Source: Phyllobates terribilis (lineage: Eukaryota). Taken from it: a stretch of DNA of 64,000 nucleotides. This document shows positions 1-64,000 of this stretch, one piece after another; within the stretch, counting starts at the first letter, position 1; each line of letters opens with the position of its first letter. The position numbers and the translations under genes are program-made. The stretch spans positions 222,084,001-222,148,000 of the forward strand of contig NW_027362765.1 of assembly GCF_046119375.1 (NCBI RefSeq), read 5' to 3'. Under the pieces are notes generated by a model. The model had not been told where the DNA came from and made no database searches. It was given only the letters and a program-made list of their open reading frames with translations.

Positions 1-304
1 AGAGCATTGTAAGAAACTCATTGATGGTCACCGGAAGCGGTTGTTAGCAGTTATTTTGGCTAAAGGTTGTGCAACCAAGTATTAGGCTGAGGGTGCCAAT
101 ACTTTTGTCTGGCCCATTTTTGGAGTTTTGTGTGAAATGATCAATGATTTGATTTTTGCTTCATTCTCTTTTGTGTTTTTTCCTTGCAAGCAAATTAAAC
201 GAAGATAATAATACCAAAGAATTTGTGATTGCAATCATTTTCAGGAAGAAACTGAGTATTATCTGACAGAATTGCAGGGGTGCCAATACTTTTGGCCACC
301 ACTG
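1..304 (+). mobile_element. Tc1/mariner element, 3' end only
   Basis: Begins with the transposase C-terminus KLIDGHRKRLLAVILAKGCATKY* (stop 83-85). Ends with TIR GGGTGCCAATACTTTTGGCCACCACTG followed by TA. Confidence 0.85.
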
Positions 305-329
305 TACATACTCCCGGCCAGTGGACTTG

Positions 330-446
330 GCCTCGCTTCATACACTTGTATGGAGCCGAGGACTCAGTGTGTGCGCTGGGGAGATTCGTAAGACTGCAAT
401 CACACCGAGTGACTGCCGACTTATCGGTTTTGACTGGACAACCCCT
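330..446. mobile_element. T2/Kolobok-type MITE right end
   Basis: Ends GGACAACCCCT followed by TTAA (447-450). Similar to 1040-1157. Confidence 0.55.
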
Positions 447-689
447 TTAAAATGGCCCTCAAAGTTTCGGATGAGGTTTCCCGACCTCGCGGCTACTGGG
501 AGACCCGGTGGTTTTGAACTTTGGTGAAAAATGACCTGAGTTCAAGCCTCCGGGACATTGTCAACTGTTCTCCCTAAGATCAGCGTGACCAGGCGACAAT
601 GACGGGAGTTGTAGTCACCACCCACAGTGTACATTATGTGTAAAATAAAGAATTAAATAAAAAAAAAAAAACAGCGTGGGCTCCCATCA

Positions 690-965
690 GTTATTCATAA
701 CCAGCAAAGAGAAAGCTGCCCGCCGGGGGCTGATATTACTATCCAGGGACAGGGTCCATGAGCCCAAAATGTTCCCTTGCTATTAATAACGGCTCACAGC
801 TGTTTGATTAGCATTTACTGGCTAGTTTACAGGGGGACCCCATAAAAAATTGACGTAGGATTCCCCTATAAATTATAACCAGCAAAGGCTAAACAGACAA
901 ATGCGAGCTAATATTAATAGCCTAGGAAGGGGCAATTAGGCCCAAATGTTCCCTGGCTATTAATA
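690..965. repeat. Diverged ~177-bp tandem dimer
   Basis: ATAACCAGCAAAG at ~698 and ~875. CCCAAA(A)TGTTCCCT-GCTATTAATA occurs twice. Confidence 0.6.
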
Positions 966-1039
966 ACTATTAATAAGTGTATGGAGATCAAGGCTGTGCC
1001 GACTGGTCGGGAAAATGCATAACTCATACATACCCTCTG

Positions 1040-1157
1040 GTCCCGGGTCTGAAACAGGCAAATCCCCGCAGCACACAGTGCGTTCGCTGGGGGGATTCAA
1101 AAGTCTACAGTCACACAGAGTGACCGCAGACTTATCATTTTGGACCGGACAACCCCT
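1040..1157. mobile_element. T2/Kolobok-type MITE right end (second copy)
   Basis: GGACAACCCCT followed by TTAA (1158-1161). Upstream ~100 bp resembles 350-446. Confidence 0.55.
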
Positions 1158-1196
1158 TTAAGCTGTAATATGCCCATGTCCATAAGATTTAAGGGT

Positions 1197-1234
1197 GTAT
1201 ATATATATATTTATATATAATAACTATATATATA

Positions 1235-1276
<42 letters not shown>

Positions 1277-1310
1277 TAGATAGATAGATTCACATAACTA
1301 TATAACTATA
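1197..1310. repeat. (TA)n/(TAGA)n microsatellite
   Basis: Directly visible. Similar TA tracts separate most Tc1 copies (e.g. 2485-2515, 4095-4141, 29833-29876, 34102-34171, 38890-38930). Confidence 0.95.
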
Positions 1311-1312
1311 GA

Positions 1313-2484
1313 CAGTGGGTACGGAAAGTATTCAGACCCCTTTAAATTTTTCACTCTTTGTTTCATTGCAGCCATTTGGTAAATTCTAAAAAGTTCATTC
1401 TTTTTCTCATTAAAGTACACGCTGCACCCCATCTTGGCTGAAAAAAACTGAAATGTAAAAATTTTTGTAAATTTATTAAAAAAGAAAAACTGAAATTTCA
1501 CATGGTCATAAATATTCAGACCCTTTGCTCAGACACTCATATTTAAGTCACACGCTGTCCATTTCCTTGTGATCCTTCTTGAGATGGTTCTACTCCTTCA
1601 TTGGAGTCCGGCTGTGTTTAATTAAACTGATAGGACTTGATTTGGAAAGGCACACACCTGTCTATATAAGACCTCACAGCTCACAGTGCATGTCAGACCA
1701 AATGAGAATCATGAGCTCAAAGGAACTGCCCAAGGAACTCAGAGACAGAATTGTGGCAAGGTACAGATCTGGCCAAGGTTATAAAAGAATATTTGCATTA
1801 CTCAAGGTTCCTAAGAGCACAGTGACCTCCACAATCCTTAAATGCAAGAAGTTTGGGACCACCAGAAGTCTTCCTAGACCTGGCCATCCAGCCAAACTGA
1901 GCAATAGTGGGAGAAGAACCTTGGTGAGAGAGGTAAAGAAGAACCCCAAGATCACTGTGGCTGAGCTACAGAAATGCAGTAGGGAGATGGGAGAAAGTTC
2001 CACAAAGTCACCTATCACTACAACCCTCCACCAGTCGGGCCTTTATGGCAGAGTGGCCCGAAGGAGGCCTCTCCTCAGTGCAAGACATATGAAGCCCACA
2101 TAGAGTTTGCTCAAAAACCTGAAAATGGCTGTCCACCAATGTTCACCATCCAACCTGACGGAACTGGAGAGGATCTGCAAGGAAGAATGGCAGAGGATCC
2201 CCAAATCCAGGTGTGAAAAACTTGTTGCATCATTCCCAAGAAGACTCATGGCTGTACTAGCTCAAAAGGGTGCTTCTACTCAATACTGAGCAAAGGGTCT
2301 GAATACTTATGACCATGTGATATTTCAGTTTTTCTTTTTCAATAAATTTGAAAAATTTTCTACATTTCTGTTTGTTTTTTTCAGTCAAGATGGGGTGCAG
2401 AGTGTACTTTAATGAGAAATAAAATGGCTGCAATGAAACAGAGTGAAAAATTTAAAGGGGTCTGAATACTTTCCGTACCCACTG
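1313..2484 (+). mobile_element. Internally deleted Tc1 element with long IR/DR-type TIRs
   Basis: TIR CAGTGGGTACGGAAAGTATTCAGACCCCTTTAAATTTTTCACTCT at both ends. 1172 bp, DDE core missing. Confidence 0.9.
1702..2289 (+). pseudogene. Tc1 transposase: N-terminal HTH domain plus C-terminal tail, catalytic domain deleted
   Basis: MSSKELPKELRDRIVARYRSGQGYKRI...PRPGHPAKLS, then a jump at ~2117 to LKMAVHQCSPSNLTELERICKEEW...AQKGASTQY*. Confidence 0.85.
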
Positions 2485-2515
2485 TACATATATATTATAT
2501 ATATATATATATATA

Positions 2516-4091
2516 CACTGCTCAAAAAAATAAAGGGAACACTGAAATAACACATCCTAGATCTGAATGAATGAAATATTCTCATTGAATACTTTGTTCT
2601 GTACAAAGTTGAATGTGCTGACAACAAAATCACACAAAAATCATCAATGGAAATCAAATTTATTAACCAATGCAGGCCTGGATTTGGAGTCACCCCCAAA
2701 ATTAAAGTGGAAAAACACACTACAGGCTGATCCAACTTTGATGTAATGTCCTTAAAACAAGTCAAAATGAGGCTCAGTATTGTGTGTGGCCTCCACGTGC
2801 CTGTATGACCTCCCTACAACGCCTGGGCATGCTCCTGATGAGGTTGCGAATGGTCTCCTGTGGGATCTCCTCCCAGACCTGGACTAAAGCATCCGCCAAC
2901 TCCTGGACAGTCTGTGGTGCAACGTGACGTTGGTGGATGGAGCGAGACATGATGTTCCAGATGTGCTCAATCGGATTTAGGTCTGGGGAACGGGCTGCCA
3001 GTCTATAGCTTCAATACCTTCATCTTGCAGGAACTGCTGACACACTCCAGCCACATGAGGTCTGGCATTGTCCTGCATTAGGAGGAACCCAGGGCCAACC
3101 GCACCAGCATATGCTCTCACAAGGGGTCTGAGGATCTCATCTCGGTACCTAATGGCAATCAGGCTACCTCTGGCGAGCACATGGAGGGCTGTGCGGCCCT
3201 CCAAAGAAATGCCACCCCACGCCATTACTGACCCACTGCCAAACCGGTCATGCTGAGGGATGTTGCAGGCAGCAGATCACTCTCCACGGCGTCTCCAGAC
3301 TCTGTCACGTCTGTCACATGTGCTCAGTGTGAACCTGCTTTCATCTGTGAAGAGCACAGGGCGCCAGTGGCGACTTTGCCAATCCTGGTGTTCTGTGGCA
3401 AATACCAAGCGTCCTGCACGGTGTTGGGCTGTGAGCATAACCCCCATCTGTGGACGTCAGTCCCTCATACCACCCTCATGGAGTCGGTTTCTAACAGTTT
3501 GTGCAAACACATGCACATTTGTGGCCTGCTGGAGGTCATTTTGCAGGGCTCTGGCAGTGCTCCTCCTGTTCCTGCTTGCACAAAGGCGGAGGTAGAGGTC
3601 CTGCTGCTGGGTTGTTGCCCTGCTACGGCCCCTCCGCGTCTCCTGGTGTACTGGCCTGTCTCCTGGTAGCGCCTCCAGCCTCTGGACACTACGCTGACAG
3701 ATACAGCAAGCCTTCTTGCCACAGCTCGCATTGATGTGCCATCCTGGATGAGCTGCACTACCTGAGCAACTTCTGTGGGTTGTAGAGTCCGTCTCATGCT
3801 ACCACGAGTGTGAAAGCACAACCAACATTCAAAAGTGACCAAAACATCAGCCAGAAAGCATTGGTACTGAGATGTGGTCTGTGGTCCCCACCTGCAGAAC
3901 CACTCCTTTATTGAGGGTGTCTTGATAATTGCTAATAATTTCCATCTATTGTCCATTCCATTTGCACAACAGCATGTGAAATTGATTGTCAATCAGTGTT
4001 GCTTCCTAAGTGGACAGTTTGATTTCACAGAAGTTTGATTTACTTGGAGTTATATTCTATTGTTTAAGTGTTCCCTTTATTTTTTGGAGCA

Positions 4092-4094
<3 letters not shown>
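2516..4094 (-). mobile_element. Full-length degraded Tc1 element (CACTGCTCAAAAAAATAAAGGGAACAC TIR family)
   Basis: TIRs and TA flanks at both ends, 1579 bp. Transposase fragments [28 protein letters not shown] and MAWGGIS..LMQDNARPH are in different frames. Confidence 0.92.
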
Positions 4095-4144
<50 letters not shown>

Positions 4145-4259
4145 AAATTAAAGATGTTGATCACCTAGGTCACATATGCAGCAAATTTTTTGAGACTTAA
4201 ATTAAAGTCATTTTGGATTTTAAAATTATTTTTCAAGCTGGTGTTATAAAGGATTCTAA

Positions 4260-4452
4260 TTTAATGAGATAATGACTTTTGTGTTTTCATTGGCTGTAAG
4301 CCATAATCATCAACATTAACAGAAATAAACACTTTTAATAGATCACTCTGTTTGTAATGACTCTATATAATATATGAGTTTCACTTTTTTTTATCGAATA
4401 ACTGAAATAAATTAACTTTTTGATGATATTCTGATTTTGTGAGAAGCACCTG
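4260..4452. mobile_element. Tc1 terminal fragment
   Basis: Ends AACTTTTTGATGATATTCTGATTTTGTGAGAAGCACCTG followed by TA, a Tc1-type TIR. Confidence 0.6.
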
Positions 4453-4477
4453 TATGTAAAAATGTTGTGCACATATA

Positions 4478-6072
4478 GAGTGGGGAAAATAAGTATTTGA
4501 CACACTGACGATTTTGCAAGTTTTCCCACCTACAAAGAATTTAGAGGTCTGTAATTTTTATTATAGTTACACTTCAACTGTGAGAGACAGAATCTAAAAA
4601 AAATCCAGAAAATCACATTGTATGATTTTTATATAATTAATTTGCATTTTATTGCATGAAATAAGTATTTGATACAATAGAAAAGCAGAACTTAATATTT
4701 GATAAAGAAACCTTTGTTTGCAATTACAGAGATCAGACTTTTCCTGTAGTTCTTGAACAAGTTAGCATACACTGCAATAGGGATTTTGGCCCACTCCTCC
4801 ATACGGATCTTCTCCAGATCTTTCAGGTTTCAGGGCTGTTGTTGGGCAACATTAAGTTTAAGCTCCCTCCAAAGATTTTTCAAATGGATTCAGGTCTGGA
4901 GACTGGCTAGGCCACTCCAGGATCTTGAAATGCTTCTTGCGGAGTCACTCCTTAGTTGCCCTGGCTGTGTGTTACCGGTCATTGTCATGCTGGAAGACCC
5001 AGCTACAACCCATCTTCAATGCTCTTACTGAGGGAAGGAGGTTGTTGGCTAAAATCTTGCGATACATGACCCCATCCATCCTCCCTTCATTACAATGCAG
5101 TCGTCCTGCCCCTTTGCAGAAAGGCATCTCAAAAGTATGATGTTTCCCCCACCATGCTTCATGGTTGGGACGGTGTTCTTGGGATTGTACTCATCCTTCT
5201 TCCTCCAAACACAGCAAGTGGAGTTGAGACCAAAATAGAACTTTTTGGTATCATCTGACCACATGACCTTCTCCCATGCCTCGCCTGGATCATCCAGATG
5301 GTCAATGGTGAACTTCAAACAGGCCTGAACATGTGCTGGCATGAGCAGGGGGACCTTGCGTGCCCTGTAGGATTTTAATCCATGCTGGCATAATGTGTTA
5401 CTAACGGTAATGTTTGAGACTGTGGTCCCAGCTCTCTTCAGGTCATTGACCAGATCCTCCCGTGTAGTTCTGGGCTGATTCCTGACCTTTCCCAGAATCT
5501 TGCTTAGCCAACGAGGCGAGATCCTACATGGAGTACCAGACCGAGGAAGATTGACAGTCATTTGTGTTTCTTCTATTTTCTAATAATTGTGTAAAACAGT
5601 TGTTGCCTTCTCAACAAGTTGCTTGTCTATTGTCCTGTAGCCCATCTCAGCCTTGTGCAGGTCTACAGTTTTGTCCCTGATGTCCTTAGACAGCTCTTTG
5701 GCCATGGTGGAGAGGTTGGAGTGTGATTGATTGAGTGTGTGGACAGGTGTCTTTTATACAGGTAAGGAGTTCAAACAGGTGCATTTAATACAGATAATGA
5801 GTGCAGAGTAGGAGGGCTTCTTAAAGAAAAGCTAACAGGTCTGTGAGAGCAAGAATTCTTGCTGGTTGGTAGGTGATCAAATACTTATTTCATGGCAATA
5901 AAATACAAATTAATTATGTAAAAATCATACAATGTGATTTTCTGGATTTTTTTTAGATTCTGTCTCTCTCAGTTGAAGTATACCTATGATAAAAATTAAA
6001 GACCTCTCCATTCTTTGTAGATGGGAAAACTTGCAAAATCGTCAGTGTATTAAATACTTATTTTCCCCAATG
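4478..6072 (-). mobile_element. Full-length degraded Tc1 element (CAGTGGGGAAAATAAGTATTTGA family)
   Basis: Long inverted termini. Minus-strand transposase pieces [36 protein letters not shown] are frameshifted. Confidence 0.9.
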
Positions 6073-6099
6073 TACTGTATATCATATAATTAATAAATA

Positions 6100-7070
6100 A
6101 AGGGTTAATTCTAGCATTAAATAAGTACTCTCATCACAATTTTTGTCCTCTTAATATTTTGCAGTCATCATATTATATAGCACTATGTACTTACATTTGC
6201 TCATTTTGCCTTTCTACTGTCATGCTCATTGTTCGAACCCTTGATTCTGTGGTCGGCGTCCCACAACAGATACACCTTTTCTTTGGGTGTTTTAGCTCTG
6301 TTATATTTGTTTCTGTCAGTTTTGGTTAATAGGTGTTTTTCATTTACTCTGTTTATCTGTCCTATCACCTTTCGGGTGCAGGTTTAAATACCTTCCCCTA
6401 CTGGTGTTTCCTGCTGGTGATAGACTTTATTGGATTCATTTGCTTTGCTGTAGTTTGCGTTGGTTTCAGTTGTTTTGTGTGTGATTCCTTTATTTCATAG
6501 GAAACTGCTACTCTAGCGATCCTAGGAGCTGCTAAGGACATCCAGAGTAAGCTGCCGTCAAGTGGGGTGCCATTACGTTATCTTAGGGTGGCAACCTCCA
6601 CGGTCAGGCAGAGACAGACCAGGGTCAGAGAAGGGTTTTTTCCTAGTCTGAAAAGGGGCCTGTCAGGTTCAGTTATTTGTCTTCTTGGTTTGTACGTTAC
6701 CCATATGAATGTGCTAGGGCAGTCATAACATCTACCCAGCTAATTCTTCTCTTTTCCATTAGGTCTATGACATCACATGATTAAAAACTGATCAGCTAAA
6801 TCCTTCTAAGCTTTACGTAGAAACATGAAGTCTATTTTACCTGTATGAGTCATGAGTCACTGCAAAAGTCCCTGGCAGAGGGAGTAGGGAGCAGCTGGGT
6901 CAGGAGTTGAAGAGGGGAATGATTTATGCAGGGAAAAGAGACTTCCTGTTTCTACACAGAGAAAAGAGATTAATTAGCTGGGTAGAAAGGCAAAATGAGC
7001 AATTGTAAGTACACAGTATTATATAATATGATGACTGCAATATTTAGAGGATAAAAAACTTTGATGGGAA
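6100..7070. mobile_element. Palindromic non-autonomous DNA element interrupted by a solo LTR
   Basis: GCAGTCATCATATTATATAG..CATTTTGCCTTTCTAC|CCAGCTAAT is inverted at GCTGGGTAGAAAGGCAAAATG..TATAATATGATGACTGC. Confidence 0.65.
6218..6730 (+). mobile_element. Solo LTR (513 bp)
   Basis: TGTCATG...CATAACA termini, exact 5-bp TSD TCTAC on both sides, TATA-like TTTAAATA at ~6385. Orientation tentative. Confidence 0.8.
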
Positions 7071-7074
7071 GGCT

Positions 7075-8400
7075 TCTCGAATGCGATATAATGGTAAAGA
7101 TAGTGCATACACGAGTATAAACACAATGAGACTCACCCACAAAACCCCGGACACGCGTTTCACCGATGCTTCGTGAAGGATGGTTGGTGGGAATGTTTGG
7201 TGAGGTATATAAAGTACGAGTGGCCAGTCAGAAATTGCCATTCCTGAAATCAGGCAGTCAGATCCAGTTCTTGCTTAGAATATCTAAAGTCTTTGGAGCA
7301 AATCCTGTGGGCTCATAAGAATTGTCCAGTGGGTATATTTCTAATCAAATGGGTGGTATGTGATGATATGAAATGCATAAGGAGTTTACTGCAATTTGCT
7401 GCCTATGAATATCGGTTTGTAGATATTTAGAGTAATCCACCTGTATGAATAAATTAAGGAAGTCAACTGAAGTATGACTGGCAGAGTACATTAGCTTGAT
7501 ATTGTAGACATTCCCATTGAGATAGGACATAAACACATCAAGGGGGCCTTGTCATATCAACAGAATATCGTCAAAACAGAGGTCCAAAATTGGATCCACT
7601 GGATCATGGGTTCTGGTTCAGTGAAGAAAATCTCCCTCTTCCACAGACCCAGGTACAGATGAGCATATGAGGAAAGATGAGTTTATGAGGACGCACAGCT
7701 GCACCCATTGCAGTCCCTTGGAGCTGAAGGTAGAGGGAGCTCTTAAATAAGAAGTTATGTGACAGTAAAAAGGGAAGCGCTTCCACAATGATATCACTTT
7801 TCAATTTCCCCAATTCTTTCTTCCCTTTTCTCTTTTCTTATCTGTGCTCGCTTGCTGGCTATCATGGTATGTCCCTGCAGGGGTTAAACTTTCTGCCTCC
7901 AATTAGTTCTGCCTCTGGTATCTGTTACATACAGTCCTTGATGATGCGACAGTCACATGACCACCGTTCCAGGCAATTCTATTGGCTCTGAGCCACACAT
8001 GCTCATGTGAACCTTTTCGGTGGTCTTATGTTGTAGTTTGGTGAAGTCACATGATCGGCAGTCACTTCCCTACCTATTGCGCACAAGTCAATGTCTATCG
8101 CTCAGTGCATAAGTGTCTGCAGTCATAAGGTTATTATTCATAAATTATATGTCATATGTGTATTTTTGGATTGAGTTATTTCTGATTGGCTACTTATCCT
8201 TTATTTACCTAGCCAAATATCACCATTAACCACCCCTGCCAATGCATTGGTGAAACGCACTTCAGGTGTTTGGTGGGTGAGCCTTATTATGTTTCTACTT
8301 TTGTATGCCCTATCGGCACTTTATGTGATGTAACTAATACAGAGATATTTTTGCTGGTACTCCACTTTCATTTCTTATTGCATGTAGTTTGCTCTTGCAC
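7075..8400 (-). mobile_element. Penelope-like retroelement relic with RT fragments between inverted terminal repeats
   Basis: Minus-strand fragments FLFKSSLYLQLQGTAMGAA and IKLMYSASHTSVDFLNLFI..TDIHRQ resemble Penelope RT motifs. GGTGAAACGC..GTGGGTGAG occurs inverted at ~7130-7170 and ~8245-8285. Confidence 0.65.
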
Positions 8401-8474
8401 ACCTGCTAAATTTGGACAGCAAAATATTTCATATATATGAACTAGAAGATAGATCTCTCTATATACTGTATATA

Positions 8475-9379
8475 CCATATTTTCCAGACGATAAGACGCA
8501 CCAGACCATAAGACGCACCTAGGTTTTAGAGGAGGAAAATAGAAAAAAAATTAAGCAAAAAATGTGGTCCTGATGCCCGATTATGGGGGAGGGACTCTGC
8601 AGCTGACACTGGTATTGGGGTAATGTCCCCCAATTCTGTTAATATCCTCCATCCTGGTATGTATGGCCCCTCCTTCCTGGTATACATTGCCCTCATCCCC
8701 ATCCTGGTATACGTGGCCCTCATCCCCATCCTGGTATACGTGGCCCTCATCCCCATTGGACTATAAGACGCACTTTTTTCCTCAAAAATTTTTGAGGAAA
8801 GTGGGGGGTGTGTCTTATAGTCCGAACATATGTTCTGTGGGTGGTGGGGCAGCTGGGGGGGAGCGGCAGTGGGGCCTGCTGCAGCCTATTCTGCTAAAGA
8901 AAATGAATATTCCCTGCTCCCCACTCCTACAGTCCTGGGGAGCAGGGAATGTTCATTTTCCTTAATAGTGGGCAGTGTGCCCACTATTAAAGACCATGAA
9001 TATTTACTACAAGTCATGGGAGTGGGTTGTAGCGAATATTCATGAGCTTTAATAGCAGGCACACAGACCGCCGGCCGCAGCAGGAGCCGCACTGCGGGTA
9101 CAGTGTGCGCGCTATTAGGGAAAATGAATATTTCCTGCTCCCCACGCCCATGGGCACGGGGAGCAGGGAATATTTATTTTCTTTAGCAGCGGGCATAGCG
9201 TAGGCTGCAACAGGCGGCTGCAGCCTCCTGTGCCCCACTCATCCCCCGCCTCCGCTCCCCCCCCAATCTCCCCACCACCCACAGACACAGAACATATGTT
9301 CAGACTATAAGAAGCACCCCCCACTTTCCTCCAAAATTTTGGAGGAAAAAAGTGCATCTTATAGTCCGAAAAATACGAT
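8475..9379. mobile_element. Tc2/pogo-like non-autonomous element
   Basis: CC(A/G)TATTTT..GAC(G/T)ATAAGACGCAC terminus and its inverse TTATAGTCCGAAAAAATACG, TA flanks. Internal inverted block 8755-9379 and a 27-bp tandem repeat at 8690-8755. Confidence 0.7.
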
Positions 9380-10481
9380 ATATATAAACAGGACCATTGT
9401 CATTTCAATACTGTGCTATGATTAAGGGAGTCTAGGACGCCGGAAATGCGTCAGTTTTCTTATCTTTGTTTGTTGGGTTTTATGGTATAAAGAAATAAAA
9501 TAGTGCTTTTATTTTACCTTGTGGAAGTGCCGCTTTTTTCACTAAATACAAGGAAATATGGCTTTAAAAGTGATATACTCACAATTCTTTGTCATACAGG
9601 GGGTTAATACTCACAATTCTTTGTCAAAAGGGGGGGGTAATTCTTTATCATGGGGGGGTAATTCTTTATCATGGGGGGGTAATACCCACCCCTTATATGT
9701 TCAAATATCAGATGCACCTATTGCTCCTCCTAAAGCTGTCCTTGAGTTACACTACGCAGGATCTCCCTCTAAAAACAGGCATAGTGCCAGCAAGTTCCAG
9801 ACTGTTGGCAACTATGTATTTAGGTTAGGGGTCAAGAATTAAAAAAAAACTGTATTTCTCTACACCCCTTTGCTAATCATCCATTTCATTCATTTTTACA
9901 CATAGAAACTATTAAAAATTATTTGTAAAAAAAAAAAAAAAAAAAGGAGCTGCTTCATTCAGCAGGTGCCAGCTGTGTTGTACTGTTGGAATCTGCTAGT
10001 AACAGAAATGTCCGATTGCAGCAGTGTAACACCTTAAATGCACCATCAATAGCAACTACAGCATCTAAATGGCTAGACGGAGAGCAAATCTTCTACATTG
10101 GAATTGCAGGGTCACAATATGTTGTCATGTCAGCCACTGGCCTACTGAAGTCACCTGTGTCATGTTGCTATTCTTATTAAGTTGTATGGCTTTGTAGAGA
10201 CTGGTAAAATGCTTATACACCATAATAGAATTACTACAGTCTACTGTACAATCACGGATTCATGGGTCTTGCCATATTCTTTAAAAAGAAAAATATAAAT
10301 ATAAATACTGTACCAGACAAAAGTTTGGACAGACTTGTTCAAGCAATGGTTTTCCGTATTCTTATTGGAATGTGCACCTTGTAGATACAGACTGAAAGCA
10401 GGAAAACCACAAAGCAACATATATGGAAACAAGGAGTTAAGAAACACGTGTGAAACAAACCAGAATATTTGTTAATCCTTA

Positions 10482-11106
10482 AGGCCCCGTCACACTTAGC
10501 GACGCTGCAACGATCCCGACAACGATACGACCTGTCAGGGATCGTTGCTGCGTCGCTATGTGGTCGCTGGTGAGCTGTCAAACAGGCAGGCTCACCAACG
10601 ATCAGGGGAGCAGCGACATCGTGGAAAGAATCTTTCCACGATGTCCTGCTCCTGGTTACGAGCCTGCTGAAGCAGGAGCAGGCTGGTAACTATGGTGAAC
10701 ATCGGGTTACTAGGGGCACACGCGCTCCTAGTAACCCGTTGTTTATCATGGTTACCACTCTGCTACAGTGAGCGGGAGGTTACCGCTCACTTTAGCAGGC
10801 TCGTAACCATGATAAACAGCGGGTTACTAAGTGCGCGTGTGCCCCTAGTAACCCGATGTTTACCATAGTTACCAGCCTGATCGCTGCTCCCGCTGGTCAC
10901 ACACAGCGATGTGTGCTGACCAGCGGGAGAGCAACGACCAAAAAATGGTCCAGGACACTTTGCAGCGATCAGCGACCTCACAGCAGGGGCCTGATCGCTG
11001 CAAAGTGTCACACATAGCGACATTGCTGGTGAGGTCGCTGTTGCGTCACCAAAACCGTGACACAGCAGCGATCTCGCTAGCGATCTCGCTATGTGAGATG
11101 GGGGCT
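10482..11106. mobile_element. PIF/Harbinger-type MITE
   Basis: AGGCCCCGTCACAC...GTGAGATGGGGGCT termini, TTA TSD, nested internal inverted repeats at 10640-10880. Confidence 0.8.
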
Positions 11107-11495
11107 TTAGATTCCTCAAAGTATCCCCCTTTAACTCTGATAACAGGTTTAACACTCTTGGGATTCTATCAGCAGCTTCATCAGGTAGTTACATGAAATG
11201 ACTTTCCAACAGTCTCAAAGGACTTCTCAGATGTGCTGAGCACTCGTTGGCTGCTTTGCTTTCACTCTGTGATCAAACTTACTTATCCCTGACTATGTCT
11301 ATTGGGTTGAGGTCAGGTGATTGAGGGGACCATTTCATTTTATGCTGCACTCCATCCCTCTCTTTCTTGGTCACAGAGCCCTTACATAGCCTGGAAATGT
11401 TTTTTTTGGGTCATTGTCTTGTTGCAACACATATGATGGTCCCACTAAATGCAAATCAGATGGGATGGCATGTCATTGCAGACTGCTTTGGTAGC

Positions 11496-12500
11496 TGGTG
11501 GCGTAACTAGAGTCCAATGGGCCCCAGTGCAAAATTTTGACCTGGGCTCCCCCTGCAAGTTGGTCAGAGGTATGGGCCCTTGTAGCATTCTAAATGCTAT
11601 AAGGGCATACATGTTACCCCTCTCCCATTATGTAGTAATGTCCCCCATCATGGGCCCCTTACTTGTATATAGGTCCTCCATTCTGGGCCCATCACAGTAT
11701 ATATGTCCCCCATCCTGGTATATATGTCCCTCATCCTGGGCCCATCCTGGTATATATCACCCCCATCCAGGGCCCATCCTGGTATACATATCCCTCATCT
11801 TGCTATATATAAACACCATCTTGGCGCACATGTCTCCCTTTCTGGTATATATGTCCCCCATCCCAGGCCCCTTCCTGGTATATATGTCCCCCATTCTTAT
11901 ATATATCACCTCCATCCTGATATATATATCATTCTCATCCTGGTATATATGTCCCCCATACTGGTATATATCACTCCCATTCTGGGCCCATCCTGGTATA
12001 TATGTCCCCCATCTTCATATATATGAACCCCATCCTGATTTACATGTCCCCTTTTCTGGTATATATTTTCCCCACAATGGGTCCTTTCTTGGTATATATG
12101 TCCCCCATCCTGGCACATCCTGGTATATATTTCCATCCTGGATCCATCCTGATATACATGTCTCCCACTCTGGTATATATGCCCCCTATCCTGGTATATA
12201 GGTCCCCTATCTTGGTATATATCACCCCCATCCTGGTATATATGCCCCCCATACTAGCCCATCTTTGTATATATTACCCTCATCCTGGTGTATATCACTC
12301 CCATTCTGGGCCCATCCTGGTATATATGTCCACTCTGATTGGCCAGCCGCATGTATTGCAGTGTAGGGACCTTGCAGGTCTATGTGCCGCAATGCATTTA
12401 AGCTGAATATGCGTCCTTTGGTGCACATCCAACTGAAATTGACGCTGGCATTGGCGGGCTCCCCTTCCGTAAGGGCCCAGTCGTGGTCACACAGGATGCC
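11496..12500. mobile_element. hAT-like MITE relic containing a minisatellite
   Basis: GTGGCGTAACTAG..GGGCCCC left end. Right terminus not clearly found. Confidence 0.45.
11690..12330. repeat. Degenerate ~19-27-bp minisatellite (core CCCATCCTGGTATATATGTCC)
   Basis: Around 30 diverged units visible. Explains the low-complexity ORFs at 11449-12406. Confidence 0.9.
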
Positions 12501-13484
12501 AAGTATCTCTAATTTTTACTTATCAGACTACTGTAAAGATTTGTATTAGATTTCTAGTGATCTAATGTCCAGTTCTTGTGTTGCTTGGCTCAAACAAGTC
12601 TCTTCTTCTCATCTGCAGTTCTAAATAGTGGCTTCTTTGCAGCAATTCTACCATTAAAAGCCTGCTTCTCGCAGTCTCCTTTTGACAGTTGATGTTGAGA
12701 TTTGTCTGCTACTTGATCTGTGGGCATCATTTATGAGGACTGTCATCTGAGATGCTATAAATTTGTGGTTTCTGAGTCTGGTAACTTTGATGAACTTATC
12801 CTCCGCAGAAGAGGTAATTCTGTCTTCCTTTCCTGGGGCAATCTTCATGTGAGCCAGTTTCATCATTGCAATTGATAGTTTTCATGACTGCACTTCAGGA
12901 CACCTTCAAGGTTCTAGCAATGATCTGGATAGGCTGACCTTCATGTCTTGAAGTAGTAATGAACTGTCATTTCTCCTTACTTAGTTGAGTGTCTTTTGCT
13001 ATATTTTGGCTTAGACATGTTATGGAATAGAGCCCAGCACTGTATTTAACTGTGTAAAAACACTGCCTTTGCAAACTACACCTGATGGTTGCAAACACTT
13101 TCTGAAGGCTGGTGATTCCACAAATTAACTCTTCATGACTACCTGATGAAACAGCTTGAAAGAATCCCAAGAGTACGTAAAGCTGTGATCAAAGTAGAAG
13201 GGTAGTACTTTGAGGAATCTAAGGTGTATAGGGGTTGACCACTTTCTCTTTGTAGAACAGCTTTTCCTCTCAAGAACACTTCTGTCCATACAATGGCTAC
13301 TGATGGAGGAGCATGGGGCCAGAACTGTCCATCAGACTCCTGCAATAGAAAAGCAGCTTTTCCTAGTAGTTTATAATTGGAAGAGGCTGATGATCTTGTC
13401 ACATGGCTTTAAACTAGCAGCTATATTATGGACAGATGCGCTGCTTACTTAGTGAGGAATGGTTTCTTTACTCCTTGTTTCTAT

Positions 13485-13616
13485 NNNNNNNNNNNNNNNN
13501 NNNNNNNNNNNNNNNNNNNNNNNNNNNNNNNNNNNNNNNNNNNNNNNNNNNNNNNNNNNNNNNNNNNNNNNNNNNNNNNNNNNNNNNNNNNNNNNNNNNN
13601 NNNNNNNNNNNNNNNN
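13485..13616. other. Assembly gap (132 N)
   Basis: Run of N. Confidence 1.
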
Positions 13617-13656
13617 GGTTCTCCATAGCAGTTGCTGAGCCCCAATTGGCTATTAA

Positions 13657-14380
13657 CCCCTTCATGACCGGAGCATTTTCCTTTTTTGTGTTTTAGTTTT
13701 TTGCTCCCCTTCTTTCCAGAGCCAGAACTTTTTTATTTTTTGTTCAATATGGCCATGTGAGGGCTTATTTTTCGCGGGGCGAGTTGTACTTTTAAACGAC
13801 ATCACTGGTTTTACCATATCGTGTACTGGAAAACGGGGAAAAAAATCCAAGTGGGGGGTGATTTAAACTTTTATATATTTTTTATATTTTTAAAAACATT
13901 TTTTTTTACACTTTTTGCTTGCTTCAATAGTCTCCATAGGAGACTAGAAGCAGCAATTACATGATCGCATCTGCTACATAGAGGAGATGAGCAGATAGCT
14001 TTTATGTAGTAGATATGCTCCTGTGCTATGAGCGCCAACCACTATGTGGTCATAGCAATCTTTACATGACAACCACAGGGGTCTGCTGCAGACTCCAGGT
14101 TGTCATGCCCACGCATCGGTGACCCGCGATCCATGGGCTGGGTAAGTGACGGGCTTCCGGCGCGGCACTGTTAAATGCCGCTGTCAGAGATTGACAGCGG
14201 CATTCAGCTAGTTAACAGCCGCGGGTGGATCGCGATTCCACCCGCTGCTGTTGCGGGCACATGTCAGCTGTATAAATCAGCTGACATGTGCCCTGTTCAG
14301 TGCGGGTTCAGTGCCGGAGCCCGTGCTGAACAGGGGGTGCCGATGTGGTGCGTACTATTACGTACCACATCGGAAAGAGG
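13657..14380. mobile_element. piggyBac-like non-autonomous element
   Basis: TTAA|CCCCTTCATGACC...CGGAAAGAGG|TTAA, with subterminal hairpin CGATGTGGT..ACCACATCG. Confidence 0.7.
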
Positions 14381-14695
14381 TTAAAATCACTTTTTCTTTA
14401 AATGGAATGCTGCTTTCATTTTTTAATTTTATATATATATATATATATAAAATTAAAAAATGAAAGCAGCATTCCATTTAAAGAAAAAGTGATTTTAACC
14501 TCTTTCCGATGTGGTACGTAATAGTACGCACCACATCGGCACCCCCTGTTCAGCACGGGCTCCGGCACTGAACCCGCACTGAACAGGGCACATGTCAGCT
14601 GATTTATACAGCTGACATGTGCCCGCAACAGCAGCGGGTGGAATCGCGATCCACCCGCGGCTGTTAACTAGCTGAATGCCGCTGTCAATCTCTGA
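14184..14695. repeat. Perfect spacerless palindrome, 2 x 256 bp, centred on (AT)9
   Basis: TCAGAGATTGACAGC...GCTGTCAATCTCTGA. No mismatch seen by eye. The ORF track gives identical peptides on both strands (14251-14463 + and 14416-14628 -). Confidence 0.95.
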
Positions 14696-14925
14696 TATAT
14701 ATATATACACCTATATATGCATACACACATATAAATATATATATATAATATATATATACACTGCTCAAAAAAATAAAGGGAACACTTAAACATCAGAATA
14801 TAACTCCAATTAAATCAAACTTCTGTGAAATAAAACTGTCCACTTAGGAAGCAACACTGATTGACAATCAATTTCACATGCTGTTGTGCAAATTGAATAG
14901 ACAATAGATAGAAATTATAGGCAAT

Positions 14926-16184
14926 TGTGGCGCCCCTGAGGGTTCAGTCGCCACAGAGGTACTGCACCTCACCCAGAGGTGTGGTGTCTCCTTTTCTCAG
15001 GTAAGGAGGGAGTGCTGCCCGGAACCCCAACACCTGCATCCAACATTACACTGCTCCAGGCCGGCTGGAAGGGCAAAATGCAATGTGTTTTCCTGCTGAG
15101 CCCTGTCCATGGCTGGAGTGGAGGGAACCCAGAGGTAGGGGGAACCAGTAGTGGGTGTGGGTGGAGGAAGCAGTTTAGGGGAGCACTATAGAAGGAGGCA
15201 TAAAATGGGAAGCCATTTTAGGGAGGTGAGAACAGTAGTGAGAGGACAGTTCAGAAGAACAGTCTGGGAGCAGAGTCTCAGTAGGAGCTCTGCTCCACAA
15301 CTAGGGCCTAGTGTCAGAGGCCCAGGAGGGGAGCAGGGAGTAGGCTCCGTTCTGTTGAAGGGATCCTCGGGGGTACGGTGAGTGCAGGACGTCACCCGTA
15401 CGCCCCGAATCTGTCAGAAGACAGAGGGATCGTAGGCCGCAAGAAGGGGACCGGCCCCTGGCCCAGTCGTGTACTTCAAGTCTCGGCTGGAAAAACCGAA
15501 GGCTCCTGGCTTATAAAGTCAGTTGCCGAAGCCTCGTTCTAATCCCCATGAGGGTCAAGCAGGTCTGTGAACTCCGACGGACAGGAGGGACTTCAGAGCA
15601 CCCGAGCAGGATTCAGAGTGGGGAAGCGCAGGGCAGGAGGGAGAAAGACCCAGCGTGAAGACGGTCTAGCTAGGAACACGAGAAAGTGGGGTTCTGTCAG
15701 GTACACCTAACCTGCCTGAGGAAGTGCTGAACCCCTGCCTGGTGAACGCAGCGCGGCGTGGGAGGCTGACACCTGTACAGTGCACCAGTGGAACTGTCAT
15801 AAGAACTGTGAGTAAAAAACTCGGATGATTGCACCGCACTGCCTCCGTCCATTCTTTAATCTGCACCATCGTTCCCTCTCTGCACTACAATGCCCAGCGC
15901 AACCACCATTTTCCTACACTGCCCTGGAGCTTGCTCTACCTGTGGAGAGCCACACCACCCCTGCTGCCGTAACACCAGCTCCAGAGGACTGCTCAGCAGC
16001 GGCGTCTCCTTTTGGCCGCAATCCACAGGTGGCATCACGAACAATCCCAAAAACCCCATATAAAAGTACCCCCCTTTGCACTGACCGCCCTGGGTCACGG
16101 ACCGGGCCAGCCACCGTCATACTCCCCTACCGGCATACACAGAGGCCCGGCTGCCGAGTACCCCATGGCCCTGGGGGCGCGTCA
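14926..16184 (+). mobile_element. Solo LTR A (1259 bp), long-LTR Gypsy family
   Basis: TGTGGCGCCCC...GGGGGCGCGTCA with 4-bp TSD CAAT. Removing it restores the Tc1 5' UTR. Same terminal motifs as 47660 and 48735. Confidence 0.88.
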
Positions 16185-17666
16185 CAATTATCAAGACACC
16201 CTCAATAAAGGAGTGGTTCTGCAGGTGGGGACCACAGACAAAATCTCTAATGCTTTCTGGCTTATATTTTGGTCACTTTTGAATGTTGGTTGTGCTTTCA
16301 CACTCGTGGTAGCATGAAACGGACTCTACAACCCACAGAAGTTGCTCAGGTAGTGTAGCTCATCCAGGATGGCACATCAATGCGAACTGTGGCAAGAAGG
16401 TTTGCTGTGTCTGTCAGTGTAGTGTCCAGAGGCTGGAGGCGCTACCAGGAGACAGGCCAGTACACCAGGAGACGTGGAGGGGGCCGTAGGAGGGCAACAA
16501 CCCAGCAGCAGGACCTCTACCTCCGCCTTTGTGCAAGGAGGAACAGGAGGAGCACTGCCAGAGCCCTGTAAAATGACCTCCAGCAGGCCACAAATATGCA
16601 TGTGTCTGCACAAACGGTTAGAAACCGACTCCATGAGGGAGGTATGAGGGCCTGACGTCCACAGATGGGGGTTGTGCTCACAGCCCAACACCGTGCAGGA
16701 CGCTTGGCATTTGCCACAGAACACCAGGATTGGCAAAGTCGCCACTGGTGCCCTGTGCTCTTCACAGATGAAAGCAGGTTCACACTGAGCACATGTGACA
16801 GACACCACAGACTGTCCAGGAGTTGGCGGATGCTTTAGTCCAGGTCTGGAAGGAGATCCCATAGGAGACCATCCGCAACCTCATCAGGAGCATGCCCAGG
16901 CATTGGAGGGAGGTCATACAGGCACGTGGAGGCCACACACAATACTGAGCCTCATTTTGACTTGTTTTAAGGACTTTACATCAAAGTTGGATCAGCCTGT
17001 ATTGTGTTTTTCCATTTTAATTTTGGTGACTCCAAATCCATCCATGGTTAATAAATCTGATTTCCATTGATGATTTTTGTGTGATTTTGTAATGTTCACA
17101 TGTCCACCATTTAAACTATGCTCCTATAGACATGACATGAGAACTATAGTATTTAAGACGTAGAATTTATTATTAGAATAGATTAAAATCACATAAAAAA
17201 ATCACAAAAAAGGGAAGAGGACCACATAGCAGAGAAGATCAGACTAGGGGGTATAGATAAATAAATACAATCGATAAAAACATCCCATGGGCACCATTCA
17301 TGTATTAACCTCTAATAGGCACTGTTCATGACAATATACCACTGCCCCACAGATATATCTTTAAATGCCTCTTATAGAGAAGTGTGGAGAGAGTATATAT
17401 ATATATATATATGTAAAAAGCTTAGTGCATACAGCCCCACTCTCCACCTTACTCCATAAACCTCCAACACAGAGAACTATGGCATATATAAAGTGCTTGA
17501 TGCAAATAACGGCAAAATTGTAATCAGTTAACAGGTCACATTAGATATTACTATCATAATAACATATTGAGAAGGTGAAATGAAGATGCATGGTATAAAG
17601 TGTTACTAACCCCTGAGTGCTGATGGGATCCAACGCGCGTTTCGCCACTGCCTTTAACGAGGATAT

Positions 17667-20600
17667 TGTTATGATCTGCAACATAAACTAAGGAAAGATA
17701 GGGAAAACTGTCCCTACAGTAAGACTAAGCTGAATCCCTACGATGTAGCGGGCAGCCTGTTCCTTGTGAACAGACCTGCCTTCGTCCTCGGTTAGTCTGA
17801 ACGGAGACTTATAGAATAAAGGGAGGGGTCCCTAAAGAACTAAGGACTGGGACAAAAATGGGACACCTCCTAACAGAAGTTGTTGCAGAGCAAAAAGACA
17901 AACTGACAAAAAGTACTAGAGGTCCCAGAGGACCAAGCAAACTAGACAGAGATAGGCACCGAAACACCTGGCTAGAGAGACAGGCAAAAAACACTGAAGT
18001 CCAGCAAAGCCAGAAGGGCGGAGCTGGAATATATAGGCAGCTGGTCACGTGACCGCAAAACACAAGATAGCAAAAAGTAACAGGAGGGTTCTAACAGTAC
18101 CCCCTCTTCTATGAGGATCCTCCAGATCCTCCAGGCCCAGGCCTATCAGGAAACCTCCTGTGAAAAGCTTTAACAAGCCTAGGAGCAGAGACATCATCCG
18201 TCCTTACCCAGGAGTTGTCTTCGGGACCGAAACCCTTCTAGGAGACAAGATACTGTAATATCCCTCTATGCCATCTTGAATTCAAAATACGAGAAATTTC
18301 ATATTCACCGTCTTCCACCACAGGAGGAACTGTGACAGTGGCGTCCCTATTAGAAACGTCAGCCTTTTTCAACAAGGAAACATGAAACACAGAATTAATC
18401 TTTGAGGAAGTAGGGACATCCAACCTGACAGCAGATGAGTTAACAACCTGAAGCACTTTAAATGGACCCACAAACTTAGGACCCAGTTTTTTAGAGGGAA
18501 TCCTCAACCGCAAGTTCTTCAAGGACAACCAAACCATGTCACCCACAGTAAACAAAACCTCTTTACGTTTCCTGTCAAAATACTTCTTGGACTTCTTGTT
18601 AGCCTCTTGAAGGTTACAACGTACATTAGTCCAAACTCTCTCCAAATCACCGGAAAAATTCTCCTCCTCCGGTACCGCCGACCCCAATTTGGAAAACGAA
18701 CCAAAAGACGGATGTCTCCCAGTGCAACAAAAAAAAGGAGAACACCCAGCAGAGGAGGATGTATGATTGTTAAGAGCAAATTCTGCGAGAGGCAGAAACT
18801 CAGATCACACCTCTTGATTGTCCGCCACAAAACAACGCAAAAACTGTTCAGCATCCTGGTTCTTTCTTTCAGTCTGTCCATTAGACTCAGGATGATAACC
18901 AGACGAAAATGACAAATTGACTCCCAACCTGTCACAAAAAGCACACCAAAAGCGAGCCACAAACTGAGGTCCTCTATCAGAAACAATATCCGTGGGAATG
19001 CCATGGAGCTTGACAATCTCCTTAACAAACGCCTTAGCGAGTGTCTTGGCGCAGGGCAACTTAATGAATGGAACCAAATGACGCATCTTACTAAAACGGT
19101 CTACGACCACCCAGATGACAGTAAAACCCTCAGACACTGGAAGATCAGTAATAAAATCCATTGTGAGATGCGTCCAAGTCGCACTAGGAACCTCCAGAGG
19201 GCAAAGCAACCCCGCAGCAGGAGTATGTGAAGCCTTTGACCTAGCACACACCTTACATTAACGCACCCACTTGATGACTTCCTTCTGCCATCCAGGCCAC
19301 CAAAAACTGAGACTGATAAGTCTCTTAGTCTCCGAGACTCATGACACTCCACAAACAAATCTCTCCTAAAGGCTCTAGGCACGAACAACCTCCCATGGGG
19401 AGTGTTAGATGGAGCATCATCTTGAGCATTCAGAATCCCATTCTCCAAATCGGAGTCCAATGCCGCCACCACAACTCCTTTCTGCAAAATGCTTTCCTCC
19501 TCCTCGGCACCGACCGTAGGAGAGAAGCTGCGAGATAAAGCATCGGCTTTAACATTCTTAGTACCAGGGATATAGGTAACAGAAAAATGAAACCGAGGAA
19601 AAAAAAGTGCCCACCTAGCTTGACGGGCATTCAAGCGCTTGGCAGCATCCAGATAGATCAAATTCTTATGATCTGTGAAAACCTGAATAGGAAATCTAGC
19701 GCCTTCCAAAAAATGACGCCAGTGTTCAAACGCAAGTTTAATAGCCAGCAACTCCCGATTTCCAACATCATAATTCAGTTCGGTTTCTGAAAATTTTTTC
19801 GAAAAGAAGGCACAAGGATGTACTCCACCCTTGTTCTCCTGAGATAAAACTGCTCCGACCCCCACCGATGAAGCATCGACCTCGACCAAAAAAGGTTTGG
19901 TCTCATCAGGCTGTATAAGGATAGGGGCAGTACTGAACCTCTCTTTGAGATACTCAAACGCTTCAGTGGCTTCAGTAGTCCACTGGGCCGTATTCGCACC
20001 TTTCCTGGTGAGATCGGTAAGAGGTTTAACAATTACAGAAAAATTCTTAATGAATTTCCTGTAATAATTGACAAAACCCAAAAACCTCTGTATAGATTTC
20101 AAACCAATAGGCCTAGGCCATTCCTGCACAGCCTGAACCTTCACAGGGTCAATCTCAAAGCCCTCGCTGGAGACAATGTAGCCCAAAAAAACTAATTTTC
20201 TGCACAGCGAACTCACATTTCTCCAGCTTAGTAAAGAGTGAATTGTCACTCAATAACTGCAAAACTTCACGTACACTCTGCCAATGGGACTCTAGATCTG
20301 GTGAATAAATCAAAATGTCATCCAAATACACAACCACATTCTTACCAATCAAAGGTCTCAGGATATCATTAATAAGGTTCTGAAAAAATGCAGGTGCATT
20401 GGTAAGACCGAAGGGCATCACCAGATTCTCAAAATGACCTACCAGAGTGTTAAAAGCAGTTTTCCATCCATCACCCTCCTTCACACGTAACAAATTGTAT
20501 GCCCCTCGGAGATCAATTTTTGAGAACCACTTAGCTCCCACTAACTGGTTAAACAAGTCAGGAATTAATGGCAATGGGTAGGAATTGCGTACGGTAATCT

Positions 20601-22638
20601 TATTAATTTCACGAAAATCCAGACATGGACGTAAACCACAGTCCTTTTTTTTAACAAAGAAGAATCCGACTGCCACAGGCGACTTAGAAGGTCTAATGTG
20701 ACCAGCAGCCAGGCTAGTCTCTATGTACTCCTCCAAGGCCTTTCTTTCAGGGATAGTCAGATTAAACAAGCGACTTTTGGGAAGAGTAGCACCTGGAACA
20801 AACTCAATGGCGCAATCATAATCCCTATGAGGAGGTAAAACTTGCGACTCCTCCTCTGAAAAAACCCTCCAAAAATCTTGAATAGGTACTGGTAATTCCC
20901 CTTTTTCCACAGCTGCAATGCGACCATTACAACATTTATCATAGCACTTCGGACTCCAAGACTTAATCACATTAGTAGACCAGTCCAACAAAGGATTGTG
21001 CAGTTTTAACCAAGGCAATCCTAGAACAACTGGAGAGGGCAAATTATCCAAAACAACCAAGTCCAAAATTTCTTGGTGATCTCCATTGATAGTGAGAGGA
21101 AATGCAGCAGTCTTGTGAGTAATACATTTCAAAGGAATGTTATCAATTGCAACCACAGAAATAGGAGATGACTAACGTTTGGATTTCAATTTAAGTTTTT
21201 CCAAAAACCCTTTATCAATCACATTAAGTGTTGAACCACAATCCACAAATACCTGAAATTCAATCAAATCTCCCTGCAGAGTAGTACACCCAGAAAGGAA
21301 CACTCCTGCAGAGCGTAAACAAGCTATACGGGCGTAACTGACCTTTTTTTTTTTTCTTTAATTAAACGACACTCACAATACTTAATCAAATGATCAGCTT
21401 TACCACAATAAAGACACAAACCTTCGGCGAATCTCCGATCTTTTTCTTGAGAGCGGAGTGACATTGCCCCAACCTCCATTGGTTCTCCGCTGTCACAGCA
21501 GATTTTCTGGAAACTAGGACCTGAAGTTACAGGAGTTTTTACATCATTGACCCTGGACCTTATTCTCCTGTCCACACGAACAGCTAACTGCATAGCTTCC
21601 TGAAGAGTCTCAGGTGCAGGGAATGCAATTAGCAAATCCTTAACCCTTTCACTCAGACCAGCAAGAAATAAACTTTTCAGCGCCGAATCATTCCACTTAA
21701 CTTCTGAAGCCCATCTCCTGAAGTGTGTGCAATAAATTTCAAAATCATCTGACCCCTGATTCAAACATCTAAGTTCTGATTCAGCAGATGAGATTCGATC
21801 AGGATCGTCATATAATAGCCCATAGCAGAAAAAAATTCCTCAACAGAACTTAAACACGGATCATTAGGTTGGAGAGAAAAGGCCCACCCCTGTGGTCCTT
21901 TGCGCAAAAGTGACATAATAAAACCAATGCGCTGTGATTCATTCCCAGAGGACCTCGGTCTCAAACGAAAATATAACAAACAAGCATTTTTAAAGGAAAA
22001 AAAATCTTGCTGTTTACCATAAAAAATATCAGGCAGTCCTACCTTCGGTTCCACAAAATGCGCTCCAGGACAGCTACTCACGTGTTGCTGAAGCTTGGCC
22101 ACCTCCAGAGACAATCCCTGCAGGCGTTGAACCAACTCCTGGATGGAAACCATATTGATCCCCGAATTTCTTTCCTTTTAGTTTTTTTTTTTTTTTTGGG
22201 GCTGGACTTACTGTTATGATCTGCAACATAAACTAAGGAAAGAATAGGAAAAGCTGTCCCTACAGTAAGACTAAACTGAATCCCTACGATGTAGCGGGCA
22301 GCCTGTTCCTTGTGAACAGACCCGCCTTCGTCCTCGGCTAGTCTGAACGGAGACCTATAGAATAAAGGGAGGGGTCCCTAAAGAACTAAGGACTGGGACA
22401 AAAATGGGACACCTCCTAACAGAAGTTGTTGCAGAGCAAAAAGACAAACTACTAGTACTAGAGGTCCCAGAGGACCAAGCAAACTAGACAGAGATAGGCA
22501 CCGAAGCACCTGGCTAGAGAGACAGGCAAAAAACACTGAAGTCCAGCAAAGCCAGAAGGGCGGAGCTGGAATATATAGGCAGCTGGTCACGTGACCGCAA
22601 AACACAAGATAGCAAAAACTAACAGGAGGGTTCTAACA
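17667..22638 (-). mobile_element. Full-length Ty3/Gypsy chromovirus (Tf1/sushi group), degraded
   Basis: LTRs 17667-18096 and 22212-22638 (about a dozen differences including small indels), 5-bp TSD GATAT, PPT AGAAGAGGGGGTAC next to the 3' LTR. Confidence 0.97.
18109..22153 (-). pseudogene. gag-pol: gag-pol (Gag, CCHC knuckle, protease, RT, RNase H, integrase, chromodomain), several frameshifts and stops
   Basis: ORF pieces contain [75 protein letters not shown]. Confidence 0.95.
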
Positions 22639-24442
22639 GATATGATGCGAAACCACTGACGTGAATATTTAAGAGGAGCCTGACCAATCCTGAGCGTCCA
22701 TCAAATTAAATATGTGATCATGTGAGAAGTGTTTTTATTATATTGCATGGCACCATGCTATGGTGAGCCGATCGTGGCATCAATGTGAGAGCTGCGTCTA
22801 GTTTAAGCGCAGCATCTCACTAGGAGGCAGCGACGGTGTGCGTCTCACTGTGGACCGCATAAAGCGGAAGTGACATCACGGTTCCCCGGGAACCGGAAGA
22901 TCGCTGTGCGTTCCACCGTGGAACGCAAAAGAAAGAACGAACACGTGAGAACAGAAAGAGGGAGTTCCCCACCCGGGAGGTGAGTATGCGTTCCGCAGCC
23001 CTAGTGAGTGTGAACATGACTGGGGACAGTTATTTCTAGAATAATTACAGAAAGACACTAGTGCACTGTTAAGAATCAATAATTAAATAGTAAGAGCATT
23101 AGTGACATCTCAAAAAGCAATAAATAATCAAAATGAGTGATGAAATATATCATATACATTTACATTCAACCCTATGTATTGTGATTATACATTCAACTTT
23201 GTACTGAACAAAGTATTCAATGAGAATATTTCATTCATTCAGATCTAGGATGTGTTATTTGAGTTTTCCCTTTATTTTTTTGAGCAGTGTATATACACAT
23301 ATATAAATATATATATTTATATATAATATATACAGTGGTGTGAAAAAGTGTTTGCCCCCGTCCTGATTTCTTAGTCTTTTGCATGTTTTTCACACTTTAA
23401 TGTTTCAGATCACAAAACAAATGTAAATATTAGACAAAGATAACACAAGTACACACATAATGCAGTTTTTAAATGAAGGTCTTTATTATTAAGCGAAAAA
23501 GAAATCCAAACCTACAGGGCCCTGTGTGAAAAAGTGATTACCGTCTAAACCTAATAACTGGTTGGACCACCCTTAGCAGCAGCAACTGCAATGAAGTGTT
23601 TTCAATAACTGGCAATGAGTCTTTTACAATGCTCTGGAGGAATTTTGGCCCACTCATCTTTGCAAAATTGTTGTAATTCAGCCACATTGGAAGGTTTCCG
23701 AGCATGAACTGCCCTTTTAAGGTCATGCCACGGCATCTCAATCGGATTAAGGTCAGGACTTTGATTAGGCCACTCCAAAGTCTTTTTTTTAAGCCATTCA
23801 GAAATTTGCTGGTGTGTTTTTGATCATTGTCCTGCTGCATAACCCAAATGCGCTTCAGCATGAGGTCACGAACAGGTGGCCGGACATTCTCCTTCAGGAT
23901 TTTTTGATAGACTGCAGAATTCATGGTTCTATTCACACAGCAAGTGTTCCAGGTCCTGAAGCAGCAAAACAGCCCCAGACCATCACACTACCACCACCAT
24001 ATTTTACTATTATACTGTGTTACTTCTACGCCAGATGTAATATGACATACATTACACCTTCGAAAAATTTAAACTTTTGTCTCGTCAGTCCACAGAGTAT
24101 TCTCCCAAAAGTCTTGGTGAGCATCAAGATGTTTTCTGGCAAAACTGAGACGAGCCTTTATGTTCAATTTGCTCAGCAGTGCTTTTCATCTTGGAACTCT
24201 GCCATACATGCCATTTTTGCCCAGTCTCTTTCTTACGGTGGAGTCATGAACACTGACCTTAACTGAGGCAAGTGAGGTCTGCAGCTCTTTGGATGTTGTT
24301 GTGGGGTCTTTTGTGACCCTTTGGATGAGTCGTCACTGTGCTCTTGGGGTAATTTTGGTCGGCCTGCCACTCCTGGGAAGGTTCTGTTAGAACCTTGCTC
24401 TTAGGTTTTTTTTCCTTTGCTGGTCACATGACCTTGTTGGCC

Positions 24443-24481
24443 TATTTAAGCCTGCTCCGCCCTTCTGGCTTTGCTGGACTT
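24443..24481 (+). promoter_or_regulatory. LTR TATA box and predicted self-primer at the transcript 5' end
   Basis: TATTTAA at 24443. GCTGGACTT 30 nt downstream is complementary to AAGTCCAGC (24809-24817) just after the 5' LTR. Confidence 0.65.
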
Positions 24482-24854
24482 CATTGTATATCTACTTTCT
24501 AGCTAGCCTGTGCTCTGTGTCTTGCTCTGTTAGTTTGCTTGGTCTACTGACCTCTATGTTCTATATATTTTGTTTGTTCGTCTGTCTGCTACTATTTCTG
24601 TTAGGAGGTGTCCCATATTCCTCCCAGTCCTTAGTACTTGTAGGGATTCCTTCCCCACATCTATAGGTCTCCGTACAGACTAGCTTAGGACTTTAGCAGG
24701 TCTGATCGCAGGATCAGGTTCCCTGTTACATCGTAGGGATTAAGCTGAGTTCTATCGTAGGGACAGATCTCCTCTCTTTCCTTAGCTCTGGTAGCAGAAT
24801 ATAACAGTAAGTCCAGCCAGCAAATTCTCTAAGGAAAGATTTTTCTGTTCCATC

Positions 24855-27800
24855 ATGGTGTCGGTTCAGGATTTGGTTCATCGCCTGCAGGGACTCTCTC
24901 TGGAGGTGGCCGAGCTCCGTCAGCACGTGAGTAACTGTCCTGGAGCACATTTCTTGGAGCCTAAGGTATGTTTGCCGGATTTATTTTTTGGTGAACACCG
25001 AGAATTTTTTTCATTTAAAAATGCTTGCTTATTGTATTTTCGTTTGAGACCTAAGTCCTCTGGGGATGAATCCCAGCGCGTAGGGTTCATAATGTCACTT
25101 TTGCGCAAAGAGCCTCAGGAGTGGGCCTTTTCTTTGCAACCTAGTGATACATGCTTCAGATCAGTGGATAGTTTTTTTTCTGCTTTGGGACTATTATATG
25201 ATGATCCTGACCGTGTCGCATCAGCTGAGACTGAGTTGAGACGTTTAAAACAGGGATCAGGTAATGTGGAAAAATATTGTACTCATTTCCGTCGTTGGTC
25301 TACTCAAACAGGGTGGAACGATTCTGCTCTGAAAAGTCTATTTCTTGCTGGGCTCAGTGAAAGGGTTAAAGACCTGCTAATTGCTTATCCTACACCTGAA
25401 GATTTGCAACAGGCTATGCAATTAGCTATACGGGTGGATAGAAGACTGCGTGCAAGGGTTAATGAGAGCAAATCCTCTGCTATGTCAGTTTCTGGTTATG
25501 AGAATGTGTGTACTAACAGTGGTGAACCGATGGAGATTGGATCGGTGGCACCTCGCTCTCAAGAAAAAGACCGTCGATTTTCTGAAGGCTTGTGTTTCTA
25601 TTGCGGAAAATCTGGTCATTTGATTAAAGGTTGTGAGCTTCGTATGAAGAAAGAAAAAAAAAAGGTCAGTCACGCCCGTATTGCCTGTTTAAATTCCAAG
25701 GGTATATTTTTAGCTGCTTCCACGATTGCTCAGAAAAAATTAATGGAATTTCGGGTTTTTGTTGATTGCGGGTCTACTCTGAATGTAATTGATGGGGGAT
25801 TCGTGGAAAGACTCAATTTACAACCTGAACCTTTATCATCCCCCATTGCTGTGGTTTCTGTGGATGGTTCCCCTTTGAAGAATATTACTCTCAAGGTCTG
25901 TGAATTTCCTCTCACTATTAATGGTGTTCACCATGAGAAATTGGATTTGGTAGTGTTGAATAACTTGCCTTCTCCAGTAATATTGGGATTGCCCTGGTTA
26001 AAATTTCACAATCCTGTACTGGATTGGTCTACCAGTGAAATTAAATCCTGGAGCCATAAATGTTATGACAAGTGTTGTAACGGGCGTATTGCAGCTTTGG
26101 ATAGGGGAGAATTGCCTGTTCCTATTCAGGATTTTTGGAGAGTTTTTTTCTGAGAAGGAATCGCAGGTTTTGCCTCCCCATAGAGACTATGATTGTTCTA
26201 TTGAATTTGTCCCTGGAGCGACTCTTCCTAAAAGTCGTTTATTTAACCTTACTATTCCTGAGAGGAAGGCTTTGGAGGAATACATACAGACAAGTTTGGC
26301 CGCCGGTCACATTAGGCCCTCTAAGTCTCCTGTGGCGGTTGCATTTTTTTTTGTAAAAAAAAAGGACGGCGGTTTACGTCCTTGTCTGGATTTTCGTGAG
26401 ATTAACAAAATTACTGTACGCAATCCTTACCCACTGCCATTGATTCCTGATCTGTTTAACCAGTTAATGGGGGCCAAGTGGTTCTCTAAAATTGACCTTA
26501 AGGGGGCATACAATCTGTTGCGCATGAAGGAGGGTGACGAATGGAAGACTGCTTTTAACACTCCTGTGGGTCATTTTGAGAATCTGGTTATGCCTTTTGG
26601 TCTTACTAATGCTCTGCATTTTTTCAGAATCTGATTAATGACATCCTTAGACCTTTGATCGGCAAAAATGTGGTTGTGTATTTGGATGACATTTTGATTT
26701 ATTCGCCGGATCTGGAGTCTCATTGGCGGAGCGTGCGTGAGGTATTACAGTTATTAATGGACAATTTGCTTTTTGCTAAGCTGGAGAAATGTGAGTTCGC
26801 TGTACAGAGAATTCGTTTTTTGGGCTACATTATCTCCAGCAAAGGTTTTGAGATGGATCCGGTTAAGGTTCAGGCTGTGCAGGAATGGCCTAGGCCTATT
26901 GGTTTGAAATCGATACAGAGGTTTTTGGGTTTCGCCAATTACTACAGAAAATTCATAAAAAATTTTTCTAGTATTGTCAAACCTCTGACTGATCTCACCA
27001 GGAAAGGTGCTGATGCGGTTCAGTGGTCTTCTGAGGCCATTGAAGCTTTTGTGTATCTCAAGGAGAGGTTCACCTCTGCTCCCATCCTTATGCAGCCTGA
27101 TGTTACTAGGCCGTTTTTGGTTGAGGTTGATGCTTCCTCTGTGGGGGTTGGCGCAGTATTGTCTCAGGATAACGGGGATGGATTACATCCCTGTGCCTTT
27201 TTTTCAAAAAAATTTTCGGAGACTGAACTGAATTACGATATTGGTAATCGGGAATTATTGGCTATTAAACTCGCATTTGAACACTGGCGCCACTTCTTGG
27301 AAGGTGCGGAATTTCCCGTTCAGGTTCTTACGGATCATAAAAATCTGATATATCTTGATGCTGCCAAGCGCCTGAATGCCCGTCAGGCTAGGTGGGCACT
27401 GTTTTTCTCGCGGTTTAATTTCTCCGTTACTTACATCCCTGGTACTAAGAATGTTAAGGCGGATGCCTTGTCTCGCAGTTTTTCTCCCATAGTCGGTGCT
27501 GAGAAAGAGGAGAACATTTTACAAGAAGGTGTTGTGATAGCTGCTTTGGACTCCGTTTTGGAAAATGAGATTCTTAAAGCACAGGAGAATGCCCCTTCTA
27601 ACACTCCTCATGGGAGGTTGTTTGTGCCTGGGACCTTTAGGAGAGATTTGTTTGTTGAGTGTCACGAATCTCGGTTGGCAGGTCATCCCGGAATCTCTGA
27701 GACCAAGAGACTGGTGGGTCGCAGTTTTTGGTGGCCTGGATGGCAGAAGGAAGTCATTAAGTGGGTGCGTCAATGTACTATATGTGCTAGATCTAAGTCC

Positions 27801-28922
27801 TCACATACTCCTGCTGCGGGGTTGCTTTGTCCTTTGGAGGTTCCCAGTGCTCCTTGGACACATTTGGCTATGGACTTTATAACTGACCTTCCCCCCTCTG
27901 AGGGTTTTACTGTCATCTGGGTGGTCGTGGACCGTTTTAGCAAGATGTGTCACTTGGTTCCCTTTGTCAAACTGCCCTGCGCTAAAACTCTCGCTAAGGC
28001 CTTTGTCAAGGAAATTGTCAGACTTCATGGCGTTCCTACTGACATTGTTTCTGATAGGGGTCCTCAGTTCGTGGCTCGTTTTTGGCGTGCCTTTTGTGAC
28101 AGGTTGGGAGTTCATTTATCGTTCTCGTCCGGATATCATCCTGAATCTAATGGCCAGACAGAAAGGAAAAACCAGGATGTTGAGCAGTTCTTGCGTTGTT
28201 TTGTGGCAGACAATCAAGAGGGGTGGTCTGAGTTTCTGCCACTTGCTGAATTTGCTCTGAACAATCATACATCTTCTTCTGCTGGTTGTTCGCCTTTTTT
28301 TTGTTGTTCTGGGAGACATCCGTCGTTTGGGTCGTTCTCCAAGTTGGGATCTGCCGTGCCTGAGGAGGAGAATTTTTCCGGTGATTTGGAGAGAGTTTGG
28401 ACGGATGTGCGTGGTAATCTTCAGGAGGCCAACAGAAAATCTAAGGACTACTTTGATAGGAAACGACAGGAGGTTTTGTCCGCTGTTGGTGACATGGTTT
28501 GGTTGTCCTCTAGGAATCTGCGGTTGAGGATTCCTTCTAAGAAATTGGGTCCCAAGTTTGTAGGGCCCTTTAAGGTGCTTCAGGTTGTCAACCAATCTGC
28601 TGTTAGGTTGGAGGTTCCTACCTCCTGGAGAATTAATCCGGTATTTCATGTCTCTCTGTTGAAAAGAGCTGTTGTATCGGATTGTGACGCCTCTGCCTCT
28701 GTTCCTTCGGTGGTGGAGGACGGGGAATATGAAATTTCTCGCATCCTTAACTCTAGACTGTATAGAGGTAGTTTGCAGTATCTTGTGGCCTGGAAAGGTT
28801 TCGGACCCGAGGATAACTCTTGGGTGAGGTCGGATGATGTTTCCGCGTCCAGACTTATCAGAGCGTTTCACAGGAGATTTCCTGATAAGCCTGGTCCTAG
28901 GGGATCCGGAGGATCCTCTTAG
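24855..28922 (+). CDS. gag-pol: Single gag-pol polyprotein (~1355 aa if repaired) with two compensating 1-nt indels in RT
   Basis: RTL1/PEG10-like Gag, [14 protein letters not shown], protease [12 protein letters not shown], RNase H, HHCC plus DDE integrase, GPF motif, chromodomain [33 protein letters not shown]. 24855 and 26655 share a frame; only ~26150-26615 is shifted. Confidence 0.9.
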
Positions 28923-29826
28923 AAGGGGGGGTACTGTTAGAACCTTGCTCTTAGGTTTTTTTTCCTTTGCTGGTCACATGACCTTGTTGGCCTATTTAAG
29001 CCTGCTCCGCCCTTCTGGCTTTGCTGGACTTCATTGTATATCTACTTTCTAGCTAGCCTGTGCTCTGTGTCTTGCTCTGTTAGTTTGCTTGGTCTACTGA
29101 CCTCTATGTTCTATATATTTTGTTTGTTCGTCTGTCTGCTACTATTTCTGTTAGGAGGTGTCCCATATTCCTCCCAGTCCTTAGTACTTGTAGGGATTCC
29201 TTCCCCACATCTATAGGTCTCCGTACAGACTAGCTTAGGACTTTAGCAGGTCTGATCGCAGGATCAGGTTCCCTGTTACATCGTAGGGATTAAGCTGAGT
29301 TCTATCGTAGGGACAGATCTCCTCTCTTTCCTTAGCTCTGGTAGCAGAATATAACAGGTTCACCACTGTTCCATGTTTTTGCCATTTGTGAATAATGACT
29401 CTCCCTGTGGTTTGTTGGAGTCCCAAAGCTTTAGAAATGGCATTGTAACCTTGTCCATACTGATAGATCTCAATTACTTTGTTTCTCATTTGCTCCTGAA
29501 TTTCTTTGGATTGCAGCATGATGTCTAGCTTTTGAGGATCTTTTGGTGTATTGCACGTGGTCAGGCAGGTCCTATTTAAGTGATTTCTTGATTGAGAAGA
29601 GGTGTGGCAGTAATCAGGCCTGTGTATGGCTATGTAAATTTAACTCCGGTTCCCACCACAGTTAAATTATGTTTTAAGTGGGAAGGGGGGGAATCACTTT
29701 TTCACCCTGTAGGTTTGCATTTCTTTTTCCCTTACCTACATTTGTTTTTTGATCTGAAACATTTAAGTGTAACAAACAGGCGAAAGAATAAGAAATCAGG
29801 AAGGGGCATACACTTTTTCACACCAT

Positions 29827-31436
<1,610 letters not shown>

Positions 31437-31573
31437 NNNNNNNNNNNNNNNNNNNNNNNNNNNNNNNNNNNNNNNNNNNNNNNNNNNNNNNNNNNNNNNN
31501 NNNNNNNNNNNNNNNNNNNNNNNNNNNNNNNNNNNNNNNNNNNNNNNNNNNNNNNNNNNNNNNNNNNNNNNNN
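31437..31573. other. Assembly gap (137 N)
   Basis: Run of N. Confidence 1.
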
Positions 31574-32460
31574 NGTATTCATACCCCATGAACGTTCCTA
31601 CATATCTTTCACATTACAACCACAGTTTAAATTTATTTATTTATTTATTTATTATGTGATATGCTAAACCTAAGTTGAAAGTATTTGTGAAGAGTAAGGG
31701 AAATAATACATGTTTTTTTAAATATTTAAAATATATAAATCTGAAAATTGTGACCTGCATTTGTATTTAGCCCCCCACCTTCCCGAGTCAATAATTTGTA
31801 GGACCACCTTTTGGTGCAATTACTGTTGCAAATATTTTGTGGTATGCCTCTACCCGCTTTGTCTAGAGCATACATGTTAAACTCTGGCCCATGGGCCAAA
31901 TGTGACAAGCAGGATTTTTTTATTTGGCCCTCGACACCAAAACCACCACCCTGATGTGGGGCCCATTATTATATATGGAGGACTATGTGGGGCCCATTAT
32001 TCTGTATGGAGGACTGTGGGGCCCATTATTCTGTATGGAGAACAATGTGAGGCCCATTATTCTGTGTGGAGGACTATGTGGGGCTCATTACTCTGTATGG
32101 AGGACTTTGTGGGGCTCATTATACGGCATACTGATTGGCCCGCGACTTTGTCCAAGTTTTTCATTTTGGCCCTCTGTTTATTTGAGTTTGACATTCCTGA
32201 TCTAGAGATCTAAATCCCATTGAGAATCTGTGTCAAGACTTGAAAATTGCTGTTCACAGACGCTCTCCATCTAATCTCACTGAGCTAGAGCTAGTTGGCA
32301 AAGAAGGATGGGCAAAAATTTCAGCCTCTGGATGTGCACAACTGGTAGAGACATACCCCAAAAAGACTTGCAGCAGTAATTGCAGCGAAAGGGGGGCTGA
32401 ATACAAATTCTACACATTCTACACATACACGGGGTATGGATACTTTTTCAAGGCACTCTG
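31574..32460 (+). mobile_element. Non-autonomous Tc1 derivative (TIR ..AAAAAGTATTCATACCCC)
   Basis: GTATTCATACCCC after the gap and GGGGTATGGATACTTTTTCAAGGCACT at the right. C-terminal relic LKIAVHRRSPSNLTELE at ~32240. Confidence 0.7.
31869..32199. mobile_element. hAT (Charlie-type) MITE with ~28-bp tandem repeat
   Basis: CATACATGTTAAACTC...GAGTTTGACATTCCTG with 8-bp TSD (G/A)TCTAGAG, the Charlie-type NTCTAGAN target. Confidence 0.75.
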
Positions 32461-32471
32461 TGTAGTTACAG

Positions 32472-32513
<42 letters not shown>

Positions 32514-34097
32514 CTGTGGGGGAAATAAGTATTTGATCCCTTGCTGTTTTTGTAAGTTTGCCCACTGACAAAGACATGAACAGTCTATAATTTTAAAGGT
32601 AGGTTAATTTTAACATTGAGAGATAGAATATCCCCAAAAAATCAAGAAAATCACATTGTATAAATTAGATAATTTTTTTTTTGCATTTTGCAGTGAGAAA
32701 TAAGTATTAGCTATCTCTGGCAAACAACACTTATTACTTGGTGGCAAAACCTTTGTTGGAAAGCACAGCAGTCAGACGTTTATTGTAGTTGATGATGAAG
32801 GTTGCGCACATCTCGGGAGGAATTTTGGTCCACTCCTCTTTGCAGATCATCTCTAAATCTTTAAGATTTTGAGGCTGTCAATTGGCAACTCAGAGCTTCA
32901 ACTCCCTGCATAAGTTTTCTATGGGATTTAGGTCTGGAGACCTTATGTGCTTCTTTTTGAGCCACTCCTTTGTTGCCTTGGCTGTATGTTTTGGGTCATT
33001 GTCATGCTGGAAGACCCTGCAACGACCCATCTTCATTGCTCTTACTGAGGGAAGGGGGTTGTTGACCAAAATCTCACGATACATGACCGCATTCATCTTC
33101 CCTTCAGTACGGAGCAGTCGTCATGTCCCCTTTGCAGAAAAACACCCCCAAAGTTTAATGATTACCCCACCATGCTTCACGCTTGGGACGATGTTCTTAG
33201 GGCTGTACTCATCCTTCTTCTTCCTCCAAACACGGTGAGTTGAGTTAATGCCAAAGAGCTCAATTTTTGTCTCATCTGACCACAGCACCTTCTCCAAATA
33301 ACTCACAGAATCATCCAGGTGTTCATCGGCAAACTTCAGACGGGCCTGCACATGTGCCTTCTTGAGCAGGGAGACCTTGCGGGCACTGCAGGATTTTAAA
33401 CCTTTCAAGGCGTAATGTGTTACCAATGATTTACTTGGTGACTGCGGTCCCAGCTGCCTGGAGATCATTAACAAGTTACCCCCGTGTAGTTTTAGGTTGA
33501 TCGCTCACCTTCCTCATGGTCAAGGATACCCCACGAGGTGAGATTTTGTATGGTGCCCCGGATCAATGTCGATTGACAATCATTTTGTATTTCTTCCATT
33601 TTCTTACTATTGAACCAACAGTTGTCTCCTTCTAAACAAGCGTCTTACTTATGGTTTTATAGCCCATTCCAGCTTTGTGCAGGTCTAAGATCTTGTCCCT
33701 GATATCCTTAGAAAGCTCTTTGGTCTTCCCCATGTTGTAGAGGTTAGAGTCTGACTGATTAATTGAGTCTGTGGACAGGAGTTTTTTATACAGGTGACTA
33801 TGTAAGACAGCTGTCTTTAATGCAGGTAACGAGTTGATTAGGAGCGTCCAACTGGTCTGTAGGAGCCAGAACTCATAATGGTTTGTAGGGGATCAAATAC
33901 TTATTTCTCACTGCAAAATGCAAATAAATTTATCTAATTTATACAATGTGATTTTCTTCATTTTTTGGGATATTCTATCTCTCAATGTTAAAATTAACCT
34001 ACCCTTAACATTATAGACTGTTCATGTCTTTGTCAGTAGGCAAACTTACAAAACCTACAAAAACAACAAGGGATCAAATGCTTATTTCCACCCACTT
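32514..34097 (-). mobile_element. Full-length degraded Tc1 element (relative of 4478-6072)
   Basis: TIR C(T/A)GTGGGGGAAATAAGTATTTGATCCCTTG at both ends. Fragments [13 protein letters not shown] and [21 protein letters not shown]. Confidence 0.9.
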
Positions 34098-34171
<74 letters not shown>

Positions 34172-34174
<3 letters not shown>

Positions 34175-35794
34175 TACAGACCAAAAGTTTGGACACACCT
34201 TCTCATTTAAAGATTTTTCTGTATTTTCATGACTTTGAAAATGTACATTTACACTGAAGTCATCAAAACTATGAATTAACACATGTGGAATTATATACTT
34301 AACAAAAAAGTGTAAAACAACTGAAAATATTTCTTATATTCTAGGTTCTTCAAAGTAGCCACCTTTTGCTTTGATGACTGCTTTGCACACTCTTGGCATT
34401 CTCTTGATGAGCTTCAAGAGGTAGTCACCGGAAATGGTTTTCACTTCACAGGCGTGCCCTGTCAGGTTTAATAAGTGGGATTTCTTGCCTTATAAATGGG
34501 ATTGGGACCATCAGTTGTGTTGTGCAGAAGTCAGGAGGATACACAGCTGATAGTCCTACTGAATAGACTGTTAGAATTTGTATTATGGCAAGAAAAAATC
34601 AGCTAAGTAAAGAAAAATGAGTGGCCATCATTACTTTAAGAAATGAAGGTCAGTCAGTCCGAAAAATTGGGCAAACTTTGAAAGTGTCCCCAAGTGCAGT
34701 TGCAAAAACCATCAAGCGCTACAAAGAAACTGGCTCACATGAGGACCACCCCAGGAAAGGAAGACCAAGAGTCACCCCTGCTTCTGAGGATAAGTTTACC
34801 AGCCTCAGAAGTCGCAGGTTAACAGCAGCTCAGATTAGAGGCCAGGTCAATGCCACACAGAGTTCTAGCAGCAGACACATCTCTTCAACAACTGTTAAAA
34901 GGAGACTTTGTGCAGCATGCCTTCATGGTAAAATAGCTGCTAGGAAACCAATGCTAAGGACAGGCAACAAGCAGAAGAGACAAGTTTGGGCTAAAGAACA
35001 CAAGGTATGGACATTAGACCAGTGGAAAGCACTGCTTTGGTCTGATGAGTCCAAATTTGAGATCTTTGGTTCCAACCACCGAGTCTTTGTGCGACGCAGA
35101 AAAGGTGAACGGATGGACTCTACATGCCTGGTTCCCACCATGAAGCATGGAGGAGGTGTGATGGTGTGGGGGTGCTTTGCTGGTGACACTGTTGGGGATT
35201 TATTCAAAATTGAAGGCATACTGAACCAGCATGGCTACCACAGCATCTTGCAGCGGCATGCTATTCCATCCGGTTTGTGTTTAGTTGGACCATCATTTAT
35301 TTTTCAACAGGACAATGATCCCAAACACACCTCCAGGCTGTGTAAGGGCTATTTGACCAAGAAGGAGAGTGATGGGGTGCTACGCCAGATGACCTGGCCT
35401 CCACAGTCACCAGACCTGAACCTAATCAAGATGGTTTGGGGTGAGCTGGACCGCAGAGTGAAGGCAAAAGGGCCAACAAGTGCTAAGTGCTAAGCATCTC
35501 TTGGAACTCCTTCAAGATTGTTGGAAGACCATTTCTCGTGACTACCTCTTGAAGCTCATCAAGAGAATGCCAAGAGTGTGCAAAGCAGTCATCAAAGCAA
35601 AAGGTGGCTACTTGAAGAACCTAGAATATAAGACATATTTTCAGTTGTTTCACACTTTTTTGTTAAGTATATAATTCCACATGTGTTAATTCATAGTTTT
35701 GATGCCTTCAGTGTGAATGTACAATTTTCATAGTCATGAAAATACAGAAAAATCTTTAAATGAGAAGGTGAGTCCAAACTTTTGGTCTGTACTG
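34172..35794 (+). mobile_element. Full-length Tc1 element with ~267-bp TIRs
   Basis: CAGTACAGACCAAAAGTTTGGAC...CCAAACTTTTGGTCTGTACTG. TIR match extends inward to ~34440 and ~35528. Confidence 0.93.
34585..35631 (+). pseudogene. Tc1 transposase pseudogene
   Basis: MARKNQLSKEK* (TGA 34618-34620), then 290 aa open with WSDESKFE and QQDNDPKH. Catalytic Glu is mutated (DLNLIK). A 7-bp duplication AAGTGCT causes a frameshift at ~35480. Confidence 0.9.
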
Positions 35795-35819
35795 TGTATA
35801 TATATATATAGTACATATA

Positions 35820-36378
35820 CAGTGCTCCAGCATAAAAGAGTACACCCCCTGTAAGTAAGATTTTATTCATTATCTCGCTGAACACAAGAACAATTTACAA
35901 AATTTTGACAAGAATGAATTTCATGGTATATTTGTTTACCCTATAACATGAAAGTAAGGTTAATGATATAACTGTCATTACTAAATATTCAGTTTTACTC
36001 AAAGTAGTTGAGTAAAATGTTCTTCGGAAATTCAACAGATGTTCGGTTTGGAGCATTGTAATGTTGGAAAGGTTCACATCTACCAAGGACACAAAGTGAT
36101 TGTAGCATCTTCTCTTTCAATATACAGCAGTACATCTGTGAATTCATGATACCATAAATCAAATGCACTCCCGACACCAGCAGCACTCATGCAGCCCCAG
36201 ATAAGGACACTGCCTCCACTATGTTTCACTGTAAGCACCATGCATTTAGAAAAATGAATTTAGAAAAATGTATCATGCCTACAGTGAAACATGTAGGTGG
36301 CAGTATCCTTATGTGGGGCTGCATGAGTGCAGCTGGTGTTGGGGAGATAAATTTCATAGATGGTATCATGAATTTGCA
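35820..36378. mobile_element. Tc1 fragments, head to head
   Basis: TIR CAGTGCTCCAGCATAAAAGAGTACACCCC. DDE-region fragments on the minus (36000-36245) and plus (36265-36378) strands. Confidence 0.65.
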
Positions 36379-36382
36379 TATA

Positions 36383-37951
36383 CAATCATGGCCAAAAGTG
36401 CTATCACCCTTGAAATTGTTCCAGAAAATTAAGTATTTCTCCCAGAAAAATATTGCAATTACACATTTTGTTATACACATGTTTATTTCCTTTGTGTGTA
36501 TTGGAACAACACAAAAATTCAGAAAAAAGGCAAATTGGACATCATTTCACACAAAAATCCAAAAATGTGGCAGACAAAATTATTGCCACCTTTCTAAAAT
36601 TGTGGGTAAACAACATTGTTTCAAGCATGTGATGCTCGTTCAAACACACCTTTGAAACCAGATAAAAAAGGGAGAAGTTTACTCAATCTTTGCATTGTGT
36701 GTCTGTGTGTGCCGCACTAAGCATGGAGGGCAGAAAGAGGAGAAGGGAACTGTCTGAGGACTTGAGAACTAAAATTGTTGAACAATATCAGCAATCTCAA
36801 GGTTACAAGTCCATCTCCAGAGATCTTAATGTTCCTTAGTCCATGGTGCATAACATAATCAAGAAGTTTACAACCCATGGTACTGTAGATAATCTCCCCG
36901 GACATGGACGGCAGAGAAAAATTGATGAAAGATTGCAACGCAGGATAGTTCGGATGGTGGATAAGCAATCCCAATCAAGTTCCAAAGAAATTCAAGCTGT
37001 CCTGCAGGCGCAGAGTGCATCAGTGTCAGCGCGAACTATCCGTCAACATTTGAATGAAATGAAATGCTATGGCAGGAGACACAAGAGGACCCCACTGCTG
37101 ACACAGACATAAAAAAGATAGACTGCAGTCTGCAAAAATGTACGTGATTAAGCCAAAATCCTTCTGGGAAAGCATCTTATGGATAGATGAGACCAAGATA
37201 GAGCTTTTTGGTAAAGTATATCATTGTGTTCTTTATCAAAAACGGAATGAGACTTACAAAGAAAAGAACACAGTACGTACAGTCAAAGATGTTTTGGGGT
37301 TGTTTTGCTGCCTCTGGCACTAGGTGCCTTGACTATGTGCAAGGCATCATGAAATCTGAAGATTACCAAAGGATTTTGGGTCGTAATGTAGTGCCCAGTG
37401 TCAGAAAGCTGGGTTGACGTCCCAGGTCATGGGTCTTCCACGACCCCAAACATACTTCAAGAAGCACCCAAAAATGAATGGAAACAAAGTGCTGGAGAGT
37501 TCTGAAGTGACCAGCAATGAGTCTGGATCTAAATCCCATTGAACACCTGTGGAGAGAGTTTAAAATTGCTGCTGGGAGATGGCACCATTCACATATGAGA
37601 GACGTGGAGCAGTTTGCAAAAGAAGAGCGCTCCAAAATTGCAGTTGAGAGGTGTAAGAAGCTTGTTGATGGTTATAGGAAGCGATTGATTGCAGTTATTT
37701 ATTCCAAACGACGTGCAACCAAATAGTAAGTTGAGGGTGCCAACAATTTTGACCAGCCCATTTTGTTTTGTTTTTTTGTGAAATTATGTCCAATTTGCCT
37801 TTTTTTTTCTCTCCTTTTTTTGTGTTGTTCCAATACACATAAAGAAAATAAACGTGTATATGACAAAACGTGTAATTGCAATCATTTTCTGGGAGAAACA
37901 CTTAACTTTCTGGAACAATTTGAAGGGTGCCAACACTTTCGGCCATGACTA
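36383..37951 (+). mobile_element. Full-length degraded Tc1 element (TIR CAGTCATGGCCGAAAGTGTTGGCACCC type)
   Basis: Inverted termini. Fragments [36 protein letters not shown] and DLNPIEHLW, several frameshifts (~36723-37728). Confidence 0.88.
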
Positions 37952-38024
37952 TATATATTAGACATTTACCATTAGATAAAATAAAAAAACATTTATATGT
38001 ATATGTGTGTGTGTCTGTGTGTAT

Positions 38025-38886
38025 TGTAATGCAGAAGGTTGCTAGCATTACTGTAAAAGGTCCAGGATGTGCTTACCGGACCATGTACCTTCCCCTTTAT
38101 CTGACTGGTCACATGACTGTGACATCACCCAGGTCCTGCATGCACAGTAAAGCTCTGTATACATGACTGGGACAGCACACAGGACCTATACACACAGCTG
38201 ACTGATCACATGACTGTGACATCAGCAAGGTCCTGTCAGTATGTGGCTGTCTGTGCACAGCATATATAAACCTGCTTAATTTGAGACAGGTGTGTTCGGT
38301 GTGAGGCGTGAGGCCTGTTCCCCATGTGTGTGGGATACCGTGATACCGTTTGTGAGAGGCCTAGTGAGGCCGAGAGTGAAGCCTGGCAGCCTGAAAGGCC
38401 AAGCCTGGATCCGATGCATGGATGTCAGTGGCCTTTGAGGGAAAGCCGGCTTGTGGAAGAGTCCTGAAAGGCGCAGGCTGGATGTGAGTGGAGACATACC
38501 AGTAGCCTTAGACGGAACGACGGCTGGAGACCCCTACCTGGGAAGCCGCAGAGCCACAGTGGTGGCAGAGTAACAGACTGAGACAGCTATACCCGGCAAA
38601 GGTAATACCCGGTGCTATATGGACATTGTGATATGAACATTGCTACTTTATTACCTTGCCGTAAGCTGTACCCTGGAGCAAGTGGGCCGGTGTGCCACTT
38701 GGCTCATGAATTGTTTATGTGTGTAAACCTGCCGGTGGCGGACTAAGATGAACTGTGTGTGAACAGCGGTTTATGAAGTGCCATAATAAACTGCAACACT
38801 GTGTGAAAAACGTAAAGACATTGCACGTGTGCATTGATTGATGCAGCGAAGCGAGTTACCCCCAGTATGATGACTAGCGCTGCCTT

Positions 38887-38889
<3 letters not shown>
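38025..38889 (+). mobile_element. Solo LTR (865 bp)
   Basis: TGTAATGCAG...CTGCCTTACA, TATATAAA at ~38263, AATAAA at ~38786. TSD imperfect (GTAT/ATAT) in a TA tract. Confidence 0.7.
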
Positions 38890-38930
<41 letters not shown>

Positions 38931-38931
<1 letters not shown>

Positions 38932-40534
38932 TCTGCTCAAAAAAATAAAGAGAACACTTAAACAACACAATGTAGCTCCAAGTCAATAACACTTCTGTGA
39001 AATCTACCTGTCCAGTTATGAAGCAACACTGATTGTGAATCAATTTCTCCTACTGTTGTGCAAATGGAACAGACAACTGGCAGAAATGATAGGCAATTAG
39101 CAAGATACTCCCTATAAAGGAGTGGTTCTGCAGGTGGTGACCACAGACCATTTCTCTGTTCTCATCCTTTTTGGCTGTTGTTTTGGTCACTTTTTCATTT
39201 TTTCATTGCTCTCACCACTAGCGGTACAGTAGCATGAGGCGGTGTCTACAGTACAACCCACAGAAGATGACCCACTGCCAAACCGGTGATGCTGAAGGAT
39301 GTTGCAGGCAGCAGATCACTCTCCACGGCGTCTCCAGACTCTGTCACGTCTGTCACATGTGCTCAGTGTGAACCTGCTTTCATCTGTGAAGAGCACAGGG
39401 CGCCAGTGGCGACCTTGCCAATCCTGGTGTTCTGTGGCAAATGCCAAGCGTCCTGCACGGTGTTGGGCTGTGAGCACAACCCCCATCTGTGGACGTCGGG
39501 CCCTCATACCACCCTCATGGAGACAGTTTCTAACCATTTGTGCAGACACATGCACATTTGTGGCCTGCTGGAGGTCATTTTGCAGGGCTCTGGCAGTGCT
39601 CCTCCTGTTCCTCCTTGCACAAAGGTGGAGGTAGCGGTCCTGCTGCTGGGTTGTTGCCCTCCTACGGGCCCCCTCCACGTCTCCTGGTGTACTGGCCTGT
39701 CTCCTGGTAGCGCCTCCAGCCTCTGGACACTACGCTGACAGACACAGCAAACCTTCTTGCCACAGTTCACATTGATGTGCCATCCTGGATGAGCTGCACT
39801 ACCTGAGCAACTTCTGTGGGTTGTAGAGTCCGTTTCATGCTACCTTCGTGTGAAAGCACAACCAACATTCAAAAGTGACCAAAACATCAGCCAGAAAGCA
39901 TTGGTACTGAGATTTTGTCTGTGGTCCCCACCTGCAGAACCACTCGTTTGTGCAGACACATGTACATTTGTGGCCTGCTGGAGGTCATTTTGCAGGGCAC
40001 TGGCAGTGCTCCTCCTGTTCCTCCTTGCACAAAGGAGGAGGTAACGGTCCTGCTGCTGGATTGTTGCCCTCCTATGGCTCCCTCCACATCTTCTGGTATC
40101 TGCTCCATGCTCTGGACACTGTGCTGACAGACACAGCTACCCTTCTTGCCACAGCTTGCGCTGATGTGCCATCCTGGATGAACAGCACTACCTGAGCAAC
40201 TTCTGTGGGTTGTACTGTAGACACCGCCTCAAGCTACTGTACCTCTAGGGGTGAGAGCAATAGCAAAATGACTAATTGACCAAAACAACATCCAAAAAGG
40301 ATGTAACAGAGAAATGGTCTATGTTCACCTCCTGCAGAACCACTCCTTTATAGGGGGTATCGTGCTAATTGCCTATCATTTCTACCAGTTGTCTGTTCCA
40401 TTTGCACAACAGCAGGAGAAATTGATTCACAATCAGTGTTGCCTAATAACTGGACAGGTAGATTTCACAGAAGTGTTATTGACTTGGAGTTACATTGTGT
40501 TGTTTAAGTGTTCCCTTTATTTTTTTGAGCAGTG
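38931..40534. mobile_element. Rearranged Tc1 derivative with two 5' ends
   Basis: Both termini carry the 5'-specific subterminal sequence (CTTCTGTGAAATCTACCTGTCCAGTT). Internal N-terminal transposase region is duplicated on the minus strand. Confidence 0.8.
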
Positions 40535-42319
40535 TATAACATTTTAGGTATCAATGCACTTGCAATAGTCACAACTAATAACATAATGTTAAGAACATTT
40601 ATATTTATCACACTCTGTGAATGCCACAGAGAGAAAAAAAATAAAAATACCAGTATCTTTGTGATTTGGTCATCTTGCCTTCAACAAAAAAGGAATTAAA
40701 AGCAAACAAAATATTGCATATACGCCAAGATGGCATCAGAAAAAACTACTGCTCAACCTGCAAAAATACAAACCTCCATACAACTCTATTGACCAAACAA
40801 AAGTAAAAAATTCTGGCCCTCAGAATGTGGTGACAAACCAATTTTTAAAAGATTTTTTTCCTAAATAGAGCAATAAGAAAAAAACTTTATATATTTGGCA
40901 TCACAAGGCTAACAGGTACTATTAACTGCAAATTAAACCAAAAGGGGAGCTTTTTTTTCGATTCCACCCCACAAAGAATTTTTGGCTATGTATAAGGAGA
41001 AAAAAATGTGAATCCTAAAAGGTTGTAGGAAAAAAGACAAAAATGAAAAATAGCTGCGGCAACAAGTGGTTAATACATATATTTTCTTCTAAATATCAGT
41101 TGGTTCATATATTTATAAGGAGCCATGTTAGCCAAAACACAGCAAAATTGTATTCAAACATTCCAGTGGCAAATTTGATTTCACAAATTAAAAATATTAA
41201 CGTTCCTTTTTTCGACATCTGTGAGGCAGTGCCAATAAGGTGCACGTGCTGACTACATCACTGGCATTGATTACTCTTGTGACATGGCATTGGGTCACGT
41301 TTCAGCCACTGCAGGTAGTAATTGTCTGTGCTACAGTCATGCGGGAAGGCTGCTTACAAGGCTTTAAATCACTTATGCCAACAAGCAGAGTATGTAGTTT
41401 TGGTAATTATGAAAGACAAGGGCAGCACACCGGTGACCTGAGCCTTAAATAGTCAAGAATATTTAATGGCTTCATTGCTGCCAATTGCAGCATTTGCTGT
41501 TCTCTGGTGGCAGCATAGTGCTGGTCCAGCGATAATGGAATAATTGATTGCTGGGGATAGACTGAAAGACATAACCGTATATAAGGATATTTCGGAAGAA
41601 GAGCCTTGGCAACCAGTCCATCAAAATATCCCAATGTTTTCATTGCTTGGCGTTACTAGCAGTGAATGAACAGAAAAGCTTGCCAATGTGTAAACTGTTG
41701 CCAGCACTATACAGCCATTGTGAGAAGTGATATCTAATTGATTCTTTTTGCCCCAAAAAAATTCCTGCGCCATTGTGTGGTGGCATGCAGCGATGCAAAA
41801 ATAATTTTTTTTAATAAAGTAGTTTTTATTGTGTAAAAGCACCAAAACATTTAAAAAATTATATAAATGTGGTATCGCTGTAATTGTACTGATACAAAGA
41901 ATAAAGTTGCCTTATCAATTTTACTGCACGCGGAACGGCATAAAAAATAATAAATCCTGAATTGATGGTTTTTATTCATTCTGCCTCCCAAAAATCGGAA
42001 TAGAAAGTGATAAAAAAGTCATGTGCCCGAAAATGGTACCAATAAAAATGTCAAGCTCTCACATGAGTCTGTCAGCCGAAATATGGAAAAATTATAGCTG
42101 TCTAAATATGGGGATGCACAACAAAAAGCATCTTTTAGTGTGTGTCAGCAGCCAAACATGAAAAAAAAAACAATATAAATCTGGTATTGCTGTAATCGCA
42201 CCGACCCGAAGAATAACGTTGTGCAATCACTTGTACTGCACGAGGAACGGCGTAAATAATAAATAAAACCAATTCTTCACCTGCTGTTGATTTGTTCATT
42301 CTGCCTCCCAAAGATCGCA

Positions 42320-43851
42320 GGGGTTTCCTTGTAAATCTCTGAAATACGTGATTCAGACGGAAACCCCGGCGGAAGATTCCCTACAATGAGGCAGATGGAG
42401 GCACTGTGGACGCTGTAGCGTCGGCGTCCCTGCCCTCTGCTAGGCAGGGACGCTGTTCCCCTCACCTCTCTGCTCCGAGCCTGGCGTCCTCCTCCCGCTC
42501 TGCTGGCAGCGCGCGCTCCTTCCCGGCCACTGTGCTTAGGGCGCGCGCGCGCTTCCTCCCTCTTAAAGGGGCCGCGCGCGCCGTCCTAAGGAGTCCCCGG
42601 CCAATGGCCGGAGGACTTTACCATATATAAGGCACCTCCTCCAAAATGGAGGTGCCCGAGCAATGTTGTTGCACTGTTCACTACTCTGCTTCAGCCCTCA
42701 GGTCCCGTTGCCAGATACTTGCCAGATACTTGCCAGATTCCTGCCAGATTCCTGCCAGCCTGATATTCAACTACCTGCCTGCTTGCCTGAGGTCCGACGG
42801 TCTGCCTTACTACTCCTGTCAGTCTGTCTATGGACCAGCTTGCCCGCTCACCTGGGAGCGCACATCTGCTACCTGCCTGCTAGCCTACCTGGAGGCTCTG
42901 CCGTCACGTGCTGTGACCACCCGCCTGTCCAAGTGACTCCTGCCCGCTCACCTGGGAGCGCTCATCTGTTGCCAGTCTGCTAGCCTACCTGGAGGCTCTG
43001 CCGTCACGTGCTGTGACCACCCGCCTGTCCAGTGACTCCTGCCCGCTCACCTGGGAGCGCTCATCTGTTGCCAGTCTGCTAGCCTACCTGGAGGCTCTGC
43101 CGTCACGTGCTGTGACCACCCGCCTGTCCAGAGACTTCTGCCCGCTCACCTGGGAGCGCTCATCTGCCGCCTGTCTGTTGGTCTTCCTGGGAGCTCCGCC
43201 GTCACATGCTGTGACCACCCGTTTATCCAGAGACTCTCGCCTGCTCACCTGGGAGCTCACGTCTACCATCAGCCGCCACAGGTCGTACCAACCCTTTACC
43301 CAGAGACTGCCCCGGTCACTTGCCGTGACCATCTGCCCGTTCACCCAGAGACTGCCCCGGTCACTTGCCGTGACCATCTGCCCGTTCACCCAGAGACTGC
43401 CCCGGTCACTTGCCGTGACCATCTGCCCGTTCACCCAGAGACTGCCCCGGTCACTTGCCGTGACCATCTGCCCGTTCACCCAGAGACTGCCCCGGTCACT
43501 TGCCGTGACCTCCTGCCCGTTCTTCTAGAGACTGTCCCGGTCACCTGCTGTGACTGCCTGCCTGGTCGCCACCCGCTCCCTTACAAGGACCGCCCCCTTG
43601 TATAGTAGCTCAGAGGTTCCGCCTCCCAGACCCGTTACAGACGCCATCTTACCTGTGATCCGGTGGTGTCCATAATTTTAGGTATGCATAAAAGCATGGT
43701 CCGCCACAGTTTTTTGCACTTTTGAAAAGAAGGACAAAGCTGAAAAGAGGCCAGACGGAGTCCAGAGTAACTCTGCTGCCTTATTATAGTGCATGGATCC
43801 CTCAGGGGTTTCATCTGAATCACGTCACTTGGAGGTTTAGATGGAAACCCC
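42320..43851. mobile_element. Small palindromic MITE split by a solo LTR
   Basis: GGGGTTTCC..CGTGATTCAGACGGAAACCCC and GGGGTTTCATCTGAATCACG..GGAAACCCC are inverted copies. Confidence 0.55.
42414..43639 (+). mobile_element. Solo LTR (1226 bp) with internal 11-, ~99- and 45-bp tandem repeats
   Basis: TGTAGCG...CGTTACA with exact 5-bp TSD GACGC. CpG-rich U3, CCAAT ~42601, TATATAA ~42624. Confidence 0.85.
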
Positions 43852-45493
43852 AAAGTAAGTGCTCAGCGTAGAGCACAGGATAAATGTGATCCAAAATGTT
43901 ATGTAAAATGTTCCCAACAAAAGCTTCAACTCAGTCCACAAGAAATGCAAGTCCCCACTCAGGTCTGTCATCTGTTATCAGAAATATAGGGTCCTTCCAC
44001 GCTGCTGGTAGTACAAAGGCTCTGGAAAAGCACTATGGCCCCTTGGCCCTCAAAAGATATCCAGTAAATTCTGTGCTCCCAAATCCAAATGCCACCCTCC
44101 CTTCTGAGCACCACAGTGTGCCTAAACTGCAGTTAGAGTCCACATGTTTGGCATTTCTGTACTGATGAGAGCCCGCCTAATTTACGGGTGCATGTCCCAA
44201 GAAGCATGAGCTGAACATAATGTACTGGGTGTTGCATCGTACTCGGCACTACATTGTACTGGTCACTACAACATACTGGTCACTACAACGTACTGGTCAC
44301 TACAATGGCAGTTTGCAATTTTCACTCAGCAACATCCACTACTGCTTGTTTCTGGAAAACACTTGTAGATAAATTCCCAAAGTGGTATAATTTCCAACAT
44401 GTGTCACTTGAGGGGGTATTCTGCTCTTCTAGCACTTAGGGGCTCTGTATATGGAGTCTGCAAACGATTCTAGGAAAATCTGCGCTCCAGAAGGCAAATT
44501 GCTCTCCATCTCTCCTGAGTCTCGCCGTGTGGCTAAGCAGTACTGTACAGTCACATTTGGGGTATTTTTACATTCAGTAGAAATTATGGGACACATTTTG
44601 GTGCCATTTTTTTACCCATTTTCCAGTGTGAAAATGAAAAATCTGGGGCTAAAACAAAATTTTGGTGGTAAAAAGGTAATTTTTTTTTCTTCACTGCCTT
44701 TTGGTATAAAATGCTGTGACACACCTATGGTGTCAATATGATCATTGCACCCCTAGATGAATTCATTCAAAGGTGTAGCTTGTAAAATGGAGTCTCTTAT
44801 GGGGGTTCTGCTGTTCTGAAACCTCAGGGATGTGCCAGTTTTACATGGCACCCTCAAACTAGACCAGCAAAATCTGAACTCCAATATGGCACTTCTTCCC
44901 TTCTGAGCTTTGCACTGTGCCTCAAAAGTAGTTTTTGACCACAATTGGGGTGTTGGTGTACTCAGGAGAAAGAAATTGCACAACAATTTTTGGGGTCCAT
45001 TTTCTCCTGTTACCCTTGTGAAAATAAAAAATTGGGACTAAAAAACATTTTTGTGAGAAAAATGTGATTTTCTTTTTAATTTTCACGACTCAACGTTATA
45101 AACTTCTGTGAAGCACCTGTGGGTTCAAGGTGCTCACTACATATCTAGATAAGTTCCTTGAGGGGTTTAGTTTCCAAAATGGATTACTTTTTGGGGATGT
45201 CCACTGTTTAGACATATCAGGGGCTTTCCAAATGTGACATGTTGTCCCTTAATCATTCCAGAAAATTTTGCATTCAAAAAGTCAAATGACGGTCCTTCCC
45301 TTCCGAGCCCTGCTGTGCGCCCAAACAGTAGTTTTCTTCCACATATTGGGTATCAGCATACTCAGCAGAAACTGCACAACAAATTTTGGGGTCCAAATTG
45401 AGTCTAAAGTAAAATTTTTGTGAGGAAAAAAGTTAAATGTTCATTTTTTTCTTCCACATTCCATTAATTTCTGTGTAGCACCTGAAGGGTTAA

Positions 45494-46039
45494 AGAAGTT
45501 GTCCACTACTTTATAATACCCCCCCCCCCCCAATGTATCCCCTTCCGGGGCCCCTATGACTTTTTGTAAATACCTTATGTTGCAGATAATGCCTGTGAGC
45601 GGTGCTATTGGTGGCCGTTTACTGCATCACTTGACCCCGCGCTGACATCACGACAAGTGAGGCGTGAGTCAGCGCTGGGGTCCCTACAGTATCTGCTGGG
45701 TTGTGGGCAGGGTTACCCCCGCGTCACACCCGGCATCCACCGCGCGCTTTGCCAATGAATGGGGAGAGGCAGAGCGCGCGGTGGATGCCGAGTGTGACGT
45801 GGGGGGGGGTAACCCCGCCCACAGCCTGGCATCCACTGTGGAACCAGGTAGACAAAGACTTGTCGTGACATCAGCGTATGTCAGAGCAGGCTGCAGCCGG
45901 GGGTCACGTGATGCCTGTGAGCGGCCAGTGATAGTGCCGCTCACAGGCAGTATCTGCAACATAAGGTATTTACAAAAAGTCTTAGGGGCCCCGGGAGATA
46001 CATCGGGGGGGGGGTAATATAAAGTAGTGGACAACCCCT
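45494..46039. mobile_element. T2/Kolobok-type palindromic MITE
   Basis: TTAA|AGAAGTTGTCCACTACTTTA...TAAAGTAGTGGACAACCCCT|TTAA, inverted along nearly its full length. Confidence 0.85.
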
Positions 46040-46569
46040 TTAATAAACTTCTTGAATGTGGTTTTGAGCACCTTGAGGGGTGCAGTTTTTAGAATGGTGT
46101 CACTTTTGCGTATTTTCTGTCATATAGACCCCTCAAAGTCACTTCAAATGTGATGTGGTCCCTAAAAAAAAATGGTTTTGTAAATTTTGTTGTAAAAATG
46201 AGAAATGGCTGGACAACTTTTAACCCTTCTAACTTCCTAAAGAAAAATATTATATTTTTCAAAAATTGTGCTGATGTAAAGTAGTAATGTGGGAAATGTT
46301 ATTTATTACGGTAATTATTTTGTGTAACATATCTCTCTGATTTAAGGGCATAAAAATTAAAAGTTTGAAAATTGCTAAATTTTTGCCAAATTTGAAATTT
46401 TTTTCACAAATAAAAGCAGTCATATTACCTCATAAAGTGACACTGATCAGAATTTAAAAAATTGGCCTCGTCAGGAAAGTGAAAACAGGCTTTAGGGCGG
46501 GGGGAAGGGTTCAAGAACATTTTTCTATGGATATATGTATTTAAACTAAGTACCTCATCGAGTTGGTGC

Positions 46570-46800
46570 TGCACCTCTTATTCTGGAGCAGTTTTTCATT
46601 TTTTTGTGCCCCTCCATTCCAAAGTTATGCCCCCATTAATAAAGGTGCAAATTCCCAACATAGCTGCTCTCAGAGAAAAGTTCTGTGGTAAATGCCCAGA
46701 TGGTTGAAGGCAAAATTTGCAGCTTTATTATTGGGGCATAACTTTGGAATTGAGAGGCACAGAAGAAAAAGAAAAACTATTCCAGAATAAGTGGAGCAAT
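46570..46800. repeat. Diverged palindromic MITE relic
   Basis: TTATTCTGGA..CCAAAGTTATGCCCC is inverted at GGGGCATAACTTTGG..TCCAGAATAA. Confidence 0.55.
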
Positions 46801-49800
46801 ATGGAAGTTTAATTCCAGTTGGAATTAAAAAAATCCAGACTAAGGTCCTCTATAAGGAAACATGTAATTCAAGGAAAGTTCCTCTTGCCCTACTTGGTGC
46901 CTTTTACAAGGTTATGGAATTACCATTATTAGCATCTCTAACAAAATTTTCCTGTTCTGTGTGAATAGAACAGGTTCAGAGTCCTAGACGCTTTATCAGA
47001 GTGAGCAGTCAGATCTAAGGGACAGGGGCAGACTTGGTAGATACTGGACAGAAGGAATGTCTGGAATCTGAGGGGGAGAGGTCAGGAGGAGGAGAACTGT
47101 GTCTCACTGATGTTTACAATAGATTACACTGTGAACTCTTTCTACATAATAATATATTCCCATAGTCAAGAGCTGGGATTTACAGATTGCCTTGCAAATT
47201 ATAGCCTATTACATTTTTTTTTCCAATCTATGAAAGCAAGCTCTGCCAAGTGTGTGTACCACTATGTGTGCACGTCTAGTTTTAGAAAAACTTTTTGAGT
47301 GAGGGTGAATTCCCACAATGCAGATTTTATTCCAGAAATGTATGTAACTGAAAAACAATTCAGTTAGTCTGGATAGGGTTTGTTTCAGATGAACTGGACG
47401 GGTGCCGAACTATCTGCAACAAAATCCACAGCAAATCTGCAAAGTGTAACCCCCCCCACTGATCATTGCAATCCACAGCAAATCCGCAGTGTGAACCCCC
47501 CACTGATTGTGGCAGAAAAGGTCAGCTGATCACTATGCCCCCTAGGGTGCTTTCACACTGCATTTTGGCACCCGTTCGTTGGTCCCATCGGGCTTACATA
47601 AGAACCCCTTGCAAAACGGCATTCAAGCATATGTGCCGCCTGGGATATAGACTGTAATTTGTGGCGCCCCTGAGGGTTCAGTCGCCACAGGGATACTGCA
47701 CCTCAGATAGAGGTGTGGTATCTCCTCTTCCAGGTAAGGATGGAGCATCTCACAGGACCCCACTTCACCATTCAACACTACACTACTCCTGTCCTGAAGG
47801 GGGCCTAAAGGCACTAGGGTGCTGCCCCACCCGGGATAGAGGAGATAGGGGGAACCAAAGATTGTGGGAACCATGTAGTGGGTGAGGGTGGAGGACACAC
47901 TTTTAGGAAACACTTATTCATTCATATTTAATCTACGGCCATCTTAGGTTCAAGGTCTTTGATTGAGGGTCTTCTGTCAGGGTCCAGCAAGAGGCTGTAG
48001 CTGGCGGAAGGTTTGCGGTCCTCGTACTCTGGCCTTGAGACGAGGAGTGGGTCAGAGTTAACCACTGTCTCTACCCGGTCAAGGTCCTGACCTAAGAAGG
48101 CCTTGGAGGGGAGCGGAGGAGATAGGCTCCACAGGCAAAAGGATCCCAGGGGGATACGGACGGAGCGGAGTCGCCACCTGTATTCTTTACTCTGGCCTAG
48201 CCAGAGGGATTCCTGCTGCAAGAGGGGTAATCAGCCCCCGATATCTGACTTTGTTACTTCACGTCTCAGTCAGAAAAGCCCGGAGGCTTAGTGGATCCCA
48301 GGGGGATACGGACGGAGCGGCCTACGCCACCTGTATCTCTTAAACTGCGTTTATCCAGTGGGACCCAGCCTTACACCACGTTCATACCACACGCAGTCAG
48401 GAGAAGACTTAGTGGGAGAACTTACCAAGGAGAGGAATACACACCAGAGGGGTCTCGACAGGTGCTCCTGATCTACCTGGGAAGTGCTGAACCCCCTTCC
48501 CGGTGGCCGCAGTACGCTGTGTGTAGCAGAGGGAAACTTTGCGGCTGAAAGTTCATCTGAAGTGAGTAAAGACCCAGATGACTTCATACACATCCTCAGC
48601 TCGTTATTTCCTGCGCGGCACTGCACCCACCATTCCTTCTCACACTGCCCTGAGGCCTGCTCCGCCTGTGGGGAGCCGTCCCATCTTAGCTGCCCCTAAC
48701 ACCAGCCTCAGTGGACTGTAGCAGCGCAGGAGTCTGACGCACCCCCTGGGCCTGTGCTGCTGCTGCTGTGCAGGGGGAATACCCGGAGCCGGATCACTGG
48801 GGGTTGTAGTTCTCCGTGGCGGTGACCCGGTCCGTGCCCAGGGTGGTCAAACCAGTGGCAGTCTAAATGTTGTAATAAGTGTCCGACTACGCCACCCGTG
48901 GATTGCGGTCAGTGGGGACCGCCGCTGCGCTGCCGACCGCTGAGGCTGATGTTGGTTGCGCAGCCGAGTATGGGATAACTCCCCACGGGAGAAGTATTGC
49001 CTCAGGGCAGCTAAGGTGGAAGATGATGGGAGTAATGGTGTGAGCGTCCCAGCACTAATGGTGCTGGTGCGGCAAGGAATCACAGAGACGTGTGGTGCAG
49101 TTCAGGGTCTTTACTGATGGTACAAGGCAGACCCTCCCGGGAGTACTGGCTAGTATAAGGGGCCTGGTCAGTCTGCGAGCAAGCAGGAGTTCCCCTGGCC
49201 AGGTGGAGTTGTAGGCCTCCCCGTTTATCTGCACTCTTCCTGGCTACCTTGCTGTCAGCGGTTACAAGTAGCCCACGTCCCTGAGTATACCGTGTGGTGC
49301 TCACCCGTATGGCTGGTGACTTGGGGCCTTCTGTTAGCCTCCGCTCCTGGATGGCGGCGCTGGTCCCTTCTCTGTGACTGAGCCTTCGGGCTTCTATGGC
49401 CAGAGGACCTGGAATCCCCTGCCGGCTGGTTTCTGCTGCTGGGTGAATATTAGTCCCCACAGCCTCGGACTCCTGTGTCCGGCTTTAGTATCTTCGTCCA
49501 GGGCGAACTCTGCTCAGCTCCAGCCCCTGGACTTCTGCTACTGCTCCTCCAGAGCTCCTGATCTTACTTTCCCTCTCCAGACTCTGACTCTGTCTGCAGC
49601 TTCACTCTGACTCTGTCTGCTCTAATCCCGCCCCAGACCCAGTTTAAAAGGGCAGATTCCTCCCCTCCCAGGTCTGGGTGGACCGTGTTGCATGCTTAGG
49701 GATCCTGACCAGAGAAACCTCCCACTTGCTCTCAGACATAATATCTCTATTACTGTGGCAACCAGACCCCTGGGGTGTCACATTCCCCCCTAGTAAATTT

Positions 49801-50258
49801 TAGTACTCCGGGACTAAACACATTTTCTTTTTTTAAAGAAACATAAATACAAGGTATAACAATAACAAGACAACATATTTACAAGAAGCTTTAGTCTGTA
49901 GAGGTCACGGCGTTTCCGTGACCGGGTGTCCATATCACCCAACAAGGCGAAGTCTTGGCACAGAATAGGGGACCTGTCCAAAGCAAACCCCTTGCGTTGT
50001 CCTTGGGCGTGGCTGCAAGGGTAGACTAACTACTTTGGGCCGCAAGGAGGCCACGCCAGACAGGTTTTCTCTTCTGCGGCCGTCTTCGCAAGAGGCACCA
50101 AGGTGCAACTATCTACAAAACTGTTCCGGTTATCCAGTGTCCATAACCTGTTAGTCCAAATAAATCTGCAGGGTAACTGAGAAACATAATTAGTAACAGG
50201 CAACAAACATAAACCATAAACATTTTTCAATAAACAGTCAACTTTACAATGCACTGGT

Positions 50259-53200
50259 TTAGATTCTCCAGCGAGCGGGCATCTGACCTTTAGTGACTCT
50301 AGTGGACCTACGGAGCTCACTAACTGGTTCTGCACTACAGGGTGTAGGAGGTGTTATGGGCAAGCTGGGCAGCTTTCTGCGCACTCTTTGGCTCACTAGG
50401 GGCACGGCAGGCTCACTACTAGCAGAGGGTTGATCCTCCTGTACTGCTGGTGTGGACTCTTCTGCCTCTTGGGCCGGCTGCTCTTCCAGCTCTACCGGTT
50501 CCTCTGTAGGCACTTGCGGGGCTGGCTGGAGAAAGGTGAGGACGGGTACCACGACAGCGCCGTTTACTTGTGTCCAAGACCGGGGGAAGTCTCCGAGTAC
50601 GGTACTGATCATTTCTTCCCTTTCCTCTGCGGGTTGAGGGTTTTCTTGATCTTCTTCAGGGCTTTGCAGCTGCTCGGGACACTTCTTCAGGTGGTCTCTG
50701 GAGACAATGGCTGTGGTTTCTCCTCCATCCTTACTGATTACGCAGATTTTTGGGTTCTCATGGCTTGATGGCAGTACGGTGTACGGGTCCTTCTCCCACT
50801 GGTCGTCCAACTTGTGGAGCCGCCTCTTCCTCTTCAAGACCTGCTCTCCAGGTACCAGGGGAACAGCGGGAGCATACTGGTTATAAGCCTTCTCTTGCCT
50901 TTCTCTAGCTTGAGACAGACTTCGCTCGACGCTTTCCTGTACTTTCCGATACTGCTGCTGCCGTTCTGTATCCCAGTCTGCCTCTGGCGAGGTGTCCTCA
51001 GGTGTCAGGACTCCCATATCCAGGTCGATAGGCAGCTTACCAGGTCTTGCTCTCATTAGGTAAGCCGGGGTACAGTTGGTGGAACCTACAGGGATGTGGT
51101 TATACAGGTCCACCAGATCGGGCAGTTTCTCAGGCCACAGACTGCGTTCTTCCAGGGGCAATGTTTTTAGCAGATCTATCACCACCTGGTTCATCTTCTC
51201 ACAGAGTCCATTGGTTTGAGGGTGATAGGGCGTTGTTCTTATCTTCTTGCAGCCATACAGGTTGCAGAACTCCTGGAAGACCTCCGCTTCGAAGGCTGGT
51301 CCTTGGTCTGTCAACACTTGGTCCGGATACCCGTGTGGACGGCAGAAGTGCTGCTGGAAGGCTCTAGCTGCTGTTTGAGCCGTTAAGTCCTTGACCGGGA
51401 CCACCACCAGGAACCGGGAGTAATGATCTACGATTGTGATGGCGTAGACATACCCAGATCTGCTTGGAGCCAGTTTCACATGGTCCAGGGCTACCAGTTC
51501 CAGTGGCTGTCTGGTGATGATGGGCTGCAGGGGAGTCTTCTGGCTGGCACGGTCTTTTCTTCTCAGGTGGCACGGGCCACAGTCTCTGCACCACCTCTCG
51601 ATGGCTCCTCTCATGCCTACCCAGTAGAACCGTTCACGCAACAAGAACTCCAGCTTCTTCCATCCGAAATGCCCCGCTCCGTTGTGGTATGCCTCCAGAA
51701 TCATAGCCGCGTCTCGTCTTGGGACCACTACCTGCCAGGTCAACTCATGTGTTCGAGAGTTAACCATTCTCCGGCACAGCTTCTCCCTGTAGAGGAACAG
51801 CTTACTTTTCTCCTTCCACAGTTGCTTGGTCTCCTCCGGAGCGTCTGGGTCAAGACTGGCATCGGCCTGGGTCAGCATTTCTTTCACCAAACGGACTGCG
51901 GGATCACTGTCTTGCGTCTCCGCCCAGTTGTAGTGGGGCAAGGGATTGAACGTCACGGAGCGCCTGTCCTTCACACGGTGGGAATACAGGGTAATCCCAT
52001 GACGGTGGAACGCAGGGAGCTCAACTTCTTCCAGATTTTCTGGATCTTCCCCTACGTCCGGTAAGTTCGGCATTCTAGACAGGGCATCCGCATTGGCATT
52101 TGATCGTCCTGCCCGGTATTTGATGGTGAATTCAAAGTTGGACAGGCGGGCCATCCATCTCTGTTCCAGGGCACCGAGCCTTGCAGTGTCCAGGTGTGTC
52201 AACGGGTTGTTATCCGTGTACACGGTGAATTTGGAGGAGGCAAGGTAATGCTTGAAACATTCGGTCACTGCCCACACTACTGCCAGGAACTCCAGCTTGA
52301 ATGAGCTATAATTCTCAGGGTTCCTCTCAGTGGGCCGTAGCTTTCAGGTGGCGTAAGCGATTACCCGTTCTTTCCCTTGCTGGATCTGGGACAGTACGGC
52401 TCCTAGCCCGATGTTGCTTGCGTCCGTGTGGAGGATAAAGGGCTGGCTGTAGTCTGGATATGCCAGGATTTCATCCCCCGTGATGGCCATCTTCAGCTGG
52501 CAGAAGGACTCCTCTTCCAGCTTTTCCCACCTAAAGGGCGGCTTCTGGTTTTTGGCTTTCCGAGATTGACCTATCAGGAGGTCCTGCATAGGGGCTGCCA
52601 TTTTGGTGAAACCGGGAATGAATCTTCGGTAGTAGCCTACCAACCCGAGGAACTGCCGCACTTCCTTTATGCTGGAGGGTCTTGGCCAGTCCTTAATCAC
52701 AGTGATCTTATCAGGGTCGGGAGCCACTCCGTCAGCACTCACCACGTGTCCCAGGTACTGCACCTTTGGTTTCAGGAGGTGACACTTGGAGGGTTTCACC
52801 TTTAGGCCGTAGTTTGCCAGAGCTTCGAACACTTCTGCCAGGTGTCTCAGGTGGTCCTCGTAGGTCTTGGAATAGACGATGACATCGTCCAGGTATAACA
52901 GGACCGTCTCGAAGTTCCGGTGTCCCAGACAGCATTCCATCAACCGTTGGAAGGTTCCTGGTGCGTTGCAGAGCCCGAACGGCATGCAGTTAAATTCACT
53001 GAGACCCATCGGGGTGGTGAATGCGGTCTTCTCCCGGTCCGCCTCTGCTACAGGAACCTGCCAGTACCCGCTAGTGAGATCCAAAGTAGAGAAGAAGTTA
53101 GCAGATTTTAACGCAGCCAAGGACTCTTCTATCCTTGGTAACGGGTACGCATCTTTGTGTGTGATACGGTTGACCTTCCTGTAGTCTACACACATTCTCA

Positions 53201-54395
53201 TGGTGTTGTCTTTCTTTTTCACTAAGACTAGTGGAGCTGCCCAGGGGCTACAGCTGTCCCTGATTACCCCAGCCTCCTTCATGTCTCTAAGCATCCCCTT
53301 GGCGTGTTGGTAGTGTGCCGGGGGTACGGGTCGGTATCTCTCCTTTATGGGAGGATGGTCTCCCGTGGGGATGTGGTGTTCTACCCCCTTTACTCGCCCG
53401 AAGTCTAGCGGGTGTTTACTAAACACTCTCTCGTACTCTCGAACCACCCAATAGACTCCCTGTTTCTGGTGTGAGGGAGTGGAGTCAGTACCCAAATGCA
53501 GTTGCTGACACCAGTCCTCCATTAGTTTCTTAGAGCCGTTACCTTCCTCTGGTTGAGATGGAGGCAAGGGTTCCACGGCCTGTACAGAATTCTGGTTTAT
53601 GGTGAACAATTTGGCTAGCGTGGCATACCGGGGCAGGTATACTTCTCTCTCCCCGATATTTATGATGCGAACGGGCACCCTCCCATGGCGTACATCGACC
53701 ACCCCCCGTGCTGTCAAAATGGTGGGCCTACTGTCTGAGTAGACGGGTTCTACCATTGCTTGGTAGTCTCTACCTCTTAGACCAATAGCTGCCCGGCACC
53801 AAATCATCATCTCACTTTTTGGGGGCATGGCAATAGGGAACGGGTCACACATTCTCACGCTACCTATCTCACCACCAGATAGTTCCACCTGTTGCCGCTT
53901 CATCAGTGCCCGGATCTCTTTTTGGAGCACACGCTGCTGGCCGAAACTGGCGTTCTTGGCAACCTGCTGTAAAATGAGAATCACCTCTGCAAGACAATTT
54001 TCAATCACATTAGTTCCCAAGGTTATTCTAGGGTGACTCTCATGACGGTCTATGTCCACTATTATCAGTCCTTGTGCCGCCAGTTCGACTTTACCGATCT
54101 TAATGGTCACCTCTTTGAATCCCACCTGCGGCATGGGCTGACCATTGCTGGCGATGATACTCAGGTCGTCATTTGGGTAGCGGGTTATGTCCGAGTCATT
54201 CCAGTACTGCTTGAAGAGCACGTACGGGATGGTGGTCACCTGTGACCCAGTGTCTAGTAGGGCACTCATAGGAATGCCATCCAGTACCACAGGCAAGATT
54301 GGACGTCCCCCTACGTATTTATCACGCCAGTTTGATGGGCCTGATGGTCTTATGCCTGGGGGTTGGCCCTCTACCCCAGGTTGTGCCCGTTTAAA
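50259..54395 (-). CDS. pol: pol (protease, RT, RNase H, integrase) with one in-frame TGA at 52344-52346
   Basis: LLDTGSQVT, YLDDVIVYS, HTDASNIGLGAVL, HNGAGHFG..CRDCGPC, ALDHVK..LTDQGPAFE..GLCEK. The two ORFs are in frame across IAYAT*KLRPTERNPENYSSFKLEFLAVVWAVTE. Confidence 0.92.
54337..54395 (-). promoter_or_regulatory. Predicted -1 ribosomal frameshift signal
   Basis: U UUA AAC in the gag frame, 8-nt spacer, stem CCUGGGG/CCCCAGG, loop GGGCC pairing with downstream GGCCC. Confidence 0.75.
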
Positions 54396-55354
54396 TGACA
54401 GTACCTTGCCACATGTCCGGGTTGATTGCAGCGGCGGCAGATGGGTCGTCCGTCCTCGTTGTACCTGTCGCTGGGTCTTCCTCTGGCCGGTGGGGTCCTC
54501 CTCAGTCGGCGCCACGGGACGTCCTCCGGTCCGGATGCCAGCTGGATCTTTCCTGGAGAAGAGACCTGTAAAGACTGCACAATTCTGGTCAGCGCGGCAA
54601 CGCTCTTAGTCAGCTCTTGGACCTGATGGTGCAGGTCTGTAGCCGGGTCACTGTTTAAAGCCTTCACATCAGCTCCCACAGGCCCTGCAGACAAGGGCGC
54701 CGTCTCCTGGTGGTAAGTGATAGCAGGGCGCCTGTGGGTCACAGCGCCACCTGGTGCCGGTTCTCGGAGCACCCGGATGGCTCTGTCCTTGAACTGTGCA
54801 AAGTCCAGGTCAGGGTCCTGTAAGGCCATTGCCCGCAACTGGGTTCGGTGGGCATTGCACAGTAGACCCTCAATAAATTGTTCAGTCAACAGCTTATCTT
54901 CATTTCCCACGCTGTCAGGGTCTGCCTGCTTAATGGCTCTCAGGGCCTCTTGTAGGTTTAGAGCATAGTCTCTTATACTCTCATGTGCCCGTTGTTTGCA
55001 CCCATAAAATCTCAGTTTTATTTCGGCTGAGGTGCGGGTATCAAATGTGTCTTTCAGCCGGGTTAGTATGTCTCTGACAGTCCTCTTCCTCCCAGGTGGC
55101 CAGGACTTTACCTCCCTTTGGGCTGCCCCGATTAATTGGGCCACCAGGATGCTCACTTTTTGCTCTTCTGTGAGGGGGTACACCTGGAAGAGGCTATCCA
55201 GTCTTTCTCTAAAGTCATTTAGAGTATGTGACTCCCCTGAGTACTGGGGTAGCCAGGTTGCCCCCGGGATATAGGGCATGGTGAATGGCATGACTGCTGC
55301 AGCGGTTGCGCTGGCGGTGGCTGTGGCAGTGGAGCTCCCCTCGGTATCCGGCAT
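54371..55354 (-). CDS. gag: gag (PNMA-like capsid, CCHC zinc knuckle), 327 aa
   Basis: Open ORF between PBS and pol. PYIPGATWLPQYSG and CRRCNQPGHVARYC. Confidence 0.88.
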   Translation of the reverse strand: MPDTEGSSTATATASATAAAVMPFTMPYIPGATWLPQYSGESHTLNDFRERLDSLFQVYPLTEEQKVSILVAQLIGAAQREVKSWPPGRKRTVRDILTRLKDTFDTRTSAEIKLRFYGCKQRAHESIRDYALNLQEALRAIKQADPDSVGNEDKLLTEQFIEGLLCNAHRTQLRAMALQDPDLDFAQFKDRAIRVLREPAPGGAVTHRRPAITYHQETAPLSAGPVGADVKALNSDPATDLHHQVQELTKSVAALTRIVQSLQVSSPGKIQLASGPEDVPWRRLRRTPPARGRPSDRYNEDGRPICRRCNQPGHVARYCHLNGHNLG

Positions 55355-55780
55355 CCTCCTCCCCCCTAGTGGACCGTGGCCTACCTTGTGATGCTCTTCG
55401 TCCGTAGGCCGCGGCTCCGCAGTCGATCGTCGGGGTTGAGGACCTGGCGTCGCGCTCCGATGACGTCAGCGTCGCTCTTCCTCCCTTCCAGGACCTTGCG
55501 CAGCGTCAGAGCGTGGGGCGGAGCTTCGGATCTCGCGCGCTTTCGGCGTCCACGCCCCTCTTCTTCCCGTGCGGCGTCCCGAAGATGGCGTCCGAAGGCG
55601 GGAAGCAGCTGCGGATGGCGGGAAGAAGGCAGAAGACGGCGGGAAACGGTCCAAGATGGTGTCTGATGGCGGGAATCGGCTCCGGATGGCGGGAAACGAC
55701 TCCGGACGGTGGGAAACTTCACCACAGGTAAGTATAAAAGTCTTTTTCAGGCATGCAGTACCCGGTGGTTGCGGGCACGA

Positions 55781-55799
55781 AATCCTGCCGACTACGCCA
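55781..55799 (-). promoter_or_regulatory. Primer binding site, tRNA-Ser (AGA/TGA type)
   Basis: TGGCGTAGTCGGCAGGATT is complementary to the vertebrate tRNA-Ser 3' end AATCCTGCCGACTACG-CCA (recalled sequence). Lies 4 nt from the 5' LTR. Confidence 0.88.
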
Positions 55800-57941
55800 A
55801 AGTTGACGCGCCCCCTGGGCCTGTGCTGCTGCTGCTGTGCAGGGGGAATACCCGGAGCCGGATCGCTGGGGGTTGTAGTTCTCCGTGGCGGTGAACCGGT
55901 CCGTGCCCAGGGTGGTCAAACCAGTGGCAATCTAAATGTTGTAATAAGTGTCCGACTACGCCACCCGTGGATTGCGGTCAGTGGGGACCGCCGCTGCGCT
56001 GCCGACCGCTGAGGCTGATGTTGGTTGCGCAGCCGAGTATGGGATAACTCCCCACGGGAGAAGTATTGCCTCAGGGCAGCTAAGGTGGAAGATGATGGGA
56101 GTGATGGTGTGAGCGTCCCAGTACTAATGGTGCTGGTGCGGCAAGGAATCACAGAGACGTGTGGTGCAGTTCAGGGTCTTTACTGATGGTACAAGGCAAA
56201 CCCTCCCGGGAGTACTGGCTAGTATAAGGGGCCTGGTCAGTCTGCGAGCAAGCAGGAGTTCCCCTGGCCAGGTGGAGTTGTAGGCCTCCCCGTTTATCTG
56301 CACTCTTCCTGGCTACCTTGCTGTCAGCGGTTACAAGTAGCCCACGTCCCTGAGTATACCGTGTGGTGCTCACCCATATGGCTGGTGACTTGGGGCCTTC
56401 TGTTAGCCTCCGCTCCTGGATGGCGGCGCTGGTCCCTTCTCTGTGACTGAGCCTCCGGGCTTCTATGGCCAGAGGACCTGGAATCCCCTGCCGGCTGGTT
56501 TCTGCTGCTGGGTGAATATTAGTCCCCACAGCCTCGGACTCCTGTGTCCGGCTTTAGTATCTTCGTCCAGGGCGAACTCTGCTCAGCTCCAGCCCCTGGA
56601 CTTCTGCTACTGCTCCTCCAGAGCTCCTGATCTTACTTTCCCTCTCCAGACTCTGACTCTGTCTGCAGCTTCACTCTGACTCTGTCTGCTCTAATCCCAC
56701 CCCAGACCCAGTTTAAAAGGGCAGATTCCTCCCCTCCCAGGTCTGGGCGGACCGTGTTGCATGCTTAGGGATCTTGACCAGAGAAACCTCCCACTTGCTC
56801 TCAGACATAATATCTCTATTACTGTTGCAACCAGACCCCTGGGGTGTCACAAGTCCATCACCAGAAACCACAGGTGGTGTAGTCGAAATACCACTCATCC
56901 TTGAAAGCCCAATACCTTCTTTTTATTGATGCAGCCCTGGGCACGGACCTTGTTGAGGCCACGACTGCATCCCCCCCGCGACCCCTACACTGACCCGGCT
57001 CCGAGTAACCCCACCGCTCAGGGAGGGCTGTGCGCCCCACATAATGGTGGTGACAGAGTGAACGTGTGCATCATTTTTGGGCGTATATGCCTACTGTAGG
57101 CGGACACCAAGTCGTAGTAGACTGCGTCTGGGTGTCCGTCTCCAGTAAGCGTACACTCCTGAAAATGATGCACGACGGAGCACACTATCACTTTGTCAGC
57201 ACCATTATAGTCTACGGCCCAGTCACATATGCCAAAATCCCATTTTGCAGTGGGTTCTGACATAACCCCCACGGGACCAAAGAATGGGTGCCAAAACGCA
57301 GTGTGAAAGCTCCTTTAGGCTGTGTTCAGCTCTGCTTGGCTCTCCGTAGAGATGCAAAAGCCCCCCCCCCCAATCAGCATTATATTCACATTGGCCAACA
57401 ATCTAATGTGCATGGGGACCCTGGACAGATGATTGTGCAGGTGGGTTAATGATCCAAATTCGGACTGCTGATCCTTTTGTTCTACCTTTGATAAGCTGCT
57501 GTCAGAGCGAATGCTCTTGTACATAGAAGAGACGGCCTAGATAGTTGTCGGCAGACTGAATGGCCGAACCATTGTTTGTCATGTCAGGTTTATGGGAGGG
57601 TTAACAGTGCAGTTGCAATCAAAACTTCTGCTATTTTACTATGGTATGTCAAAAGTTTTCTAAACTGGATGTTCACATTAAGCACTCACTAAATATAACT
57701 ATTAGCACAAATGCTAAAAGTATGCAATTTGGGGCAGTTTTAGAAGATCCAAATAATCAAGCCATGTTTTCAATGAAGTGTCACATGTCTTATGTCTAAT
57801 GCATTATTTTACAGATTGTTCAAGGACAATGAAGAGCGCAGTGCAGTGTTTAGGGCAAATCGACAAAAATAATGGTTTTCTAAAGTCAGACGAGAATGTA
57901 ACCTGAGGCAATGAGCTCATCAAATAGTTTCATAGTTTTTA

Positions 57942-58612
57942 GGCTGCGTGCCCACGTTGCGTATTACAAGCGTATATGCTGCGGAATTTCCGCAGCGTAA
58001 ACGCTTGTAAAACGCATGTATATCCGCACCCCATGGTCCCCAATGGCATTCCGCAATGTCAATGCCCATGCTGCAGCATGTTCATTAATTTTGCGGAAGC
58101 GCAGCGGAATCAATGTGCGGATGGTACCCAAGTCTGGATGAGAGGAGACTCTCATCCAGACCTGGGTACCAAAGAACCTGTAAAAAAAAGAAAATAAAGT
58201 TTATACTTATCTTCTGATGTTTTCCCTCCGTCGCACACAACAGCGTGAGCCGCTCAAGACTCCGGACGGGGCAGAGAATGAATGAAAGGTGAGTATAAAC
58301 TTTATTTTTTTATTTTTTACCATTCTGATTCTTTTTTTTAAACTATTACTTGGTCACACTATATAAATCCATGCCGGTTGCATGGATTTATATAGTGTGA
58401 ACAAGTTGTCAAGCACTTTTCCAAGTGATGCTTAAATCACTTGGAGAAGTGCTTGATAACCCGCATGCGGAAATGCATGCAAAGACGCTGCAAAGACGCC
58501 TCACAAACGCTTCTACCTGGCGGGAAAACCGCATGTAAAATCCGCATGCGATTTTCCCGCCAGGGAGAAGCGTAAAAAATATGCTTCAGTTCCGCAACGT
58601 GGGCACTTAACC
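57942..58612. mobile_element. Harbinger-type MITE
   Basis: TTA|GGCTGCGTGCCCACGTTGCG...CGCAACGTGGGCACTTAACC|TTA. Confidence 0.8.
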
Positions 58613-58749
58613 TTAAGGTTGAAAGTACACATAAGTCCATCGAGTTCAACCTATAATCTAACATGTAGATCCAGAGGAAGGTAAAAATTCCTTGAGGCAA
58701 ATGCTAATTGCCCTATATTAGGGGAAAAATTCCTTTCCGACTCCACTAA

Positions 58750-59242
58750 ATGACGTCACCGCAGGTCCTGCAAGTACACCGCGGGACGCCGAGGAGAGAG
58801 GACGCCGCCGGGAGAAGACCGGAGAGGTGAGTATACCGTTTTTTTTTTTATTTTTAATTTTTTTATTTCTTTATTTCACCGCATGGTAGCCGGGATGAAG
58901 AGGAGTTGTAGTCTCCTCTTCATCCCGGGTACCACACTCACCGCGATTACGCTGCAAATTCGCGGCCATTGAATTTAATTGAAACGCAGCAAATCCACAT
59001 ATACCTGCGGGTTTGCTGCTTTTCAATGTTCCTCAATGGCCGCAAATTTGCAGCGTAATCGCAGTAGAAATGGTCATGCTGCATTTTGCAACGCAATGCG
59101 AATCCGGCGCGCAAATTAGCGCATCATGTGCACAGCACATCCAAATTCACATTGCTTTGCATGGCAGATGGTTTTACAAGCGTTTTTGCAGCCGTAAAAA
59201 TGCCGCAAAAACACTACAAAAACGCTATGTGGGCACATGGCC
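58750..59242. mobile_element. Harbinger-type MITE, right half
   Basis: Ends GTGGGCACATGGCC|TAA. Related to 57942 and 63523. Confidence 0.6.
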
Positions 59243-59244
59243 TA

Positions 59245-59491
59245 AGGATTCCACTCAGTCGGCACCGCTTGAGAAATTTTCATTTATTTATTTATATATT
59301 CACCAGTAGCAAGTTCTTAAATCATAAAGCATGGTTTATTAAAACTTCATAAGCCTTCCACAAAACAAGCATAAAAGCAGCCTGTCGGCATAAGCAGGGC
59401 CGGCTCCAGGTTTTTCTGGGCCCCGGGCGAAAGAGTCTCAGTGGGCCCTTTTAACACATACACGATTCATGATGCACAGATACGGCGGAGA

Positions 59492-59538
<47 letters not shown>

Positions 59539-61140
59539 TATTTATTTATTACACATGGCCCAGCCTGCCCCCTCATCCTTCACATACGCAGACATATGCA
59601 CACGCACACACGGTACGCAGACATATGCGTGCGCACACACGGTACGCAGACATATGCGCGCGCACACACGGTACGCAGACATATGCGCGCGCACACACGG
59701 TACGCAGACATATGCGCGCGCACACACGGTACGCAGACATATGCGCGCGCACACACGGTACGCAGACATATGCACGCACACACACGGTACGCAGACATAT
59801 GCGTGCGCACACACGGTACGCAGACATATGGCGCGCGCACACACGGTACGCAGACATATGCGCGCGCGCACACGGTACGCAGACATATGCACGCACACAC
59901 GGTACGCAGACATATGCGTGCGCACACACGGTACGCAGACATATGCGCGCGCACACACGGTACGCAGACATATGTACACATACAGACATACACATGGATA
60001 AAACAGACAAATATATATACACAGTCATATACACTGACATTCACATACATGCACTCACACAGACCCATTACTAATATTTTTAATATGGGGATTGGGGAAG
60101 CCTCACTCACCTGTCCCCGGTCCATTGTCCTGTCCAGCAGCTCCTCGGGTATGGGGCAGTGCAGGGCCCCCGGCGTGTCACAGACTTCATGGCCCTGGAA
60201 CATCAGAGGGGCCCACTTGCGGTCATGTCCGGGCCCCTCCCGCCCATCTGTGCAGGACCTCCGCTCCGACGGTGTTTGATTGCCGGCACTCCCCCAGACA
60301 TGGCCGCGCGCTGTGCGGCTGTGTCTGCTAGTAATGACGCGGCAGGAGCGACACACAAGCACAATTAAAGGTGCAGTGCCGTCGACCCTGCCGTGTCATT
60401 ACTAGCAGACACAGCCGGACAGCGCGCGGCCATGTCTGGGGGAAGTGCCGGCAATCAAGCAGCGCCTGCGTCCCTGAACAGGTGCCGAGGAAGCGGCCAG
60501 GGCCCCGACAGTGAGTGGGCGGGTGGGTGTGTGGGCCCGGCCCCGACAGTGAGTGGGCGGGTGGGTGTGTGGGCCCGGCCCCGACAGTGAGTGGGCGGGT
60601 GGGTGTGTGGGCCCGGCCCCGACAGTGAGTGGGCGGGTGGGTGTGTGGGCCCGGCCCCGACAGTGAGTGGGCGGGTGGGTGTGTGAGCCCGGGCCCCGAC
60701 AGTGAGTGGGCGGCTGGGCCCCTCTGATTTTCCAGGGCCCCGGCACTTGCCCGGGTACGCCGGGTGCTGACGCCGGCCCTGGGCATAAGGAAAGCAAAAT
60801 AAATAGTTCAAGTAAACAGGCACCTGCGTGACAGTCCGGGCTCACCTGAACAGAATAATTGTCCAGCTCTTAAGTCTGTGGCAGGAGACTGACAACACTG
60901 GAGGTCTGCACACCTCCACTCACAGTCCAACAGTGATACTCCCTTATATCTGCCGTACCACGCCCCGGGGTGGGAATATGTAAGCAGCCAGTCCCACCCA
61001 TCTCTGACTGCTCGTAAACCCGGCCCTTGACACGCCCTGTTAACTCTCTCAGCACTATAAGTGCTGGACCCTGCTTTTCCGGGCTTACATCACTAAGGCT
61101 ACCAACCTCGATGATACATATCTCCCATCATGGACCTGTC
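59245..61140 (-). mobile_element. Possible LTR-like sequence hosting the hAT element
   Basis: Minus-strand GATATAAGGG (~60945) and AATAAA (~59337) in LTR-like order. No TSD or clear termini found. Confidence 0.25.
59395..60781. mobile_element. hAT-type non-autonomous element carrying (TA)n, 29-bp and 38-bp minisatellites
   Basis: CAGGGCCGGC...GCCGGCCCTG with exact 8-bp TSD GGCATAAG. Confidence 0.9.
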
Positions 61141-61144
61141 TGTC

Positions 61145-61366
61145 AGCCATTTTACAAGAGGTTAAACTTACAAGCCTATAGTTTCCAGGTTCAGATTTTG
61201 TCCCCTGTCCTTTTGAATATTGGCACCACATTGGCAATACGCCAGTCCTGTGATACAGAACCTGGTATTATGGAATCTATGAATATTAGAAATAATGGTC
61301 TGTCTATAACGATATTTAATTCCTGCAGTACTCAGGATTGTATGCCATCTGAGCCCAGTGAGTATT
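61145..61366 (-). mobile_element. CR1-type LINE RT fragment
   Basis: Minus strand reads LGSDGIQS*VLQEL..IDRPLFLIF..SVSQDWRIANVVPIFK..PGNYRLVSLTS. Confidence 0.8.
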
Positions 61367-62799
61367 TTAACCCCTTTCTGATGTATGTACGTCTTGGTGA
61401 CCTGGGCCGATTGGACCAATGATGTACTATTAGGTCATATGGCAATTGCGCCCGCACACAAGCGGTGCGGGGCGATCGCCGCCGGGTACTATGTGCAGGG
61501 AGCGGTCCCGCACCGCTCCCAGCACATTAACCCCCTCAATGCTGCGATCAAAGTCTATCGCAGCATTGCGGTGGCAAGGGGAGGTGATCGCAATACTCAC
61601 CTCCTCTTCCGGCCTCCAGCTCTGTCTGCCGCGGCTTCCCGGATATTGCCATGACGACCCGATGTCGTCATGACAACATCCGAGTCACCAGACAGCAGGA
61701 AGATTCTTTGGTCATTTGCAGTGCATGACCAAACTATCTTCTCCCTGTGCAGCGCTGACTGCCTGCATGGCACAGGGATGGTGCTGCATTCCTGTGCTAT
61801 ACAGGCGATCAGAATAAAAAAAGTGAAAGTCCCAGAGGGGGACACAGAATAAAAGTCCAAAAAGTGTTAAAAACTGAAAAAAAAAATTGTAAAAATATTA
61901 AAAAAAAAATATTAAAAAAAATCCACCAAAAATAAAAATATAATGTACCCATCAATAAATATTATTATGAAAAAACAAAACAAAAAAAACAATAAAAGTA
62001 CACATATTTGGTATCGCCGTGTCCATAACAACCTGACCTATAAAACTGTCCCACTAGTTAACCCTTTTAGTGAATACGGTAAAAAATAAAAATAAAAAAA
62101 CGAAGCAAAAAACAATGCTTTATCATGATACTGCCAAACAAAAAATGAAATAACACACGATCAAAAAGACGAATATAAATAAAAATGGTACCGCTGAAAA
62201 CATCATCTTGTCCCGCAAAAAGCAAGCCACCATACAGCTCCAATGGCCGAAAAATAAAAAAGTTATAGCTCTCAGAATAAAGCGATGCAAAAAAATATTT
62301 TTTTCTATAAAATAGCTTTTATTGTGTAAAAGCGCCAAAACATAGAAAAACGATATAAATGTGGTACCACTGTAAACGTACTGACCCAAAGAATAACGCT
62401 GCCTTATGAATTTTACCACACGCGGAACAGCATAAAAAAAAAAACATAAAAAAATTCTGGAATTGCTGTTTTTTGTTTATTCTGCCTCCCAGAAATCGGA
62501 ATAGAAAGCGATCAAAAAATGTCAAGTGCTTGAAAATGGCACCAATAAAAACGTCAAGTCATCCCGCAAAAAAACAAGCCGCCATATGACTCTGTCGGCC
62601 AAAATATGGAAAAATTATAGCTCTCAAAATATGGCGATGCAAAAATTAGATTTTGCAAAAAAATGCGTCTTTTAGTGTGTGACAGCTGTCAATCATAAAA
62701 ACCCAATATGATTCTGGTATTGCTGTAATCGCACCGACCCGAAGAATAAAGTCGTCTAATCACTTATACTGCACGAGGAACGGCGTAAAAAATAAACTC

Positions 62800-62838
62800 T
62801 AGGGTTAGGGTTGTGTTAGGGTTAGGGTTGGGCTAGGG
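62800..62838 (+). repeat. Degenerate TTAGGG-like repeats
   Basis: TAGGGTTAGGGTTGTGTTAGGGTTAGGGTTGGGCTAGGG. Confidence 0.8.
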
Positions 62839-62893
62839 ATTTTTTTCAAAAGTAAAAAAAAAAAAAAAAAAAAAAAGATGACGATATGGCGAC

Positions 62894-63176
62894 TAGTGTT
62901 GCGCGCAAGTGCTCGCTACTTTTGCATCGGGTGCTTGGGTATGCACCGAGTATCGCGGGTGCTCGAGTGACATGCTCGAGTCTCTGCCCCATATGCTTCG
63001 TGGCCAAAAAAACCTGTGGGGGATTGCCTGCCATGCACGAGCGATCCCCACATGTTTTTTTTGGGGTGTCTAATAACCATGAAACATGTGAGTGGGGACT
63101 TGAGCATGTCACTCGAGCACCCATGGTGCATGCCCGTGATGCAAACTCAAGTAGCGAGCACTTGCGCTCAAGACTA
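62894..63176. mobile_element. hAT-like palindromic MITE
   Basis: TAGTGTTGCGCGCAAGTGCTCGCTACT...AGTAGCGAGCACTTGCGCTCAAGACTA. 8-bp TSD ATGGCGAC/ATGACAAC (6/8). Confidence 0.75.
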
Positions 63177-63522
63177 ATGACAACTTATTCAATATGATGA
63201 CCTAATGTTATCAAATTCTGTGTCATACCTCTGGATTCAAAATGTTCACTATACCCCTTGATAAAATCCTTGAGGGGTGTAGTTTCCAAAATGGGGTCAC
63301 TTGTGGGGGGGTTTCCACTGTTTAGGCACATCAGGGGCTCTCCAAACGCGACATGGCGTCCGCTCTCGATTCCAGCCAATTTTGCGTTCAAAAAGTCACA
63401 CAGTGCTCCTTCCCTTCTGAACTCTGCCGTGCACCCAAACACTGTATTTTCCCCACATATGGGGTATTGGCGTACTCAGGAGTAATTGCACAACAGTTTT
63501 TGGGGTCCATTTTCTCCTCTAA

Positions 63523-64000
63523 GGCTGTGTGCCCACAATGCGTTTTTTAAGCGTTTCCGCAGCAGCAAAAACGCTGCAGAAACGCTTAAAAACGCATAGT
63601 AGAAGGCCTACCATGTTCCCCAATGATAATCCGCATGTGCTGTGCACATGCTGCGGAAATTTCCGCTGCGGATTATCATTGCGGAAAAAAACGCAGCACT
63701 ACCAATTATTTTGCGGAAGTGCTGCGTTTTTGCCACCATTGACTTGCATTAGAACGTGCCAATTCTGCAAGACTGCATCTGTACTTGCGTAATTGGCGCG
63801 TTCTAATGTGCGGATGATACCCGGGTGTGGAGGACAGGAGACTCTCCTCCACACCCAGGTACCATTAAAAGCTGTAAAAAAAAGAATAAAATAAAAAATA
63901 AAGATTATATTCACCTTCCGACGGCCCCCGGACTCCTTCCCTGTGGTGGCTGCCGACAGATCGCGCAGGACTGAAGGACCTGCGCTGACGTCACAGTCAT
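63523..64000. mobile_element. Harbinger-type MITE, left part
   Basis: TAA|GGCTGTGTGCCCAC, same family as 57942. Confidence 0.7.

Follow-up and report, generated by a model that had tools for sequence, protein, structure and literature searches.

The LTRs of a large group of retroelements in the genome of the frog Phyllobates terribilis contain a same-sense repeat, 10-13 nt long, of the first bases of the element's own primer-binding site (PBS), and this repeat is conserved across divergent families. This internal motif is real, widespread and probably functional. Judged from its sequence characteristics, it may well constitute a selected docking site for tRNA that does not itself prime reverse transcription, a reading that we hold with moderate confidence.

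Three related LTRs and their primer tRNAs

The window, i.e., the whole stretch of 64,000 nucleotides that was analysed, stems from a genome of 10.6 Gb, to which all genome-wide counts given below refer. It contains three related LTRs, solo LTR A, the LTR of the full element B and the split solo LTR C (Table 1), each with a PBS-like motif 154-167 nt ahead of the LTR end. These LTRs and their relatives constitute a PNMA-type Ty3/gypsy group. The features expected for Ty3/gypsy elements, i.e., TG...CA LTRs, a target duplication, a PBS and a polypurine tract, are present, and in element B gag is followed by protease, RT, RNase H and integrase, in the order typical of such elements. The gag proteins closest to that of element B are named from poison frogs. 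According to the accessible text of PMC11011659, PNMA-related Ty3/gypsy elements (Metaviridae) from amphibians, reptiles and fish share the PNMA-type gag and the protease-RT-RNase H-integrase order with element B, and no LTR-internal tRNA site is described for them in that text.

Table 1. Positions of LTRs, element parts, motifs and predicted RNA features in the window
Feature	Position	Strand	Remarks
Solo LTR A, tRNA-Ser(CGA)-primed family	14926..16184	+	TG...CA, flanking 4-bp duplication CAAT
Candidate poly(A) signal AGTAAA, LTR A	15811..15816	+	
Predicted helix 5' strand, LTR A	15939..15946	+	CCTGTGGA
Predicted helix 3' strand, LTR A	16022..16029	+	TCCACAGG, last base directly precedes motif
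Internal PBS-like motif, LTR A	16030..16043	+	13/14 complementary to 3' end of tRNA-Ser(CGA)
Solo LTR C, interrupted by element B	47660..57041	+	halves 47660-48730 and 56856-57041
Internal motif, LTR C, AGA type	56875..56885	+	
Element B, full-length Ty3/gypsy copy	48735..56851	-	LTRs 98.8% identical, 4-bp duplication
3' LTR of element B	48735..49782	-	
Internal motif, B 3' LTR	48883..48894	-	helix partner 48982-48989
pol frame of element B	50259..54605	-	protease, RT, RNase H, integrase; in-frame stop
gag of element B	54371..55354	-	PNMA + Retrotrans_gag domains
True PBS of element B, tRNA-Ser(AGA/TGA)	55783..55799	-	4 nt past LTR end
5' LTR of element B	55804..56851	-	
Internal motif, B 5' LTR, 12 nt, tRNA-Ser(AGA/TGA) type	55952..55963	-	helix partner 56051-56058

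The letters that an earlier note had quoted from LTR A are found at 16016-16043; the tRNA-like part begins at 16030 and the LTR ends at 16184, a distance of 154 nt. In complete agreement with that note, the first 18 nt are identical at 17 of 18 positions to the LTR at 48735, from which LTR A is otherwise divergent (~66% identity over aligned columns; ~57% for shuffled sequence). The 14-nt lead-in to the motif has three matches in the window vs. 0.47 expected. The only mismatch to the tRNA had been put down to decay of a CpG, and indeed 28 of 30 LTR-A copies have G at that position. The tRNA named in that note is represented by a tRNA-Ser(CGA) gene with the matching 3' end (L098:1444-1525), and a tRNA-Ser(CGA) PBS was found in all four of the 30 LTR-A loci that have a PBS downstream. 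The other motif type matches tRNA-Ser(AGA/TGA), for which 25 gene-like matches (22 AGA and 3 TGA) exist; a tRNA scan called tRNA-Ser(AGA) in both loci of this kind that it covered.

With regard to genomic arrangement, 22 tRNA-Ser(AGA/TGA) gene-like copies are clustered at G000:C3 ~7.0-9.3 Mb, while six scanned loci yielded one tRNA-Ser(CGA) gene; AGA-primed families are ~14 times more numerous. The first matches to a tRNA pattern were ruled out as tRNA genes, none of six loci containing a tRNA, and turned out to be extended PBSs. Three of eight matches (L097, L100, L144) feature an over-long tRNA-Ser(CGA) copy that abuts the LTR end, extends well past 18 nt and includes the CCA that is absent from the gene, which points to mature tRNA-Ser(CGA) as the primer. 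These over-long PBSs apparently reflect read-through of the usual stop. One single-base variant of the AGA-type PBS, e.g., in L104-L132, dominates the 214 variant junctions, judged from the matches listed, and may reflect a tRNA isodecoder. An Rfam scan of the window for ribozymes or known RNA families gave no match.

LTR A is inserted into a stretch that is repeated elsewhere in the window and that we take to be a Tc1-type element. In LTR-A elements the LTRs are ~3.4 kb apart, and the family appears to be non-autonomous, because three of five such stretches searched for gag and pol of element B gave no match. Just upstream of the element hosting LTR A, a perfect palindrome with 258-nt arms is located at 14184-14695, and a long inverted pair (18072-22186 / 24822-28959, 73-87% identity) probably represents one element present twice in opposite orientation. 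Family C normally has a PBS of the AGA type. Element B is inserted in LTR C ~20 nt upstream of the C motif, between the helix strands (48731-48734 / 56852-56855). In addition, LTR C contains a duplicated 47-nt unit (48141-48187, 48293-48341) that includes the complement of the helix-motif junction, a feature that is not general in other families. Dozens of family-C PBS junctions in a single orientation at G000:C1 ~438.8-440.4 Mb indicate a large tandem or segmental array.

Conservation of the motif and co-variation with the PBS

Conservation was assessed for 49 family representatives (24 AGA, 25 CGA) that had been picked by their PBS alone. Motif positions 1-10 are identical to the own PBS in 23-24 of the 24 AGA families and positions 1-13 in 22-25 of the 25 CGA families (17 at the CpG position), the values for the first bases being partly favoured by the method used for locating the motif and those for the tRNA-specific positions less so. 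At positions 15-16 a match to the own PBS occurs in 0-3, and the longest contiguous match comprises 14 nt. The conserved part corresponds approximately to the CCA tail, the discriminator base and the acceptor strand. In most families CA is present 4 nt ahead of the motif, as at the true LTR end. A canonical PBS comprises ~18 nt of tRNA complement at the LTR end; the motif reaches at most 14 nt and is located 88-218 nt upstream of the true PBS. Like a second tRNA site it is complementary to the primer tRNA, but such a site would pair with a different part of the tRNA, whereas motif and PBS match the same 3'-terminal bases.

The proposal that the internal motif co-varies with the primer tRNA is borne out genome-wide. 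Counting exact patterns with a motif-PBS spacing of 125-165 nt, the types of motif and PBS agree in 54,610 pairs (50,896 AGA/AGA and 3,714 CGA/CGA) and disagree in four (one AGA motif with a CGA PBS, three CGA motifs with an AGA PBS), figures that refer to copies, not independent events, and overstate independence. Among 136 LTR-PBS junction entries, which include a few places counted twice, 83 are AGA/AGA and 45 CGA/CGA, none is discordant, two are ambiguous and six are without motif. Two further discordant copies occur outside the exact pattern, giving a total of six, all of which group in the clade of their motif type; this placement suggests that each resulted from an isolated priming event with the other tRNA.

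The number of switches was derived from trees built on the flanks, with the letters of motif and PBS excluded. A quick tree of the 49 representatives needs two changes of motif/PBS type, a careful tree of the same set minus four long-branch rows needs one, and with 71 typed representatives well-supported branches force two, trees with one change appearing in 0 of 200 bootstraps. On the other hand, a single origin (69 rows) remains acceptable for the region as a whole (AU p 0.43), its upstream part (0.25) and the motif-to-PBS stretch (0.82), while the leader alone rejects it (AU p 0.0002, 69 rows). Recombination moving a U5-PBS block would explain this conflict between leader and U5. Several independent switches in the frog, as suggested by the trees with two changes, are therefore not secured, as the AU tests do not reject one origin; one co-switch is secure and a second is possible. 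With the U5 region compatible with one origin, linkage over ~150 nt may account for much of the concordance.

The earlier note had seen in the co-variation an argument for function or for repeated renewal from the primer. The first part stands, being favoured by the conservation of the motif and by the adjoining helix described below, while renewal in each cycle does not, because the family motif persists in mis-primed copies, whose variant PBS was taken from another tRNA. The motif is thus inherited with the lineage and not from the primer. The six discordant copies kept the family motif and yet integrated, and this integration counts against docking. The motif context is joined to a full PBS at just three sites (L134, L135, L288). 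In L134 and L135 the motif-to-PBS stretch is missing and the motif is joined straight to the leader; the 3' LTRs of both were sought and not found. In L288 (duplication TCCA) four changes within five bases extend the motif of the 5' LTR, which also has a large deletion, to a full PBS, and the 3' LTR retains the family motif. This overwrite is compatible with plus-strand synthesis having switched templates to the tRNA and would provide a route for retuning the motif. A search of the B-type context for LTRs ending at the motif found none; at one site in this context the motif is missing after the helix, which is due to a small deletion.

The adjoining helix and candidate pairing partners

The motif is directly preceded by a predicted helix of 7-9 bp, whose other strand is located ~90 nt upstream. 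All seven of seven pairs are present in 57 of 71 representatives vs. 46 of 2130 control offsets. Compensatory pairs occur (T-A in 34 and C-G in 20 at one position, G-C in 48 and T-A in 8 at another), and G-U pairs are tolerated. Two observations are counted against docking: RNAalifold with 44 rows predicted pairing of motif bases with the leader instead of the 7-bp helix, and in local folds motif positions 1-5 are mostly engaged in intramolecular pairs.

A poly(A)-like hexamer precedes the motif by 150-300 nt in 65 of 71 representatives and is situated between motif and PBS in six, which suggests that the motif lies in U5. Transcript starts or ends of the element were not obtained from the contigs examined, and a search for poly(A)-tailed genomic copies that would map cleavage gave three matches, equalling the control level, with two homopolymer slips. 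In LTRs A (15808-15816) and C (48562-48570), the candidate poly(A) signal shares bases with a splice-donor-like GTGAGT, which could, by analogy, suppress polyadenylation in the 5' LTR. Furthermore, the LTR end can fold back on the first six PBS bases with a 4-nt loop in 43-44 of 44 rows (element B: 55794-55809, minus strand), and the true PBS may thus be partly masked.

The predicted duplex of the motif with the own tRNA amounts to -21 to -22 kcal/mol compared with -9 to -14 kcal/mol for the other tRNA, the predicted PBS:tRNA duplex reaching -33 to -35 kcal/mol. Neither LTR plus leader nor 11 longer element copies contain a conserved antisense partner, the best match in the latter being 9 of 11 at differing places, and swapped motif types gave no consistent advantage for the own type. 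A weak downstream hairpin partner, likewise counted against docking, exists in 15 of 24 AGA representatives (mean -13.5 vs. -11.0 for shuffled sequences) and beats shuffles in just 4 of 25 CGA representatives. A type-specific antisense partner inside the element was dismissed, the weak hairpin being confined to part of the AGA clade. Since an antisense partner was not found and the cognate duplex is the stronger one, the tRNA 3' end or its DNA equivalent would be the simplest partner of the type-specific bases.

Relatives from other hosts offer a further view. We screened 79 metagenome loci with a related RT, seven of which have a tRNA-Ser-type PBS, and found the motif in three of these seven (RT identity 51-53%), namely with 10 nt at 37 nt upstream of the PBS in L196, 12 nt at 63 nt in L223 and 11 nt at 73 nt in L221. 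The latter has a third PBS type that is tracked by the motif at one base, a match that comprises one element and one base. An abutting helix of 7-8 bp is present in L196 and L223, while L221 is cut by the contig end. The other four tRNA-Ser-primed relatives are without the motif, L198 among them offering just 119 nt upstream; the motif is thus dispensable elsewhere, which is counted against docking. It is also absent from the eight elements with other PBSs that were examined. In the tree, L196, L223 and L221 group together, separately from the frog clade, and the sister group of the latter is without the motif, so the module of helix and motif is either old, with losses, or convergent. Viral contigs yielded eight pattern matches, all without gag or pol, and two distant RT loci.

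Proposed docking of the primer tRNA, alternatives and known systems

As a docking site, the motif would be located in U5 and hence be confined to the RNA's 5' end. The tRNA's 3' end would base-pair to the motif, stacking on the adjoining helix, and this stacking would stabilise the short duplex and hinder extension from the motif. The primer would be captured or enriched there and then passed to the stronger 18-nt PBS; alternatively, a second tRNA could be held at the motif. Once the primer has changed, rare copying from tRNA or PBS would adapt the motif. In the antiterminator of T-boxes, the CCA end of the tRNA pairs with UGG and stacks on a neighbouring helix. By analogy, helix and tRNA-tail complement in vertebrate gypsy LTRs could trap uncharged tRNA, block priming, hand the tRNA to the PBS and lock a family to one isodecoder, an elaboration that we offer tentatively and consider rather unlikely. 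T-boxes differ in that they are bacterial, form four base pairs and need a stem that reads the anticodon; the likeness is one of analogy alone.

Of the alternatives, it is unlikely that the motif is a linked relic, i.e., a PBS copy that originated a single time, experienced one or two overwrites and was kept for RNA structure or an unrelated role without tRNA binding. Such a relic agrees with a single origin not being rejected for U5, with L288 as proof that overwriting can occur, with the weak hairpin partner in AGA families and with the existence of relatives without the motif. However, the tRNA-specific positions are near-invariant while the following bases drift, the hairpin partner is missing in CGA families (4/25 beat shuffles), and motif and helix recur in distant elements at other spacings (37-73 nt). 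A role at the DNA level, in which the minus-strand copy of the PBS, identical in its letters to the tRNA 3' end, docks on the motif in plus strong-stop DNA and aids or times the second strand transfer, appears quite unlikely, too. It predicts the same co-variation, the motif-leader joins in L134 and L135 are the product expected from mis-annealing, and the overwrite in L288 is confined to the 5' LTR, but just two joined products occur among >54,000 pairs, which may simply stem from deletion at microhomologies, and the tolerance of G-U pairs in the helix suits RNA.

In miRNA-like targeting, the 5' end of a fragment acts as the seed. It is very unlikely that the motif serves as a decoy or regulatory target of 3' tRNA fragments, or that it senses free tRNA-Ser and thereby adjusts how well the element RNA is translated or how stable it is, because the motif misses the 5' end of the 18-nt fragment and its predicted duplex is much weaker than that of the PBS, although the motif matches the same tRNA end and 3' tRNA fragments repress LTR elements via the PBS, as stated in the available part of PMC12853362. 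Use of the motif as an alternative priming site, or its rewriting from the primer in every cycle, is largely refuted and hardly credible: the CA ahead of the motif resembles a true LTR end and one overwrite was seen in L288, but both the variant-PBS copies and the six discordant copies keep the family motif and the B-type context yielded no LTR that ends at the motif, although LTRs of this kind may be unable to integrate, and per-cycle renewal and productive internal priming were both rejected.

The proposed docking site can be compared with several known systems. In Tf1-type self-priming, the PBS is complementary to a stretch of the element's own RNA. This mode was discarded for the frog elements, as the motif is same-sense and without a conserved antisense copy and the long tRNA copies at the PBS indicate tRNA priming. 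Closer at hand is Drosophila Gypsy, likewise a Ty3/gypsy element with an extra site for its primer tRNA. In the accessible portion of the report by Gabus et al. (2006, PMC1635307), this second tRNA-Lys,2 site of 11 nt near the 3' end of the RNA pairs with the anticodon and TΨC stems, is dispensable for cDNA synthesis and allows one tRNA to bridge both sites. In contrast, frog motif and PBS pair with the same tRNA 3' end at a distance of 88-218 nt, so that two tRNAs or a hand-off would be needed. Ty3 also features primer contacts beyond the 5' PBS. As far as the available text of PMC11381356 goes, the parts of its bipartite PBS reside at opposite ends of the RNA, together form one priming site and are proposed to aid cyclisation and dimerisation, whereas the true PBS of the frog elements is complete at 17-18 nt and the extra site duplicates its start. 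In HIV-1, too, sequences near the PBS contact the primer, albeit avoiding the tRNA 3' end: according to the part of PMC3185550 at hand, the tRNA bound at the PBS is contacted in its anticodon or TΨC arm, through pairing with the A-rich loop or the primer activation signal, and changing the A-rich loop along with the PBS allowed stable use of other tRNAs. Within these accounts, the auxiliary contacts of Drosophila Gypsy, Ty3 and HIV-1 thus all use other parts of the tRNA, and the frog site differs. A duplicated, second or additional PBS of this kind is not described in the literature searched, with subscription journals, Repbase notes and supplements lying outside that search, and the words 'PBS' and 'tRNA' are absent from the main text of a survey of frog LTRs (PMC4131045).

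For annotation, the motif means that PBS finders can call a false PBS inside such LTRs. Even for HIV, there is continuing debate on how an LTR element chooses one primer tRNA and loads it. The frog families make a natural experiment available, as they comprise two types of primer along with rare copies in which motif and PBS are mismatched and a single overwritten one. A PBS copy of the same sense and limited length, directly next to a co-varying helix, would represent a different solution to primer loading.
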